From Methanocaldococcus indicus (GTDB taxonomy: Archaea > AGJL01 > Methanococci > Methanococcales > Methanocaldococcaceae): a stretch of DNA of 64,000 nucleotides. Within the stretch, counting starts at the first letter, position 1, and every line of letters begins with the position of its first letter. Position numbers and translations under genes: made by a program. The stretch covers positions 576,001 through 640,000 of the forward strand of contig NZ_CP186926.1 in NCBI RefSeq assembly GCF_049554935.1, read 5' to 3'. Of the stretch, positions 1 to 64,000 are shown one piece after another. The notes under the pieces were generated by a model. The model made no database searches and was not told where the DNA came from. It worked only from the letters and a program-made list of their open reading frames with translations.

Positions 1-771
1 ATCTACTTTTAATCCATACTTAAAGAAAGGTCTTAAATCATGTTGCAAACAGACAGGTCTTGAATAAGCATATTCTAAATCATGTAAATGGATATCTCCC
101 TTTAAATGAGCATCTGCTATGTATTTTGGGAATATAGCTAATAAAGCATATTGTTTCATTACTTCATCAGCTATCCATTTGTGAATTGATTCAGGATTAT
201 ACATTAGATTAGCGTTTTCTCTACTTCCAGATTTTATAAGTTTAGTTATATCATAAATTGGCAGTCCAACTCTTGTATATTTATGTCTTTCTTCTTCATA
301 TCCATACTCTATAAGTTTATAATTAACAATTTCCCTAATCATTGGAGCAGTTAAATACTTAACTTTTAATTTTTTTAATTCTCTCTCAACATCATCAGCT
401 ATCTTTTTAGCTATATCTTTTGGTATGTTAGTTTCTTTTATTAATGATTTATAGATTTTTTCCTTATTAAATGGCTCAAATTCCTTCTCAGATGTTCTAA
501 CCTTTAAAATAATTTCATTATTGTATTTTTCAGCAAGTTCTTTATTAATCTTTTTTAAAGTATTATAAACTATATTTTTAATCTCCTCTGTTGTAATACC
601 ATTGTAAATTTTAGATAAGACTTCACTAACAATATAATCTAAATCTTTATATTCAACTCCACAATTAACAAGAGATTTAACTAACTTATTAATATTAAAC
701 TTCTCTTTAATGCCATTTTTTTTAATTATTATAATGTTTGCTTTACTCTCAACATCTTTTAAACTAATCAT
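1..771 (-). CDS. nrdD: Anaerobic (class III) ribonucleoside-triphosphate reductase, N-terminal part with two ATP cones; runs off the window start
   Basis: Manual translation from ATG at 771 gives [22 protein letters not shown] (ATP cone), [16 protein letters not shown] (second cone), [13 protein letters not shown] and [22 protein letters not shown]. Frame is open to base 1. Confidence 0.92.
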
Positions 772-1000
772 TAAAATCACCAAATATTTAAATTAATATT
801 TTATAAACCACATACATAATTTTATCATCAACCATATAAAAAGATATTCATCCCTTTTTAGAGCCAATAATTTTATATTTAAACTTATTTAGGATAAAAG
901 AATATAAATAATAACTTTAACAAAATAAAGCATAAGAAATTATTTATTTTTATATAATGTAAAAATATTTTTATATGTTTCAATATTTGCAATTATAATA

Positions 1001-1014
1001 GAAAATTTTAAATA
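1001..1014 (+). promoter_or_regulatory. BRE/TATA promoter of tRNA-Ala
   Basis: GAAAA followed by TTTAAATA, about 35 nt upstream of the mature tRNA 5' end. Confidence 0.55.
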
Positions 1015-1048
1015 ACTTTTTAATAAATTATAATTTTGTTTCTTTTGT

Positions 1049-1125
<77 letters not shown>

Positions 1126-1145
1126 TTTTATTTTTAAGGATAATT

Positions 1146-1724
1146 ATGGAGTATATGTTGGTGGCTATAATTGGTTTTATTGCTGCTTTAACTCCTGGGC
1201 CAGATATATTTTTTGTTATTAGATGTGGATTAATATATGGATTAAAAAAATCATTATTAGCTGTTTTAGGAATTTTAACTGGAAATATTGTTTATCTTTC
1301 TTTGGTGTATTTAGGTTTAGGATATATTGGAAAATTGGATATTTTTCAAATAATAGTTGGTATTTTTGGAGGAATATATTTAATGATATTGGCTTTTAAA
1401 ATTTTTAAAGAAGACATTTCAGATATTTCTCAAAAAATAGACTCAAACAATATTTATTTATCAGCTCTTATGCTAAATTTAAGTAATCCAAAAGCTATGC
1501 TTTTTTTCTCTATAATTATTACACCATTTATAAATGGAAATTTAATAAATTGTTTATTTAGTTTATTTATTGGAATTGCTTTAGCATTTTTATTAGCATC
1601 AATATTATCCTCCAAAATAAGTTTAGAAATAAATATATTGAGAATATTTAACAAATTAGCAGCAGTTATATTTTTTATTTTTTCTATAAAGTTGTTTCAA
1701 ACAGCATTATTCCATCTTTTTTAA
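1146..1724 (+). CDS. LysE/RhtB family translocator
   Basis: LTPGPD N-terminal motif, NLSNPKA motif, about 6 hydrophobic segments. Confidence 0.9.
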   Translation: MEYMLVAIIGFIAALTPGPDIFFVIRCGLIYGLKKSLLAVLGILTGNIVYLSLVYLGLGYIGKLDIFQIIVGIFGGIYLMILAFKIFKEDISDISQKIDSNNIYLSALMLNLSNPKAMLFFSIIITPFINGNLINCLFSLFIGIALAFLLASILSSKISLEINILRIFNKLAAVIFFIFSIKLFQTALFHLF

Positions 1725-2288
1725 TTTTTTTAAATAGTATTTGCTATAAATAACACCTGCTGGATTATGAGATAAAACTCTATCTTTAACTATAAATGTG
1801 GTTGTTGGAGCTTTTGAATATTTTTGAAAAAGAATATCATGCCCAATACATAAACCAACCAATATATTTAAGTCAGTTTTTAGATTGTTTAATATCTCTG
1901 CTTGTCCTATTGGATTGCACATAGCTTCTTTATTTTTTGGATTTATCTTATCTAAATTTAGTTTGTCTTTATCAATTCCACAAACCTTACAACAAACAGA
2001 AAAAACTTTAAAATATTGAGATAATATTTCATCCAAAATCTTTGCTTCATTTTCCAAACCTATACAAAAAGCTATACCAATTCTTTTATAATCCATTAGC
2101 TCACAAAATTCAATAATTTCCTCTAACCTTGTTTTTTTCATATAGTATTTAGCTTCAATATATGAAGATATTTTAGCAATTTTTAAATTCTCCTTTTTAT
2201 TGTATTCCTCTAAAATCTTTTTGATTATTTCTTCTTTACAATTTTTTCCAGTATAACACAACTTATCTTTACATTTAGCACATCTCAT
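1707..2288 (-). CDS. DUF1847 family Cys-rich metal-binding protein
   Basis: TRLEEIIEF, IGIAFCIGL, CCKVCGIDK, CNPIGQA, GLCIGHD, KDRVLSHNP. Confidence 0.85.
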   Translation of the reverse strand: MRCAKCKDKLCYTGKNCKEEIIKKILEEYNKKENLKIAKISSYIEAKYYMKKTRLEEIIEFCELMDYKRIGIAFCIGLENEAKILDEILSQYFKVFSVCCKVCGIDKDKLNLDKINPKNKEAMCNPIGQAEILNNLKTDLNILVGLCIGHDILFQKYSKAPTTTFIVKDRVLSHNPAGVIYSKYYLKKLKKME

Positions 2289-2422
2289 AGATATATCTCC
2301 TCAAAATTAATTTTTATGAAAAAACATAATAAAAAATAAATTTCAGTAAATATGTGAGAAAAAATATTTAGAAAATAAAAATATACAATTTATTTAATTT
2401 AAGTATTATTAATTTAACTTAT

Positions 2423-3466
2423 TTAATGTCCTTTAAACACCTCTCCAGTATATACCTTACTAATTGTTTTTATTAAAGTTATAATCCAGAAGAAAAACAA
2501 GAGCCAATACAATGCAAATCCAATATAATCAACTATCTGAAATCCAAATATTTTATAAACTAAGTGAGTTGAAGCTACATAAGCTCCCAAGGGAAAGATG
2601 AACGCCCACCATGACATTGCATAAGGCAATTTTAGTTTTTTAACATAGTATAGGGTCATAATTATAGCCATCAAACTCCACCACAATCCAAACCCCCAGA
2701 ATATAAATGAAAATATATAAAATGGCTCTTTTATTGTTATAAATGAAGAGTTATTAACCATATTCAATAAAGCTACGATTCCAGCTCCTATCGGCCCTAA
2801 GTTAATCCATACTGTCGGAGCCATTGCTGATGGTAAAGGATGATGCAATATAAACCTATAAATTATAACAGCCAATAAAGCTAAGTATAAGAAGAATCCA
2901 GCACCCCAACCAAAATAATTAATAAGAACTGTTAATTCATGCCAGATACCACTTAGATGAGGCATTATCAAACTCCCAGCAATTGGTATAACTATTAACC
3001 CCACTGGTGGAATATACCATCCGGGATTAACATGGTCTAACTTTATGCTCTCAGACTTAAACATATAGAACGGAACTATCAAACTAAACAAAAACATACC
3101 TATAGCTCCAAGAGACCAGAATACTTCACCCCAGAACATATCATGCCCTATATTTATAAAATCTATCCCTAAAACCAAACATCCAACAGCAATAGTTGGA
3201 TAAAATGCACTTAATACAGGATGCTTTAAATCAGCTAAGGCATTTTCTTTAAACATAATCCATCTTAAAATCCATGGAACTAAGAAGATAAAGAACAACA
3301 AAATATTAAAATAAAATAATCCAACTGCTATATCCTTTAAAATTGGCAAATAACCTGAGTAGAGCAAGCTATCAATTGCTAAAATTCCAGTTCCCATCAC
3401 TACAGCAAACCATGACGGAACAAAATTTTTTATTACATCTAATTTTGATTCACATGCTTTCAACAT
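2423..3466 (-). CDS. TDT/SLAC1 family (TehA-like) anion transporter
   Basis: PSWFAVVMGTG, PGWYIPPVG, WINLGPIG, WWAFIFPLG; about 10 TM segments. Confidence 0.9.
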   Translation of the reverse strand: MLKACESKLDVIKNFVPSWFAVVMGTGILAIDSLLYSGYLPILKDIAVGLFYFNILLFFIFLVPWILRWIMFKENALADLKHPVLSAFYPTIAVGCLVLGIDFINIGHDMFWGEVFWSLGAIGMFLFSLIVPFYMFKSESIKLDHVNPGWYIPPVGLIVIPIAGSLIMPHLSGIWHELTVLINYFGWGAGFFLYLALLAVIIYRFILHHPLPSAMAPTVWINLGPIGAGIVALLNMVNNSSFITIKEPFYIFSFIFWGFGLWWSLMAIIMTLYYVKKLKLPYAMSWWAFIFPLGAYVASTHLVYKIFGFQIVDYIGFALYWLLFFFWIITLIKTISKVYTGEVFKGH

Positions 3467-3757
3467 ACTCCCCCTTATAAAATTTCTATGTGTATATTGT
3501 GTAATGAATATTTATACCTTTTGATTAATTGATGCATTTTAATACTTTTGAAAAAGATTTAAATTTTTAAATTATTAGATAAAATTTCAGAAAATGATAT
3601 AATTAAACTAAAAAAATAAAAGAAGTTAAAATAGAAGATATGTTTAAAAAGGACTTCAACAAAAATAAAACTAAATCAAGGACTATTAACGGAAAAAAGG
3701 TTCATAGTAGTAAAAAACTAATAAAGAACGGGTTATCGTAATCACACTGTCAATAAA

Positions 3758-4048
3758 TTAATCTAAAACTTCACAAGTTAAAGTGTATATTATTTCATCC
3801 TTAAATAGTTCCTCTATTTTTCTTTTAATATTCTCAATTTCTTCCTTAGAAGGTTTTTCTTTGAGAGGTTTATCAAACATAAAACCACATCTATAATAAT
3901 ATCCAAACTCAGATATTAAAGCTAATTCAGGATATTCAACAGATAGTATTTTTGTATCTTCTCCTAAAATCTTTAATATCTCTTTTAAAACTTTTTCAAA
4001 ATTAAAGCCCTCTTTAACATAAAAAACTCCATCTATTGCTAATTTCAT
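3758..4048 (-). CDS. Hypothetical protein
   Basis: 96-aa ORF with normal codon usage, overlapping the helicase stop by 4 nt. Confidence 0.7.
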   Translation of the reverse strand: MKLAIDGVFYVKEGFNFEKVLKEILKILGEDTKILSVEYPELALISEFGYYYRCGFMFDKPLKEKPSKEEIENIKRKIEELFKDEIIYTLTCEVLD

Positions 4049-5946
4049 CCTTTCACTCTAAATTTATTTAAAAAATTCTTTATTTCTCTTATAGATTCAT
4101 CTAAACTTAATATTTTGTAGTTATCTTTTAAATATCCTTCTTTTTTTAATGTTCTTCCAACCCATTCAGAAAATCTCTTATCTTGAATTACTACAACTCC
4201 ATAATCATTTTCAGTCCTTATCAACCTACCTATCATTTGAATCAATGTTCTTGCCATTCTGTCAAAGGATGTCATTAAAAAAGCTTTCCATTGTCCATAT
4301 TTTTCTTCTAAAATTTTTTGCTCTTTAATTATTAGTGGAGTAGGAATAGGAAATGGTAAGGAATCTATAATAACCCCAATTAATGCCTCTCCAGGAATAT
4401 CTACACCTTCAGCAAATCTTCCAGTAGCTAATAAAATTCCTCCTTCTCTTATAAATCTATCTTTTAGCTCTTTTGCTTCTTTTCCATCCATACTCTGCTC
4501 ATAAACATGTATATTCTTATTTTCTATATTTAAATTATTAATTTCTTTTTTTAAATATTTGTAAAAGTTATCTAAATCCTCAAAACTTCTGAATAATACC
4601 AATATATTTCCATTTATTGCCTCTATAATTTTTATTAGATTTTTATTTGCTTCATCTCTATTTTTTAGTTCATATTTCATATTTACTCCATCTTCCAGTC
4701 CAATAATCATTTTCCTATCTTTTGGAAATGGGCTATCTAAAACTAAAAAATCAGAATTCTCCATTCCAGTTTTAATAGCATGCATCTTTAAATTTCCAAT
4801 TGTTGCAGAGCAATGAATAACTACACTATCTCCATAAAGTTCTTTTAAAGCAGAATTTACAAATATTGGCTCACATATTAAACTCTCCTTACTTCTATAT
4901 CTTACAAAATTTATATTTGCAAATTTTAAATAATCTAAATTTTCTATAAATTCTGCTAAAACAGGGTCTAAATTTTTCTTTTCTATAAAATCTAATTCAA
5001 TATCTATAATCTCCTTACAGTCAAAATAGAAGTTTATTGGAGGAAGTTCTTCATTTTCATTTAACTCTAATATTTTATTTTTTATCTCCAAAATTTGAGT
5101 GTAGCAATTAAATATTATTCCCAGTATATAGTTTTTATTAAAATTATCTAAATCTCTTTTTAATGTATAATCCAATCCAATATTATTTAAATATCTCTCT
5201 ATCATTTCCCAAAACTTCTCATCCTCTAAATCTAACCTTCTTTTAAAAGCTGTTGGAGCATAATAATATGCCATATATTTTAATCTATTAATTACTTTAT
5301 TTGGATTTATCTCAATTGAATAGGCTCTCCTTATACTATCCTCCAACTTATGAGCTTCATCAACAATAATAACATCAAATTTTTTTAAACTCTCTAATTC
5401 CTCTTTTGCATAGAAAAATATATGGTTGTTCATAACAACAATATCAGCAAAAATACTGTTAATTTTTGAGAGTTGATAATCACAACAACAGAGAGGACAT
5501 AAATAGACAGTTTTATCTCCTAAGTTTATCTCTTTTTTTGGAGAGTTGCAAATACTACAAATCTTCTTTTTATTTGGTCTAAATTTACATTTTCTATTTA
5601 GCTGGCAGTATATTCTATTTGCTTTACTTCCCTTAGCTTTACAAAAATAGTTACCTTTTCCCATAAAAAAAGAAACTTTTAAATTATGTTTTAATGAGTT
5701 GAGCTCTTCATATATTCTTAATTGTTGGTCTATTGTCTCTGTTAATATAGCTACCCTCTTTCCTCTTTCAGCAAAATATATAGAAGGAATTAAATATCCT
5801 AATGTTTTTCCCACACCAGTAGGAGCTTCTATTATTAGATTTCTATTATTTAATATAGAAAAATAGATTTTCAACATCATTCTTTTTTGCTGTTCTCTAA
5901 TACTTGGATATGGAAACCTCTCCTCAATAAAATTTAAGAATTCCAT
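4045..5946 (-). CDS. DinG/XPD (Rad3) family ATP-dependent DNA helicase
   Basis: Q motif REQQ, EAPTGVGKT, Cys-rich Fe-S region, DEAH, SAT, AEGVDIPG, QMIGRLIRTENDYG. Confidence 0.92.
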   Translation of the reverse strand: MEFLNFIEERFPYPSIREQQKRMMLKIYFSILNNRNLIIEAPTGVGKTLGYLIPSIYFAERGKRVAILTETIDQQLRIYEELNSLKHNLKVSFFMGKGNYFCKAKGSKANRIYCQLNRKCKFRPNKKKICSICNSPKKEINLGDKTVYLCPLCCCDYQLSKINSIFADIVVMNNHIFFYAKEELESLKKFDVIIVDEAHKLEDSIRRAYSIEINPNKVINRLKYMAYYYAPTAFKRRLDLEDEKFWEMIERYLNNIGLDYTLKRDLDNFNKNYILGIIFNCYTQILEIKNKILELNENEELPPINFYFDCKEIIDIELDFIEKKNLDPVLAEFIENLDYLKFANINFVRYRSKESLICEPIFVNSALKELYGDSVVIHCSATIGNLKMHAIKTGMENSDFLVLDSPFPKDRKMIIGLEDGVNMKYELKNRDEANKNLIKIIEAINGNILVLFRSFEDLDNFYKYLKKEINNLNIENKNIHVYEQSMDGKEAKELKDRFIREGGILLATGRFAEGVDIPGEALIGVIIDSLPFPIPTPLIIKEQKILEEKYGQWKAFLMTSFDRMARTLIQMIGRLIRTENDYGVVVIQDKRFSEWVGRTLKKEGYLKDNYKILSLDESIREIKNFLNKFRVKG

Positions 5947-5962
5947 AATGCATCAAAAAAAG

Positions 5963-6907
5963 TTATTTGTTGAGTTTATTGTAATATTCTATTGCTTCAT
6001 TTAATTTACCTAATCTTTCATAGATATTTGCTATTCTTAAAATAGCCTTTAAATAATTAGGGTCTAATTTCAGAATCTTTTTAAAGTATTTTAAAGCTTC
6101 TTCTAACTCATTCTTATACATTAATATTATACCTTTCTGATATAATAACTCAATATCATCATCTCTAATTTTTAAAGCTCTATCTATATATTTCTCAGCA
6201 GTTTCATAGTCTCCAATAATTGTCATAACCTCTGCTCCATATTTTAATGTCTCTAACCAATATGCTCCTAATTTATCAATAAGTGTTTTAAATGTTTCTG
6301 CACTTTCTTTGAAATGGCCTAATCTGAATAATAATAATCCCTTTAAAAACAATAAGGATTTATGATATGGATATATCTTTAGACCTCTATTAACAGTATC
6401 TAAAGCATCTTCATATTTACCCATTCTCTTTAAAATCTCAGCTTTTTTTAGATATAATGGTACAGAATTTGATGCTTTAACTAATAATTTATCAATCTCA
6501 TCTAAAACCTTCTCATATTCCCCTAAATTTTCTAAACATAGTATCTTTAGGATATACCCCGATAAGAAGTTACTACTAACCTCTAATGACTTATCATAAC
6601 ATTTAAGAGCTGAAGAACAATCTCCAGACATTGCATAACATTGTCCTAAAAACATCCAATCAATAGGATTTTTAGATTCTTTACATAACAACTCAAAGCA
6701 TTCCTTAGCTTTTTCTATTTCCCCTAATGCTTGTAGTATTAATCCTTTTAGAAATAATGCTAATTTAAAATCTTCTTCCAACTCTAAAGCTTCATTTATG
6801 TAGTATAAAGCTTCCAATAACTTACCTTCATATAGCATTCTGTAAGCCCTTAAAACATAAGTCGTAGCTTCTAATGACGATATTCTTGGGTATTTTTTCA
6901 TATCCAC
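5963..6907 (-). CDS. Tetratricopeptide repeat protein
   Basis: Repeated TPR pattern (KG..L..LG..EEA..Y..AL...P). Confidence 0.88.
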   Translation of the reverse strand: MDMKKYPRISSLEATTYVLRAYRMLYEGKLLEALYYINEALELEEDFKLALFLKGLILQALGEIEKAKECFELLCKESKNPIDWMFLGQCYAMSGDCSSALKCYDKSLEVSSNFLSGYILKILCLENLGEYEKVLDEIDKLLVKASNSVPLYLKKAEILKRMGKYEDALDTVNRGLKIYPYHKSLLFLKGLLLFRLGHFKESAETFKTLIDKLGAYWLETLKYGAEVMTIIGDYETAEKYIDRALKIRDDDIELLYQKGIILMYKNELEEALKYFKKILKLDPNYLKAILRIANIYERLGKLNEAIEYYNKLNK

Positions 6908-6910
6908 CCA

Positions 6911-7726
6911 CTATTTAAGTTGTTTGCATAAAAATAGCTTTTTATCCATATATTTCTCTCCTTCAAGAGGATTTTTAAAATTTTTTAAAATATAAATACC
7001 AATATCTAATATTTTAACAACTTCATCAAATAAAGATAATTTTCTAAAATGTTCTCTTTTATTGATTTCTCCTAAATATTCTACTAATATTGTTTTGTTT
7101 ATTAGTCTATCCTCATAGTAATATATAAACTTATTGTAAATTTTTTGAAAGTTTTTACCAAAAATTTCATAACATTTATTTAAAACTTCAGAAAAATTGT
7201 TACTATTGAATATATACCTTCCTAATTCTTCTCTTTCTTCCCAGCTGATAAATTCTCCATTGTAGAGTTCTGTCTTACTACTTTTCTCAGAGTATAATTC
7301 TAAAAATTCTTCAAAACTATCAAAATATAACTCTTTAATATATTCTTTAACTTTTTTTATCTCATTTTTGTTAGGTTTTTCTCTAACTATTCCATTACAG
7401 TAGTGTTTAATTATCAATAAAGGAGTTCCATCCCATTTAACCATTAAACTGTATGGAAATATCTTACACATTAATGGCTTATATTCATAACCTTTTTCTA
7501 AATGAACTCTACAAAGATTATTTTTTAAGAGAGAACATCCACTTTCATTAATTTTTAGCATATATCTAAAAAAGCTATTTTCAGTCTTCTCTATATAATC
7601 TTTATAATCCTTTAATCTTAACAAATCAAAATAATTTAAATATATCCTCCAACTTTCACATGAGCAACAATAGCCACAATTATTACATATATAACTCCTA
7701 TTATTGAATGTAATTTCCCACTTCAT
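6911..7726 (-). CDS. YkgJ family CxxCxxCC (Fe-S/Zn) protein
   Basis: CNNCGYCC, C.LL..NLC.VH, KPLMCKIFPY. Confidence 0.85.
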   Translation of the reverse strand: MKWEITFNNRSYICNNCGYCCSCESWRIYLNYFDLLRLKDYKDYIEKTENSFFRYMLKINESGCSLLKNNLCRVHLEKGYEYKPLMCKIFPYSLMVKWDGTPLLIIKHYCNGIVREKPNKNEIKKVKEYIKELYFDSFEEFLELYSEKSSKTELYNGEFISWEEREELGRYIFNSNNFSEVLNKCYEIFGKNFQKIYNKFIYYYEDRLINKTILVEYLGEINKREHFRKLSLFDEVVKILDIGIYILKNFKNPLEGEKYMDKKLFLCKQLK

Positions 7727-8163
7727 GAATGTAATAATAACATTAAAAAATTATATACTTAACGGTATTAATAAGTAATATCTAATTTTATAAATCTATT
7801 AGTTAATTTTTATAATTGTAATACTTTACTTTACCATAATTTTTTGTGGTATTACTATTTACTACCAATTTATTTTAATATTTCAGTTATGTTAATATTC
7901 AATTTAAATAGATAATTAAATTTAGTAAGAAAAATTGTTACTTTTATCAAAATAAAAAGCTAAAAAATAATAAATAATACATTTAAATTAATTTTGTTAT
8001 TATATAAAATAGTAATAATTAACCTCAGTAAAATTTTTAATAAGTATTATTTTTTATTATCATAAAATTTAAATTATTTTATAATATCATATTAAATATA
8101 ATTAAAATTAATTATCAACTATATAAGGTTATATTATTATAATACTAAAATTTAAAGTGATAG

Positions 8164-8889
8164 ATGATGATAAAATTAATAATTGCATTTGTTTTTGTTT
8201 TAATATCAATTATTATATCCTATATTGTAGAATTAAATTTAGAGAAAAAAATTTTTATTGTTTGCATTTTAGCTTTAATACAACTGATTCTTTTAGGTTA
8301 TGTTCTATTTTATATTTTCTCTTTTGGAGTATTAGGAATAATTATTGTTGTTTCATTTATGATTTTTATGGCCTCTTACTTAGTTACAAAAGAAATAGAT
8401 AAAATAGGTAAAACAAAATTATTCCTTTCTTTACTATTAACTTTTATTGTTACAACATCTATAACAATGTTTATTTTGATTTTTGGAGTAATTGAGTTGA
8501 AACCAGAATATGTAATTCCCTTAGCTGGAATGGTTGTTGGGAATACTATGAACACTACTCAACTAACATTAGAGAACATCATTGAAATGATTAAAAATGA
8601 TAAGAATACATTACTTGGATACTTTGCCTTAGGTGCTACTGAACTTATTGCTCTAAAACCTTACATAAAAAAAGCTGTTAAATTAGCTATCATACCACAA
8701 ATGAATAGAACTAAATCAGTAGGGATAATATTTATCCCAGGAGCTATGGTAGGAATGATTTTAGCCGGAGCTAATCCCATAAAAGCTGCTGAGATACAAA
8801 TAGTTATAATGTGGATGATTTTAAGCTCTTCTATAATTTCTGGTGTTTTAATCTGTTATCTATTAAATAAAGAATTAGTTAGGATTTAA
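8164..8889 (+). CDS. UPF0014/FetB-like ABC permease
   Basis: [52 protein letters not shown]. Confidence 0.85.
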
Positions 8890-10117
8890 TCTTTTTATGT
8901 CTAAATCCAGAAGATAATAAAGCAGCTCCAACAGCTCCAATCATTTGAGAGTATCTTGGAACTATTATCTCTCTACCTAAAACTTCTTCCATAGCTAAAA
9001 CCAATCCCTTCAATAAACTACTACCCCCAACTAATATAACAGGGTCTCTAACATCAACCTCTTGAAGTTGTTGCTCAAATACTTGCTCTGCAACTGAATG
9101 AGCAGCTGCAGCTGCTACATCTTCTGGTTTAGCTCCCTCTGCTAATGCTGTAACTAAATCCTGAATACCAAAGACAATACAATAACTGTTCATTTTAATT
9201 TTTCTCCAATCTCCTTTTGCTGCTAACTCTCCCAACTCTTGGAGAGATACTCCTAATCTTCTTGCTGTTAGCTCAAAGAATCTACCACTTGCTCCTGCAC
9301 AAATACCTCCCATTGTAAATCCATCTGGAATAGCATCATATAGGGAGATAGCTTTGTTGTCCATTCCACCAATATCTATAACAGTTGCTTCACCCTCTTG
9401 TCTATCTGCTAAATATGCTGCTCCTTTTGAATTAACTGTTAGCTCTTCTTGAATTAAATCTGCTTTAAAGTATCTTCCAACTGTATATCTACCATAACCA
9501 GTAGTCCCAATAGTTTCAACTTCATCTAATGTTATCCCTGCTTCTTTTAAGGCTAAATCAACAGCTTCTTTAGCAGTTCCTATAACATCCTTTGTATATA
9601 ACCAACCAGTTCCAGCAATTTCATCGTCAATCATTACAACAGCTTTTGTAGTTGTTGAACCACTATCAATTCCTAAACTAATTCCTTCTTGTTTCTTTCT
9701 TGCTAACAATGCCTTTCTCTCAACTATTGTAACTAATGCTTCCATTCTTGTTAATAACTCAGATGCCTTAGTTCTTTCTGTAAATGAATACATAACTACT
9801 GGAAGATTGGTATTTTGCTGAATAAGTTTTCTAACTTCATTCCTAACTAATGCTCCTTCTGCACATCTAAAACAAGTAGCAACAAACACAGCCTCAGCAT
9901 CAGTATTGCCTTCAATAATAGACATAGCCCTTGCAAACATTAATTTTAGATTTGCAGAAGCTACTTTAAATCCTAATCTTTCCTCAACTTCTTCAATATA
10001 GTTAAAATCTACTTCAGGAAAAATTAATTCACCACCAACTGATTGAGCAGCTTTTTCTATTTCTTTATAAACTCCACTCCATTCTGCTCCGCATGTTAAT
10101 AGAGCTATTTTTACCAT
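8879..10117 (-). CDS. Methanogenesis marker protein 15 (acyl-CoA dehydratase activase-like ASKHA ATPase)
   Basis: [45 protein letters not shown]. Confidence 0.9.
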
Positions 10118-10248
10118 GACGAATTCCTCCCTTAAACTTAATATTTTTGACTAATTATAACCTTTAATTTTTTAATAATTTTTATAATAATTTAGTCATA
10201 ATATAATTAGTTAATAGATTAGTTAATAGTTACTATTAGGGATTTATC

Positions 10249-11109
10249 ATGAATTTATTCAAATATTTGAGAGAGAATAAAAGATTTTTGCTACTGTCTT
10301 TTATTTGGTGTATTATATTTATGTTTTCAATTATAAAATTCATTAAATTCAAGATGATTGGCTCATCTTCATGTATCAATTTATATCCTTCACTTACACC
10401 AATGTTAGGATTAGTTTTAGGACCCATATATGGTAGTTTAGTTATTATTATACTATTTATATATTACTGTATTTTTCATCCTAAGGCATTATATTTTGGA
10501 ATTTTTTCAATTGTTCCTCCAATATTGTCTGTTATAGTAGCAAGCTATCTTTCAGAGGGAAAATGGAAAATTCCAGCAATAATTTTTGGAGTAGGATTAT
10601 TAATATTTTATTTTACTGATGTTGGAAAGATTGTGTGGTATCATCCAATATTTTCAATTATTTCATTCTTATTAATACTAACTTTAAAAGATGAAATATC
10701 AAAAAATCTATTTTCTAAAAATACACCTAAATTTTTAGTTTCTGTGTTAGTTTTCTGTTTTATAACAGTTATGACAGACCATCTATATGGCTCTATTTTA
10801 GGGATAATATATTTACATTTACCACCAGATATGTATAAGAAAGCTATCCATGATTATATTTTAGAGAGAACAATTATGACAATTATTGGTTCAATTTTTG
10901 TAATATTTAACATTGAAATAATGAAATTTATAATATCTAATTATGAAGGCTTCAAAAGAGAGATAATTTTAAAATTTGTAGATATTAAAAGTAATGAAAT
11001 AGAGATAGACAAAGAGTTATTAAAGAAATATAATATAAAATTATTAGATAAAGAAGAAAAAGAAAGAATTATAGTAGAGACCTTAAAAATTTTGAGTGGT
11101 AAAAAATGA
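10249..11109 (+). CDS. Multi-pass membrane protein (ECF S-component-like) with soluble C-terminal tail
   Basis: PMLGLVLGPIYG motif; 7-8 TM segments; tail IDKELLKKYNIK. Confidence 0.65.
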   Translation: MNLFKYLRENKRFLLLSFIWCIIFMFSIIKFIKFKMIGSSSCINLYPSLTPMLGLVLGPIYGSLVIIILFIYYCIFHPKALYFGIFSIVPPILSVIVASYLSEGKWKIPAIIFGVGLLIFYFTDVGKIVWYHPIFSIISFLLILTLKDEISKNLFSKNTPKFLVSVLVFCFITVMTDHLYGSILGIIYLHLPPDMYKKAIHDYILERTIMTIIGSIFVIFNIEIMKFIISNYEGFKREIILKFVDIKSNEIEIDKELLKKYNIKLLDKEEKERIIVETLKILSGKK

Positions 11110-11846
11110 TTATAAAAAATAAGAGAGTTAAATTTATTTTTATTTTTTGGACTATTTTTATATTTTTTGTAAGTATTAATTTTTTTATAACTATAAAAAA
11201 TATGTTTCATTTCTATAATACTCCAGGAATTTGTTTGTCTCCTGTTCTAATACTATTTTTAGGATTATTTTATTCAATTTTAGTTTGGATAATTTTAATG
11301 ATATTACATGTATTAATATTTAAACTAAGCATTTTTAAATTATTACCTTCTTTTTTATCTATATTTATATCTGGACTTATATATGAAAATAAAAAAAAAT
11401 ATGTATTATATATTCTAATTTTAGAATTAATAATTAGCTTATTTTTAAAATTAGAGCTATTTCCACTATTTGTTTTAGCAATTATATTAGTTTATAAATT
11501 TGATAACATAAAAATAAATTTATTCAATAAAAATTTAATTAAAAGAGTAATATATATTTTTGTTTTTGTATATCCTGCTATTCTAAGTTTTTATTTGTTT
11601 GAAAATTTTTCAAGTATATTAGAGATATTTGTCTATTCATTGCTATCCTTAGTTTTAATATTTATGATAACTGAGACAATTGTAATCTTTGTTAATAACA
11701 TTGACACCTTAAGAGAAAAGGTTATTAAATATAACAATAAAAATAAAGAAATAAAAATTGATGAAAATTTAGCAGAGAAATATAATGTTAAAGTTCCAAC
11801 TGAAGAAGAAATTTTAAAACAATTTAAAAATTTTAAGAAAAAATGA
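11106..11846 (+). CDS. Divergent paralog of the preceding membrane protein
   Basis: ATGA overlap with the upstream gene; hydrophobic; tail IDENLAEKYNVKVPTEEE resembles the upstream tail. Confidence 0.6.
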   Translation: MIIKNKRVKFIFIFWTIFIFFVSINFFITIKNMFHFYNTPGICLSPVLILFLGLFYSILVWIILMILHVLIFKLSIFKLLPSFLSIFISGLIYENKKKYVLYILILELIISLFLKLELFPLFVLAIILVYKFDNIKINLFNKNLIKRVIYIFVFVYPAILSFYLFENFSSILEIFVYSLLSLVLIFMITETIVIFVNNIDTLREKVIKYNNKNKEIKIDENLAEKYNVKVPTEEEILKQFKNFKKK

Positions 11847-12012
11847 AAAAAATAAAATAACATTTATTAAATTTTATATTTCAATTTATTTCAGATTTTA
11901 TTTTATATGGGCTTAATCTAATATCTAATTTAATTTTATTTATGAGTTATTATTTTATTTAATTTTTCACATTCAATGAACCTATTTAAATTAACATATA
12001 TGAGTGATTTTT

Positions 12013-14475
12013 ATGTCATTAACACCAATGATGAGACAATACTACAAAATTAAAGAGAGGTATAAAGATTGTCTATTATTTTTTAGAGTTGGAGATTTTT
12101 ATGAATTGTTTGATGAAGATGCTAAAATAGCATCTAAGGAATTAGGAATAGTTCTAACATCAAGAGATAAAAAACATCCAATGGCAGGAGTTCCTTATCA
12201 TGCAGTTATCCCTTATATTAGAAGGTTAATTGAGAAAGGTTATAAAGTAGCAATTTGTGAGCAAGTTGAGAATCCATCAACAGCTAAGGGTTTAGTTAAG
12301 AGGGAAGTTGTTAGGGTTATAACTCCTGGGACTTTAATAGAAGAGGAGTTTTTAACAAGAGAAAGTAATTATTTAATGTCAATATATAAAGATAAGAAGT
12401 ATGGAATTTCACTTATTGATATCTCAACTGGTGAGTTTTTAACAACAACAGTAAATACTTTTGATGAGTTAGTTGCTGAGATATTGAAGTTTTCTCCTGT
12501 TGAAGTTATATTACCAAGAGATTTTGATAATATAGATGAGATTAAAAAGTTAGTAGATGTTGTCCATCCATTAGTTGAGAACTATTATAATTTAGATGAA
12601 GCTAAATTTTTAATTGAAGAATTTATAAATAACAATAAAGAGTTGAATTTATCAAAGGAGAGCTTATTATCTGTTGGAGCAGCATTGAAATATATAAGTG
12701 AATCATTGAAAGTTAAGCATCTAAAACTATATCTTCAAACATACATAGCAAAGGAGTATATGCTCTTAGATTCCACTACTCTAAAAAATTTGGAAATATT
12801 TAAAAATTTAGTTGATAACTCTAAAAGAGGTTCTTTATTGGAGGTTTTAGATAAAACTAAAACACCGATGGGTTCAAGATTACTAAAAAAATGGTTACAG
12901 AGACCATTATTAAATGTTGAGCAAATAGAAAGAAGGTTAGAAAGTGTTGAAGAACTATACAACAAATCATTTTTAAGAGAAAATCTAAGAGAAATTTTAA
13001 AGGATATTTATGACATTGAAAGAATTGCAAGTAGAATAGAGTATGAAAGGGCATCTCCAAAGGATTTGGTTGCATTAAAAGATTCCTTAAAATTCATCAA
13101 AGAAATTAAAAAATTTAAATTTAATTCCAAAATGTTGAATAACATTGTTGAAAGTATAGAAAGTTTAGAGGATGTAGAAGAGTTAATAGAGAAAGCTATT
13201 GTAGATGACCCACCTATTAATATAAAAGATGGAGGAATAATAAAAGATAACTTCTCCAAAGAATTGGATGAATTAAGAGAATTAAAAAATAACTTAGAGA
13301 AGATTTTAAAAGATATTGAAGAAAGAGAAAGAGCTAAGACAGGAATAGAAAAATTAAAAATTGGATACAACTCAGTTATTGGATTTTATATAGAAGTGCC
13401 AAAATCTAAAATAAAGTTAGTGCCAAAATACTACAAAAGAAAACAAACATTGGCAAACTCAGAAAGATATAAGATAGATGAGTTAGATGAGTTAGAAGAG
13501 AAGTTATTGGCAAATGATGAAAAAATAAAAAATTTAGAGTATGAACTCTTTATTTATGTTAGAGATAAGGTTAAAGAAAAAGTAGAGGATATTAGAGAAG
13601 TAGCAAAAAAAATAGCTGAATTGGATGTTTTATCTACTTTTGCAGAAGTTTCTGTTCTTTACAACTATACTAAACCAAAGGTGTATAATGGATATACAAT
13701 AAATATTAAAGATGCAAGACATCCAACTGTTGAGCTAAATACTAAATTTGTCCCTAATGATATCATTTTAAAAAAAGATAGTAGGATTATTTTAATAACT
13801 GGCCCAAATATGGCTGGAAAATCAACATATTTAAGAACATCTGCATTAATAACAATTATGGCACAAATTGGATGCTTTGTCCCTGCTAAATCTGCTGTTA
13901 TTGGAGTTGTAGATAGAATATTTACAAGGATTGGGACAGTTGATGACATAACCAGAGGATACAGTAGTTTTATGGTTGAAATTTCAGAAGTAGCTCAAAT
14001 ACTCAAAAATGCTACAAGTAAAAGTTTAATTTTATTGGATGAGGTAGGTAAATCAACAGCCAATAAAGATGGTGTGAGCTTAGCTTGGGGAATTGTTGAG
14101 TATCTCCATAAATTGGGGGCAAAAACTTTATTTGCAACACACTATCATGAACTTTCAGAGTTAGAGGGAATCTTAGAAGGTGTTAAAAATTATCACTTTG
14201 GAATTATTGAAAAAGATGGCTTAATAGAGTTTGATAGAAAAATTAAGAGAGGAGCAAGTACTGAGAGTTATGGTATTAAAATAGCTGAATTAGTTTTACC
14301 AAAAGAAGTGATAGAGAGAGCTTATGAAATCTACAACAAATTAGAGAAATCCTCAGGAGATAATGAAATAGTTAGATATTTAGCACACTTAGATATAAAC
14401 AATTTAACTCCAATCCAGGCATTGGTTGAGTTAGATAAGTTAGTGAAAAAATGCAAGAAACTATTAAGAGAATAG
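12013..14475 (+). CDS. mutS: DNA mismatch repair protein MutS (bacterial-type MutS1)
   Basis: LTPMMRQY; FRVGDFYELF (mismatch-binding F-x-E); MAGVP; VAICEQ; TPGT; TPMGSRLL; ITGPNMAGKSTYLR; DRIFTR; SFMVE; ATHYHEL; SYGI; C-terminal D.NNLTP.QAL. Confidence 0.95.
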   Translation: MSLTPMMRQYYKIKERYKDCLLFFRVGDFYELFDEDAKIASKELGIVLTSRDKKHPMAGVPYHAVIPYIRRLIEKGYKVAICEQVENPSTAKGLVKREVVRVITPGTLIEEEFLTRESNYLMSIYKDKKYGISLIDISTGEFLTTTVNTFDELVAEILKFSPVEVILPRDFDNIDEIKKLVDVVHPLVENYYNLDEAKFLIEEFINNNKELNLSKESLLSVGAALKYISESLKVKHLKLYLQTYIAKEYMLLDSTTLKNLEIFKNLVDNSKRGSLLEVLDKTKTPMGSRLLKKWLQRPLLNVEQIERRLESVEELYNKSFLRENLREILKDIYDIERIASRIEYERASPKDLVALKDSLKFIKEIKKFKFNSKMLNNIVESIESLEDVEELIEKAIVDDPPINIKDGGIIKDNFSKELDELRELKNNLEKILKDIEERERAKTGIEKLKIGYNSVIGFYIEVPKSKIKLVPKYYKRKQTLANSERYKIDELDELEEKLLANDEKIKNLEYELFIYVRDKVKEKVEDIREVAKKIAELDVLSTFAEVSVLYNYTKPKVYNGYTINIKDARHPTVELNTKFVPNDIILKKDSRIILITGPNMAGKSTYLRTSALITIMAQIGCFVPAKSAVIGVVDRIFTRIGTVDDITRGYSSFMVEISEVAQILKNATSKSLILLDEVGKSTANKDGVSLAWGIVEYLHKLGAKTLFATHYHELSELEGILEGVKNYHFGIIEKDGLIEFDRKIKRGASTESYGIKIAELVLPKEVIERAYEIYNKLEKSSGDNEIVRYLAHLDINNLTPIQALVELDKLVKKCKKLLRE

Positions 14476-14927
14476 AAAAAATAATTTATGAGTTGGAAGA
14501 AATAAACAAAAATTTAGATAGTAGAGAGATAAGAGATGCAATAGAAAATTTAAAAATCTTTTTATATTCTAAAAAAATAGGTAATGAGAGCTTTTTACAT
14601 AGCTATGTTAGAGATAAATTATTAAAAAAATTTAAAGGAAGTGCATATATAGAAAGTAAAGAACTTAAACTAAATTTAAATTTTAGACCAGATATTGTTT
14701 TTTTAAATAAAGATGAGTTAATAATTGTAGAGATTGAAACAGATAAAAGAAGATGCCTAAAAAAGATGGAAAAAATATTTAAAAATTTAGACAAGGTTTA
14801 TTCTCTTCCAATATCAACAAATAGAAAAGTTAGAATTATTTTTGTAACTGAAAGAGATGAAAAAATTTTAAGAAAAGCTAAATTTTACAACTTTGAGGTT
14901 TTGGATATATATGAGGAAGGAAAATAA
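14451..14927 (+). CDS. Putative PD-(D/E)xK (restriction-endonuclease-like) protein with N-terminal helical extension
   Basis: ES.LH helix, RPDIV and IIVEIET spacing typical of the fold; overlaps the mutS 3' end by 25 nt. Confidence 0.6.
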   Translation: MQETIKRIEKIIYELEEINKNLDSREIRDAIENLKIFLYSKKIGNESFLHSYVRDKLLKKFKGSAYIESKELKLNLNFRPDIVFLNKDELIIVEIETDKRRCLKKMEKIFKNLDKVYSLPISTNRKVRIIFVTERDEKILRKAKFYNFEVLDIYEEGK

Positions 14928-15276
14928 AAAAATAAAAAAGATTGCTAAGGAAAGAATTGACATTTTAATGAGTTTAGCTGAGAAAGAGGCAAAAAGAGGA
15001 AACTGGGAGAGAGCTAAAAGATATGTGTATTTAGCAAGAAAAATAGCTATGAAAGTTAGAATAAAAATGCCTAAAAAATGGAAAAGAAGATTTTGCAAAA
15101 AATGTTTAACTTTCTGGATTCCTGGGAAGAATGTAAGAATTAGGATAAAATCTAAGAGGTATCCTCATGTTGTAATAACTTGTTTAGAGTGTGGTAAGAT
15201 TTATAGAATTCCATACATAAGAGAGAAAAAAGAAAAAAGAAATAAAAAGTTGGTAGAAGATAATAATATAGATTAA
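14911..15276 (+). CDS. rnp4: Ribonuclease P protein component 4 (Rpp21)
   Basis: IAKERIDIL, KRRFCKKC, VVITCLECG.IYRIPY. Confidence 0.93.
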   Translation: MRKENKKIKKIAKERIDILMSLAEKEAKRGNWERAKRYVYLARKIAMKVRIKMPKKWKRRFCKKCLTFWIPGKNVRIRIKSKRYPHVVITCLECGKIYRIPYIREKKEKRNKKLVEDNNID

Positions 15277-15332
15277 AGATTAAAGTTATAATAAATAATA
15301 TAAATTAAAGTATAAATTAAAGTTGATGTGTT

Positions 15333-15665
15333 ATGGCATGTATTGATAAATTGAACTATGAAATATTATATAAAGGTGGATTTAAAGATTGTGCAGAATA
15401 TATAAGAAAAAACTTTAAGAATATTGTAGAAAAGAAAGCTGGAGATGAAATAATAGAAGGAATATTTTTGATTGGAATATCTCCAATTCCAGTAGCTTAT
15501 GAAGATAACTATATTATATTTCCATACACAAAACCATGTTATGGAACCTTTGTTCTAAAAATTAATTTAGATGAACTAAATAAAAATATTAAAGAAGAAA
15601 ATAATGAAAATAAAAAAAGAAAAAAAGACAAAAAAAGTTTATTAGATATAATTAAATTTTGGTGA
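15333..15665 (+). CDS. DUF1894 family protein
   Basis: MACID, FKDCAEYI, IG..PIPV, PYTKPCYGTFVL. Confidence 0.8.
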   Translation: MACIDKLNYEILYKGGFKDCAEYIRKNFKNIVEKKAGDEIIEGIFLIGISPIPVAYEDNYIIFPYTKPCYGTFVLKINLDELNKNIKEENNENKKRKKDKKSLLDIIKFW

Positions 15666-15671
15666 TGTATC

Positions 15672-16118
15672 TTGATTTTAGTTATAGTAGGATGTCCAGA
15701 GCCACCTTTGTTAATTCCTTCAACATTATATTTAATTTCCCAATTAAAAAAAGAGAATAAAGAGATAGTAATAGCTGCTAATTTTTCAGCTATTAAACTG
15801 TTAGATATTGCTGATATTGATAAATACTATCTATCCAATGTAGGTGTTGTAAATATAGATAAAGGTCTAAAAATTATAAAAGAGCTAAATATTGATAAAA
15901 TTATAAGTTTTGTAAATAAAGATAGTGAAGTTTCATACACAATAACATATAAAGAATTGTTAAATGTTGATACTTATGCTATTGTATTTGGAAAATCCAT
16001 CAATGAAGATTTTATAAAAACTTTGGAAGAACATAACATTAAAGTATATTCTGCAAGAGCATATCATAATCCTATGCCAATTGTTAATATAATTGATAAA
16101 ATTGTTTTAGAGCTATAA
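15672..16118 (+). CDS. DUF1890 family protein
   Basis: GCPEPP, AAN.SA.KLL..AD, ARAYHNPMP; TTG start after GGTGA. Confidence 0.8.
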   Translation: MILVIVGCPEPPLLIPSTLYLISQLKKENKEIVIAANFSAIKLLDIADIDKYYLSNVGVVNIDKGLKIIKELNIDKIISFVNKDSEVSYTITYKELLNVDTYAIVFGKSINEDFIKTLEEHNIKVYSARAYHNPMPIVNIIDKIVLEL

Positions 16119-16120
16119 GT

Positions 16121-17446
16121 ATGAACATTGAAAATATAATTAAAAACATAAAAAATAATGAATATTTGAATAAAGAGCTTCTAACAAAAAATAATAAAAA
16201 TAAAGTATATTATGCTGTTAAACAACCTGATGGCAATTTAAAGGTTGTTATTCCTACTGTTTTCCAAAATAAAAACTTTTTAAAGTTAAAAAAGTACATA
16301 GATGGAATAGAAGGAGCAACACAAAGAGTTATTGAAGAGATAAAAAAAGAGATTATTAGTAAAAAAAGATTTATTAACTTAGCTGGATATTTTAGTAGGA
16401 GATATAGAGAGCTGTATGAACCTCTAACTGTTGTTAATTGTGATTTAAATATAGGCTATAATTTATGGAGAGTTGATAAATACAACTACATTAAGGAAGA
16501 TAAAATTTATCTCCTTTTAAGAATGATTTTTAAAGAAAAGGATGAGAAAGAAATAGCCAAAAAGATAGATTCTCTTTTGTTAGAGTTAAATCAATTCATT
16601 AAGAATATAGATATAAATATTTTAATTGAAGAAGCTAAGAATATCATTAATCAGAAGTATATTAGAGAAAATTTAGACAAATTGGGATTAGTTTGTTTTA
16701 TTGGAAATAACTCAAAACCTGCAAGAAAATATACAGAAGTGAGAAAACATTACAGAATAGCTGGACCTAAGGAAATAAATATTCCCTTTGTATGCCCAGA
16801 AGAATTAAATCCAATTGAAATAACTCCAAAATATGGAAAGGAAATAAAAGGGTTGGGAATAAAAAAGAAGGAAATTTTTATTATAACTGGGAGGAATGCA
16901 CAAGGAAAAACAACACTATTAAATGCTATTTACTCTGGACAAGATGACCATTTAATTGGGGATGGAAGAGAGTTTATAATTACAACAAAATCATTGGCAA
17001 GAGCTACAACTGGAAGTATGGAGATGACTGGACAAGATATTTCTTTATTTTTTGATAAACTACCTCCTGGTGTTAGAGGAACTCCAAAGTCAGTTTATGG
17101 AACAGCTTCTGGCTCTATGTATATGGCTTATCAAATACAGAGAGCTATAAAAAACAAAACAAAATTAATATTGATTGATGAAGATAACTCAGCTGTTAAT
17201 TTGTTGGTTTCAGGAGTTTTAAGTAAGTGGTTTGAAGGTGTAAGGAGTTTATCTGATATAATTATGGAAAATAGAGAGCTATTAGGAGAAAGTGCTTTTA
17301 TTATAGTTACAAGCTCTTTAGATTTCTTAACAGCTTTAGGAGATAGAGCAATATATCTTCAAGAGCATAAACCTTATTATTTAGATTTAGACAAATTTAA
17401 AAAAGAAGTTAAATCTTATTATTTAAAAAAGATTGAGAGGTTATAA
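16121..17446 (+). CDS. Predicted ABC-class P-loop ATPase (PF09818-like)
   Basis: ITGRNAQGKTTLL, DHLIGDGREF, ASGS, LILIDEDNSAVNLL. Confidence 0.8.
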   Translation: MNIENIIKNIKNNEYLNKELLTKNNKNKVYYAVKQPDGNLKVVIPTVFQNKNFLKLKKYIDGIEGATQRVIEEIKKEIISKKRFINLAGYFSRRYRELYEPLTVVNCDLNIGYNLWRVDKYNYIKEDKIYLLLRMIFKEKDEKEIAKKIDSLLLELNQFIKNIDINILIEEAKNIINQKYIRENLDKLGLVCFIGNNSKPARKYTEVRKHYRIAGPKEINIPFVCPEELNPIEITPKYGKEIKGLGIKKKEIFIITGRNAQGKTTLLNAIYSGQDDHLIGDGREFIITTKSLARATTGSMEMTGQDISLFFDKLPPGVRGTPKSVYGTASGSMYMAYQIQRAIKNKTKLILIDEDNSAVNLLVSGVLSKWFEGVRSLSDIIMENRELLGESAFIIVTSSLDFLTALGDRAIYLQEHKPYYLDLDKFKKEVKSYYLKKIERL

Positions 17447-17447
17447 A

Positions 17448-17882
17448 ATGATTACACTTATTGGCAGTAAGTTGGCTAAAACAGGAGAAGAATTTTTATA
17501 TGTTGGAGAATTAGATGAATGTGAAAAATGTAGATTTAAAAAATTATGTCATGGTAATCTTGAAAAAGGTAGGATATATAAGATAGTTTCTGTTAGGTCT
17601 TCAAATCATCCATGTCCAATTTTTGATGAAGGTGTTAAAGTAGTTGAGGTTAAATTAGCAAATTTAACTATTATGGTTGATGCTAAGAAGGCATTGGAAG
17701 GGATGACTTTACATTTTGAGCCTATAAAATGTGACAACTATGAATGCCCATATTATAAATATTGTTCTCCATCTGGAATATATGAAGGAGAAAAATTTGA
17801 AATAATAAAAGTTTTTAATGAAAAAATAAACTGTAAGAATAATAGAACACTGAAAAAAGTATTAATTGAACTTAAATTATAA
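17448..17882 (+). CDS. UPF0179 family protein
   Basis: MITLIGSKLAK.G.EF, C..C....C..NL..G, second Cys cluster. Confidence 0.85.
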   Translation: MITLIGSKLAKTGEEFLYVGELDECEKCRFKKLCHGNLEKGRIYKIVSVRSSNHPCPIFDEGVKVVEVKLANLTIMVDAKKALEGMTLHFEPIKCDNYECPYYKYCSPSGIYEGEKFEIIKVFNEKINCKNNRTLKKVLIELKL

Positions 17883-18221
17883 CATTGCCTTAATTTTTTC
17901 AGCTGCTCTTCTAATTATAATTCTTATTAATCCTAAATTAACTTTTTCTTCTGTTAATACCACCAATATTGCTTCTCCAGCATCTACCATAAGTATTTTT
18001 CCATGTTCTCCTTCTATCATTGCTTGGTATAAATTACCCATTCCTACTTCTGATACTGTTCTTTCAGCTGCTCCATAAGCAGCTGATGTCATAGCTCCTA
18101 CTAATTCAGCATCAATATTTCCAGGTAGTTGTGAAGCAATAACTAATCCATCTTTTCCTACTACTAAACTACCATTAATACCTTCTGTTTTATTTACTTC
18201 TATTAGTATTTTTTCTATCAT
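17877..18221 (-). CDS. Roadblock/LC7 (MglB-like) domain protein
   Basis: GINGSLVVGKDGLVIAS, ELVGAM, IEGEHG, NLGLIR. Confidence 0.9.
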   Translation of the reverse strand: MIEKILIEVNKTEGINGSLVVGKDGLVIASQLPGNIDAELVGAMTSAAYGAAERTVSEVGMGNLYQAMIEGEHGKILMVDAGEAILVVLTEEKVNLGLIRIIIRRAAEKIKAML

Positions 18222-18273
18222 TTATTACACCATTAGTATATTTAAATAATATAGACTTTTGTTTTGTAAATTA

Positions 18274-19041
18274 TTAATTTATATCATTTTTTAACTCATT
18301 TATATAATTATCTATTTTCTTGTTAAGATTGTCAATAATGTCAATAGCTCTATCAATATTTCCAGGAGACTGTTGCATAACTAATTCTTTTACTTCTTTA
18401 ATTCCATCATATATTTCTTTTATCATCTTTAAGAAATCAATAACTTTAATTCCTCCAATTTCTACTATTTCTTTGACTTTTTTATAGATAATATCTATAT
18501 GCTCAACAGTAATATCAACTTTTTTATCCAGTATATCTAATTTGTCATTGTACTGTTTAATTGCACTAATAACTTCATCAATTTTATTTATAATCTCTTC
18601 TTTGGCAGAATCATAGACAACTTTAACCTTTTCAACAATTTTATTTATATCTTCTTCAGGAATATGATTATTTTTAGTGATATTTTCTAATTTTTCTAAT
18701 ATTTTATTTAGTAGATTAATCATATCATTGAAATTTTTGTCTGTTTTTCCTAAGGATTCAATTAATTTATCAAGTTTCTCATTCAAATGTTTTAATTCAG
18801 AAATTACACTATCATCTAACTTTATCTGAAATTGTTCTTCTTTTGGATGTAGTGTTTTTTCACCCTCTTGTATGTCTAAAGTTTGTTCATTTTCTTCTTC
18901 TAATTTATTACTATCCAAGTCATTTTCATTATTTTCATTTTCAGTCTCTTCTTTATTTTCTTCTTTATTGTTATATTTTTTGTATAATTTTTGACTTAGT
19001 TCCTCAAGTTTTTTAGCTTTCTCTAATAGTCTTGTAGTCAT
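18274..19041 (-). CDS. Coiled-coil hypothetical protein with acidic low-complexity linker
   Basis: Heptad-rich helical sequence; E/N-rich segment near the N-terminus. Confidence 0.75.
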   Translation of the reverse strand: MTTRLLEKAKKLEELSQKLYKKYNNKEENKEETENENNENDLDSNKLEEENEQTLDIQEGEKTLHPKEEQFQIKLDDSVISELKHLNEKLDKLIESLGKTDKNFNDMINLLNKILEKLENITKNNHIPEEDINKIVEKVKVVYDSAKEEIINKIDEVISAIKQYNDKLDILDKKVDITVEHIDIIYKKVKEIVEIGGIKVIDFLKMIKEIYDGIKEVKELVMQQSPGNIDRAIDIIDNLNKKIDNYINELKNDIN

Positions 19042-19155
19042 ACAACTACCCCCTATACATACATCATGTAGTAACCAATAACATATTATTATATAATTTC
19101 AGCATATATTAAATAAAATTTTGTGTTTGTATTTATGTATGTAATGATGATAACT

Positions 19156-19530
19156 ATGTTAAAAACACTACCACCAACACTAAGAGAAAAAAAAAGATAT
19201 ATTGCTTTTAAAATTATATATGAAGAAGAACTGTCAGAGGGGGAAGTTGTTAATCTTATTAGAAAAGCTGTTTTAGAGTACTATGGACAATGGGGAACAT
19301 CTAAATCAAATCCTTGGTTAGTTTTTTACAAATATCCTTATGGTATTGTTAGATGCCAAAGGGATAATGTTGATTTTGTAAAAACATCTTTAATTTTAGT
19401 TAATAAGTATAAAGATAAACCAATAAATATTATTTGTTTAGGAGTTTCTGGAACAATAAGGAAAGCTAAAATAAAGTTTTTAAAAATTAAACCTGTGAGA
19501 TGGTTTATTTTAAAAAGATTGAAAAAGTGA
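19156..19530 (+). CDS. rnp2: Ribonuclease P protein component 2 (Pop5)
   Basis: LPPTLREKKRYIAF, GIVRC, GVSGTIRKA. Confidence 0.93.
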   Translation: MLKTLPPTLREKKRYIAFKIIYEEELSEGEVVNLIRKAVLEYYGQWGTSKSNPWLVFYKYPYGIVRCQRDNVDFVKTSLILVNKYKDKPINIICLGVSGTIRKAKIKFLKIKPVRWFILKRLKK

Positions 19531-19535
19531 TAACC

Positions 19536-20924
19536 ATGAATATAAATATTGGATTATTTGGTCATATAGACCATGGAAAAACAGAATTAGCCAAAAGATT
19601 AAGTGAAATTATTTCAACATCTGCATTAGATAAGCCAAAAGAATCAAGAGAAAGGGGAATAACAATAGATTTGGGATTTTCTTCTTTTATTTTGGATAAG
19701 TATAGAATAACATTGGTAGATGCTCCTGGACATTCAGAACTAATAAAAACTGCTGTTAATGCAGGAAAAATTATAGATTTAGCTTTATTAGTTGTAGATG
19801 CAAAAGAAGGACCAAAAACCCAAACAGGAGAACATTTAATTGTTTTAGATTTGTTGAATATTCCCACTATTGTAGTTATTAATAAGATAGATATAGCAAG
19901 TAAGGAAGAGATTGAAAGAACAAAAAAATTAATGAAAATTATTTTAGATTCAACAAATAATTTAAAAAACTCTAAAATTGTGGAGATATCTGCAAAAACA
20001 GGGGATGGAATAGATGAATTAAAAAAAATTATTAAGGAGACATTAGATAATTTAACAATTGTAAGGGATGTAAATAACTTTTTTAAAATGCCTATTGACC
20101 ATGCATTTAAAATAAAAGGTATTGGAACAGTAGTGACAGGAACAATTTTAAAGGGAAAAGTTAAAGTTGGAGATACATTAATTGTATATCCTACAAATTT
20201 AGAGGTTAAAGTTAAATCTATACAATGTTTTAAGGAGAATGTTGAAGAAGCTAAGGCAGGAAATAGAGTAGGAATGAACTTATCTGGAATAGAGCCAGAA
20301 CAGATATTTAGAGGTTGTGTATTATCAAGTTTAGAGAACAATCTTAAATTAACTGATAAATTTGTTGCAAAAATAAAAATTGTAGATATATTTAAATATA
20401 ATTTAACACCTAAAATGAAAGTGCATCTTAACATTGGTTTATTAACAATTTCAGCCAGGATATATCCATTTAAAAAATTAAATATAGATAATAAAGAGGA
20501 AAATATTGTTTTAAATGAAATAAAAGCAGGAGATGAATGTTATTGTTTATTTGAATTAGAAAAAAAAGTTATGATGGAAGAGGGAGATAAAATATTAATT
20601 TTAAGGTTAGATTTACCAGCAACAACTTTAAGAATTGCTGGAATTGGAGAAGTTATTGGATTTGACAATGTTGAATTAAAAAAATTGTCAGTTAAAAAAG
20701 GAAAAGTAGTTAAAAGAAAAAATAAATTAGTAGTAGAAGGATTAGCTACATCAAAAAAATCAGCTGAGAAACTTATTGGTGAGAGAGTATATATAAAAGA
20801 TAAAAATATTGTTGGAATAATTAAAGAAACATTTGGAACAAAAGGAGCCTTATTAGTTGATTTTAATGGAGATGTAGAAGGGGGGGAAGAGGTAGAACTT
20901 ATTAGAGTTAGGAAATGGGGGTGA
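19536..20924 (+). CDS. selB: Selenocysteine-specific elongation factor SelB (archaeal)
   Basis: GHIDHGKT, RGITIDLGFS, DAPGH, QTGEH, NKID, IDHAF.IKG.GTVVTG, C-terminal domain IV with FGTKG. Confidence 0.93.
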   Translation: MNINIGLFGHIDHGKTELAKRLSEIISTSALDKPKESRERGITIDLGFSSFILDKYRITLVDAPGHSELIKTAVNAGKIIDLALLVVDAKEGPKTQTGEHLIVLDLLNIPTIVVINKIDIASKEEIERTKKLMKIILDSTNNLKNSKIVEISAKTGDGIDELKKIIKETLDNLTIVRDVNNFFKMPIDHAFKIKGIGTVVTGTILKGKVKVGDTLIVYPTNLEVKVKSIQCFKENVEEAKAGNRVGMNLSGIEPEQIFRGCVLSSLENNLKLTDKFVAKIKIVDIFKYNLTPKMKVHLNIGLLTISARIYPFKKLNIDNKEENIVLNEIKAGDECYCLFELEKKVMMEEGDKILILRLDLPATTLRIAGIGEVIGFDNVELKKLSVKKGKVVKRKNKLVVEGLATSKKSAEKLIGERVYIKDKNIVGIIKETFGTKGALLVDFNGDVEGGEEVELIRVRKWG

Positions 20925-21352
20925 AACTGTTGTATTATATTCTAAATAAAACAAACAAAAAATTAGGAGTTGCCTTAAAAAATAAAAAAATTTTATATCA
21001 TATGAAAAACAACAATGATGAGGTTTATATCTGGATGAATCTTGAATCTTCTGCACTTTTGAAGATACTACTTGAAGAGAGTGTAAAAACAGCTGAAAAA
21101 GTTAATAAAGAATATAGAGTTTTAGGAATAAAGAGGCACAAGATAATTGATATAGGGACAGTTTTTGGATATGATGGGAGGATATCTATTGGAGTTCTAC
21201 CAGCTGATGAGGAGAGAGTTGCATCTATTTTAGTAGGATTCCATAAAGATGATAATAAAATACATACATCAATAACTACAACTCCAAAAAAGATAGCTCT
21301 CTTATGTATAATTTTAAATAATTTAATAACAAAAGGGATATTTGAGGAATAA
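20915..21352 (+). CDS. Hypothetical protein
   Basis: 145-aa ORF overlapping the selB stop; typical codon usage. Confidence 0.7.
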   Translation: MGVKLLYYILNKTNKKLGVALKNKKILYHMKNNNDEVYIWMNLESSALLKILLEESVKTAEKVNKEYRVLGIKRHKIIDIGTVFGYDGRISIGVLPADEERVASILVGFHKDDNKIHTSITTTPKKIALLCIILNNLITKGIFEE

Positions 21353-21354
21353 AG

Positions 21355-22254
21355 ATGCTAATATGGGATATTATTTATTTTGTTCTTGGACTAATTTTGT
21401 TGTATTATGGTAGTGATTGGTTTGTTTTAGGAGCTGAAAGATTAGCAAAATTTTTTAATGTATCAAATTTTGTTATTGGAGCTACTGTTGTAGCTATTGG
21501 AACATCTCTTCCAGAGATAGTAACATCTATTTATGCAGCTTTAACAAACTCCCCAGGAATAACTGTTGGAAATGCTATTGGTTCATGTGTATGCAATATA
21601 GGCCTAATTTTAGGAGTATCTGCAGTAATATCACCTATATTATTAAATAAAGAATTAAAAAAAAATATTACTTATTATATAATTTTGATAGTTATTTTAA
21701 CAATCCTGTCAATTAATGGATTTGATACTATTGATGGAATTATACTATTAATATTAACATTACTTTATTTAAAAAAGACAATATCTGATGGTAAGGTAGA
21801 AGAAAACAACAATAATAAAGATTTCTCATTACCATTCTCTATTATTATGTTGGTTATAGGATTAGGAGCTGTTTTGTCTGGCTCACAGTTTTTAGTTGAG
21901 GGAGCAAAAGGATTAGCTAAGGCTTTTGGAGTTCCAGACTTTATTATTGGATTTACACTTGTAGCTATTGGAACATCTCTTCCAGAGTTGATGGTTTCTA
22001 TAATATCTGCAAAAAGAAAATTAGGAGGATTAGTATTAGGTAATATCTTAGGAAGTAATATAATTGATGTAGGATTTGCATTAGGTTTGCCAGCAGTGTT
22101 TTATCATCTACCTTCCAACTACTTAGGGATATTATCATTATTTATACTATCAGCTTTAATTTATATATTTTCATTAAAAAACAAAATTAGTAGAGTTGAT
22201 GGGGCTATTATTTTAATAATATATTTAATTACAATATATTTCATATTTTTTTAG
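21355..22254 (+). CDS. Calcium/sodium antiporter (CaCA, NCX-type)
   Basis: Two alpha-repeats VAIGTSLPE; GNAIGS and GNILGSN. Confidence 0.92.
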   Translation: MLIWDIIYFVLGLILLYYGSDWFVLGAERLAKFFNVSNFVIGATVVAIGTSLPEIVTSIYAALTNSPGITVGNAIGSCVCNIGLILGVSAVISPILLNKELKKNITYYIILIVILTILSINGFDTIDGIILLILTLLYLKKTISDGKVEENNNNKDFSLPFSIIMLVIGLGAVLSGSQFLVEGAKGLAKAFGVPDFIIGFTLVAIGTSLPELMVSIISAKRKLGGLVLGNILGSNIIDVGFALGLPAVFYHLPSNYLGILSLFILSALIYIFSLKNKISRVDGAIILIIYLITIYFIFF

Positions 22255-22269
22255 ATTTTGGTGATTTTT

Positions 22270-24114
22270 ATGGATTTAAAAAAGATGTTGGCTGAGAAGA
22301 TAGGAATATCAGTAGAAGAATTAGATAAATTAATTAAAGAGAAAATTGATGAATATGGAGGAATTTTATTGGAGGAAGCTGCTTTAAATATAATTGCTAA
22401 AGAGTATGGGATAAATCTAAAAGAGGATGTAGAAGATTTTTTAATAAAAGATATCCAAGAAGGACAGATAAATGTTGAAGTTGTTGGAATTGTTAAAGAT
22501 GTATCTCCTTTAAAAACTTACAAAAAAAAGGATGGTAGTGAAGGACACTATAAAAAGGTAGTTATAGCAGACAAATCAGGAGAGATTACTATAACATTAT
22601 GGGATGATTTAGCTAAAAAAGATATAAAGGTTGGAGATATTTTAAAAATAAAAAGAGCAAGAGCAAAAAAATGGAGAGACAATTTAGAACTCACATCTTA
22701 CCAAGATACAACTATTAATATATTAGACAGTCATAAAAAAGAGCTCCCAGAAATTAAGGAAGTATATAATATAGAAGAACTAAAACCTGGGATGAGAGCA
22801 ACTATAATAGGAAATGTTATTTCAGCATATCCATTAAAAGAATTTAAAAGAAATGATAAAATTGGAAGATTTAAATCTTTCATATTGGATGATGGAACAG
22901 GAATTATAAGAGTTACCTTGTGGGATGACTTAGCTTTGAAAGTTGATGTAAGAAAAGGAGATAAAGTAAAAGTTAAGGGATTTATTAGAAAAAACTATTA
23001 CTTTGAAGATGCATTAGAATGCACAGCTGAGGAAGTAGAGATATTAGAGAAAGGTGAAGTCCCTGAAAGTCCATTAGTAAAAATAAATGAACTAAAAAAT
23101 TATGACAATGAAGTTGTAAGTGTTGAAGGAATTATAAAAGCGATTAGTGGTAAAAAATATAGATATATCAATGATGAAAAAAGAAGGTTTATATCTGTAT
23201 TGTTAGAAGATGAGACAGGAGAAGTAAATATAAATTTCTGGAGTTCAAGAGGATTTTTATTAGATGAAGTAAAAGAAGGAGACAAAGTAAAAATAAAGAA
23301 TTGTAAAGTTAATGTTTATTATACAGAGGATGGAGAAGAAATTATTAATTTAAATGCAACATCTGAGACAGAAATTGAAAAACTTGGAGAAACTGAGTTT
23401 AATATAGAGTTTTATAAAATTAGAGATATTTTAGAGGGAGATATTGATAATATAAATCTTATTGGGAAAGTTGTAGATATATATATAAATGAAGTTTTAA
23501 TTAATGATGATATAAGAACTGTAAAAAATATAATTGTTGAAGATGACACTGGAAGAATTAGATTGGTTGTGTGGGATGATAGAGAAGTAAATGTAAAAGA
23601 AGGAGATACAATAAAGATACTAAATGCAAAAATTAGAGAAAGAGACAATTATAAAGATTTAGTTTTAGGAAAATATGGAAGAGTAGATGTTATTGAAAAT
23701 GGAATATTTAGAAAGTTTATAGCTGATTTAGTAGAAGGAGAAAATGCTGAGATAAGAGGAGCAATAGTCAAACTTTTATCAGGCCCTGTTGTAAAGATAT
23801 GTCCAAACTGTAAAAAAAGAGTTGATAATTACTGTGAGGAATGTGGAATTGAGGGAAAAGATGTTTTAACATTATCTTTTATATTGGATGATGGAACAGA
23901 CAATGTAATATGTAGAGCTTATGATAACAAAGTTGAAAAACTACTAAAAGATATTAAAGAAAATATCATTAACAAATCTTTGGAAGAATTAAATACCATC
24001 TTAGGAGAAGAGTTTGTTTTATTTGGTAATTATTCAAATGATACTTTTAATGTTAGATTGGTGAAAAATGTTGATATAAAAAAAGAAATTAAAATATTAA
24101 AAGATTTATTGTAA
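22270..24114 (+). CDS. rpa: Replication protein A (multi-OB-fold ssDNA-binding protein with zinc finger)
   Basis: Four repeated D.TG.I..TLW-type OB motifs; CPNC...CEEC; LDDGTD. Confidence 0.9.
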   Translation: MDLKKMLAEKIGISVEELDKLIKEKIDEYGGILLEEAALNIIAKEYGINLKEDVEDFLIKDIQEGQINVEVVGIVKDVSPLKTYKKKDGSEGHYKKVVIADKSGEITITLWDDLAKKDIKVGDILKIKRARAKKWRDNLELTSYQDTTINILDSHKKELPEIKEVYNIEELKPGMRATIIGNVISAYPLKEFKRNDKIGRFKSFILDDGTGIIRVTLWDDLALKVDVRKGDKVKVKGFIRKNYYFEDALECTAEEVEILEKGEVPESPLVKINELKNYDNEVVSVEGIIKAISGKKYRYINDEKRRFISVLLEDETGEVNINFWSSRGFLLDEVKEGDKVKIKNCKVNVYYTEDGEEIINLNATSETEIEKLGETEFNIEFYKIRDILEGDIDNINLIGKVVDIYINEVLINDDIRTVKNIIVEDDTGRIRLVVWDDREVNVKEGDTIKILNAKIRERDNYKDLVLGKYGRVDVIENGIFRKFIADLVEGENAEIRGAIVKLLSGPVVKICPNCKKRVDNYCEECGIEGKDVLTLSFILDDGTDNVICRAYDNKVEKLLKDIKENIINKSLEELNTILGEEFVLFGNYSNDTFNVRLVKNVDIKKEIKILKDLL

Positions 24115-26877
24115 ATACTCTTTTCCATAATCAACTTCATATACTTTAAATCCTGGTTGAATTCCTGGATTTGTTGGGTCAAAGCTTTCTTTTACTAATC
24201 TTATATGTTTTAGTCCATATCCATCTAAGAAGTGTAATCTTGCATATATACTATCCTCCAAGTTTCTTGTTGCTAACCAACTCCAACCATATCCATTTTC
24301 TTTTAATCTAACAAATAAAGATAATTCTCCATCTTTATCAACTATTCTCTCAACAACTGTTCCATTTGGATACATTATATAAACTTTATGTAGCTTAAAT
24401 TTACCAACTGGTTGGTATTGACCATAATATTCTCTTAAAATATATGTTGAGACATTACTTCCATTTATAACTACAGAATACAATAGATTACCTAACCTTA
24501 TATTTGCTACAACTAAATTATTGCTGTACTCTTTTGATATACCTTTATAGAAAGCTCCTTTTTCTCTTTTTTCATTTGGAGTATTTGGTGGTAAAGAGAA
24601 GTTCCAGAATCCAAACATACTCCATACTGGGGCAATATCTGTCATTCTATTGTATGTTATTAGATAATCTGGATTTGGATGTTCTGGATGAGTGTAGTTA
24701 AGAAGTGTTTTAGCATCTTCTGGTTTTAGGTGATATTTATTTACTAGGATATCATAAGCTTTAGTTCTATCAACTGGAAGAATCTCATTTAATATTTTTA
24801 CTATCATTGAGACATTACCATGAGTATAGTTCCATAATATTCCATCTTTTTGATAAGCTTTATCTCCACTTGTAGCTATCATTCTAATTATTCCAACTGC
24901 TAAGCTTTCATTACTTGTTGCAAAGATTCTCCCTACCCAATAGGCTCTTGGAGTATTTTGACAACCTCCATCAAATGTAACCATCTTTCTTGTTGCCCAT
25001 GTATATATATGCCCATTATCCCACCAACAGGTTATAACTGAATTGTTAGGAGTATTTTCTTTAATCCATTCTAAACTTTCTTTCCATCCATTATTAAATG
25101 TAGGTGCTGTTGTAAATGGCACAACTGCTGCAACCATTGGCACAACTAATCCAATAGCCAATAATACAGATGATACTTTAATTATAGTTTCTTTCTTGTC
25201 CTTCAAAGTTGTATATATATCAACTATTTTATATACAAACAGTAATGCTAATGAAACCAATAATATGAACTCAGCTATAGGAACATACATACTTGGGACT
25301 AATAGATTTGGAAGTTTATTAGAATATTTAGCCAATATAAATAATCCAAATAGTACTATTGGAATTCCTATTCCATAAATAGATGATTCATATTTTCTTA
25401 AGATTCTATCAATTTGCCCAGCAATAATACCTAAACCTATTGCTAATGGAGGAGTTGCTAATGATGTAAATCTAATACCTTTTGTTGAAGCATACAATGT
25501 AATAGTCAACCAAATAGTTAATAAAATTGAATATTTTATATCTAAACTTATTTTTTCTCTTCTTAATATAATAAATGAAGATAAAATTCCTAAAATTCCT
25601 AATACTCCATAATCTACTCTTCCAATAGCATCTATAAATATCTCTCTGAAAGAGTTTGGTTTTTGTAACTCTGCAACTGTCTGGTAGACATTAGGCCAAC
25701 CTGATGGAAGAACATAAGTATTTGATGATAAAACTTTTTGCATTCCTATAGGAGACAATATTGGAGATAGAGCCATATTTGCTCCATAGATTATGGAAAT
25801 TAATGCTAAACTGCCAACTAAATATAATCCTGCTAATAAAAATGCATTTTTAATATTTGGAAGATTGATATAGCTTATTCTTACATTTTTTAATACTGAT
25901 ATTAAAATTAGATATACTACTAAAAATATAGCAACTACATCAAAACCATACCACCAAGCTCCCCACATTTTTGGAGCTAAAACTGTTGTTAAAACAGCTA
26001 AACCAATAAACATCTCAAATTCAATGTCTTGATTTTTAAAGTATTTATAAGCTATAATAATTAAACCAGCTAATATAGATAGTATAGAAAAGATGTAGAA
26101 GAATATTGCTGCTCTGACAATTTCAAAAGTTTGAGCAATATAACTTAGATAAACTCCAGTTATTAAAACAACTAAGAAAGAAATTCCTAAATATATTTTA
26201 GTTAAATCTATTTTTTTACTTTTAAATGCTGAACTATCTATAAAGTGTAATCCTTCCAAAATAAACCATATTATATAAAGAATAGGTAAAACTTCAAATA
26301 TAGGTGTATCTGCAAATCCTGCAACTGTCTTTGAGAACAAATTAGGAGCTGTTATTAAAGCTATAGCCCCAACTAATCCACCAATATTACTGTTTGTTAC
26401 TCTCCTAACTATGAAGAATATTGGTATCCCTAAAAGCACACTTAACAATGCTGGAAACCAAAATGCTGCATTCATTATTGTTACTGTATTATCAAAACTA
26501 TGCCAGATAATATATAAGAAATCTTCAACCAAACAGATTATTGGAGGTTCCCAACTTACAGGATGTCCTGGAGGAGCATATTGTATAGAATCATAAGGTA
26601 CTAACTTTCCATTTATTACTTTTAAAGTTTCTCCAATATACCCTTTATAATACAGATTTTCAGATAATCTTAAATAATAGTATGGGTCTAATGCTAAAAG
26701 ATACATTCTCCCATGTTCATCTGAAAACATCTTTTTTAAAATTTCATTATTTTGAGCAAATTTCATATCTGCTGTTTGAGCTCTTAATTGAAAACTTAAA
26801 AACATTAAAAAAATTATAATTAAGCATATCTTTAACCATTCTTTCTCTTTAAAAAATTTATTTATCTTTTCTATCAA
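24106..26877 (-). CDS. aglB: Oligosaccharyltransferase AglB (STT3)
   Basis: DPYY, TVAE, WWDNG, multiple TM segments; TTG start after GGTGA. Confidence 0.93.
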   Translation of the reverse strand: MIEKINKFFKEKEWLKICLIIIFLMFLSFQLRAQTADMKFAQNNEILKKMFSDEHGRMYLLALDPYYYLRLSENLYYKGYIGETLKVINGKLVPYDSIQYAPPGHPVSWEPPIICLVEDFLYIIWHSFDNTVTIMNAAFWFPALLSVLLGIPIFFIVRRVTNSNIGGLVGAIALITAPNLFSKTVAGFADTPIFEVLPILYIIWFILEGLHFIDSSAFKSKKIDLTKIYLGISFLVVLITGVYLSYIAQTFEIVRAAIFFYIFSILSILAGLIIIAYKYFKNQDIEFEMFIGLAVLTTVLAPKMWGAWWYGFDVVAIFLVVYLILISVLKNVRISYINLPNIKNAFLLAGLYLVGSLALISIIYGANMALSPILSPIGMQKVLSSNTYVLPSGWPNVYQTVAELQKPNSFREIFIDAIGRVDYGVLGILGILSSFIILRREKISLDIKYSILLTIWLTITLYASTKGIRFTSLATPPLAIGLGIIAGQIDRILRKYESSIYGIGIPIVLFGLFILAKYSNKLPNLLVPSMYVPIAEFILLVSLALLFVYKIVDIYTTLKDKKETIIKVSSVLLAIGLVVPMVAAVVPFTTAPTFNNGWKESLEWIKENTPNNSVITCWWDNGHIYTWATRKMVTFDGGCQNTPRAYWVGRIFATSNESLAVGIIRMIATSGDKAYQKDGILWNYTHGNVSMIVKILNEILPVDRTKAYDILVNKYHLKPEDAKTLLNYTHPEHPNPDYLITYNRMTDIAPVWSMFGFWNFSLPPNTPNEKREKGAFYKGISKEYSNNLVVANIRLGNLLYSVVINGSNVSTYILREYYGQYQPVGKFKLHKVYIMYPNGTVVERIVDKDGELSLFVRLKENGYGWSWLATRNLEDSIYARLHFLDGYGLKHIRLVKESFDPTNPGIQPGFKVYEVDYGKEYLQ

Positions 26878-26887
26878 GATTTCACCT

Positions 26888-27202
26888 TTATTTGTTTTTA
26901 TATACTTCTCCATCTTGTAAAACAATTAATCCATTTTCACCAACAACTTCATAAATCTTAGGTAGAACATTTTTTATATTTTCTTCAATATCAACACATT
27001 CAATAACAACTGGAAGATTTAAAGACAACCTTAAAATATCAAAAGTTGATATACCTCTAACTCCATATCCCATAATTCCTCTAAATACTGTTGCACCACT
27101 TATATTATTTTCTTTTAAAATCTCTATTATGTGTTTGTATGCTGGTTCTCCGTGATATTTGTCATCTTCTCTAAGATAAATTTTTAAGATTTTTACTTTC
27201 AT
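26888..27202 (-). CDS. DUF190 family PII-like protein
   Basis: GATVFRGIMGYG, LS.NLPVVIE.VD; adjacent to crcB. Confidence 0.9.
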   Translation of the reverse strand: MKVKILKIYLREDDKYHGEPAYKHIIEILKENNISGATVFRGIMGYGVRGISTFDILRLSLNLPVVIECVDIEENIKNVLPKIYEVVGENGLIVLQDGEVYKNK

Positions 27203-27570
27203 ACTCTCACAATATATAATGCTAATAATCTACCTAAGAATATCATAAATAAACATCCAACAACATTTATAAATATGTTTATTATTGCTAATAAAATTTC
27301 ATTCTCTTCTATTAAAGTAAATGTTTCATAAGAAAATGTAGAAAAAGTGGTTAGAGAACCACAAAAACCAACTGCTATAAAAAATCTATATTCTGAGGGA
27401 ATAGGTAAAAAAAGAGATGAATACATAAAAAATCCCAATATAAAGCTACCTATTAGATTAACTGCCAAAGTCCCTAATGGGAAGTTATATTTTGTAAAGA
27501 TTCCTGAAATAATGTATCTCAATATTGCTCCAAAAAATCCACCTAATCCAATTAGTATGAACTTGTTCAT
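27199..27570 (-). CDS. crcB: Fluoride efflux channel CrcB/FluC
   Basis: GGFFGAILRY, PLGTLAVNLIGSF, GFCGSLTTFSTF. Confidence 0.95.
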   Translation of the reverse strand: MNKFILIGLGGFFGAILRYIISGIFTKYNFPLGTLAVNLIGSFILGFFMYSSLFLPIPSEYRFFIAVGFCGSLTTFSTFSYETFTLIEENEILLAIINIFINVVGCLFMIFLGRLLALYIVRV

Positions 27571-28184
27571 TCTCTCACATATACACAAACTGTTAAATAA
27601 GAAAAATTATTTTTGGCTATATCTTTTAACTTCATCTTCCTTATTTTTTCATTTGGATATGTTAAATTTTCTAAAACATATATCTCTAAATCATCATTTA
27701 AACCAGAATTTATTAATATTTTAGCATCTTCTTTTAAATTGTTTGGTAAAAAAATAACATTTTCTTTATTTTTTAATAGATTTATTAATTTTTTTATATT
27801 TTCAGATTTTCCATGAAGAGTAACTATTGTAAAATCTTCCCAAGATATTTTTAACTTAGCAGCAGCTACTTGAATAGAAGATATTCCAGAAACAACTTCA
27901 ATATCTTTTTTATCTACTCCCAACTTTAATAGAGTTTTTAATAAACCACTAAAACATGGGTCTCCTGTGGAAAGAATAGCTATATTTTTATCTTTTATTT
28001 TTATAATATCTTTTAACTCATTTAATAAATTTTTAGATAACTCTATCTTTTTATTATTTTCTATATCAAAAAGATTTAAAGCTCTTCTACTTCCAACTAT
28101 TATATCACAACTATCCACAACTTTCTTAGCTTTATCTGTTAAATACTCCTTATCTCCTGGACCTATCCCCACAATATAAATCAT
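27567..28184 (-). CDS. cbiE: Cobalt-precorrin-7 C5-methyltransferase
   Basis: IVGIGPG, STGDPCFSG, GISSIQ.AAA, TLHG, ENL.YP.E. Confidence 0.88.
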   Translation of the reverse strand: MIYIVGIGPGDKEYLTDKAKKVVDSCDIIVGSRRALNLFDIENNKKIELSKNLLNELKDIIKIKDKNIAILSTGDPCFSGLLKTLLKLGVDKKDIEVVSGISSIQVAAAKLKISWEDFTIVTLHGKSENIKKLINLLKNKENVIFLPNNLKEDAKILINSGLNDDLEIYVLENLTYPNEKIRKMKLKDIAKNNFSYLTVCVYVRE

Positions 28185-28193
28185 CTTTATTCC

Positions 28194-28604
28194 TCAATAG
28201 AATGATAATAATATAATTCCAATTAAAATTAAAATGACACCTATAGCTTGATTAATTGTGAGAGTTTCCTTTAAAAATATTATTGAGAGAATAACTGTTA
28301 TAGCTGGACCAATAGATGATATAGGAACAACAATACTTGCCTTGCCTTTATATAAAGCATAATATAAAACTAATGAACCTAAAACTACAAATATTCCTGC
28401 TATTATTGCATATAAAACTATTTTTGCATCATTAACAATTATGTTCTTATATTTGAATATTAAAAATAATGTTAAAATAATTCCAACAATATTAACAACT
28501 ATCCACTGAAAAAGAGGATTTTTTTCACATACTATTTTAGCAAAAAAAGTTCCAACACCATATAAAACAGCTACCAACAATCCCAAAATTATTGCAATAT
28601 CCAT
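28194..28604 (-). CDS. EamA/DMT family small transporter
   Basis: YAL..GKASIVVPI, FLKE.L; 5 TM segments. Confidence 0.85.
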   Translation of the reverse strand: MDIAIILGLLVAVLYGVGTFFAKIVCEKNPLFQWIVVNIVGIILTLFLIFKYKNIIVNDAKIVLYAIIAGIFVVLGSLVLYYALYKGKASIVVPISSIGPAITVILSIIFLKETLTINQAIGVILILIGIILLSFY

Positions 28605-28625
28605 AATTTCACAAAAAAATATAAT

Positions 28626-29648
28626 TTATAATTTTTCAGCTCTTAAATCAATTGTCTGATTCATTCCTGGACCTGTTGAGATTATAGTAACAGGAACTTT
28701 TGTAACTTCTTCAATTTTTTCTATAAAATCTCTTGCTTTTTTTGTTAATTTATTATACTCTCTAACTCCATAACAACTTTTATCATACTTATCCAATCCT
28801 GTTATTGCTATTTGAGTAGCTCCATTTAATCTACAAGCTTTTTTAGCCATTTCAAAGTCAAAATAACCAACTCTTCTCCTTCTGCCTGTTACTGTTCCAT
28901 ATTCAACCAATCCTAATCTTTCTGCTTCTTCTTCACTCATCTCAGTAGGAAATGGGCCTGCTCCTACTCTTGTAGGATAACTTTTAAAAACAACTAAGAC
29001 ATCATCCACTTTTGTTGGGCCAATTCCAACATCAGCTGCAAAGCTTGAAGCTGTTGTATCTTTTGATGTTACATAAGGATATGTTCCATAGTATAAAGAT
29101 AAAAATGTCCCTTGTGTTCCTTCAATTAAAACATCTCCACCATTATCTAATGTATCATTTAACAATTCAGATACATCTCCTAAAAATTCTTTTAATTCTT
29201 CTATATCTTTAGCTTGTTTCAAAATTCTTAAAACTCTATCTACATTAGCTGGCCCACATCCACTGCCAGTAGTTCCAATTTCTTTTGATAGGTGTTCATC
29301 TTGTCTATCCATTAATTTATGCTTCTCCTCTATTATCCCAGCTCTATAATCTACAATTAATCTCTCTTTTACATTGAATTCCTTTAACATCTCAACCTCT
29401 TTTAGTAAAACTTCAGGGTCAACTAAAACACCTGCTCCAATAGCCAATTTTGCCTCTTTATGAGGAAATCCTGTTGGAACCATTCTTATTCCATAACTCT
29501 TTCCTTTAACATTTACAGTATGTCCTGCATTTGGTCCCACTCCTCCCCTTGCTATAACATCAGGCTTATCTTTACTACATATATAGCTGATAACTTTTCC
29601 TTTACCTTCATCTCCCCACTGTCCTCCAACTATAATTAGACATGACAA
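28626..29648 (-). CDS. purA: Adenylosuccinate synthetase (short archaeal type)
   Basis: [45 protein letters not shown]. Confidence 0.96.
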
Positions 29649-29739
29649 AAATAACACCAAATATTATTTTTTAATTATCCAAAGAATTATTTAGAATACT
29701 TAATAATATATAACATTTATCTTAATTATTATAATAAGG

Positions 29740-30585
29740 TTATCTTACAAGGTATCTTAATATCTTCTCAGCCCCATCTGTTGGTTCTAATGCTCCTTTA
29801 TAAACTTCTTCAACAATATCTTTGATAAATTTTTTATCTTTTGTATTTTTTAAATATTGAATAAATAAAGGGCAATATCCTAAATCTTCTCTACATTTGA
29901 TTGGAAATATCTTAATAAAATTAATGAATGTTTGAGATTTTTTTGTTACTATATCTGTTGATAAGCATGTTGTGAATATAGTTCCTTCTTCTTTTATGTA
30001 GTTAGATAGAAATCCACAAGGATAACTGTTTATAACTTCTTTAAAATTAATAGTTAGATTTATTGTTTTATAAGGTATTTTATTTTCTTCTAAATATTCA
30101 ATTATATTTTTTCTAACTTTTGGAGGAGTTATTGGATTATTATTCAATATTATTGCCTCAACACTAAAAATATCCTTTAAAATCTTTAAAACTTCTAAAT
30201 CTTTTTGGCATGAAATTAAAACTTTAACTTTTCTGTTACTCTTTTTATTTTCTAAAAAATAGTTTGAAATATCTAACACTTCCTGATTTTTATAAAATTT
30301 TTTTATTAATTTACATCTCTCCTTAAAAAGTATAAAATCAGAATAATCTTCAACTTTAATAACATCTACATCCAACAATTTTTTAAGTTTTCCTACTATC
30401 CAGCCTCCTGGTCCAATAATAGCAGATTTATCACTTCTATTTTTTGTATAAATATATAAAATATTATTTTCAAGTTTTATATCTACAATATCTATATCCA
30501 CTTTTTTTAATCCAATACTTTCTCTTATTTCATTTATATATCTAATTATTTCTGATGGCAATAATTGTCTTTCCTCCTTTGACAT
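29740..30585 (-). CDS. KH-like domain plus degenerate PP-loop-like protein
   Basis: RSDKSAIIGPGGWIVG, CPLF, GALEPTDGA. Confidence 0.65.
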   Translation of the reverse strand: MSKEERQLLPSEIIRYINEIRESIGLKKVDIDIVDIKLENNILYIYTKNRSDKSAIIGPGGWIVGKLKKLLDVDVIKVEDYSDFILFKERCKLIKKFYKNQEVLDISNYFLENKKSNRKVKVLISCQKDLEVLKILKDIFSVEAIILNNNPITPPKVRKNIIEYLEENKIPYKTINLTINFKEVINSYPCGFLSNYIKEEGTIFTTCLSTDIVTKKSQTFINFIKIFPIKCREDLGYCPLFIQYLKNTKDKKFIKDIVEEVYKGALEPTDGAEKILRYLVR

Positions 30586-31147
30586 GTTCCCCTACTTTAA
30601 CCAAAATTTTGTAGTTCTTTGGTAGAATTAAAGCTGTTTGTGAGCCAAGTTTTATTTTTCCAATTAGTTCTCCAACTTCAACAGTGTCATTAACATGAAC
30701 ATAATAAACACATCTTTTAGCAACTACTCCTGCAATTTGAACAACTCCTATATAATCTCCATTATTTGCTTTTATAATCATTATATTTCTTTCATTGTTC
30801 TTTTCAACATTGTTAAAGAATGCTGGATAAAAACTACCATCAATATGCTTCATATAAACTACTTTTCCACTTACAGGAGCTCTATTTACATGAACATCTA
30901 ATGGAGACATAAATATTCCAATAACATAAGCCCCTTCTGGAAAATACTTACTAATATTTAATTTATATGAATTCCCATCTTTAAATACTTCTATATCTTT
31001 ACTAAATGTTATATACTCAACAGTGCCATCAGCAGGAGATAAAACAACAGAATCATTAACATTAGGAATGTCAATATCTGGAACTCTATAAAAGTATGCT
31101 GTAAATAACATCAACACAACAACAGAAAAAGCAAACAACTTCTTCAT
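30542..31147 (-). CDS. psd: Archaetidylserine/phosphatidylserine decarboxylase proenzyme
   Basis: SPADG, IFMSPLDVHVNRAPVSG, NERN, QIAG, LGS autocleavage site. Confidence 0.92.
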   Translation of the reverse strand: MKKLFAFSVVVLMLFTAYFYRVPDIDIPNVNDSVVLSPADGTVEYITFSKDIEVFKDGNSYKLNISKYFPEGAYVIGIFMSPLDVHVNRAPVSGKVVYMKHIDGSFYPAFFNNVEKNNERNIMIIKANNGDYIGVVQIAGVVAKRCVYYVHVNDTVEVGELIGKIKLGSQTALILPKNYKILVKVGEHVKGGKTIIAIRNN

Positions 31148-31193
31148 GTTCTCACCTAAAAAGAAATTAGAGCTTAAAATTTATAAATTAAGG

Positions 31194-31252
31194 GGCATCA
31201 GACGGCTTGCTACTCATCACAATTCAGACGGGGATAAACATTATCATCTGCC
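31194..31252 (-). ncRNA. Dual-guide box C/D sRNA overlapping the alaS stop codon
   Basis: Minus strand: GGCA-G-AUGAUAA(C)-UGUUUAUCCCCGU-CUGA(D')-AUU-GUGAUGA(C')-GUAGCAAGCCGU-CUGA(D)-UGCC; 4-bp terminal stem; GC-rich island in an AT-rich gap. Confidence 0.88.
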
Positions 31253-33883
31253 TATAAGATTTTTAATAATCTCTTTTATATTATTTATATCTTTATCTGT
31301 TTTACCTTTGGCAAGATAGTCTTTTCCACCACCTTTTCCAATAATCTTAATTAGTTCATTCATATCTATTTTTACATTGTCCCCTCTCTTGCACACAATA
31401 AAGTTATTTTCATTGATTAAGATAACTATTTTATTGTCTAAAGCTAAATTATCTACTAAACTTAGCATTTCATTTGGATTTAAATTAACTTTTTCTACTA
31501 ATATTTCATATTCTCCAATCTTCTCAAATTTATTCATTAATTCATATTTTTTAAGCTCACCAACTTTCTTCTCCAACTCCTCTACCTTTTTTCTTAGTTG
31601 TTTATATTCATCATATAGTTTTTCAACTCCTTTATCTATCTCCTCAGGATTTACTCTTAAAATTTCTGATGCTTTATTTATCTTATCCTCTAACTCTTGA
31701 ATATATTCTAAAGATTTCAATCCAGATGAAAAGATAACTCTCTCTACACCATCTTGAATTCTTTCTGTCTTTAATATCTTTATAAATCCTACCTCTCCGG
31801 TATTTTGGCAATGAGTTCCTCCACAAGCTTGCACATCTATAATATTGTTATTGTTATCTTTAATCATAACAATTCTCAATATATCTCCTGGAACTACTCC
31901 TCCTTGATATATTCTAAATCCAAATTTTTCCTCAGCTTCATTCCTATCCATAAATACACTTTCTATTTTATAGTTACTAAGAACTATTTTATTAGCTATC
32001 TTTTCAATTTTCTTTAGTTCTTCTCTACTTATTCTTTTATAATGTGTTATATCTAACCTTGCTTTATCTACATCAACATCTGAACCAGCTTGCCAAATAT
32101 GTTTTCCCAAAACTTCTCTTAAAGAGGCTAAAATTATATGGACTGAGGTATGATGTCTCATTAAACTCTCTCTTCTTTCCCAATCTATTACACCTTCTAC
32201 TTCATCTCCTTCTTTTAAATCATCAATATCTTCAACCTTGTGTAAAACAGATTTTCCTGATTTTTGCACATCAACAACTCTATATTTTTTATTATCTTTT
32301 ATTAAAAATCCTGTATCTGGTTTTTGTCCTCCTCCTTCTGGATAGAAAAGAGTTTTATCTAAAACTATATAGTTATCAATTATCTTTAAAATCTTTGCTT
32401 TAAATTGTTTTTCTTTTGGATACTTATAAAATAGAAGCTCTGTTTCTAAATCTACTTTTGGTAATGTTTTTTCCTCTTTCTTTATGTCTTTTTGTTCATG
32501 TCTCTCAGCTACAATAGTATAGAAGTTATCTGGAATCTCAATATCTTTATTGTATTTCTTTGCTATCTCTCTAACAATTTCAGGAGGTATTCCATGACTA
32601 TCATACAACTCTATTAATTTATCTAAATCTATTTTATTGGATTTTAACAATCTCTTAACTAAGTTCTCTCCTCTTCTTAATGTTTCTCTATATCTCTTTT
32701 CCTCAATTTCCAAAACTTCTTTTATATAATCTTCCATCTCCAAAAGTTCTGGATAGAGATTTTTTAATTTTTTAAGGTGCCATTCAACTAAATCATAGAG
32801 TTCTAATGAAATATTTAACTTATCAAGATGTCTTAAACTTTTTCTTATTAACATTCTTGCTAAATATCCATCTTTAACATTTGAAGGAACTATGCCATCT
32901 CCTAACATAAAAGCCAATGCTCTTGTGTGGTCTGAAAGAGCATAGATATTTTCATAAGGTTCTAATAAATTGTTGAGTTCTTCCACAGTTAAACCAACAT
33001 GCTTAGCTAATTCTGCTCTCAATTTTGATAAGTTATCTGCCTCAATCATTCCAGATAACTCTGTTATTTTTTGTAAGATTTCTTTATCTATATCCTTAAC
33101 ACCAGATTCTTTTTTCAATTTTTTTATTAAATCTTCAAATAAAGCATCATAAATAGTTTCTTTTCCAGTTGAAGCCCATACAAATCTCTCTATTCCATAA
33201 CCTGTATCAACAATTTTTAAAGGAATCTCTTTATATCCATTCCCTACTTTCTCATACTGCATAAATACAAGAGTAGCCAACTCAACACCATGAGTTAATA
33301 CCTCAAAACAAGGTCCGGCATTTCCTCCTCCTTCCCACCAACTTTCTATAAATGTTATTGATTTTTCATCAATTCCTAATTTTTTAAAGAAGTTAAAACA
33401 TAATTCAACTGTCTCATCTTTCCAGTAAATATAGTTATTTTCATAGTTAAAAGCATGATGTCCTCCCATAGTGAAGCATGTCAAATGCCTACCAGTTCTT
33501 CCTACATTATCTACATCAGTCAATCTAATACATGGTTGTGCTATAACCAATGGATTTGCCTTTGGTTTAACTAACCCCTTAGTAACCCATGGCTGAAATA
33601 CAGCTATAGAGGCAATTGTTAATAAAATATCATCTCTCCATCTCTTAGCAGTTACAGGAGCTCTTTTTATTGGTTTATGGCCATGTTCTTCAAAAAATTT
33701 TATAAATTCTTTAACCATTTCTTCATAAGTGTAAGGTTTCTTAGTTATTGGCTTTCCAATAAATGAATACTTATCACAAGGCACATCTCCACAAGTCTCT
33801 CTCTCCTCTAAGCTCCAAAAAGTTTTACCACACTTCTTACATTTTTGTTTTTTAAATCCCAACTCCTCAAAAAGCTTAATCAT
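31244..33883 (-). CDS. alaS: Alanine--tRNA ligase (archaeal type)
   Basis: [56 protein letters not shown]. Confidence 0.97.
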
Positions 33884-33929
33884 TAAACCACCATAAAAAT
33901 TTATTTAAATTTTTAACTATTAAAATAAT

Positions 33930-34304
33930 TTATTGTTCTTTTTCTTCTAATTTAACAATTGCCTCAGCTATATCTCCATTACATTCTTCTAATGCTTTTC
34001 TTGCTTCTTCTTCTGAAACATTACATTGCTCAGCAACTAATTTAACATCTTCCTCACTAATCTCTAATTTAACTTCTTTTTCTTCTTCTTTAACTTTTTT
34101 ATGCTTTCCAGTTATAGAATATGTTTTAATTCCTAAAACATCCATAACTTGAACTTTTGGTTTTTCAAAAACCCATTTTTCACCATTTTTAAATATGAAT
34201 ATTACAGTATCAACATCTAAATCTTTTGCATTCATACCCATATCTTTCATCATTCTTTCCATTTTCTTTAACATTTTTGGATTTAATCTGCCTCCTGGAA
34301 ACAT
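33930..34304 (-). CDS. nac: Nascent polypeptide-associated complex protein
   Basis: MFPGG..NP.M..MM..MG; C-terminal UBA-like EDVKLVAEQ..VSEEEARKAL...GDIAEAI. Confidence 0.93.
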   Translation of the reverse strand: MFPGGRLNPKMLKKMERMMKDMGMNAKDLDVDTVIFIFKNGEKWVFEKPKVQVMDVLGIKTYSITGKHKKVKEEEKEVKLEISEEDVKLVAEQCNVSEEEARKALEECNGDIAEAIVKLEEKEQ

Positions 34305-34613
34305 AGTATCCCCCTATTAATTTTTTTATTTTTAACTAAATTTTAAAGAAATAATATTAATAAATATTATTAAAGGTTATGTTTAGGAAATTTCATTTAA
34401 TATTGTTTTATATAAATATGTTAATATTTTGTAAATATTTTTATAAAATAATGTTTAGAAAACGCAAAAGAATTTATTCAATGAAGAGCAATAAGATACT
34501 AAAACAAATAAATAAAATCAAGCTATAAAAAAAAATTACACAGTCCAATAATTATAATTTTATATTGTACTTTCTAATTATTTGTTAAGATTTTTAGAAT
34601 TTTTGGTGAAAAT

Positions 34614-35282
34614 ATGGATGTTGCTGTTCTCTATTCTGGTGGAAAAGATTCAAACTATGCATTATATTGGGCTATAAAAGAAGGATTTAATGTCAAATAT
34701 TTGGTTAATGTAGAAAGTGAAAATAAAGAGAGCTATATGTTCCATATTCCTAATGTGCATTTAACTGAGTTAAGTGCAAAAGCAGCTGAAATTCCATTAG
34801 TTAAGATATATACAAAAGGAGAGAAAGAGAAAGAAGTTGAAGATTTAAAAGAAGGTTTGAAAGAGTTGGATGTTGATGGAATAGTGACAGGAGCAATAGC
34901 AAGTAGATATCAAAAAGAGAGAATAGATAGAGTTTGTAAAGAGTTAAATATAAAAAGTTTTTCTCCATTGTGGCAAAAAAATCCTGAATGGATTTTAAGA
35001 ACTGTCTCTGAGCTGTTTGATGTAATTATTGTAGGAGTTTATGCTTATGGCTTAGGAAAGGAATGGTTAGGTAAGAGAATAGACAAAAATAACATAGATA
35101 AATTATTAAAAATTTGTGAAAAGTATGGAATACATAAAGCATTTGAAGGTGGAGAAGCTGAAACTTTTGTATTAGATTCTCCTGTATTTAAAAAAAGAAT
35201 TGTAATTGAAGAGAGTGAAATAGAGTGGCATGACTATTGGGGAATATATCATATAAAGAAGGCTAAATTAGTGGAAAAATGA
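34614..35282 (+). CDS. dph6: Diphthine--ammonia ligase (Dph6/DUF71 PP-loop ATPase)
   Basis: [33 protein letters not shown]. Confidence 0.88.
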
Positions 35283-36871
35283 AGACAGATGTTTTAATAA
35301 TTGGTGGTGGAGGAGCTGCTTTAAGAGCTGCTATAGAATGTAAAGGGATGGATGTTGTTATAGCTACTAAAGGGCTATTAGGAAAGAGTGGCTGCACAGT
35401 TATGGCAGAAGGAGGATACAATGCAGTTTTTAAGAAAGAGGATAGTTTTAAAAAACATTTTTATGACACTGTTAAAGGGGGAAGATTTATAAACAATCCT
35501 AAATTAGTAGAGATTTTAGTTAAAAATGCTCCAAAGGAGCTAATAAACTTAGAAAAATTTGGAGCTCTTTTTGATAGAATTAATAAGGATATAGCTCAAA
35601 GACCATTTGGTGGGCAAAGTTTTAATAGAACTTGTTATTCAGGAGATAGAACAGGGCATGAAATTATTTCCTCTCTATTAGAATATCTTTCAAAGTATAA
35701 TAGAGTTAAAATTTTAGAGGATGTTATGGCCGTAAAGTTAATAGTTAAGAATAATAGATGTTATGGAGCTATCTTTTTAGATTTAATTAATGAAAAAATT
35801 TTTCCTATTTTTGCAAAATCAACTATTTTAGCAACAGGTGGAGCTGGACAAATATATAAAGTAACATCAAATCCAATACATAAGACAGGAGATGGATTTG
35901 CATTAGCTTATGATGTTGGAGTTGAATTAATAGATATGGAGATGGTTCAATTTCATCCTACTGGTATAGCAAATAAAGGTATTTTAGTTACAGAAGCTGT
36001 TAGAGGAGAAGGAGGGATTTTATTAAATAGATTTAATGAAAGATTTATGGTTAAGTATGATAAAGAGAGATTAGAGCTATCAACAAGAGATGTTGTAGCA
36101 AGAGCAATATATAAAGAGATTATGGAAGGTAGAGGTGTTAATGGAGGAGTTTATTTAGATGTTACACATCTTCCTAAGGAAGTTATAGAAAAGAGATTAG
36201 AAACTACATTTAAGCAATTTTTGAGGTTGGGAATAGATATAAGAAAAGAGAAAATGATTGTTTCACCAACTGCTCATCATTTTATGGGTGGAATTAAGAT
36301 AGATGAATACTGTAAAACTAATATAGATGGTTTATTTGCTTGTGGAGAAGTTTGTGGAGGAATACATGGAGCTAATAGATTAGGAGGAAATGCATTGGCA
36401 GATACACAAGTATTTGGAGCAATAGCTGGAAGAGAAGCTAAAAAATTTGCTGAGGAGAATGAGTTTGATATAATAGATGTTAATTTAGATAAGATATATG
36501 TTGAATTGGATGGAGAATTTAATCTATTAAAATTGATTGATAAACTTAAAGAGATAATGTGGAAATATGTTTCTATAATTAGAAGTGAAGAATCCTTAAA
36601 AAGAGCTTATAATGAAATAGAAGAATTAGAAAATAAAATTAATAATTGTTATGGGCCTCTACAAAAATTTTATGAGCTAAAAAATATGATAACTGTAAGT
36701 AAGTTGGTTATAAAATCTGCTTTATATAGGGAAGAGAGTAGAGGAGCACATTATAGAGAGGATTATCCAGAAGAAAGAGAAGAATGGAGAGGAAATATAA
36801 TTATTAGAGAAAATAAAATAACATTTAAAAAAGTAGATTATGATGTTGAAGAATATTTAAAATCTATTTAA
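35279..36871 (+). CDS. tfrA: Thiol:fumarate reductase subunit A (SdhA/FrdA flavoprotein family)
   Basis: [70 protein letters not shown]. Confidence 0.87.
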
Positions 36872-37895
36872 TTCCTAATGCTTTATTTGTTTTTTCTATT
36901 GACTTAAAGTTATCCTCTTCTAATTGGAGCATAGCTCTTATACAGTCAATATTTTCAGGAACTACAATACTCTCTTGATGGACAGCTTGCATTAAAAATA
37001 ACTCATTTTCAACAATATTTACACTCTCTTTCCATATTACTAATTCAGGTATATCATATCTCTCTCTACCTAAGTCTCTTCCATACTCTATAATTTGAGC
37101 TGTTGATGTGAAACCATCTTCATAACTTACTGTTATTACTCTTGGAGTTTTCTCTATACTGTCTAATATATCATCTACATTAACACTTTTTTCTAACTCA
37201 ACCATTAATGTATGTTGATGCATTAAAGTTGTAGGAACAATTAAAGCTGATGTTAATACTTTTCCTTCAAATTCTGGGATAACTGAGATAACATCTGGAC
37301 CATGGTGAGATGGAACTGTAACAGGATTTGGTTTTATTGCATTTACTGGGCCGGTTTTGTCATCATTTGGGTCTGCTGCTCTCCTAACTAAAACAATTCT
37401 TGCCTTTTTTATTTCACTTACATTGTTTATGAAATAAAATGCTCTACATAATCCTGTTGTATTACATGAGACAACTCTGATATAATCTTTTCCAAAACAT
37501 CTGTTATAACTCCACAAAGCATTAAAATTATCTTCTACATCTTTTGCTTTTTCCCCACCTTGTAAGATAGCTTTAACTTTGTAAGGTTTATATATCTCTT
37601 CCAAATTCTTCTTACCTACTTTTTTAGGAGCTCCATCTACTACTATATCAGCTTCCTCAATAACATCTAAAATAGTTCCTTCAACAGGAATTCCTTTTTC
37701 TTCAAATAACTTTAATCTCTCTTTATCTGGAATTGCACAATATAATTTATATCCTTTTTCTACTGCTAACTTTGCCTCAAAATCTGGCTTTGTTTTTGTA
37801 ACTCCTAAAACTTCCATATCTTTCTGCTTACTTACAGCATCTGCTACTCTCTTACCAATTGAACCATATCCATTTATTAACACTTTAACTGTCAT
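36864..37895 (-). CDS. gap: Glyceraldehyde-3-phosphate dehydrogenase (archaeal type II)
   Basis: [48 protein letters not shown]. Confidence 0.96.
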
Positions 37896-37906
37896 TTTTC
37901 TCACCT

Positions 37907-39163
37907 TTATTCATTATCATGTATTTTTAAAACATCTAACTTCTTACATATACATTTTTTGTTTAAAATAGATGAAACTGATGGCTTAGTTCTACCTTCA
38001 TCTCCACTTATAAGCTCTTTTATATATAAACCACCATCACAAAATATCTCCAATTCTAAGGATTTATCATTTAATTTTTTAGCTTTTACATTATAAACTT
38101 TTCTAACTCTTTCTAAATCAGCTCTTCTATGCAATACTCTTCTTGGAGTTCTTTGATATATTACTCTATTTTTTAATTCCTCTTCTATCTTTTTTATATC
38201 TTCCTCATTAACATTTTCTTCACATTCTACAATAGCCCTATATGTTTTTTTGTGAGGTGTATTTTTAAATAAAACTTTGTCTTTTCTTTCTCCAAATTCT
38301 AAGTTTAATACTTCAACTCTTCCATCTTTATTAATTAGTTTTTCAATTTCTTTTAAGTTTAACTTCCTTTTTTTAGGTTCTTTAATCTCAATAACAAAAG
38401 GTCTTCCATTTCCAAGCATTCTCACATCTATATCTTCTCTTCCAGCACCATGAAATCTATAATCTAAACCATTAGCAAATTTTAAAACAACATCCCCAAT
38501 TATCTGCTCTACTGATGTAGGATACTTCTTACCTGTATAGTTACAGTATTTACAACCTCTACCTCTACAATAAGAGCATAACCATCTTGTTTGTGGTATT
38601 CCTCTAACTAACTTTCTATATCTCCCTTTTATAAAAAGAGGATTAATTTGGAGAGTTACTTTTTCATCATAAGGATTTATATGTATTACTATATCTGGCT
38701 TCTCCCTATCTGGTTTTTTACCAATATGTTTAGCTAAAAACTTACCAAACTCTCTTCCAAACTCTTGTTTAATACTTTCCATGTAACTATATTTCTCTGT
38801 TAGTTGTGTTTCTAAATCTTTTACATCATCTGGAAGATGAGTCCCTACTAAAAAAGTGTCAAATTCATAATCTTTTATTAGTTCAATAACTTTGTTTAAA
38901 AGTTTTTTAAATTTTTCTTCATTAAATATCCCTTTACACCAAACACATTCCTCTTCTGAATATCCTTTTTTTAATATCTCCAAAAGTTCTTTTTCATCTT
39001 CACTTATTTTATTCTCTTTTAGATTTTTTTCTAATTCTAATGCCTTAGCTATTCTTAAACTCTTTCCCCTCTCTACATTTGAAAGATGTAAAAGCTTTCC
39101 ATACAATCTACCTATACATCTATCACACAGTTTATAATCTTTTAAAATTTCTAAGTTAAACAT
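37907..39163 (-). CDS. pus10: tRNA pseudouridine(54/55) synthase Pus10
   Basis: [59 protein letters not shown]. Confidence 0.95.
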
Positions 39164-39166
39164 ATT

Positions 39167-40030
39167 TTATCCCATTCTTAATTTGTATTTTAGTCCAATA
39201 TATCCCCCAATATCCAATAAAATGATGTTTATAATTAACAGAATGAAGGTTATATAAATCAAATGCAAATCCAGAGTTGCTAAGGACATTCCCATTAATA
39301 GAGCTGGGATTAATATTGAGACATCAATTGTTACTCCAATTATTTCATACTCCTTTCCACATGCAATACTCATTCCTCCTGAAATGCCTGCAATAATAGC
39401 TACAATAGCACTTAATATTATGGATGTCTCTGAAAGATATTCTAAAACTAACTTCTTTGAAACAAAAAACAAACTTGGAATAAATGCACATAATATAACA
39501 ACACCAGAGCAAATTAACTCTTTTTTCATTCCTTTAATAAATAAATCTCTATCTCCTAAAACTGTTCCTATAGCACTGCCCATAACTGTATCAACTAAAG
39601 GAGCTATAATCATAGCTCCAATTAATGTAGGAATGTTATGCTCAATCAACCCAATAACTCCCATTATACTTGCCAATACAACTTTAATTAAGACATTGTT
39701 AGTTATTTTAACCATAGTTTTTGCTTTATAATACAGTTCCAAAGGTGATAGTGTAGTTGAAGATATTCCCTCCTCTCTACATGAAAATGTTATATTTGCT
39801 GGCATTATTGTAACACTTCCATATCCTTTTTCTCCCAAACCTAATTTTTTTAATTCTAAAACTATTTTTTCAGCATCTTTTGCTTTTGCATTGCAAGTAA
39901 TGATAATTCCATCTTCAATAGATGTTTTTAATGGTTCAATTATTGATATTGAGTAAGCATTATTCTTTTTTAGGATTTCTTCAACAGTATTTAGAAATTT
40001 TTTTGGAATTATAATTTTCATGTATCTCAT
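39167..40030 (-). CDS. TIGR00341/DUF389 family membrane protein
   Basis: [29 protein letters not shown]. Confidence 0.85.
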
Positions 40031-40056
40031 TGTTTTCACCAAGAATAAACAAATAT

Positions 40057-41427
40057 TTAACCTAATGCTTCTTTTATACTCTCTTTTAAAGATTTGCATA
40101 AATACTCTATTTCTTCCTCAGTTATTGTATATGGAGGATTTATAATGACAACATTTCCAATTGGTCTCATATATATTCCTCTTTTTAAGAGAGATTTTGC
40201 TACTCTAAATCCTGCCTTATATCCATATTCGTACTCTTCCTTAGTTTCTTTATCTTTAACTAACTCAATCCCAATCATAAAGCCCTTTCCTCTAACATCT
40301 CCAACTTTATCCAAATCTTTTAGCTCTCTAATTAATTCATTCAGTAGTTTTATTTTCTTTTTGTTTTTTTCTAAGATGTTCTCTTCTTTAAAAATCTCCA
40401 ATGTTGCTAAACTTGCAGAACATGCCAACTGATTTCCTGTATATGTGTGCCCATGATAAAAATGCTTAGCTTCTCCATAATCTCCTAAAAACTCATTAAA
40501 TATTTTATCTGTTGTTAATGTTGCAGCTAATGGTAAATAACCTCCTGTTATTCCCTTTCCCAAACATAAAATATCTGGTTTTTTGTATTTCTCTAAAATC
40601 TCTGAGTAAAACATTCTACCAGTTCTTCCAAAGCCAGTAGCAACTTCATCAACTATAAATGTTATATCCTCTTCTTTACATTTCTTAGCTACCTCTTTCA
40701 TATATTCATCTGGAAATGGTATCATTCCAGCAGCTCCTCTAATTCCTCCCTCTAAAATCAAACAAAATACTTCATCTTTCTTCTCTTCAATAGTTTTTAA
40801 CATCTCCTCTAAACATCTTAAATCACAACCTTTCTCAAATCTCTCATCAGTATCTTTGAAATTATTATATTTACATCTATAACAGTATGGTGCATAAACA
40901 TGATACCCCTTAAATAATAAAGGTTTAAAAATTCCATGGAAAAGTTTTGAGCCACCAACAGACATAGCTCCAACAGTATCTCCATGATAACCTTCATCAA
41001 CAGATATAAATTTATCTCTTTTCTCACCTTTTAGATAATGATACTGATAGGCAATTTTAACAGCAATCTCAACTGCCTCTGCTCCATCCTCTGAATAAAA
41101 GACTTTTGTTAAATGTTTAGGAGTTATATCAATAAGTTTTTTAGCTAATAAAATAGATGGAACATTTCCAGAACCTAAAAGAGTTGAATGACAAATTTTT
41201 TCTGCTTGATTTTTTATAGCATTTATTATTTTTTTATTACTATGTCCAAACAAGTTACACCATATGGATGAGACAGCATCTAAATATTTATTTCCATATA
41301 TATCAATTAAATAATTTCCTTCTCCTCTCTCAATGATTAAATTATCCTCTTCCATATAATCCTTCATTTGTGTATATGGATGCCAGATTAGTGTTTTATC
41401 CCAAATTTCTAAAAGTTTTTTGTTCAT
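40057..41427 (-). CDS. bioA: Adenosylmethionine--8-amino-7-oxononanoate aminotransferase
   Basis: [55 protein letters not shown]. Confidence 0.93.
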
Positions 41428-41517
41428 TTATCTTCACCTTATATACTATCCAATTAAAAATAAATATAACCTAATCCTATTTTTTAATATCTATCAAAGA
41501 TTAAAAAGTGATGTGGC

Positions 41518-42771
41518 ATGGACAGCTTTATACAAAATCTATTTGCTGAGAGGATAGGTGGAAAAAAATTTGGGAAGGAAGAGGTTATTTATAAATTTGA
41601 GAAAATAAAAAGAGCTAAAAAAGAAGCTATGGAAAAACATCCTAATGTTGAATTAATAGATATGGGAGTTGGAGAACCAGATGAAATGGCAGATAAAGAA
41701 GTTATAGAAGTTCTATATAGAGAAGCTCAAAAATGGGAAAATAGAGGTTATGCTGACAATGGAATTCAAGAGTTAAAAGATGCTGTTCCAGAATATATGG
41801 AGAAAGTTTATGGAGTCAAAGATATAGACCCTGTTAATGAAGTTATACACTCTATTGGTTCAAAATCAGCTTTAGCCTATTTACCTTCAGCCTTTATAAA
41901 TCCAGGAGATGTTATGCTAATGACAGTTCCTGGATACCCTGTTATGGCTACTCACTCTGAGTGGTATGGAGGAGAAGTTTATAAACTTCCTTTATTAGAA
42001 GAGAACAACTTTCTTCCAGATTTAGAAAGTATTCCAAAAGATATTTTAGAAAGAGCTAAACTTCTATATTTAAATTATCCAAACAATCCAACAGGTGCTC
42101 AGGCAACTAAAAAATTCTATAAAGAGGTTGTAGATTTTGCATTTGAAAATGAGATAATTGTTGTCAATGATGCTGCTTATGGAGCATTAGTTTATGATGG
42201 AAAACCTCTTTCATTCTTATCAGTTAAAGATGCCAAAGATGTTGGAATAGAGATTCATAGCTTTTCAAAAGCATACAATATGACAGGTTGGAGATTAGCT
42301 TTTTTAGTTGGTAATGAACTAATTATTAAAGCTTTTGCAACAGTTAAGGACAATTTTGATTCAGGGCAATTTATTCCAATTCAAAAAGCTGGAATTTATT
42401 GTTTAAAGCATCCTGAAATAACTGAAAGAATTAGACAAAAGTATGAAAGAAGATTAAGAAAGATGGTAAAAATCCTTAATGAAGTTGGATTTAATGCTAA
42501 AATGCCAGGAGGAACCTTCTATTTATATGTAAAATCTCCAAAAAAAGCTAATGGTATTGAATTTAAAACAGCAGAAGACTTTTCACAATATTTAATAAAG
42601 GAAAAGTTAATTTCAACAGTCCCATGGGATGATGCAGGAGCTTATTTAAGATTAGCTGCATGTTTTGTAGCAAGAGATGAGAATGGTAATCCTACAACAG
42701 AAGAGAAGTATGAAGATTTATTATTAGAAGAGTTTAAAAGAAGATTAGAAGATTTAGAATTAGAATTTTAA
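41518..42771 (+). CDS. dapL: LL-diaminopimelate aminotransferase (class I/II PLP enzyme)
   Basis: DMGVGEPD, IGSK, NYPNNPTG, DAAY, SFSKAYNMTGWR, DSGQF. Confidence 0.8.
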   Translation: MDSFIQNLFAERIGGKKFGKEEVIYKFEKIKRAKKEAMEKHPNVELIDMGVGEPDEMADKEVIEVLYREAQKWENRGYADNGIQELKDAVPEYMEKVYGVKDIDPVNEVIHSIGSKSALAYLPSAFINPGDVMLMTVPGYPVMATHSEWYGGEVYKLPLLEENNFLPDLESIPKDILERAKLLYLNYPNNPTGAQATKKFYKEVVDFAFENEIIVVNDAAYGALVYDGKPLSFLSVKDAKDVGIEIHSFSKAYNMTGWRLAFLVGNELIIKAFATVKDNFDSGQFIPIQKAGIYCLKHPEITERIRQKYERRLRKMVKILNEVGFNAKMPGGTFYLYVKSPKKANGIEFKTAEDFSQYLIKEKLISTVPWDDAGAYLRLAACFVARDENGNPTTEEKYEDLLLEEFKRRLEDLELEF

Positions 42772-43193
42772 AGTTCAAAAGGATTATCTTCTACATTAAC
42801 ATTATTTTTCTTTAACCAAAATCCAAATTTTTTATCACATCTCTTTATATGACTCTCCAACCATCCAATTAAAAAAGATACAACTCTCATTAGTTCTTTA
42901 TCATCTTTTTTGATTTTATCTAATTCTCTTATCATTATATTTACAAAGATATCATGTATTTTTTTGTGATTTTCATAATCAGGATAGTTATGAAGTTCCA
43001 TATACTTTTCTTCATGCTTGAAATGTTTATCTGCATAAAAAATAATATGATTTATAAGAATATTTTTAGCTTCATCTTTTTTATTATTTAAAATTAAACT
43101 AAAAACATTATTGACAGTTTCAAGTAAAAATTTATGCTCTTCATCAAAAGTTTTTATATTCATTTCATACTCCTCACTCCACTTTAAATACAT
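42768..43193 (-). CDS. Bacteriohemerythrin (single-domain, non-heme di-iron)
   Basis: W...Y, D.EH, HF..EE..M, H...H, WL..HI...D. Confidence 0.92.
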   Translation of the reverse strand: MYLKWSEEYEMNIKTFDEEHKFLLETVNNVFSLILNNKKDEAKNILINHIIFYADKHFKHEEKYMELHNYPDYENHKKIHDIFVNIMIRELDKIKKDDKELMRVVSFLIGWLESHIKRCDKKFGFWLKKNNVNVEDNPFEL

Positions 43194-43390
43194 CTATATT
43201 TCACCTCTATTAACTTAACATTACTAAAATTTATTTTATAATATTTAAAGAAAAATTTAAATCTTTTGTAATACTAAAATGTAGAATATCACTATTATTT
43301 ACATTATTATTATAACATTTTTATTATTATTTAGTATAGATTCTGCAGATTAGTAATATGCCCAATATAAAAAAATTAAAAAATTTTATT

Positions 43391-44500
43391 CTATTCAATA
43401 TATTCCATAATTCTTTCTAATCCTTCTTTAATTCTCTCATACTTATTAGAGTAGCTTATTCTAATATTATATTTGCATCCAAACTCTTCTCCAGGAGACA
43501 AGGCAACATACTTTTTATTTAAAAGTTCTTCACAGAACTTTTTCCCATCTCTACCAATATATGGAAATACATAAAATGCCCCAACTGGATTACCAACTTT
43601 CCAATTAAACTCTTTCATATACTTTAAAACCAATCTTCTCCTCCTATCAAATTCTTTAATCATCTCTTTAACATATTTTTCAGTTTCAGAAGAAAAAGCT
43701 TTTAATGCTGCAAACTGTGAAATTGTTGGAGCTGAAATAAAAAAGTTCTGTTGTAATTTTAAGCAACTATCTATTATCTCACTATTTGATATTAGATATC
43801 CTAACCTCCAACCAGTCATTGAATAAAGCTTAGAGAATCCATTTATTAAAATAGTTTTTTCTAAATTTTCATCAAATTCAATAGCTGAAAAACAGTTTCC
43901 TTCATAAACTAATCCATTATATATTTCATCAGAAACAACATAAGGAATTTCATCATAAGCAAATTTATAAATTTCCTTTTCTAAAACTTCACCAGTAGGA
44001 TTTGAGGGAGAATTTAAAATAATTGCTTTTGTTTTTTTATTTACTTTCTTTTCCAATTCTTCCAAATTTTTAAAATATATTGGCTTAGCTCCTAAAAATC
44101 TAATGAAATTTTTATAGCATGGATAAGTAGGAAGTTTTATTAAAACTTCATCACCTTCATCTAAAATAGATGATAAAGCAAAAAATAAAGCTAAGGATGA
44201 GCCACCAGTAATAATAATGTTGTTAATATCTACATCAATATTGTACTCTAAAAAATATTTATTTGCTATCTTTTCTCTTAGTTCAACTATTCCTCTACTA
44301 TCAGTATAGTGTGTTTTATTCTCTTTTAATGCATTAATTCCTTCATCTAAAATAGGTTTTGGTGTTGGAAAATCTGGCTCACCAATCTCTAAATGTATAA
44401 CATCCTTACCTTCTCTTTCTAAATTTTGAGCCTTAGAAAGAATGTCCATAATTTCAAAATTATCAAAATTTAATAATCTCTTAGCTACCATAGTTATCAT
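43391..44500 (-). CDS. mfnC: Class I/II PLP aminotransferase, probable methanofuran-pathway transaminase MfnC
   Basis: VIHLEIGEPDF, NSPSNPTG, SDEIY, NGFSK.YSMTGWRLGY; N-terminus resembles M. jannaschii MJ0684 from recall. Confidence 0.65.
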   Translation of the reverse strand: MITMVAKRLLNFDNFEIMDILSKAQNLEREGKDVIHLEIGEPDFPTPKPILDEGINALKENKTHYTDSRGIVELREKIANKYFLEYNIDVDINNIIITGGSSLALFFALSSILDEGDEVLIKLPTYPCYKNFIRFLGAKPIYFKNLEELEKKVNKKTKAIILNSPSNPTGEVLEKEIYKFAYDEIPYVVSDEIYNGLVYEGNCFSAIEFDENLEKTILINGFSKLYSMTGWRLGYLISNSEIIDSCLKLQQNFFISAPTISQFAALKAFSSETEKYVKEMIKEFDRRRRLVLKYMKEFNWKVGNPVGAFYVFPYIGRDGKKFCEELLNKKYVALSPGEEFGCKYNIRISYSNKYERIKEGLERIMEYIE

Positions 44501-44529
44501 TTAAAAAATTAAAATTTAAATTTAAAAAT

Positions 44530-44991
44530 TTATAAAGTGTAATCTAAAACTTTCTTAGCTTCTTCTATATGTTCTCTTCTAATTCTTTCTATGTCTTCAT
44601 GTAGAGCTTTAATAACTCTCCCTAAAATTATAAATATTGTTCCGGTTATAAGTGGAAGATTATCAACTACATTATCCTCTAATGGTAAATCTCCAGGAAT
44701 TTTTTTCATAACAAACTCTTTAATTTTATCAGCTAAGATTTTTTCTTCTTCTATAACTTCTCTAAATAATTCCATAGAACTTAACATACCTTTTGTAAGA
44801 GGAATATGTCTCATTAAAATCATTTTAGCATTTTCAGCTTTTGCATTTTTATGTGCAATTTCAAATAAATCTGCTACTTTTTTCTCAACTATATCCATCA
44901 TATCTTCAGCTTCTGTCTTATACAAATCTACTTCACATGTAACATTCATTAACTTTTTTAATTGTGGATATGGTATTATCATCTCAGCCAT
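44530..44991 (-). CDS. DUF1931 family (doublet histone-fold) protein
   Basis: [29 protein letters not shown]. Confidence 0.8.
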
Positions 44992-45073
44992 AGTATCCCC
45001 TCATAATCACTATTTTTTGATGATTTTTAAAAATATAAAAAAGGAGTATATAAACTTTTGTTAGTTGAAGATA

Positions 45074-45775
45074 GAGAGTGTCAAGTTAAGCTTTTATTAA
45101 TAATTGATAAAAAATAATAAAATATGAAGCTCACGATAGAAGTCTTAAAGGAGAGAATCGAAGAGGAGAAGATTTTTAAAAGGAATAAGAAGTCGATAGA
45201 AGTTAAAATCTTAGCTGGGATTTTGTATTATCTTGGACTATCGTTGAGGAAGGTAAGTTTGTTTCTTTCCCAATTCGAAAGTATAAGCCATGAGTCGGTT
45301 AGGACTTATTATCACAAGATTAAAGATGTTTTAAACGAACCTGAAAGAAAGGAAAGATACGCAATTGCAATCGATGAGACCAAACTAAAGATTGGAAATG
45401 AAAATATTTACGTATGGTCTGCTATTGATGTTGAATCGAAAGAGTGCTTGGGAGTTTATGTTTCTGAAACAAGAAACTGCCTCGATACTATATTATTCGT
45501 TAAGAGTATATTAAAATTTTGCTCTAATAAGCCGAAGATTTTGGTCGATGGTGGAAGATGGTATCCGTGGGCATGGCAAAGATTGGGTTTAGAATTTGAA
45601 AGAGTCAGATTCGGACTGAGAAATTGTGTAGAAAGCTTTTTCTCACTACTCAAACGAAGAACTAAAGCATTTTATAATAGGTTTCCTAATAACAGCAAAT
45701 TCGATACAGTTGTTAGCTGGATTAAAAGTTTCATGATGTTCTACAATTAGTTGAAGTCGTTAACTTGACAGTGTC
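45074..45775 (+). mobile_element. IS6-family insertion sequence (ISMja1-like), 702 bp
   Basis: Left end GAGAGTGTCAAGTTA (45074-45088) matches the reverse complement of the right end GACACTGTCAAGTTA (45761-45775) at 13/15. TTGAAGATA is repeated at 45065-45073 and 45776-45784. Confidence 0.95.
45124..45750 (+). CDS. IS6 family DDE transposase (possibly truncated by a premature TAG)
   Basis: GLSLRKV HTH, AIDETK, WSAID, LVDGG.WY, RN.VE.FF. Confidence 0.92.
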
Positions 45776-45842
45776 TTGAAGATATTATAAAGGATTAATC
45801 TATAAAAAATAAATATCTTTAATTTCTAACAACTTATTAAAA

Positions 45843-46679
45843 TTATTGAGGTTTCTCCATTAATTTTCTTTTTGATAATATTTTACCTTCTTTATTGTGT
45901 GGCTTTCTCAATACTGAATCTGTTGCTTTTTCTAATTCTCTAATCTCATCAGCTAATAAAGCTGCTTGTCTTAACAATTCATGAGCTGATGCTACAATAG
46001 GAATATATTTCTCAGCATCTTTAACCATAAAACATCCTTTAACATCAACATCTCCAACTTTCTCAGCTATATAATATGCTGCCATAGCTTTTGCTTTTGC
46101 ATAAGGATTGCTGAACTCCATTTTTTCTACTACATTCTCATCAATTACTATTTTTGGGAGCTCTATATTATTTTTACCTTCTTTTATACTTTCAATTACC
46201 TTATCTAATGCTTCTTGGACAGTTCTAACTACACCTATAACTGATAATACTTTTATTATATCTGAGTTGAATAATCCTACTTCAACAGGGTCTAAAAATT
46301 CTCTTCTTGCTCCAATCATTGGGTCACATTTTATAATTATATATCCAAATCCATTCTCTTCTAATTCATCCTTAGCTCTTAATCCTGGCTTATCTCCAAC
46401 AATTATTGAAGGAATTCCAGACTCTTTTAAAATTTCTCTGGCTTTTTTAGGTCCGGGAGCTGCTGGATTTGGGCTTATAAACACAATAAAGTCAGGTTTT
46501 ATTTGCTCAACCATAAATTTTGTTACTTCTTCAACTGACTTAGGGTCCATTTTAGCTCCACTACCTATAACTCTTACATCTATATCCTCTCTTTCTGCTC
46601 TTTCATCTAAGGCTAAATCAATAATTGGAGACATTCCAATATTTCCACATTTTATAAATCCAATTTTTACTTTTTTCAT
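45843..46679 (-). CDS. mtd: F420-dependent methylene-H4MPT dehydrogenase
   Basis: KCGNIG, LDERAEREDI, GSGAKM, SPNPAAPGP, DPMIGARREFLDP, NPYAKAKA. Confidence 0.96.
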   Translation of the reverse strand: MKKVKIGFIKCGNIGMSPIIDLALDERAEREDIDVRVIGSGAKMDPKSVEEVTKFMVEQIKPDFIVFISPNPAAPGPKKAREILKESGIPSIIVGDKPGLRAKDELEENGFGYIIIKCDPMIGARREFLDPVEVGLFNSDIIKVLSVIGVVRTVQEALDKVIESIKEGKNNIELPKIVIDENVVEKMEFSNPYAKAKAMAAYYIAEKVGDVDVKGCFMVKDAEKYIPIVASAHELLRQAALLADEIRELEKATDSVLRKPHNKEGKILSKRKLMEKPQ

Positions 46680-46867
46680 ACTTATCACAAATATATTATT
46701 ATTTTTTATTAATTTTAGTATTATGTTATAATATTTTGTTAAGTTTTTATATAAAGGTTACCATTAGATTTATTTAGTGATATAATTATAAATTATATTA
46801 TAGTTTAGATTTTCTAATACTATTTATAGACATATATGCATATTATAACATTTTACATGGTGAGATT

Positions 46868-47419
46868 ATGGAGTTTGATGTTCCAGTTTATGAAGTTATG
46901 AGCTTTCCAGTTATAACTGTAAGTAAAGATATGAGTGTATATGATGTTGCAAATATTTTAAAAGAGAAAAATATAGGGGCTGTTGTTGTAGTTGAAGATA
47001 ACAAACCAATTGGAATAATAACTGAGAGAGATATTGTTAGAGAAGTTGTAGCAAATAACCTAAAACCTAAGGACGTTTTAGTTGAGGATGTTATGAGAAA
47101 AAAGGTTATTACAATAGAGCATAACAAGTCAATAAATGATGCTGCCAAGATAATGGCTAAATATAATGTAAAAAGATTACCAGTAGTTAAAGATGGTGAA
47201 TTAGTAGGGATTATAACTCAGAGTGATATTGTTAAAATATCCCCTAAATTGTTAGAGATTGTTATAGAGTATGCAAATATTATGGAGCCTCCAAAAGTTG
47301 AGGAAAAAGATGAATGGATAGAGGGTATATGTGAATGCTGTGGATATCAAGGGTTAGTTAAATACTATCAAGGTAGATATTTGTGTGAGGAATGCTTAGA
47401 AGATTTAAAAAAGGAATAG
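46868..47419 (+). CDS. CBS-pair protein with C-terminal zinc ribbon
   Basis: GIITERD, RLPVV..G.LVGIIT..D, GICECCG...LCEEC. Confidence 0.88.
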   Translation: MEFDVPVYEVMSFPVITVSKDMSVYDVANILKEKNIGAVVVVEDNKPIGIITERDIVREVVANNLKPKDVLVEDVMRKKVITIEHNKSINDAAKIMAKYNVKRLPVVKDGELVGIITQSDIVKISPKLLEIVIEYANIMEPPKVEEKDEWIEGICECCGYQGLVKYYQGRYLCEECLEDLKKE

Positions 47420-47422
47420 GTT

Positions 47423-48106
47423 ATGATATCCATAATTTTAGTTAATCCAAAGTATCCTGGAAATGTTGGAAGTATAGCAAGAGTTATGAAAAATTTTGAT
47501 TTTTATGATTTGAGAATTGTAGGAAATAAAGAGATAATAGAAAGTGATGAAGCTAAAATGATGTCAATGCATGCAAAAGATATTTTAGAGAATGCTAAAT
47601 TTTATAACTCTTTTGATGATGCTATTAAAGATTTGGATTTTGTCATTGCTACTTCTGGTGCAAGAGGTGGAGATAGAAATTTAAAAAGAGTGCCTATAAC
47701 ACCCAAAGAATTAGCTAAAAAAATATATTCTACTAAAGGGAATATTGGAATTGTTTTTGGAAGAGAAGATGATGGATTAAGAAATGAAGAAATAGATAAG
47801 TGTGATTTATTAGTTTCTATCCCTACATCCCCAAAATATCCAATAATGAATCTATCCCATGCTGTTGCTGTTATCTTATATGAGCTCTATTCCTATAAAG
47901 TTGAAAATAAATTTGTTGATATAAATATAAGAGAAGCAAGTAAGGAAGATAAAGAACTTCTAATTAGAAAGTTTAATGAGTTTATAGATAAATCTAAACT
48001 TCCAGAACATAAAAAGGAACTTTGCAAGATAATATTTAAAAGATTAGTTAATAGGGCTTTTATAACTGGAAAAGAAGCATGGACATTAATGAGTGCATTT
48101 AAGTGA
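47423..48106 (+). CDS. TrmJ/TrmH-family SPOUT RNA methyltransferase
   Basis: NVGSIARVMKNF, VFGREDDGL, IP....YPIMNLSHAV. Confidence 0.9.
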   Translation: MISIILVNPKYPGNVGSIARVMKNFDFYDLRIVGNKEIIESDEAKMMSMHAKDILENAKFYNSFDDAIKDLDFVIATSGARGGDRNLKRVPITPKELAKKIYSTKGNIGIVFGREDDGLRNEEIDKCDLLVSIPTSPKYPIMNLSHAVAVILYELYSYKVENKFVDINIREASKEDKELLIRKFNEFIDKSKLPEHKKELCKIIFKRLVNRAFITGKEAWTLMSAFK

Positions 48107-48112
48107 TAAGTT

Positions 48113-48820
48113 ATGGTTTATGTAACAAGTATAATAGACAGTTCAACAATTGACTACTATAAAAAATTTTCAGCTGTTATTTTTTTATCTGGATGCAATA
48201 TGAGATGTAAGTATTGTCATAACCTAAAAGATGTTTTGAATAGAAAGTATAAGATGAGTGTTGAAGAACTTTTTAAAAAAATTGATTTTTTCCTTGCTGA
48301 TGCATTAGTTATTTCTGGAGGAGAGCCAACTTTACAAAAAGAGGATGTAGTAGAGATAGCTAAGAAAGCAAAAGAACTGAATTTAAGTGTTAAGATAGAT
48401 ACAAATGGGACACATCCAGAAGTTATAGAGGAGTTAATAAAACTTAACTTAATTGATTATGTAGCTTTGGATATAAAATGTAGGTTTGATAAATATAAAG
48501 AGCTAACTGGATATGATAAAAATATCAAAGATAATATTTTAAAAATTATTAAAATGTGTAAAGATAATAATATATTTATTGAGTGTAGAACAACATATGT
48601 TCCAAAAGTTTTAGATAAAAAAGATATTGAGGAAATTGCAAAAATTGCAAAAGATGCTGATTTATATACAATCCAACAATTCAATCCTGAAAATGCTTAT
48701 GATGAAAAATTTAGGAATCTACCAATACCAAAAACTTCTGAATTGGTTGAGTTGGGAAAAATTGCAAAAAAATATGTAAATAGAGTTTTAATTAAGGGAG
48801 ATGAGATAATAGAACTATAA
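48113..48820 (+). CDS. nrdG: Radical SAM protein, anaerobic ribonucleotide reductase activase-like
   Basis: GCNMRCKYCHN, SGGEPTLQ, DTNGT.P, ALDIK, ECRTT. Confidence 0.75.
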   Translation: MVYVTSIIDSSTIDYYKKFSAVIFLSGCNMRCKYCHNLKDVLNRKYKMSVEELFKKIDFFLADALVISGGEPTLQKEDVVEIAKKAKELNLSVKIDTNGTHPEVIEELIKLNLIDYVALDIKCRFDKYKELTGYDKNIKDNILKIIKMCKDNNIFIECRTTYVPKVLDKKDIEEIAKIAKDADLYTIQQFNPENAYDEKFRNLPIPKTSELVELGKIAKKYVNRVLIKGDEIIEL

Positions 48821-48835
48821 AATATTTTTTAATAA

Positions 48836-48916
48836 ATTGAGTAATGCTCAATGTTATATTTATATTTTTAATCAAGCATATAATGAAATAATGTATAAAT
48901 ATGAGTAATACTCATA
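48836..48916 (+). promoter_or_regulatory. fwd operon promoter with two 17-bp palindromic operator-like sites flanking a TATA box
   Basis: ATTGAGTAATGCTCAAT (48836-48852), TTTATAT (48859-48865), TATGAGTAATACTCATA (48900-48916). Confidence 0.75.
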
Positions 48917-48934
48917 ATCATTTAATTGGTTAGC

Positions 48935-49381
48935 ATGCCTAAACATATTTTATCAGGAATAAAAGCATTGGTAACTTTTAAGCTAAAAAAGAAAGGTTTA
49001 AAAAATAAGGATATTGCTAAGTATCTAAAAATTGATAATACTGTTGTATCTCATTATTTGTCTGGAACATTTCCAAAAAATGATATTTTGGAAGTTGCAG
49101 AAGTTATAAAATCTCTACCACCAAGTTGTGGAGCAAAATTTATCCATACAATAACAAAAGATAAAGATTTATCTAAGATTTTGGTTAAAGAACTTTATGA
49201 TGTAGATATAATCTGGGATGAAGAAAAATGTATTTTTTGTTATCAATGTGCTGAATGTGATGCTATAAAAATAGAAAATGGAAAGATTAGTATTGATAAA
49301 GATAAATGCTGTCTTTGTGCAAACTGCACTTTTTTGTGTCCTACAAAAGCATTAAGATTTAGGAGGGATATAAATGAATAA
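48935..49381 (+). CDS. fwdH: FwdH: N-terminal HTH plus ferredoxin domain
   Basis: MPKHILSG, IAKYL.ID..VVSHYLSG (HTH), CIFCYQC and CCLCANC...CP; first gene of the fwd cluster. Confidence 0.85.
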   Translation: MPKHILSGIKALVTFKLKKKGLKNKDIAKYLKIDNTVVSHYLSGTFPKNDILEVAEVIKSLPPSCGAKFIHTITKDKDLSKILVKELYDVDIIWDEEKCIFCYQCAECDAIKIENGKISIDKDKCCLCANCTFLCPTKALRFRRDINE

Positions 49382-50438
49382 AATTAAAGAAGTATTTGAT
49401 AATGGTTTTATAATTTATAGAGAAACAAAAGTAGATAAAAGAGAACTTAGCTGGCAAAAATCTTATTGTGTTGGTTGTGGGATATGTTCTGATGTCTGTC
49501 CAGTTGGAGCTATAAAGCTTGGACCTCTTGGAGCTATTGCAAAAGGTTTAATTGATGATAACTATATTGATATTGACAAAGAAAAATGTGTTTTATGTGG
49601 AATTTGTTCAGCAGCTTGTTTCTTTAATGCATTAGATTTAAAAATTAATGGAAAATCAATAAAAGAAGATGAAAGATATCCAAAAATTACTGGAAAATCT
49701 ATTAAAGTTGAACAAGAAAAATGTGTTTTATGTGAGCAATGTGAAATTGTTTGTCCAAGAGATGCAATAGTTGTTGAGAGAGAATTAACAGAAAGAAAAA
49801 AGTTTGTTGTAGGGGAAATTGTAATTAACAAAGAAAAATGTGTTTTATGTGGAATTTGTGCAGAATATTGTCCAGCTGATGCTATTGAGTTGAATTACAG
49901 AATTCCAACACCATCAAATCCTAAACCAGTTGATGACATAAAAGTAAATCATGACTTATGTGTCTATTGTAGAGTTTGTGAGTATGTATGTCCTCATGAT
50001 GCTATTGAAGCTATTTGTTATAAATGTCCTCTACACAAGAGAATACCAAAAGCTAAACTTTATGAGGATATAAATGGAAAAACAACAGTATATGAAGATA
50101 TTTGTGTTTCATGTGGTTGGTGTGCTTATGTATGTCCTACAAATGCTATAAAAGTAGAGAAACCATTTGAGGGAGAGGTAATAATAAATCATGAAAAATG
50201 TTCAGGCTGTGCTGCTTGTGTAAATATTTGTCCATGTTCAGCATTAGAGTTCCCAAAATCTGAGAAAAAAGCTCAAAAAGTCCAAAAATTAATAGTAAAT
50301 CAAAATCTTTGTGTTTTATGTGGTGCTTGTGCAAAAGCTTGTCCAGTTGAAGCAATTAAAGTTGTTAGAAAATCTGTCAAATTAACTAAGAACTATCCAA
50401 AAGCTTGGGAAAAACAATTAAAAAAGGTATTAAATTGA
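49374..50438 (+). CDS. fwdF: Formylmethanofuran dehydrogenase polyferredoxin subunit F
   Basis: Eight CxxCxxCxxxC-type motifs; operon position. Confidence 0.92.
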   Translation: MNKIKEVFDNGFIIYRETKVDKRELSWQKSYCVGCGICSDVCPVGAIKLGPLGAIAKGLIDDNYIDIDKEKCVLCGICSAACFFNALDLKINGKSIKEDERYPKITGKSIKVEQEKCVLCEQCEIVCPRDAIVVERELTERKKFVVGEIVINKEKCVLCGICAEYCPADAIELNYRIPTPSNPKPVDDIKVNHDLCVYCRVCEYVCPHDAIEAICYKCPLHKRIPKAKLYEDINGKTTVYEDICVSCGWCAYVCPTNAIKVEKPFEGEVIINHEKCSGCAACVNICPCSALEFPKSEKKAQKVQKLIVNQNLCVLCGACAKACPVEAIKVVRKSVKLTKNYPKAWEKQLKKVLN

Positions 50439-50447
50439 GGTGATTAA

Positions 50448-50708
50448 ATGATAAATAATAAAGGATATTCATTAGTAGTCTTTCCTGAAAAGTGTCATGG
50501 TTGTGGAATTTGTGTAGTTGCATGTCCTGTTAATGCTGCTAACGACCCAAATGTTGCTGGTGGAGCTGGTCCAGAAAGTGAGGAGAATATTGTTATTAGA
50601 GTAGAGAACGGAGTTATTAAGATAGTAAATCCTGAATTATGTGGTGGATGTGGGACTTGTGTAGAGTTTTGTCCAGTAGATGCTATAAAATTAGTTAGGG
50701 TGAAATAA
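50448..50708 (+). CDS. fwdG: Formylmethanofuran dehydrogenase subunit G (ferredoxin)
   Basis: CHGCGICVVACPVN, CGGCGTCVEFCP. Confidence 0.9.
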   Translation: MINNKGYSLVVFPEKCHGCGICVVACPVNAANDPNVAGGAGPESEENIVIRVENGVIKIVNPELCGGCGTCVEFCPVDAIKLVRVK

Positions 50709-51148
50709 TGAAATTTAGATTAAATACAGGTAGAACTATATGGCAAGGGGAAGGTATTGAAGCTGGGAAAAATTTAAAATTATATAAAAAAGCTGCTGCA
50801 GTAGTATATATAAATAAAGAAGATATGGAAAAACTTGGAGTTAAAGAAGGAGATAAAGTAAAAGTAAAAAGTTCTTTTGGTAGTGTTGTCCTTTATGTTA
50901 AAGAAGCTGATGAAAGAAATCCAGAGGGGCATATATTTATACCTATGGGACCTTGGGCTAATGTTGTTGTAGATCCAGATACCACAAGTACAGGAATGCC
51001 ATATTTAAAAGGTTCTCCTGACCAATTTGTAAAGATAGAGAAAACTGATGAAGAAGTTTTAGATATGGAAGATTTAATGAAAACAGTATATTTGAATGTT
51101 AAAAATATTAAAAATAAAAATGCTAAAATTAAAAAAGTTAAAGCATAA
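50708..51148 (+). CDS. fwdD: Formylmethanofuran dehydrogenase subunit D
   Basis: LNTGRTIWQG, FIPMGPWAN, TGMP..KG. Confidence 0.93.
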   Translation: MKFRLNTGRTIWQGEGIEAGKNLKLYKKAAAVVYINKEDMEKLGVKEGDKVKVKSSFGSVVLYVKEADERNPEGHIFIPMGPWANVVVDPDTTSTGMPYLKGSPDQFVKIEKTDEEVLDMEDLMKTVYLNVKNIKNKNAKIKKVKA

Positions 51149-51159
51149 TTGGTGAGATT

Positions 51160-52857
51160 ATGGAAATGATTATTAAAAATGGAATTGTCTATGACCCTGC
51201 TAATGGAATTAATGGAGAAAAAATGGATATATGCATTAAAGATGGAAAGATTGTTGAAAAAGTTTCAGAAGATGCTAAGGTTATAGATGCTTCTAACTGT
51301 GTAGTTATGCCTGGGGGGGTAGACCCTCATTCACACATAGCTGGACCTAAGGTAAATACAGGAAGAGTAATGAGACCAGAAGATAGTATAATGGAAATTT
51401 ACAAAAGAAAAGCACATTCTGGAACAGGATTTTCAGTCCCTTCAACATATAAAACAGGTTATCAATACTCAGAGTTGGGATATACTTTTGTTGTTGAAGC
51501 GGCTATGCCTCCTTTAAAAGCAAAACACGTCCATGAAGAGTTTAGAGACACTCCTCAAATAGAAAAAACAGCAATGCCTTTATTTGGAAATAACTGGTTT
51601 GTATTTGAATATATAAAAGAGGGAGATTTTAAAGCTTTGGCAGCTTATATAGCTTGGGTTTTAAAAGTATCAAGAGGTTATGCTATAAAAATAGTTAATC
51701 CTGGAGGAACAGAAGCATGGGGATGGGGAACAAATGTACATTCAGTAGATGACCCTGTTCCTGGCTTTGATATAACTCCAAGAGAAATTATAAGTGGATT
51801 GGCAAAAGCAAATGAAATGCTTGGATTACCTCACTCAATACATATACATCCTAACAACTTAGGACATCCTGGAAATTGGGAAACAACATTAGAAACTATG
51901 AAAATTGTTGAAGGTATGAAAGCAAAACCAAGAGTTGGAAACAGATTCCAAGTTTATCATAATACACATGTACAGTTCCATTCTTATGGAGGAACATCTT
52001 GGAAAGATTTTGAAGCTAAGGGAGTAGAAATAGCTGAATATGTGAATAAAGCAGATAATATTACTATTGATGTTGGGCAAATAACATTAGATGAAACTAC
52101 TACAATGACAGCAGATGGACCAATGGAATTTGACTTATATATGACAACAAAAACAAAATGGGCAAACTGTGATGTTGAAGTTGAAACAGGTTCTGGAGTA
52201 GTTCCATTTATCTACTCTCCAAAAGGACCTGTATATTCATTACAATGGGCAATAGGTTTAGAGTTGTTCTTATATACAGATGTAGATAAATTAATGCTAA
52301 CAACAGACCATCCAAATGCTGGACCATTTACAAGATACCCAAGAGTTATAGCTTGGTTAATGAGCAAGAAGTATAGAGATGAGTGGTTATACAACAAAGT
52401 CCATAAATGGGCACAGCAAAGAAGTAGAATTGCAGATAGTGATAAAGAGTTTGACTTATATGAAATAACTAAAATTACAAGAACCAACTCAGCAAGAGCA
52501 TTTGGGTTAGTTAATAAAGGACATCTTGGAATAGGTGCTGATGCAGATATAGCAATATATGAAATTAATCCAGAAGAGAAAGATGGAAGAGTTATAGAAA
52601 GAGCATTTAGATATGCTAAATATACAATTAAAAAAGGAGAGATATTAGTTAAGGATGGGGAATTAGTAAAAGAGAAATTCTATGAAACATGGTATGTAGA
52701 TGTAAATGTTGGAGAACAACTATATGAAGAAGTTTTAAAAGACATAAAAGCTAAATGGCCAAAATTATACTCCATTGCATTTGAAAACTATCCAGTTAAA
52801 GATAGCTATGCTAATGGTTGGGAAGTTGTCAAAATTGATGCTTCTGACATAAACTAA
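51160..52857 (+). CDS. fwdA: Formylmethanofuran dehydrogenase subunit A (amidohydrolase fold)
   Basis: PGGVD.HSHIAG, KIVNPGG.EAW, LPHSIHIH, TTDHPNAGPF. Confidence 0.96.
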   Translation: MEMIIKNGIVYDPANGINGEKMDICIKDGKIVEKVSEDAKVIDASNCVVMPGGVDPHSHIAGPKVNTGRVMRPEDSIMEIYKRKAHSGTGFSVPSTYKTGYQYSELGYTFVVEAAMPPLKAKHVHEEFRDTPQIEKTAMPLFGNNWFVFEYIKEGDFKALAAYIAWVLKVSRGYAIKIVNPGGTEAWGWGTNVHSVDDPVPGFDITPREIISGLAKANEMLGLPHSIHIHPNNLGHPGNWETTLETMKIVEGMKAKPRVGNRFQVYHNTHVQFHSYGGTSWKDFEAKGVEIAEYVNKADNITIDVGQITLDETTTMTADGPMEFDLYMTTKTKWANCDVEVETGSGVVPFIYSPKGPVYSLQWAIGLELFLYTDVDKLMLTTDHPNAGPFTRYPRVIAWLMSKKYRDEWLYNKVHKWAQQRSRIADSDKEFDLYEITKITRTNSARAFGLVNKGHLGIGADADIAIYEINPEEKDGRVIERAFRYAKYTIKKGEILVKDGELVKEKFYETWYVDVNVGEQLYEEVLKDIKAKWPKLYSIAFENYPVKDSYANGWEVVKIDASDIN

Positions 52858-52879
52858 AAAAATTTTTTTGAGAAAAATT

Positions 52880-53131
52880 ATGTTATTAACAACTACTGAA
52901 AAACTTGAAGGATATAAGATATTAGAATATTTGGGGATTGTTGTTGGCTATGGAGATGACCCAGAAGAGGCTTTGGATGATTTGGAAGAGTTGGCATTAG
53001 AATTAGGAGCTAATGCAGTTATTGGAATTAGAATACATAATGAGCCAATAGTAGAAACAGGAGAAGATATTGTTAATAATAACTACTATGCTTATGGAAC
53101 TGCTGTAAAAGTTGAGAAGGTGAAAGAATGA
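52880..53131 (+). CDS. YbjQ/UPF0145-like heavy-metal-binding domain protein
   Basis: TTT..L.GY.I..YLGIV.G, A..LGANAVIG, AYGTAV. Confidence 0.85.
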   Translation: MLLTTTEKLEGYKILEYLGIVVGYGDDPEEALDDLEELALELGANAVIGIRIHNEPIVETGEDIVNNNYYAYGTAVKVEKVKE

Positions 53132-53955
53132 AAGAGATAATATTAACATTTAAAGATATTGCCCTAAAAACATCAGTAGATATGTCAGTAGTTTTACCAG
53201 AAAAATTGGCTGAGATGAAAGAAGATGAAATAAAAAATATAAATTTACAATATGGAAGAAAAAAGATAAAATTATGTGATATTTTTGATATATCAATTAA
53301 TGATATTGATGGAGAACCAAAAATAATTATTGAAAACTCAAATGACTATTTATATCATATAGGAGAAGAAATGACAAAAGGAGAGATTATAGTTAATGGA
53401 AATGCAGGAATGTATGTTGGAGCAAGAATGAAAGGAGGTAGAATAGTAGTTAATGGAAATGTTGATAATTGGGTAGGACAAGATATGTTTGGAGGAGAGA
53501 TAGTTGTTAAAGGTGATGCCAGAGATTATGTTGGTTCATCTTATAGAGGAGATTGGAGAGGAATGGAAGGAGGAACAATAATTATTGAAGGAAATGCAAG
53601 ACATGAAGTAGGAGAATTTATGTTAAATGGACTTATTCATATAAAAGGAAACTCTGGAATATTTACTGGAATTCATTTGAATGGAGGAAAGATTATAGTT
53701 GATGGAGATGTTGATGTTAGAACAGGAGGAGAAATGAGAAAAGGAGCAATAGTTGTAAAAGGTAAAATAAGAGAAGTATTACCAAGCTTTAAATTTGTTG
53801 AGATAGTTGAGAATCCTATAATAAAAGTAGGTAAAAAAGACCCTGGACTAAAAGTAGAGGGGACATACTATAAGTTTATAGGAGATTATGCTGAAAGTGC
53901 TAAACCAAAAGGAGAATTATATATAAGTGTAGATAAAAATCCTGACTTAATCTAA
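53128..53955 (+). CDS. fwdC: Formylmethanofuran dehydrogenase subunit C
   Basis: G..M.GG.I.V.G beta-helix repeats, YRGDWRGM. Confidence 0.95.
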
Positions 53956-55797
53956 ATTCTTCCAAATTATTTTTCCTGTATCTTTATGTTTCTTAAATGG
54001 AAGTTCTATCTTTTTTAATGTTTCAATAAATCTTTGCACATCTCTATTTTCAAAACTATCTTTATTTATCAGAAAGTCATAGTATTCATCTGCCAACTTT
54101 ATAAATTTTAAGTTATACTGTTCAGCTACATTCTTAATTCCTAAACCAATATCTGCCTTTTTCATAGCAATAGCTCTTGCAACTGCTGAATGTGTCTTAC
54201 TTTCTATATTGTATCCATTAATTCTATTTTTGTCAATATTATGCTCTTTCAAAAACTTATCAAACAAAATCCTTGTCCCAGAACCTTTATTTCTATTTAT
54301 AAATTTTAAATTATAAATATTTTTTAAGATATCTTCTATACTCTCTATATTTAAATCCTCTCTAAACATGAATCCTTGTTCTCTAATATATCCTCCAACT
54401 AAATAACCTCTAACTTTGTATCTCTCTAAAAATGGGATATTATATAAATTAGTTTTTTCATCCAATAAATGTATTCCTGCAATATCCGCTTCTCCCCTTT
54501 TTATAGAGAATATTCCACCTAATGAACCAGCATTTATAGTTTTTGCATAAATCTTAGCTTCTCTTAAAATTAAATCTATTCCTATGCAGTGGCTACCTAT
54601 AATATTTAATCCTTCTTTAACATTTCCAAATAAATGAACTTCAACATCTTCATTTTCCAAAATCTCTCTATTCTCATCTATTACTATATATCCATCTGCC
54701 TCAGATAGAGATGTTATAGCTCCACTACCCTTAGTTATTGGATATGCTTTATCTTTTGCTAAAATAACAGGTAAGAATTCTTTCCTTCCTTTGGCAGATA
54801 TGTATCTTAATGGAAAATGAGCTTTTACAACATTTTTCTCATCTCCAAATAGAATATCAAAGATGGTTAAGCATGATGTTGGATATCCAGGCAAACCAAC
54901 AACTAATTTATTATTTACAGTTCCTATTATTGTTGGCTTACCAGGTTTTACTTTCAATCCATGTATTAAGATTTTTCCTCCAAGCTCTTTTATAGCCCTT
55001 TCTGTTAAATCTCCTTCTCCTGCAGAAGTTCCCCCAGAGATAAGAACTATATCACAACTTTCAAGGGCTTTTTTTATTCTCTCTTTTATATCTTCAATGT
55101 TGTCCTTAGCTATGCCAAAAAACTCATATTTGTATCCTAAATAATTAATATAGCTCATTAAAGTGTAACTATTTACATCATAAATTTTTCCTTCTTTCAA
55201 CTTTTCTGTTGGTGGAATTAACTCATTACCAGAGGAAATAATTCCAAATTTCAAAGTTTTAAAGACCTTTACCTTTCTTTTTCCTATTGCAGCTAAAACA
55301 CCTATATCTCTTGGTGTTAATCTTGTATATTTTCTTAAAACTAATTCTCCAGCCATTATATCTGAGCCAGTGAATTGAATATTCTCCATTGGAGCAACTG
55401 CTTTATAAATTTTAACTATATTGTTATCTCTTTCAGTATATTCAACCATTACAACAGCATTAGCACCTTTTGGAACCATAGCTCCTGTAGATATTTCGAC
55501 ACATTCTCCCCTTTTAATTGAAATATCTTTAACATCTCCTGCTTTTATACAATCAACTACTTTTAAAGTTATTGGATTATCTTCATCTGCCTCATAAGTG
55601 TCTTCTGCTCTCACAGCATAACCATCCATAACAGCCCTATCAAAAGGAGGAATATCAACATCTGAAAAAATATCCTCAGCTAAAATCTTATTAACTGATT
55701 TTTCTATCTCTATTTCCTCAACATCTTTAAAAATATATCTATTGACTATTTCTTTTGCTTTCTCTATACTTTCCAATTTTAAAAATCTTTTTTTCAT
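53947..55797 (-). CDS. moeA: Molybdopterin/tungstopterin insertase MoeA fused to a C-terminal PBP (LysR-substrate-like) domain
   Basis: [51 protein letters not shown]. Confidence 0.9.
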
Positions 55798-56444
55798 TTT
55801 CTCACTACTTTAAATCTTCCAGCAGAAGAATAGAGAGGATAAACTTCAATAATATTCTCTAAAAATCTTTTTGTATATGTATTTTCTCCATGAATAAATA
55901 TCTCTCCCAAATCTTCAACAGTATTTATATCAACTGAGATATAAAAAGAATCATATACATAATACTTTAAATTTCTTTTTTTTGCTTCTTCTAAATGCTT
56001 TAAAAAGCTAAAACCTTCATATCTCAATTTTATAGTGTCTTTGTCCTTTAAATATAGTAGGTTAGTTCCTCCACCTCTTGAAGGTGAAATAATTAAATCA
56101 TAGTTTTTAGAGAGTTTTATAACATCTTCTATATTCTTTTTTTTGATTAAAGGAATATCAGCAGGAATAACTAAAATATTGTTTTTAACTACTTCAAAAG
56201 CTTGATAAAGTGCATTATTTAATCCAGAAGATTTCTCTTTAATAATATCTACTTTTAATTCTTCCTTAGCAAAATTTAAAATTTTTTCATCTTTACTAAC
56301 AATATACACATTCAAATTATCTAAAACTTTTGTTATATCTCTTAGCATATTAAAAATTAGCTCTTTTCTTTCTACCTCTGTTAGAAAATTTGATAATCTT
56401 GTTTTTAAGTTGTTTAAAGGTGAGACAGGAATTATGACATTCAT
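55794..56444 (-). CDS. cofC: 2-phospho-L-lactate/PEP guanylyltransferase
   Basis: IPV....KTRLS, GLN.AL, PADIP, GGGTN, SF..H, DINT.EDL. Confidence 0.92.
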
Positions 56445-57478
56445 CTTTTCCCTTCTAATAATAGTTTGAAGTATTCTATTGATTCATTAGTTCCCAAGAC
56501 ATATAAAATATCTCCTTCTTTTATTATAAATTCTGGACTGGGATTTATAAAGAATTCATCTCCTCTTTTAATTCCAACTATTGTAGCTCCAGTTCTTCTT
56601 CTAATATTTGCCTCTTTAATTGATTTATTTACTAATGGTGAATTTTTATTTACAACAAACTTCTCTAAATGAATATCTTCATTATACTCTTCCTTAGCTA
56701 CTTTTAAAAATGTCCTCAGAAAATCTAAAATTCCTGGCCTTGTTGAAACAACAGCCATTCTTAGGCCTCCTAATAAATAAGGAGATACAATTTTATTAGC
56801 ACCTGCAACTTTTAATTTTTTTATAGATTCTCTTTCATTGGCCTTAGCAACAACTTCAATTTTTGGATTTAGTTCTTTAGCTGTCAATGTTAAAAATACA
56901 TTATCAGCATCTGTTGGTAAAACAGCTAATAGGCATTTAGCTTTATCTATCTTTGCTTTTTTAAGAATATCTTCTTTTGTAGCATCACCAACAATATATA
57001 CAAATTTGTCAGGCTGTTTTTCAAACTCTTCTTTTAAAATTTCTTCATTTTTATCTATTGCTATAAAAGAAATATTTTCTTTTAAAAATTTATCCCCTAT
57101 AACTTTTCCCATCTTACCATATCCACAAATAATATAATGATTTTCCATTTTTTTTAATTTGCTGGCCATACTTTTCATTTTAATCAGCTCTCTAAATTTT
57201 CCCTCCACTATAAATTCTGTAATAATTGAAAAAAGATACATTACAATTCCTACTCCTAAAATCAAATAAATAATAGTTAATATCTTTCCTAATTGTGTTT
57301 TTGGAGTAAAATCACCATAACCAGTTGTAGTTATTGTTATTACACTAAAATAGAGTGCATCAAAAAAGTCAATATGTTCTATAATACTTATTAAGTAGGC
57401 ATAAGTTAGTATAAGTAATATAGAGAAAAATAAAACACCAATCAATTTTTTTATAGTTTCTTTATAATAGACATCCAA
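56441..57478 (-). CDS. Potassium channel protein with TrkA-N/TrkA-C (RCK) domains
   Basis: TITTTGYGD selectivity filter, IICGYG..G, GDAT, DADN. Confidence 0.92.
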   Translation of the reverse strand: MDVYYKETIKKLIGVLFFSILLILTYAYLISIIEHIDFFDALYFSVITITTTGYGDFTPKTQLGKILTIIYLILGVGIVMYLFSIITEFIVEGKFRELIKMKSMASKLKKMENHYIICGYGKMGKVIGDKFLKENISFIAIDKNEEILKEEFEKQPDKFVYIVGDATKEDILKKAKIDKAKCLLAVLPTDADNVFLTLTAKELNPKIEVVAKANERESIKKLKVAGANKIVSPYLLGGLRMAVVSTRPGILDFLRTFLKVAKEEYNEDIHLEKFVVNKNSPLVNKSIKEANIRRRTGATIVGIKRGDEFFINPSPEFIIKEGDILYVLGTNESIEYFKLLLEGKR

Positions 57479-57574
57479 ATAACCACCAAAAATAAAGATA
57501 GTTTTTAAATATAGCATCTAATTATAAATGTTAAATGATTATACAATATATAAAATTATCTTAGGTGAGAGTAG

Positions 57575-58792
57575 ATGAGAAATATATTCATAAAAAAGTT
57601 AAATTGTAAGCCAATTGAAGAAAATGAGATAGAAATAGTAGAAAGAAAAGGTTTAGGGCATCCTGACTCTATAGCTGATGGTATAGCTGAGAGTGTTAGT
57701 AGAGAGTTATGTAAAATGTATAAAGAGAAATTTGGAACTATTTTGCACCACAATACTGACCAAGTTGAAGTTGTTGGAGGACATGCATATCCAAAATTTG
57801 GCGGAGGAGAGATGGTTACTCCAATATATATCCTATTATCTGGAAGAGCTACAATGCAAATTGTAGATGAAAATGGAAATATAACAAAGCTACCAGTTGG
57901 AACAGTTGCTGTTAAAGCTGCTAAGGAATATTTAAAAAAAGTTATTAGAAATTTAGATGTAGATAAGGATGTAATTGTTGATTGTAGAATTGGGCAGGGT
58001 AGTGTTGATTTAGTAGATGTCTTTGAGAGACAAAAAGATAAAATTCCATTAGCAAATGATACCTCTTTTGGTGTAGGTTATGCTCCTTTATCAACAACTG
58101 AAAAATTAGTTTTAGAGACAGAAAAATTATTAAATAGTGAAGAAACAAAAAAAGAAATTCCTGCCTTGGGAGAAGATATAAAAGTTATGGGTTTGAGAGA
58201 AGGAAAAAAAATAACTCTCACAATTGCTGCTGCAATTGTTGATAAGTATGTTAATAATATAGAGGAGTATAAAGAAGTTATAAACAAAATTAAGAAGAAA
58301 GTAGAAGAACTATCAAAAAAGATAGCTAATGGTTATGAAGTAGAGATTTGTGTAAATACTGCTGATGACTATGAAAGAGAATCAGTTTATATAACTGTTA
58401 CAGGAACATCTGCTGAGATGGGTGATGATGGTTCAGTAGGTAGAGGTAATAGAGTAAATGGTTTAATAACCCCATTTAGACCTATGAGTATGGAAGCAGC
58501 AAGTGGTAAAAATCCTGTTAATCATGTAGGAAAGATATACAATGTCTTAGCTAATTTAATAGCAAATGATATAGCTAAGTTAGAGGGAGTTAAAGAGTGT
58601 TATGTAAGAATTCTAAGCCAAATAGGAAAGCCAATCAATGAACCAAAAGCTTTAGATATTGAGTTAATTGTTGACGATAATGTTAATTTTAAAGATATAG
58701 AAGAGAAAGCTAAAGAAATTGCAAATAGATGGTTAGATAATATATTAGAAGTTAGAGATATGATAGTTGAAGGAAAAATAAACACCTTTTAA
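57575..58792 (+). CDS. mat: S-adenosylmethionine synthetase (archaeal type)
   Basis: [56 protein letters not shown]. Confidence 0.96.
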
Positions 58793-58911
58793 AACCTTTA
58801 TTTTTTAAACAACAATATTTATGTATTTGGATTAATAAAATAGAAAAGTATTTATAGAACTTCTAAGTAATACATATATTAGGAATAAAAAGGATAAAAA
58901 GGTGATAAAAA

Positions 58912-59346
58912 ATGGTAGAAGGAAGAAATATAGATGTCAATGAAATAGTGAGAGCTTATGTATCACAAATAGAAGGAATTAGAGCAGAAATTGCAAAATT
59001 AGATGCTGCTGTATCTGCATTAAGACAATCATTAGCAACATTAAGAAGCTTAAAAAGCTTAGGAGAAGGAAAAGTAGTTTTAGTCCCAGTAGGTAGTATA
59101 GCACAAGTAGAAATGAAAATAGAAAAGTTAGATAAAATAGTAGTATCCATTGGACAAAATATTTCAGCAGAATTAGAGTATGAAGAAGCTTTAAAATACA
59201 TTGAAGAAGAAATAAATAAATTATTAGCAGCAAGATTAATTTTAGAACAAACAATAGCTGAGTTATACACAAAAATTGAAGAAGAAATAAACAAACTACA
59301 AGAAGAAGAAACAAAAGAAGAGGAAGAAAATGCTAAAGAAGAGTAA
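58912..59346 (+). CDS. Gamma-prefoldin (filament-forming alpha-class prefoldin paralog)
   Basis: Coiled-coil arms around two beta-hairpins (VLVPVGSIAQVEM; IVVSIGQNISAE.EYEEAL); acidic tail; resembles M. jannaschii gamma-PFD from recall. Confidence 0.85.
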   Translation: MVEGRNIDVNEIVRAYVSQIEGIRAEIAKLDAAVSALRQSLATLRSLKSLGEGKVVLVPVGSIAQVEMKIEKLDKIVVSIGQNISAELEYEEALKYIEEEINKLLAARLILEQTIAELYTKIEEEINKLQEEETKEEEENAKEE

Positions 59347-59485
59347 GGAAGAGATTATTAACTTTATTAAATCTCTTCCTGAAAATAGAAAAATTTTTAT
59401 TAATCTTTTTGGACTTTGGATAGAAGTGAGTAAAGAGGAGGCTATAAAGTTTATAGAAGAAAGTTATAAAGAAAATAATAAATAA
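59330..59485 (+). CDS. Unannotated 51-aa protein resembling a prefoldin beta-hairpin core
   Basis: Manual translation MLKKSKEEIINFIKSLPENRKIFINLFGLWIEVSKEEAIKFIEESYKENNK*; GAGGA just upstream; overlaps the gamma-prefoldin stop by 17 nt. Confidence 0.7.
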   Translation: MLKKSKEEIINFIKSLPENRKIFINLFGLWIEVSKEEAIKFIEESYKENNK

Positions 59486-59503
59486 ATTTAAATTCTTTTA
59501 TAG

Positions 59504-59515
59504 AAAATTTTATAT
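59504..59515 (+). promoter_or_regulatory. BRE/TATA promoter of tRNA-Leu
   Basis: AAAA followed by TTTATATA, about 40 nt upstream of the tRNA; same layout as the tRNA-Ala promoter. Confidence 0.55.
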
Positions 59516-59555
59516 AATTAACCTGTTTATTAATATTTTTGCTCTTTTATATTGA

Positions 59556-59643
59556 GCGGGGGTCGCCAAGCCTGGCCAAAGGCGCTGGATTGAGGGTCCA
59601 GTCCCGCAGGGGTTCGCGGGTTCAAATCCCGTCCCCCGCACCA
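59556..59643 (+). tRNA. tRNA-Leu(GAG)
   Basis: Acceptor stem GCGGGGG/CCCCCGC; anticodon arm CTGGA-TTGAGGG-TCCAG; long variable arm; GGTTCAAATCC; encoded CCA followed by a T-tract. Confidence 0.97.
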
Positions 59644-59690
59644 TATTTTTTTGTTAATTTTTTGTGTTATGTGGTGCTATATTATGACAT

Positions 59691-59870
59691 AATATTTATA
59701 TAATAATTATGATAAATTATAATATTTATATAATAATTATGATAAATTATAATATTTATATAATAATTATGATAAATTATAATATTTATATAATAATTAT
59801 GATAAATTATAATATTTATATAATAATTATGATAAATTATAATATTTATATAATAATTATGATAAATTAT
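59691..59870. repeat. Perfect tandem repeat, 6 x 30 bp (AATATTTATATAATAATTATGATAAATTAT)
   Basis: Six identical contiguous units read directly; no spacers. Confidence 0.97.
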
Positions 59871-59906
59871 ATATAATACCATTTGAAACATTAATAGGTG
59901 TATAAT

Positions 59907-60623
59907 ATGAGAGAGTGTGATAAAATTATCCACAATCTTGAATCATTCAATAATATAAATGAAATTTTAGACTACCTTAGAAAAGAAATAGAAAAAAGTA
60001 ACAATGGACTCCTATTAAAATATATATTAGCTTCTTATTTAGAGAGTTTAGGACAAATTGAAGAAGCAATTAATATATATAAAGAGATTATTAATAAATA
60101 TGAAAAGGCATTAATCGCAAGACTTAGATTAGCTGAGATATATAGACATAGAGGAGAATATAAAGAAGCTATTGAACTTTATAAAGAACTAATAGAAAAA
60201 ACACCTAACTGTATATATTCATATTATGGACTTTCATCTATATGTTATCATACGGGTAATTTAGATAGAGCATTGGAATATATAAATAAATGTTTAGAAA
60301 TCTATCCAAACTTTTTAGCAGCAAGAATATTAAAAGGAAAAATATTGTTATATCTTGGTAAGTTATCTGCTGCAATAGTAGAGTTTCATGAAGCTTTAAA
60401 ACAAAATCCTCATGAATGTGAAGCCTTATATCATTTAGGGCTAATTCATCTAAAACTTAAAGAATATGATGAAGCTCTTGAAAAATTTGAAATGATATTA
60501 AATAGAACTCCATACCATATAGGGGCATTATTTGGAAAAGCTTTAGTTTTAGAGAAAAAAGGATTAGTTGCAGAAGCTTTAGAAATATATAATAAAGCTT
60601 TAAACAGATATATAGAAAAATAA
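59907..60623 (+). CDS. Tetratricopeptide repeat protein
   Basis: About 6 TPR motifs; AGGTG SD before ATG 59907. Confidence 0.88.
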   Translation: MRECDKIIHNLESFNNINEILDYLRKEIEKSNNGLLLKYILASYLESLGQIEEAINIYKEIINKYEKALIARLRLAEIYRHRGEYKEAIELYKELIEKTPNCIYSYYGLSSICYHTGNLDRALEYINKCLEIYPNFLAARILKGKILLYLGKLSAAIVEFHEALKQNPHECEALYHLGLIHLKLKEYDEALEKFEMILNRTPYHIGALFGKALVLEKKGLVAEALEIYNKALNRYIEK

Positions 60624-60630
60624 ATTTTAT

Positions 60631-60921
60631 TTATTTTTCCAAAACAGATTTTATTTTTCTCTCTATTGAATTTTCTTTATCTTTTCTCTCATCAATTCTA
60701 ATCTGGCTAACAACTCTATCAACATCTTCCAAAACTTTTTTATGAGCTTCATAATAAGCTTTTAAAATTTCTTTCATGTCCCCCTCCAATATTGTTCCCA
60801 TAGCAGTTAGTTCAACTTTTAAGTTATATTTTTTAAAGATGTCATAAGCTTTTTTTATATATTTGGACACACTTGCTCCTTCTCCTAAAGGAATTATAAC
60901 AACCTCTGCAACTACTTTCAT
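60631..60921 (-). CDS. MTH1187/YqgV (DUF77) thiamine-binding family protein
   Basis: IPLG...SVS.YI, AMGT.LEG, RV...I.ID.R.DK. Confidence 0.9.
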   Translation of the reverse strand: MKVVAEVVIIPLGEGASVSKYIKKAYDIFKKYNLKVELTAMGTILEGDMKEILKAYYEAHKKVLEDVDRVVSQIRIDERKDKENSIERKIKSVLEK

Positions 60922-60926
60922 ATTTA

Positions 60927-62303
60927 TCACTTTAAAAATTCTGATAACATAACTTCAACAGAAAAACTTGCTCTTGTTATTCCCATACTTCTTGGGTCTG
61001 CATCTGTTCCAACAACATAAAAATTATCTGAAATTTTAGGATATACAAAAAATTGATTTATATGGCATGATGCCTGTTCAGGAATATATCTCTGTATATG
61101 TAAAAAGTCCTGACTTTCAACATCAATATTTAAGTATTTATTTATAGCTTCATAGGCATCTTTTTCTTTCATCCTTACAAAAGATACACCTATTAAAGAT
61201 TTTCCTTTTTTTGTTAGTGTTTTATCATAGTTAGATATACATTTAGCCCATGCTGGTGGATTAATCCAGATTTCAGAACCTTTATATTTAAGGGGATTTT
61301 TATTTTCATCTACAGAGAACCAAACAGTTAAAGAATCTGATTGCTTAATACTTCTAAGTTTATCCTCTATACTTTTTATTTCATCAATTTTAGCAATATC
61401 TGGCAAATTTTTTGATGGAGCTGAATAAATAATTTTATCAACTGTATAGTTATCCTCTGTTGTTGTTATTATATATTTATTACTTTCCTTTTCAATTCTA
61501 ATTACTTCCTCAAAAACAATTTTAGTTTTGTTTAAGCTATTAACTATACAGTTGGTTATACTTTGAATTCCTCCTAATGGATAACCCTGTGTAGAGTACT
61601 TCTCCCCAGATATAAATTTAGATAAATATTTTTTTGAACTATCTTTTATTGTTTTTAAAAATCCATTTTTTAGTATTGTTTTTAATTTATCAGGATGTAT
61701 CTTTTTTATCAATGAAGATTTTAAGGGATTAATTTTAAAATTTTCTTTATATATAAATGGAAGTATATCATCCTCAGGAATATATCCAGCTCCTGTAAAT
61801 AATCTCCAAAGTGGTGTATTCTTCATATTTTCTCCTGAAAGAAATAAACATATAGTATTAAAAAACTTTATAGTAGTATCTGAAAGATTTAAATCTTTGA
61901 TAACATCATATACAGAGATATTTTTCTCAAAACCAGTAGTTAGTAAATCAATCATTTTAGATATTATTAAAGCTTTATCTTTTTTAGGAATTACTGGAAA
62001 TGTTATCCAATCATCCAAAGATACAGGAATCTCATATAAACCATTTTCTCTTATATAGTAAGAGCCATAAGGTTGGAAATTTGGCATATAGTAAGAATAT
62101 TTTTTTAATAACCTTATAAGAGGCCCATTGTTTAGCATAGTTATAGCATGAACTCCAGTATCTACTTGGTAACCATCTACTCTATAACTCCTACATAATC
62201 CTCCTAATTTATCTTTTTCAAATAATATAACATCATATCCCTCCCTTTCCAAAGCCAAAGCAGACAATAACCCAGAAATCCCCCCACCAATAACTCCAAT
62301 CAT
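60927..62303 (-). CDS. FAD-dependent oxidoreductase (phytoene desaturase/amine oxidase-like)
   Basis: IGGGISGL.SA, EK..LGG.CRS, DTG.H, YP.GG.Q. Confidence 0.85.
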   Translation of the reverse strand: MIGVIGGGISGLLSALALEREGYDVILFEKDKLGGLCRSYRVDGYQVDTGVHAITMLNNGPLIRLLKKYSYYMPNFQPYGSYYIRENGLYEIPVSLDDWITFPVIPKKDKALIISKMIDLLTTGFEKNISVYDVIKDLNLSDTTIKFFNTICLFLSGENMKNTPLWRLFTGAGYIPEDDILPFIYKENFKINPLKSSLIKKIHPDKLKTILKNGFLKTIKDSSKKYLSKFISGEKYSTQGYPLGGIQSITNCIVNSLNKTKIVFEEVIRIEKESNKYIITTTEDNYTVDKIIYSAPSKNLPDIAKIDEIKSIEDKLRSIKQSDSLTVWFSVDENKNPLKYKGSEIWINPPAWAKCISNYDKTLTKKGKSLIGVSFVRMKEKDAYEAINKYLNIDVESQDFLHIQRYIPEQASCHINQFFVYPKISDNFYVVGTDADPRSMGITRASFSVEVMLSEFLK

Positions 62304-63088
62304 TTTTCCAGCTCTTCAATAATTTTTAAAGATTCTAAGTCATTGTATTTCTTAGCTAAGCTTTTTAGTTCTTTCAATATTTTTAATTTTTTATATGTCA
62401 ATGAATATAATTCTCTACAATAAATTACAATCTCTCTATAAAATTTCTCTAAAATTTCTTTATTGTATTTAGAGAGTTCATAAGCCAACAAACCTTTAAT
62501 TACTTCATCACTTGAAAATAAAAAAACTGGATGTATCCATAAAATAATTTTGTCCTCATCTTCTTCTATATAGTTCTCAACATTATTTTCATTCATAAAT
62601 ACATCCATATAGATATATAAGTCATGAGTTAAATACTCTCTAATATGTTGAGAGAGATTATTTGCTCTTGTATCAAATTCAACAATCTTGTCATCTAATT
62701 CATCCTCATCCAACTCAAACCATTTTAAAATTCTCTCTCTAAATTCCAAACTTTTATTTTGTTCTTGATGATAAATTTTATACTTTTTATTTATAAATTT
62801 ATATTCATTACTATCTTTTGAAGACAATGTAATAATTATTAGACCATCTTCATATTTTTTTAAATTAACACTTTTAATCCAGTACTCCCTTTCTTTAACT
62901 TCAAAATCTTCTAAATTCTCATAATCATCTAAATCTCTTATATAAAATCTTTTCCCATTTTTTCCTTTTAAGTAAAATCCTTTAAATTCTATATCTGCTA
63001 AATCTCCTCTAATTATATCTTTTGAAAATTCATCTAAATTTTTATATAAATCAATTAAAACCTTCTTAGCTAATTCTTTTGATTTCAT
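62300..63088 (-). CDS. Hypothetical protein
   Basis: 262-aa ORF in a coupled operon; typical codon usage. Confidence 0.75.
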   Translation of the reverse strand: MKSKELAKKVLIDLYKNLDEFSKDIIRGDLADIEFKGFYLKGKNGKRFYIRDLDDYENLEDFEVKEREYWIKSVNLKKYEDGLIIITLSSKDSNEYKFINKKYKIYHQEQNKSLEFRERILKWFELDEDELDDKIVEFDTRANNLSQHIREYLTHDLYIYMDVFMNENNVENYIEEDEDKIILWIHPVFLFSSDEVIKGLLAYELSKYNKEILEKFYREIVIYCRELYSLTYKKLKILKELKSLAKKYNDLESLKIIEELEK

Positions 63089-63571
63089 TTAACCACCTTC
63101 TCTTAAATACCAACCCTTATCTTTTATATTTTTTATCAATGTTCCATTATACTCTCCAATTCCTAAAAACTCTTTATTTTTGTTAAAAACAGCAATTCTT
63201 CCAAAACCTCTAACTTCAATTATAGAACTCTTAAATATATCCCTTCCATATAAAAATAGTTGTTCTCCTTTATCATTTATTATTGCATAGTTTTTAATTA
63301 TATATTTGGATATTAAAGTAAATCCTTCCAAACTTAACTTAAACTTTTTTCTTTTTATTTCTCCAAAAACATTCCCAACTGAGTATATATCATCAAATAA
63401 TTTAAGTTTTTCTTTTGTCTCTTTATTTGTATATAAAACAGTTATCCACTTGTTCTCTTGTGCAACTAAATTTCCATATTCAAAATTTTTGACATATTTT
63501 TTATTTGTATATCTCAATAACTCCTCTTTTATTTTATTTTTTTCAAAATCTTTTAACTCTCTCACTTTCAT
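63089..63571 (-). CDS. NIP7/UPF0113-like PUA-domain RNA-binding protein
   Basis: [26 protein letters not shown]. Confidence 0.85.
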
Positions 63572-64000
63572 AATATCTCAAATATTTCCTTTGCTAATCT
63601 TATTTTATCTTCTAAACTTTTCATCAATATGTTTGTTGTATAAACCTCACACTCAATATAATTTTTTAACTCTTTATCTTTGTTATCTATAACCAAAATA
63701 TCCAAAAATTCTTTATAAACCTCATAAACACCTATTGCATTACTTTCATATCCCTTAGCTTTCATTAACTTCCCAGCAGGTCCAGAAACAGGAGAATCTC
63801 CTATAAATGGGGAAACTGCTAAAACTTTCTTATTTTTTAATATTTCATCATAGCCAACTGATAGTATTGGGGAAATAGAGGTTATTGGATTAGATGGTCC
63901 TATAATAACTGCTTTACTCTTTTTTATATCTTCAATAGCCTTATCTAATGGTTTTGCATATATTGAATTTTCATATATAACATCTATAACATCTACATCT
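63568..64000 (-). CDS. cofD: 2-phospho-L-lactate transferase, C-terminal part; the gene starts beyond the window end
   Basis: Extending the frame beyond the tracked ORF gives [37 protein letters not shown]. Confidence 0.93.

What the first reader, a model, noticed from the sequence alone, without database searches (positions are those of the whole stretch)
58912..59485. Armless mini-prefoldin coupled to filament-forming gamma-prefoldin: candidate natural filament cap
Seen: a 51-codon ORF (59330-59485), below the ORF-track cutoff, with a GAGGA SD and overlapping the gamma-prefoldin stop. Its core IKSLPENRKIFINLFGLWIEVSKEEAIKFIEES aligns by eye with the upstream protein's LKSLGEGK plus KIVVSIGQNISAELEYEEALKYIEEE. 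It also fits the beta-prefoldin pattern LP....VY...G...V..K.EA...LEE. That amounts to one beta-hairpin with only helix stubs and no coiled-coil arms. Established: gamma-prefoldin polymerises into filaments through its two beta-hairpins, and engineered one-sided variants cap them. Inference: this protein could join through one hairpin and terminate, nucleate or anchor filaments, giving a chaperone-filament length-control system I do not know to be described.
Basis: partly seen in the sequence, partly recalled or inferred. Interest (0 to 1): 0.8.

Follow-up and report, generated by a model that had tools for sequence, protein, structure and literature searches.

The report
Armless mini-prefoldin partner of gamma-prefoldin
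A tiny, overlooked gene that overlaps the end of the filament-forming chaperone gene gamma-prefoldin encodes just the beta-hairpin core of a prefoldin beta subunit, and it always travels with gamma-prefoldin in archaea and in some vent bacteria, so it is probably gamma-prefoldin's natural partner and may limit filament growth.

Summary
ORF 59330-59485 (51 aa, ATG after GAGGA) overlaps by 17 nt the end of a 144-aa prefoldin-alpha-class gene. That gene is the ortholog of the M. jannaschii filament protein in PDB 6vy1 (E 3.4e-56).

The small ORF is a real gene:
- It is intact in 9 of 9 same-genus genomes that carry gamma-PFD and was not found in the 8 that lack it.
- dN/dS is 0.04-0.41.
- The same gene pair occurs in 15 of 15 bacterial loci examined (mostly Aquificota), where it is the only prefoldin system found.

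It is a prefoldin-beta homolog without arms:
- 26 of 28 family members hit Pfam Prefoldin_2, although the window copy itself does not.
- A profile hits Thermococcus prefoldin beta2 (3aei, E 6.9e-5).
- AlphaFold2 (pLDDT 89) gives a short helix, one hairpin and a short helix.
- The top 7 Foldseek hits are prefoldin beta chains.
- Synteny and a tree suggest descent from the heat-stress alpha2/beta2 (PfdC/PfdD) pair.

Binding to gamma-PFD has only weak computational support (ipSAE 0.49 against 0.08 for the best control). Capping or length control is an untested inference.

I found no paper describing this partner. A 2024 paper still treats gamma-PFD as partnerless. It is a new variant of a known kind, with fairly high interest.

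The parts
58851..58856 (+). TTTATA, a possible archaeal TATA box about 55 nt upstream of the gamma-PFD start. If real, it would drive one transcript for both genes.
   Evidence: Read directly from the sequence. The hexamer is also listed, but that scan uses a bacterial-type pattern. Function is inferred, not tested.
58912..59346 (+). Gamma-prefoldin gene (144 aa): alpha-class prefoldin with two beta-hairpins and an acidic tail.
   Evidence: PF02996 E 1.4e-22. TIGR00293 E 2.3e-26. PDB 6vy1 E 3.4e-56 over residues 6-141. Groups with the Methanocaldococcus gamma clade (100/99) in the tree.
59320..59324 (+). GAGGA Shine-Dalgarno-like element for the small ORF, lying inside the gamma-PFD codons for the tail motif EEEEN.
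   Evidence: GA(A/G)GAGGA(A/G)GAAAATG is kept in 9 of 9 Methanocaldococcus loci. The EEEEN tail motif is the only conserved part of an otherwise variable tail. Pairing with the 16S rRNA 3' end is inferred from recall, not tested.
59330..59485 (+). Mini-prefoldin gene (51 aa): armless beta-class prefoldin core. Predicted helix 6-15, strands 22-26 and 29-33, helix 35-49.
   Evidence: conservation, dN/dS 0.04-0.41. (homology to prefoldin beta and beta2). (AF2, pLDDT 89). (Foldseek top 7 hits are prefoldin beta chains).
59330..59346 (+). 17-nt overlap of the two reading frames, which suggests translational coupling.
   Evidence: An overlap, or a gap of 20 nt or less, is seen in all 25 loci examined. 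Coupling itself is inferred.
59496..59511 (+). Two TTTT runs just after the mini-ORF stop, a possible archaeal oligo-T terminator of the two-gene transcript.
   Evidence: Read directly. No stem-loop terminator was found. Inferred only.

Best explanation
The 51-codon ORF encodes a dedicated, armless beta-class prefoldin subunit ('mini-beta').

Expression. It is made from the same transcript as gamma-prefoldin. Its start codon and Shine-Dalgarno-like element lie inside the last codons of the gamma-PFD gene, so translation is probably coupled.

Origin. It most likely descends from the beta2 (PfdD-type) partner of a heat-stress alpha2/beta2 prefoldin pair, having lost both coiled-coil arms.

Mechanism. 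Prefoldin arms carry the client-binding tips, so this protein can have only a structural role. Its single hairpin would dock on the beta-hairpin platform of gamma-PFD, where beta subunits sit in an alpha2-beta4 hexamer. Gamma-PFD uses those same hairpin surfaces to polymerise. A one-hairpin protein cannot bridge to a further subunit, so it would close the end of a filament. It would thus act as a natural chain terminator, comparable to the engineered TERM cap. Mean filament length would then be set by the mini:gamma ratio that coupled translation fixes.

Shown: the gene is real; it is a prefoldin-beta homolog without arms; it is strictly linked to gamma-PFD across two domains of life.
Inferred: binding to gamma-PFD (about 0.7) and capping or length limitation (about 0.45).
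For: Real gene:
- tblastn-type search of 60 relatives found it at E <= 3.4e-12 in 8 of 16 other same-genus genomes.
- In every case it is intact (50-58 aa) and in the +1 frame over the gamma-PFD stop.
- Nei-Gojobori dN/dS outside the overlap is 0.037-0.414 in the 28 of 36 pairs with a defined dS. The other 8 are saturated at synonymous sites.

Linkage to gamma-PFD:
- A gamma-PFD ortholog (E <= 2.7e-56) was found in exactly the same 8 genomes plus the window's own. It was found in none of the other 8, which are 81-99% complete.
- 16 of 16 loci recovered from the species-genome collection with the mini profile have a gamma-PFD homolog directly upstream on the same strand (phmmer 5e-59 to 4e-29). 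15 of these are bacterial MAG records and 1 is Methanocaldococcus.
- In 5 of 5 of those bacterial genomes the gamma-like gene is the only PF02996 match over cut-off. The adjacent mini is the best PF01920 match (model positions about 20-77 of 106). No full-length beta was seen.

Prefoldin-beta homology:
- 26 of 28 family members hit PF01920 at E <= 0.01, best 1e-9.
- The profile of 9 Methanocaldococcus copies hits PDB 3aei, prefoldin beta2 of Thermococcus KS-1, at E 6.9e-5, and 2zdi beta at 0.029.
- hhalign against a 97-aa beta2-like ORF that follows an alpha2-like gene in a Thermococcus-like genome gives prob 92.5%, E 4.9e-7. Against the genome's own canonical beta it gives prob 53%, E 1.3e-4.

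Fold:
- AF2 mean pLDDT is 89, with H6-15, E22-26, E29-33 and H35-49.
- Foldseek ranks 1-7 are all prefoldin beta chains, with prob 0.93-1.00, TMq 0.53-0.63 and rmsd 1.9-2.8 A over 39-43 columns.

Binding:
- The complex job (gamma x2 plus mini x4) scored a median ipSAE of 0.49 against 0.08 for the best of 3 controls. The verdict was 'weak support'.
- The mark was reached by 58 of 80 solved complexes and 2 of 110 mismatched pairs. At 0.60 or under it was reached by only 7 of those 80, and by both mismatches that passed.
- The runs agree in at least 91% of contacts, and partner pLDDT is at least 69.
- My own alignments and multiple copies make this job unlike the calibration. Solved prefoldin hexamers may also be remembered by the model.

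Context from papers:
- Engineered TERM, with one dead interface, caps gamma-PFD filaments and sets their length by ratio (passages of PMC4895442).
- In vitro filaments reach over 2 um, up to about 5 um. Filamentous structures in cells reach about 500 nm (main text of PMC11117396).
Against: - There is no direct evidence of translation. No RNA run could be listed, and supplements with proteomes are closed.
- The window's own copy does not reach any Pfam or NCBIfam prefoldin model at E <= 10, nor in the whole-genome PF01920 scan. Membership rests on its relatives, on profiles and on the predicted fold.
- PF01920 scores of the bacterial copies (23-27.3 bits) sit at or below the curated 27.6-bit cut-off.
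- Foldseek E-values are only 0.009-0.1 because the protein is so small. With VIA-align, prefoldin chains rank 1, 3, 4 and 5 but at Z 4.2-4.7, not separated from unrelated rows.
- The complex prediction is only 'weak support', and no interface was returned.
- Filamentous gamma-PFD structures are seen in M. jannaschii cells, which by my carry the mini gene. A strong, equimolar cap is therefore unlikely. In addition, cell size (about 1 um) alone could explain the shorter filaments.
- Which gamma-PFD interface the mini would occupy is not known.
- Half of the genomes of the genus do without the pair altogether.
Confidence: 0.5

Rival explanations
1. The mini protein is a stoichiometric structural subunit rather than a sub-stoichiometric cap. 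It fills all beta positions around a gamma-PFD dimer, giving a two-armed gamma2-mini4 particle, or it decorates the filament core. The physiological species would then be a hetero-oligomer. The long homopolymer seen with recombinant gamma-PFD alone would be partly a consequence of the missing partner.
For: - Overlapping genes and a conserved Shine-Dalgarno-like element suggest roughly matched synthesis.
- In bacteria the pair is the only prefoldin system found, like an alpha/beta pair.
- The Thermococcales homologs PfdC/PfdD are described as a complex (passage of PMC4473059).
- The hexamer-like job (2 gamma plus 4 mini) gave ipSAE 0.49 against 0.08 for the best control, 'weak support' (same caveats as above).
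- Published filaments were assembled from gamma-PFD expressed alone.
Against: - Filamentous gamma-PFD structures up to about 500 nm are reported inside M. jannaschii cells, which carry the mini gene. However, the tagged gamma-PFD copy's expression relative to the mini gene is not known to me, because the supplements were not readable.
- No stoichiometry was measured or predicted here.
Confidence: 0.25
2. The mini protein acts on something other than gamma-PFD. For example, it might slip into canonical alpha2-beta4 prefoldin in place of a beta subunit during heat shock, or bind another client. Its linkage to gamma-PFD would then reflect only co-regulation.
For: - The genome also has canonical alpha and beta genes.
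- The hairpin core is similar to canonical beta chains as well.
- The binding evidence for gamma-PFD is weak.
Against: - In 5 of 5 bacterial genomes with the pair, no canonical alpha or full-length beta was found, so gamma-PFD is the only prefoldin-type partner there.
- The mini gene was found only where gamma-PFD is, in 9 of 17 genomes of the genus, although canonical prefoldin is expected in all of them. I verified canonical alpha and beta only in the window's own genome.
- The adjacency is kept in 25 of 25 loci despite different surrounding genes.
Confidence: 0.12
3. The ORF is a decaying remnant of a beta2 gene, or a chance open frame in a lysine- and glutamate-rich AT-rich region. It makes no functional protein.
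For: - It is very short.
- The window copy has no Pfam hit.
- No expression data could be obtained (one search listed none).
Against: - The frame is intact in 9 of 9 genomes of the genus, with 15 invariant residues.
- dN/dS is 0.04-0.41 while synonymous sites are near saturation.
- It is conserved, together with its neighbour, in bacteria at 32-59% identity to the window copy.
- The fold prediction is confident.
Confidence: 0.03

Closest known systems
Prefoldin beta2 / PfdD of Thermococcales (PDB 3aei; the heat-stress PfdC/PfdD pair)
   Same: - Best solved-structure sequence match (E 6.9e-5).
- hhalign prob 92.5% to a beta2-like ORF.
- Same gene order, directly after the alpha2/gamma-type gene.
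- The alpha2-like gene groups with the gamma-PFDs (96/98) apart from canonical alpha.
- The PfdC/PfdD complex is linked to survival at high temperature (passage of PMC4473059). Gamma-PFD is heat-shock induced (PMC11117396).
   Different: - Beta2 is 97-99 aa with two long helices. The mini is 51 aa with helices of about 10 and 15 residues.
- It matches only model positions of about 20-77 of 106 in PF01920.
- Without arms it should have no client-binding tips.
Canonical archaeal prefoldin beta subunit (Pfam PF01920; chains in 1fxk, 2zdi, 2zqm)
   Same: - Helix, single beta-hairpin, helix core.
- Top Foldseek matches at rmsd about 2 A over 39-42 columns.
   Different: - No coiled-coil arms.
- Encoded next to, and overlapping, an alpha-class gene, whereas the genome's canonical beta gene lies far away.
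- Weaker profile match to the genome's own canonical beta (prob 53%).
TERM, the engineered gamma-PFD capping protein (Glover et al. 2016, PMC4895442, and earlier work cited there)
   Same: It works like what is proposed here. TERM is a subunit with only one functional beta-sheet interface. It joins a growing gamma-PFD filament, stops elongation, and sets length by its ratio to gamma-PFD.
   Different: - TERM is a full-length gamma-PFD with mutations in its X2 sheet and keeps its coiled coil.
- The mini protein is a natural, separate gene of the beta class with one hairpin and no arms.
- Its capping activity is untested.
Gamma-prefoldin of M. jannaschii (PDB 6vy1), for the upstream gene
   Same: 72-75% identical over nearly the full length, with the same two-hairpin region and acidic tail.
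   Different: It comes from a different species of the genus and sits in a different genomic neighbourhood. Here it lies between a 405-aa ORF (57575-58792), which I read as archaeal SAM synthetase from recall, and tRNA-Leu. In the M. jannaschii-like locus L009 it has other neighbours.

Membership tests
Prefoldin beta class (Pfam PF01920 Prefoldin_2) | Significant match to the family profile. | tested here: inconclusive
   - The window copy has no PF01920 hit at E <= 10, nor in the genome scan.
- 26 of 28 relatives hit at E <= 0.01, best 1e-9.
- The bacterial copies score 23-27.3 bits against a curated cut-off of 27.6.
- Profile-level matches to solved beta chains: 3aei E 6.9e-5, 2zdi E 0.029.
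Prefoldin beta class (Pfam PF01920 Prefoldin_2) | One central beta-hairpin flanked by helices. | tested here: met
   - AF2 pLDDT 89, with H6-15, E22-26, E29-33 and H35-49.
- Foldseek ranks 1-7 are prefoldin beta chains.
- VIA-align ranks 1, 3, 4 and 5 are prefoldin chains, but at Z 4.2-4.7 they are not separated from noise.
Prefoldin beta class (Pfam PF01920 Prefoldin_2) | Long N- and C-terminal helices forming a coiled-coil tentacle that binds clients (the defining role is recalled from the prefoldin literature). | tested here: not met
   - The protein is 51 aa in all, and the predicted helices have only 10 and 15 residues.
- It covers only the central part, about positions 20-77 of 106, of the Pfam model.
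- It is therefore a truncated variant, not a canonical member.
Prefoldin beta class (Pfam PF01920 Prefoldin_2) | Assembles with an alpha-class subunit through the beta-barrel platform. | tested here: inconclusive
   Complex prediction with gamma x2 plus mini x4 gave ipSAE 0.49 against 0.08 for the best control, 'weak support'. No interface was returned. The score may reflect memory of solved hexamers.
Alpha2/beta2 (PfdC/PfdD-type) heat-stress prefoldin pair | Beta-type gene directly downstream of an alpha2/gamma-type gene, with the alpha-type genes forming one clade. | tested here: met
   - Adjacency was seen in 9 of 9 Methanocaldococcus loci, 16 of 16 collection loci and 1 Thermococcus-like locus.
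- The clade of gamma-PFDs plus the alpha2-like gene has support 96/98. This rests on one Thermococcus-like sequence on a long branch.
Gamma-prefoldin (upstream gene) | Orthology to the M. jannaschii filament protein. | tested here: met
   E 3.4e-56 to 6vy1 over residues 6-141. It lies within the Methanocaldococcus gamma clade, support 100/99.
Gamma-prefoldin (upstream gene) | Self-assembly into filaments. | not testable with these tools
   Known for the M. jannaschii protein. It is inferred for this ortholog from 72-75% identity.
Filament capping proteins of gamma-PFD (TERM-like function) | Binds a filament end through one interface and blocks further addition. | not testable with these tools
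   Only the anatomy supports this: a single hairpin and no second interface. It needs a TEM or native-PAGE titration like that in PMC4895442.

The most novel reading that the evidence does not exclude
Gamma-prefoldin is not a partnerless homopolymer unique to M. jannaschii. It is half of a two-gene module, gamma-PFD plus an armless one-hairpin beta subunit, that has moved between deep-sea-vent Aquificota bacteria and Methanocaldococcus. In that module the mini subunit would be a natural, genetically encoded terminator that sets chaperone-filament length. This would be the first natural length-control factor for a chaperone filament. It would also be a self-contained prefoldin system in Bacteria, where prefoldins are said to be absent.
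Probability: 0.4. Interest if true: 0.85.

Novelty: new variant of a known kind. Interest (0 to 1): 0.68.

Why it matters
Gamma-PFD has been studied for nearly twenty years as a heat-shock chaperone, and its filaments are used as a heat-stable scaffold for nanowires, hydrogels and enzyme assemblies (titles and abstracts listed). It has always been treated as a protein that assembles alone. A 2024 paper states that its form and role in the cell remain unclear.

A conserved partner gene overlapping its 3' end changes how that question should be approached:
- Recombinant work has left the partner out.
- Any change at the 3' end of the gamma-PFD gene would also hit the partner's start.

If the partner caps filaments, it offers a natural, tunable length control for the nanomaterial. 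It would also give a concrete hypothesis for how cells keep a polymerising chaperone in check.

The pair's presence in Aquificota contradicts the general statement that prefoldins are absent from bacteria (passage of PMC5635000). It shows that this prefoldin type can work without canonical alpha and beta subunits.

Tried and rejected
Searches that gave nothing:
- Pfam and NCBIfam on the window's 51-aa protein gave no prefoldin hit. The only Pfam row was ILEI at E 0.07, which I took as noise.
- phmmer of the single sequence against PDB put a de novo designed helical repeat (8g8i, E 0.0087, summed over repeats) above 3aei (E 0.04). I considered an all-helical reading and rejected it, because the profile search, AF2 and Foldseek all give the hairpin.
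- Weak tblastn hits to the mini protein outside the genus (E 0.0025-1.3) lie in ORFs of 138-1178 aa or contain stops. I treated them as noise, except the 106-aa open frame in G045. That one proved to be the beta2-like ORF next to an alpha2-like gene.
- The search for homologous proteins with lengths 'longer' (113-2000 aa) gave one hit, P0031 (145 aa). It is a mini sequence running on into unrelated sequence on a 971-nt contig, so it looks like a read-through or assembly artefact.
- The bacterial-type promoter and terminator scan is uninformative for an archaeon.
- The 239-aa unknown ORF of the bacterial operon has no match in the window's genome.

RNA evidence: no RNA holder was listed by the look-up of sequencing runs.

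Literature:
- 'MJ0648' gave 0 papers.
- 'prefoldin' plus 'Thermovibrio' gave 1 paper. 'prefoldin' plus Aquificota names gave the same single paper holding 'prefoldin', PMC7203096. In the 300,000 characters of that paper that are held, the word does not occur.
- The gamma-PFD papers listed were seen as titles and abstract starts only. The exceptions are PMC11117396 (main text, parts 1-2 of 3), PMC4895442 (passages) and PMC7370476 (passages).
- Whitehead et al. 2007 (PMC2203346) and the 2018 chapter 'Prefoldins in archaea' are not held. I therefore cannot exclude that either mentions the downstream ORF or the bacterial homologs.
- Supplements (proteomes, strain construction) were not read.

Rows left out:
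- Alignment A2 omits P0002 and P0026 (N-terminally extended calls of sequences already included), P0006 (a shorter start of P0003) and P0008 (the window copy itself).
- Alignment A3 and the tree omit L005, L007, L060 and L072 (near-duplicates of included rows).
- The tree's canonical-alpha rows are the 21 best ORFs from loci L039-L058 and L084.
Full report
OBSERVATION. The window holds a 144-codon ORF at 58912-59346 and a 51-codon ORF at 59330-59485, both on the + strand. The small ORF starts with ATG five bases after GAGGA (59320-59324). It is read in the +1 frame relative to the larger gene and overlaps its last 17 nt. The larger gene is alpha-class prefoldin (PF02996 E 1.4e-22; TIGR00293 E 2.3e-26). 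It is the ortholog of the M. jannaschii filament protein solved as 6vy1 (E 3.4e-56 over residues 6-141).

IS THE SMALL ORF A GENE? I searched 60 related genomes with the 51-aa protein.
- It was found at E <= 3.4e-12 in 8 of 16 other genomes of the same genus. All remaining hits (E >= 0.0025) were in long unrelated ORFs or contained stops, with one exception discussed below.
- In all 9 loci (window included) the frame is intact and 50-58 codons long. It starts at an ATG inside the conserved string GA(A/G)GAGGA(A/G)GAAAATG, and it overlaps the end of gamma-PFD.
- That string encodes EEEEN in gamma-PFD. This is the only conserved piece of an otherwise variable acidic tail, as expected if those bases also serve the downstream start.
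- Outside the overlap, pairwise Nei-Gojobori dN/dS is 0.037-0.414 in the 28 of 36 pairs where dS is defined. The other 8 pairs are saturated at synonymous sites.
- Fifteen residues are invariant among the nine copies.
This is a protein-coding gene under purifying selection.

LINKAGE TO GAMMA-PFD.
- The gamma-PFD query found orthologs (E <= 2.7e-56) in exactly the same 8 genomes plus the window's own. It found none in the other 8 genomes of the genus, which are 81-99% complete. The next best hit anywhere was 1.1e-19.
- The pair sits in different neighbourhoods in different species, so it behaves as a unit.
- A profile of the mini proteins retrieved about 30 database proteins of 48-71 aa. Some come from bacteria: Desulfurobacterium, Thermovibrio and Persephonella. 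Some are labelled 'prefoldin subunit' or 'chaperonin cofactor prefoldin' by annotation pipelines.
- In the species-genome collection, 16 loci were confirmed. Fifteen are bacterial MAG records labelled Desulfurobacteriaceae, Hydrogenothermaceae, Persephonella, Aquificales or Aquificota, one WOR-3 and one 'uncultured bacterium'. One is Methanocaldococcus.
- All 16 have a gamma-PFD homolog (phmmer 5e-59 to 4e-29) immediately upstream on the same strand, either overlapping or at most about 20 nt away.
- In 5 of 5 of these bacterial genomes the gamma-like gene is the only PF02996 match over cut-off. The best PF01920 match is the adjacent mini gene, and no full-length beta subunit appeared.
- Exhaustive HMMER against 1.84 billion cluster representatives found only 41 at E <= 1e-3 and 13 at E <= 1e-10. 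Most are 46-96 aa, and they grade into a few full-length beta-like proteins of 93-118 aa. The family is small and specialised.

WHAT THE PROTEIN IS.
- The window copy alone hits no prefoldin model, but 26 of 28 relatives hit Pfam Prefoldin_2 at E <= 0.01.
- The nine-sequence profile hits prefoldin beta2 of Thermococcus KS-1 (3aei, E 6.9e-5) and P. horikoshii beta (2zdi, E 0.029).
- AlphaFold2 with the family alignment gives a confident model (mean pLDDT 89): helix 6-15, strands 22-26 and 29-33, helix 35-49.
- The seven best Foldseek matches in the PDB are all prefoldin beta chains (prob 0.93-1.00, rmsd 1.9-2.8 A over 39-43 columns). The E-values are modest (0.009-0.1) for so small a model.
- An independent aligner also puts prefoldin chains at ranks 1, 3, 4 and 5, but at Z 4.2-4.7, which is within the noise.
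- Against the gamma-PFD family, the mini profile aligns across a 21-residue gap that removes the two inner strands (prob 73%, E 3e-5).
The protein is thus the hairpin core of a beta-class prefoldin with helix stubs of about 10 and 15 residues. The feature that defines a working prefoldin tentacle, the long coiled coil, is missing.

ORIGIN.
- The one exception was a 97-aa ORF lying about 30 nt downstream of a 144-aa alpha-class gene in a GC-rich, Thermococcus-like genome. That alpha-class gene was the best non-Methanocaldococcus match to gamma-PFD (1.1e-19).
- The mini profile matches this beta2-like ORF at prob 92.5%, E 4.9e-7. This is better than its match to the window genome's own canonical beta (prob 53%, E 1.3e-4).
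- I built a maximum-likelihood tree of 43 alpha-class sequences. The Methanocaldococcus gamma-PFDs (7), the bacterial homologs (14) and the Thermococcus-like alpha2 form one group (96/98), apart from the canonical alpha subunits, including this genome's own.
- In that tree the Methanocaldococcus clade (100/99) is sister to the Desulfurobacteriaceae/WOR-3 group (95/88), with the Hydrogenothermaceae outside.
- Thermococcus kodakarensis is reported to have a second prefoldin pair, PfdC/PfdD, that contributes to survival at high temperature (passage of PMC4473059).
- My reading, as inference, is that gamma-PFD plus mini is a derived alpha2/beta2 pair in which the beta partner lost its arms, and that the module has passed between Aquificota and Methanocaldococcus.
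- The nesting hints at transfer from bacteria to archaea. However, the proteins are short, the outgroup is a single long branch and the root is not established.

MECHANISM. Because the arms carry the client-binding ends (recalled from the prefoldin literature), the mini protein can have only a structural role at the beta-sheet platform.
- Gamma-PFD polymerises through its beta-sheet regions.
- An engineered gamma-PFD with one dead interface (TERM) caps filaments and sets their length by its ratio to gamma-PFD (passages of PMC4895442).
- A one-hairpin protein that docks where a beta subunit docks on an alpha subunit would complete a barrel but offer nothing for the next subunit.
- I therefore favour a natural chain terminator or length limiter. 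Its dose would be tied to gamma-PFD by coupled translation.
- The one complex prediction allowed (2 gamma plus 4 mini, with family alignments) scored a median ipSAE of 0.49 against 0.08 for the best of three controls. The tool calls this weak support and returned no interface. The design differs from the tool's calibration, and solved prefoldin hexamers may be remembered.
- The main rival is that the mini protein is a stoichiometric subunit forming gamma2-mini4-like particles or decorating the filament.
- Filamentous structures up to about 500 nm are seen in M. jannaschii cells. Those cells carry the mini gene. This argues against an equimolar, tight cap, but is compatible with a weaker or sub-stoichiometric one.
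- In vitro filaments are longer, at over 2 um and up to about 5 um, but cell size could explain that difference.

WHAT IS KNOWN.
- A 2024 paper from the laboratories that study gamma-PFD describes it as a unique chaperone of M. jannaschii that interacts with neither the alpha nor the beta subunit. It says that its form and role in the cell are unclear. Its main text does not mention a downstream partner.
- Another paper states that prefoldins are absent in bacteria (passage of PMC5635000).
- My searches found no description of the mini protein or of the bacterial pair.
- The original 2007 paper and a 2018 review chapter were not available, and supplements were closed.
- Some databases do carry automatic 'prefoldin subunit' labels for relatives.
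I therefore rate it a new variant of a known kind. It is an armless beta-class prefoldin forming a two-gene system with gamma-PFD. Conservation and homology are well supported, and the function is still to be tested.

VERDICT.
- Probabilities: real gene about 0.97; prefoldin-beta homolog about 0.9; binds gamma-PFD about 0.7; limits or caps filaments about 0.45.
- Interest 0.68.

Noticed in passing
window 59556-59643 (+): A tRNA-Leu (anticodon GAG) lies 70 nt downstream of the mini-prefoldin stop.
   Followed up: no
window 59689-59871: A perfect tandem array of 6.1 copies of a 30-bp AT-rich unit (100% matches). It sits between the tRNA-Leu and a TPR-like 241-aa ORF at 59898-60623. Its function is unknown.
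   Followed up: partly
L064:2103-3526 and L065:2090-3523 (bacterial loci): In Aquificota the gamma/mini pair sits in a tight same-strand cluster. It lies behind a UPF0128 (PF03673) gene (E 8e-100) and a roughly 240-aa ORF with no Pfam family. Among 14 control genomes UPF0128 is found only in M. jannaschii. It is also present in the window's genome, far from the window at C1:1338885-1339547. This is another gene shared by these vent archaea and bacteria.
   Followed up: partly
L065:4167-5051, L068:3003-3497: In Hydrogenothermaceae loci a YfdX-family protein (PF10938, E 2.7e-21) directly follows the mini gene. In one locus a fasciclin-domain protein precedes the gamma-like gene. This may be a stress-related neighbourhood.
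   Followed up: no
L009 (M. jannaschii-like locus) and protein P0002: One database gene call for the M. jannaschii copy is 71 aa, starting 17 codons upstream of the start conserved in all nine species. That annotated start is probably too far upstream.
   Followed up: partly
window 57575-58792 (+) and 56441-57517 (-): Upstream of gamma-PFD lie a 405-aa ORF, which I read as archaeal S-adenosylmethionine synthetase (from recall, not tested), and a 358-aa ORF that looks like a TrkA-type potassium-channel protein. The closest relative, G003, has quite different neighbours around the same pair.
   Followed up: no
G065:C320:27122-27292: A second short PF01920-like frame (61 aa open frame, E 6.9e-4, with one TAA inside) lies elsewhere in one 2.4-Mb bacterial MAG. 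It could be a second or degraded mini copy, or a sign of a mixed bin.
   Followed up: no
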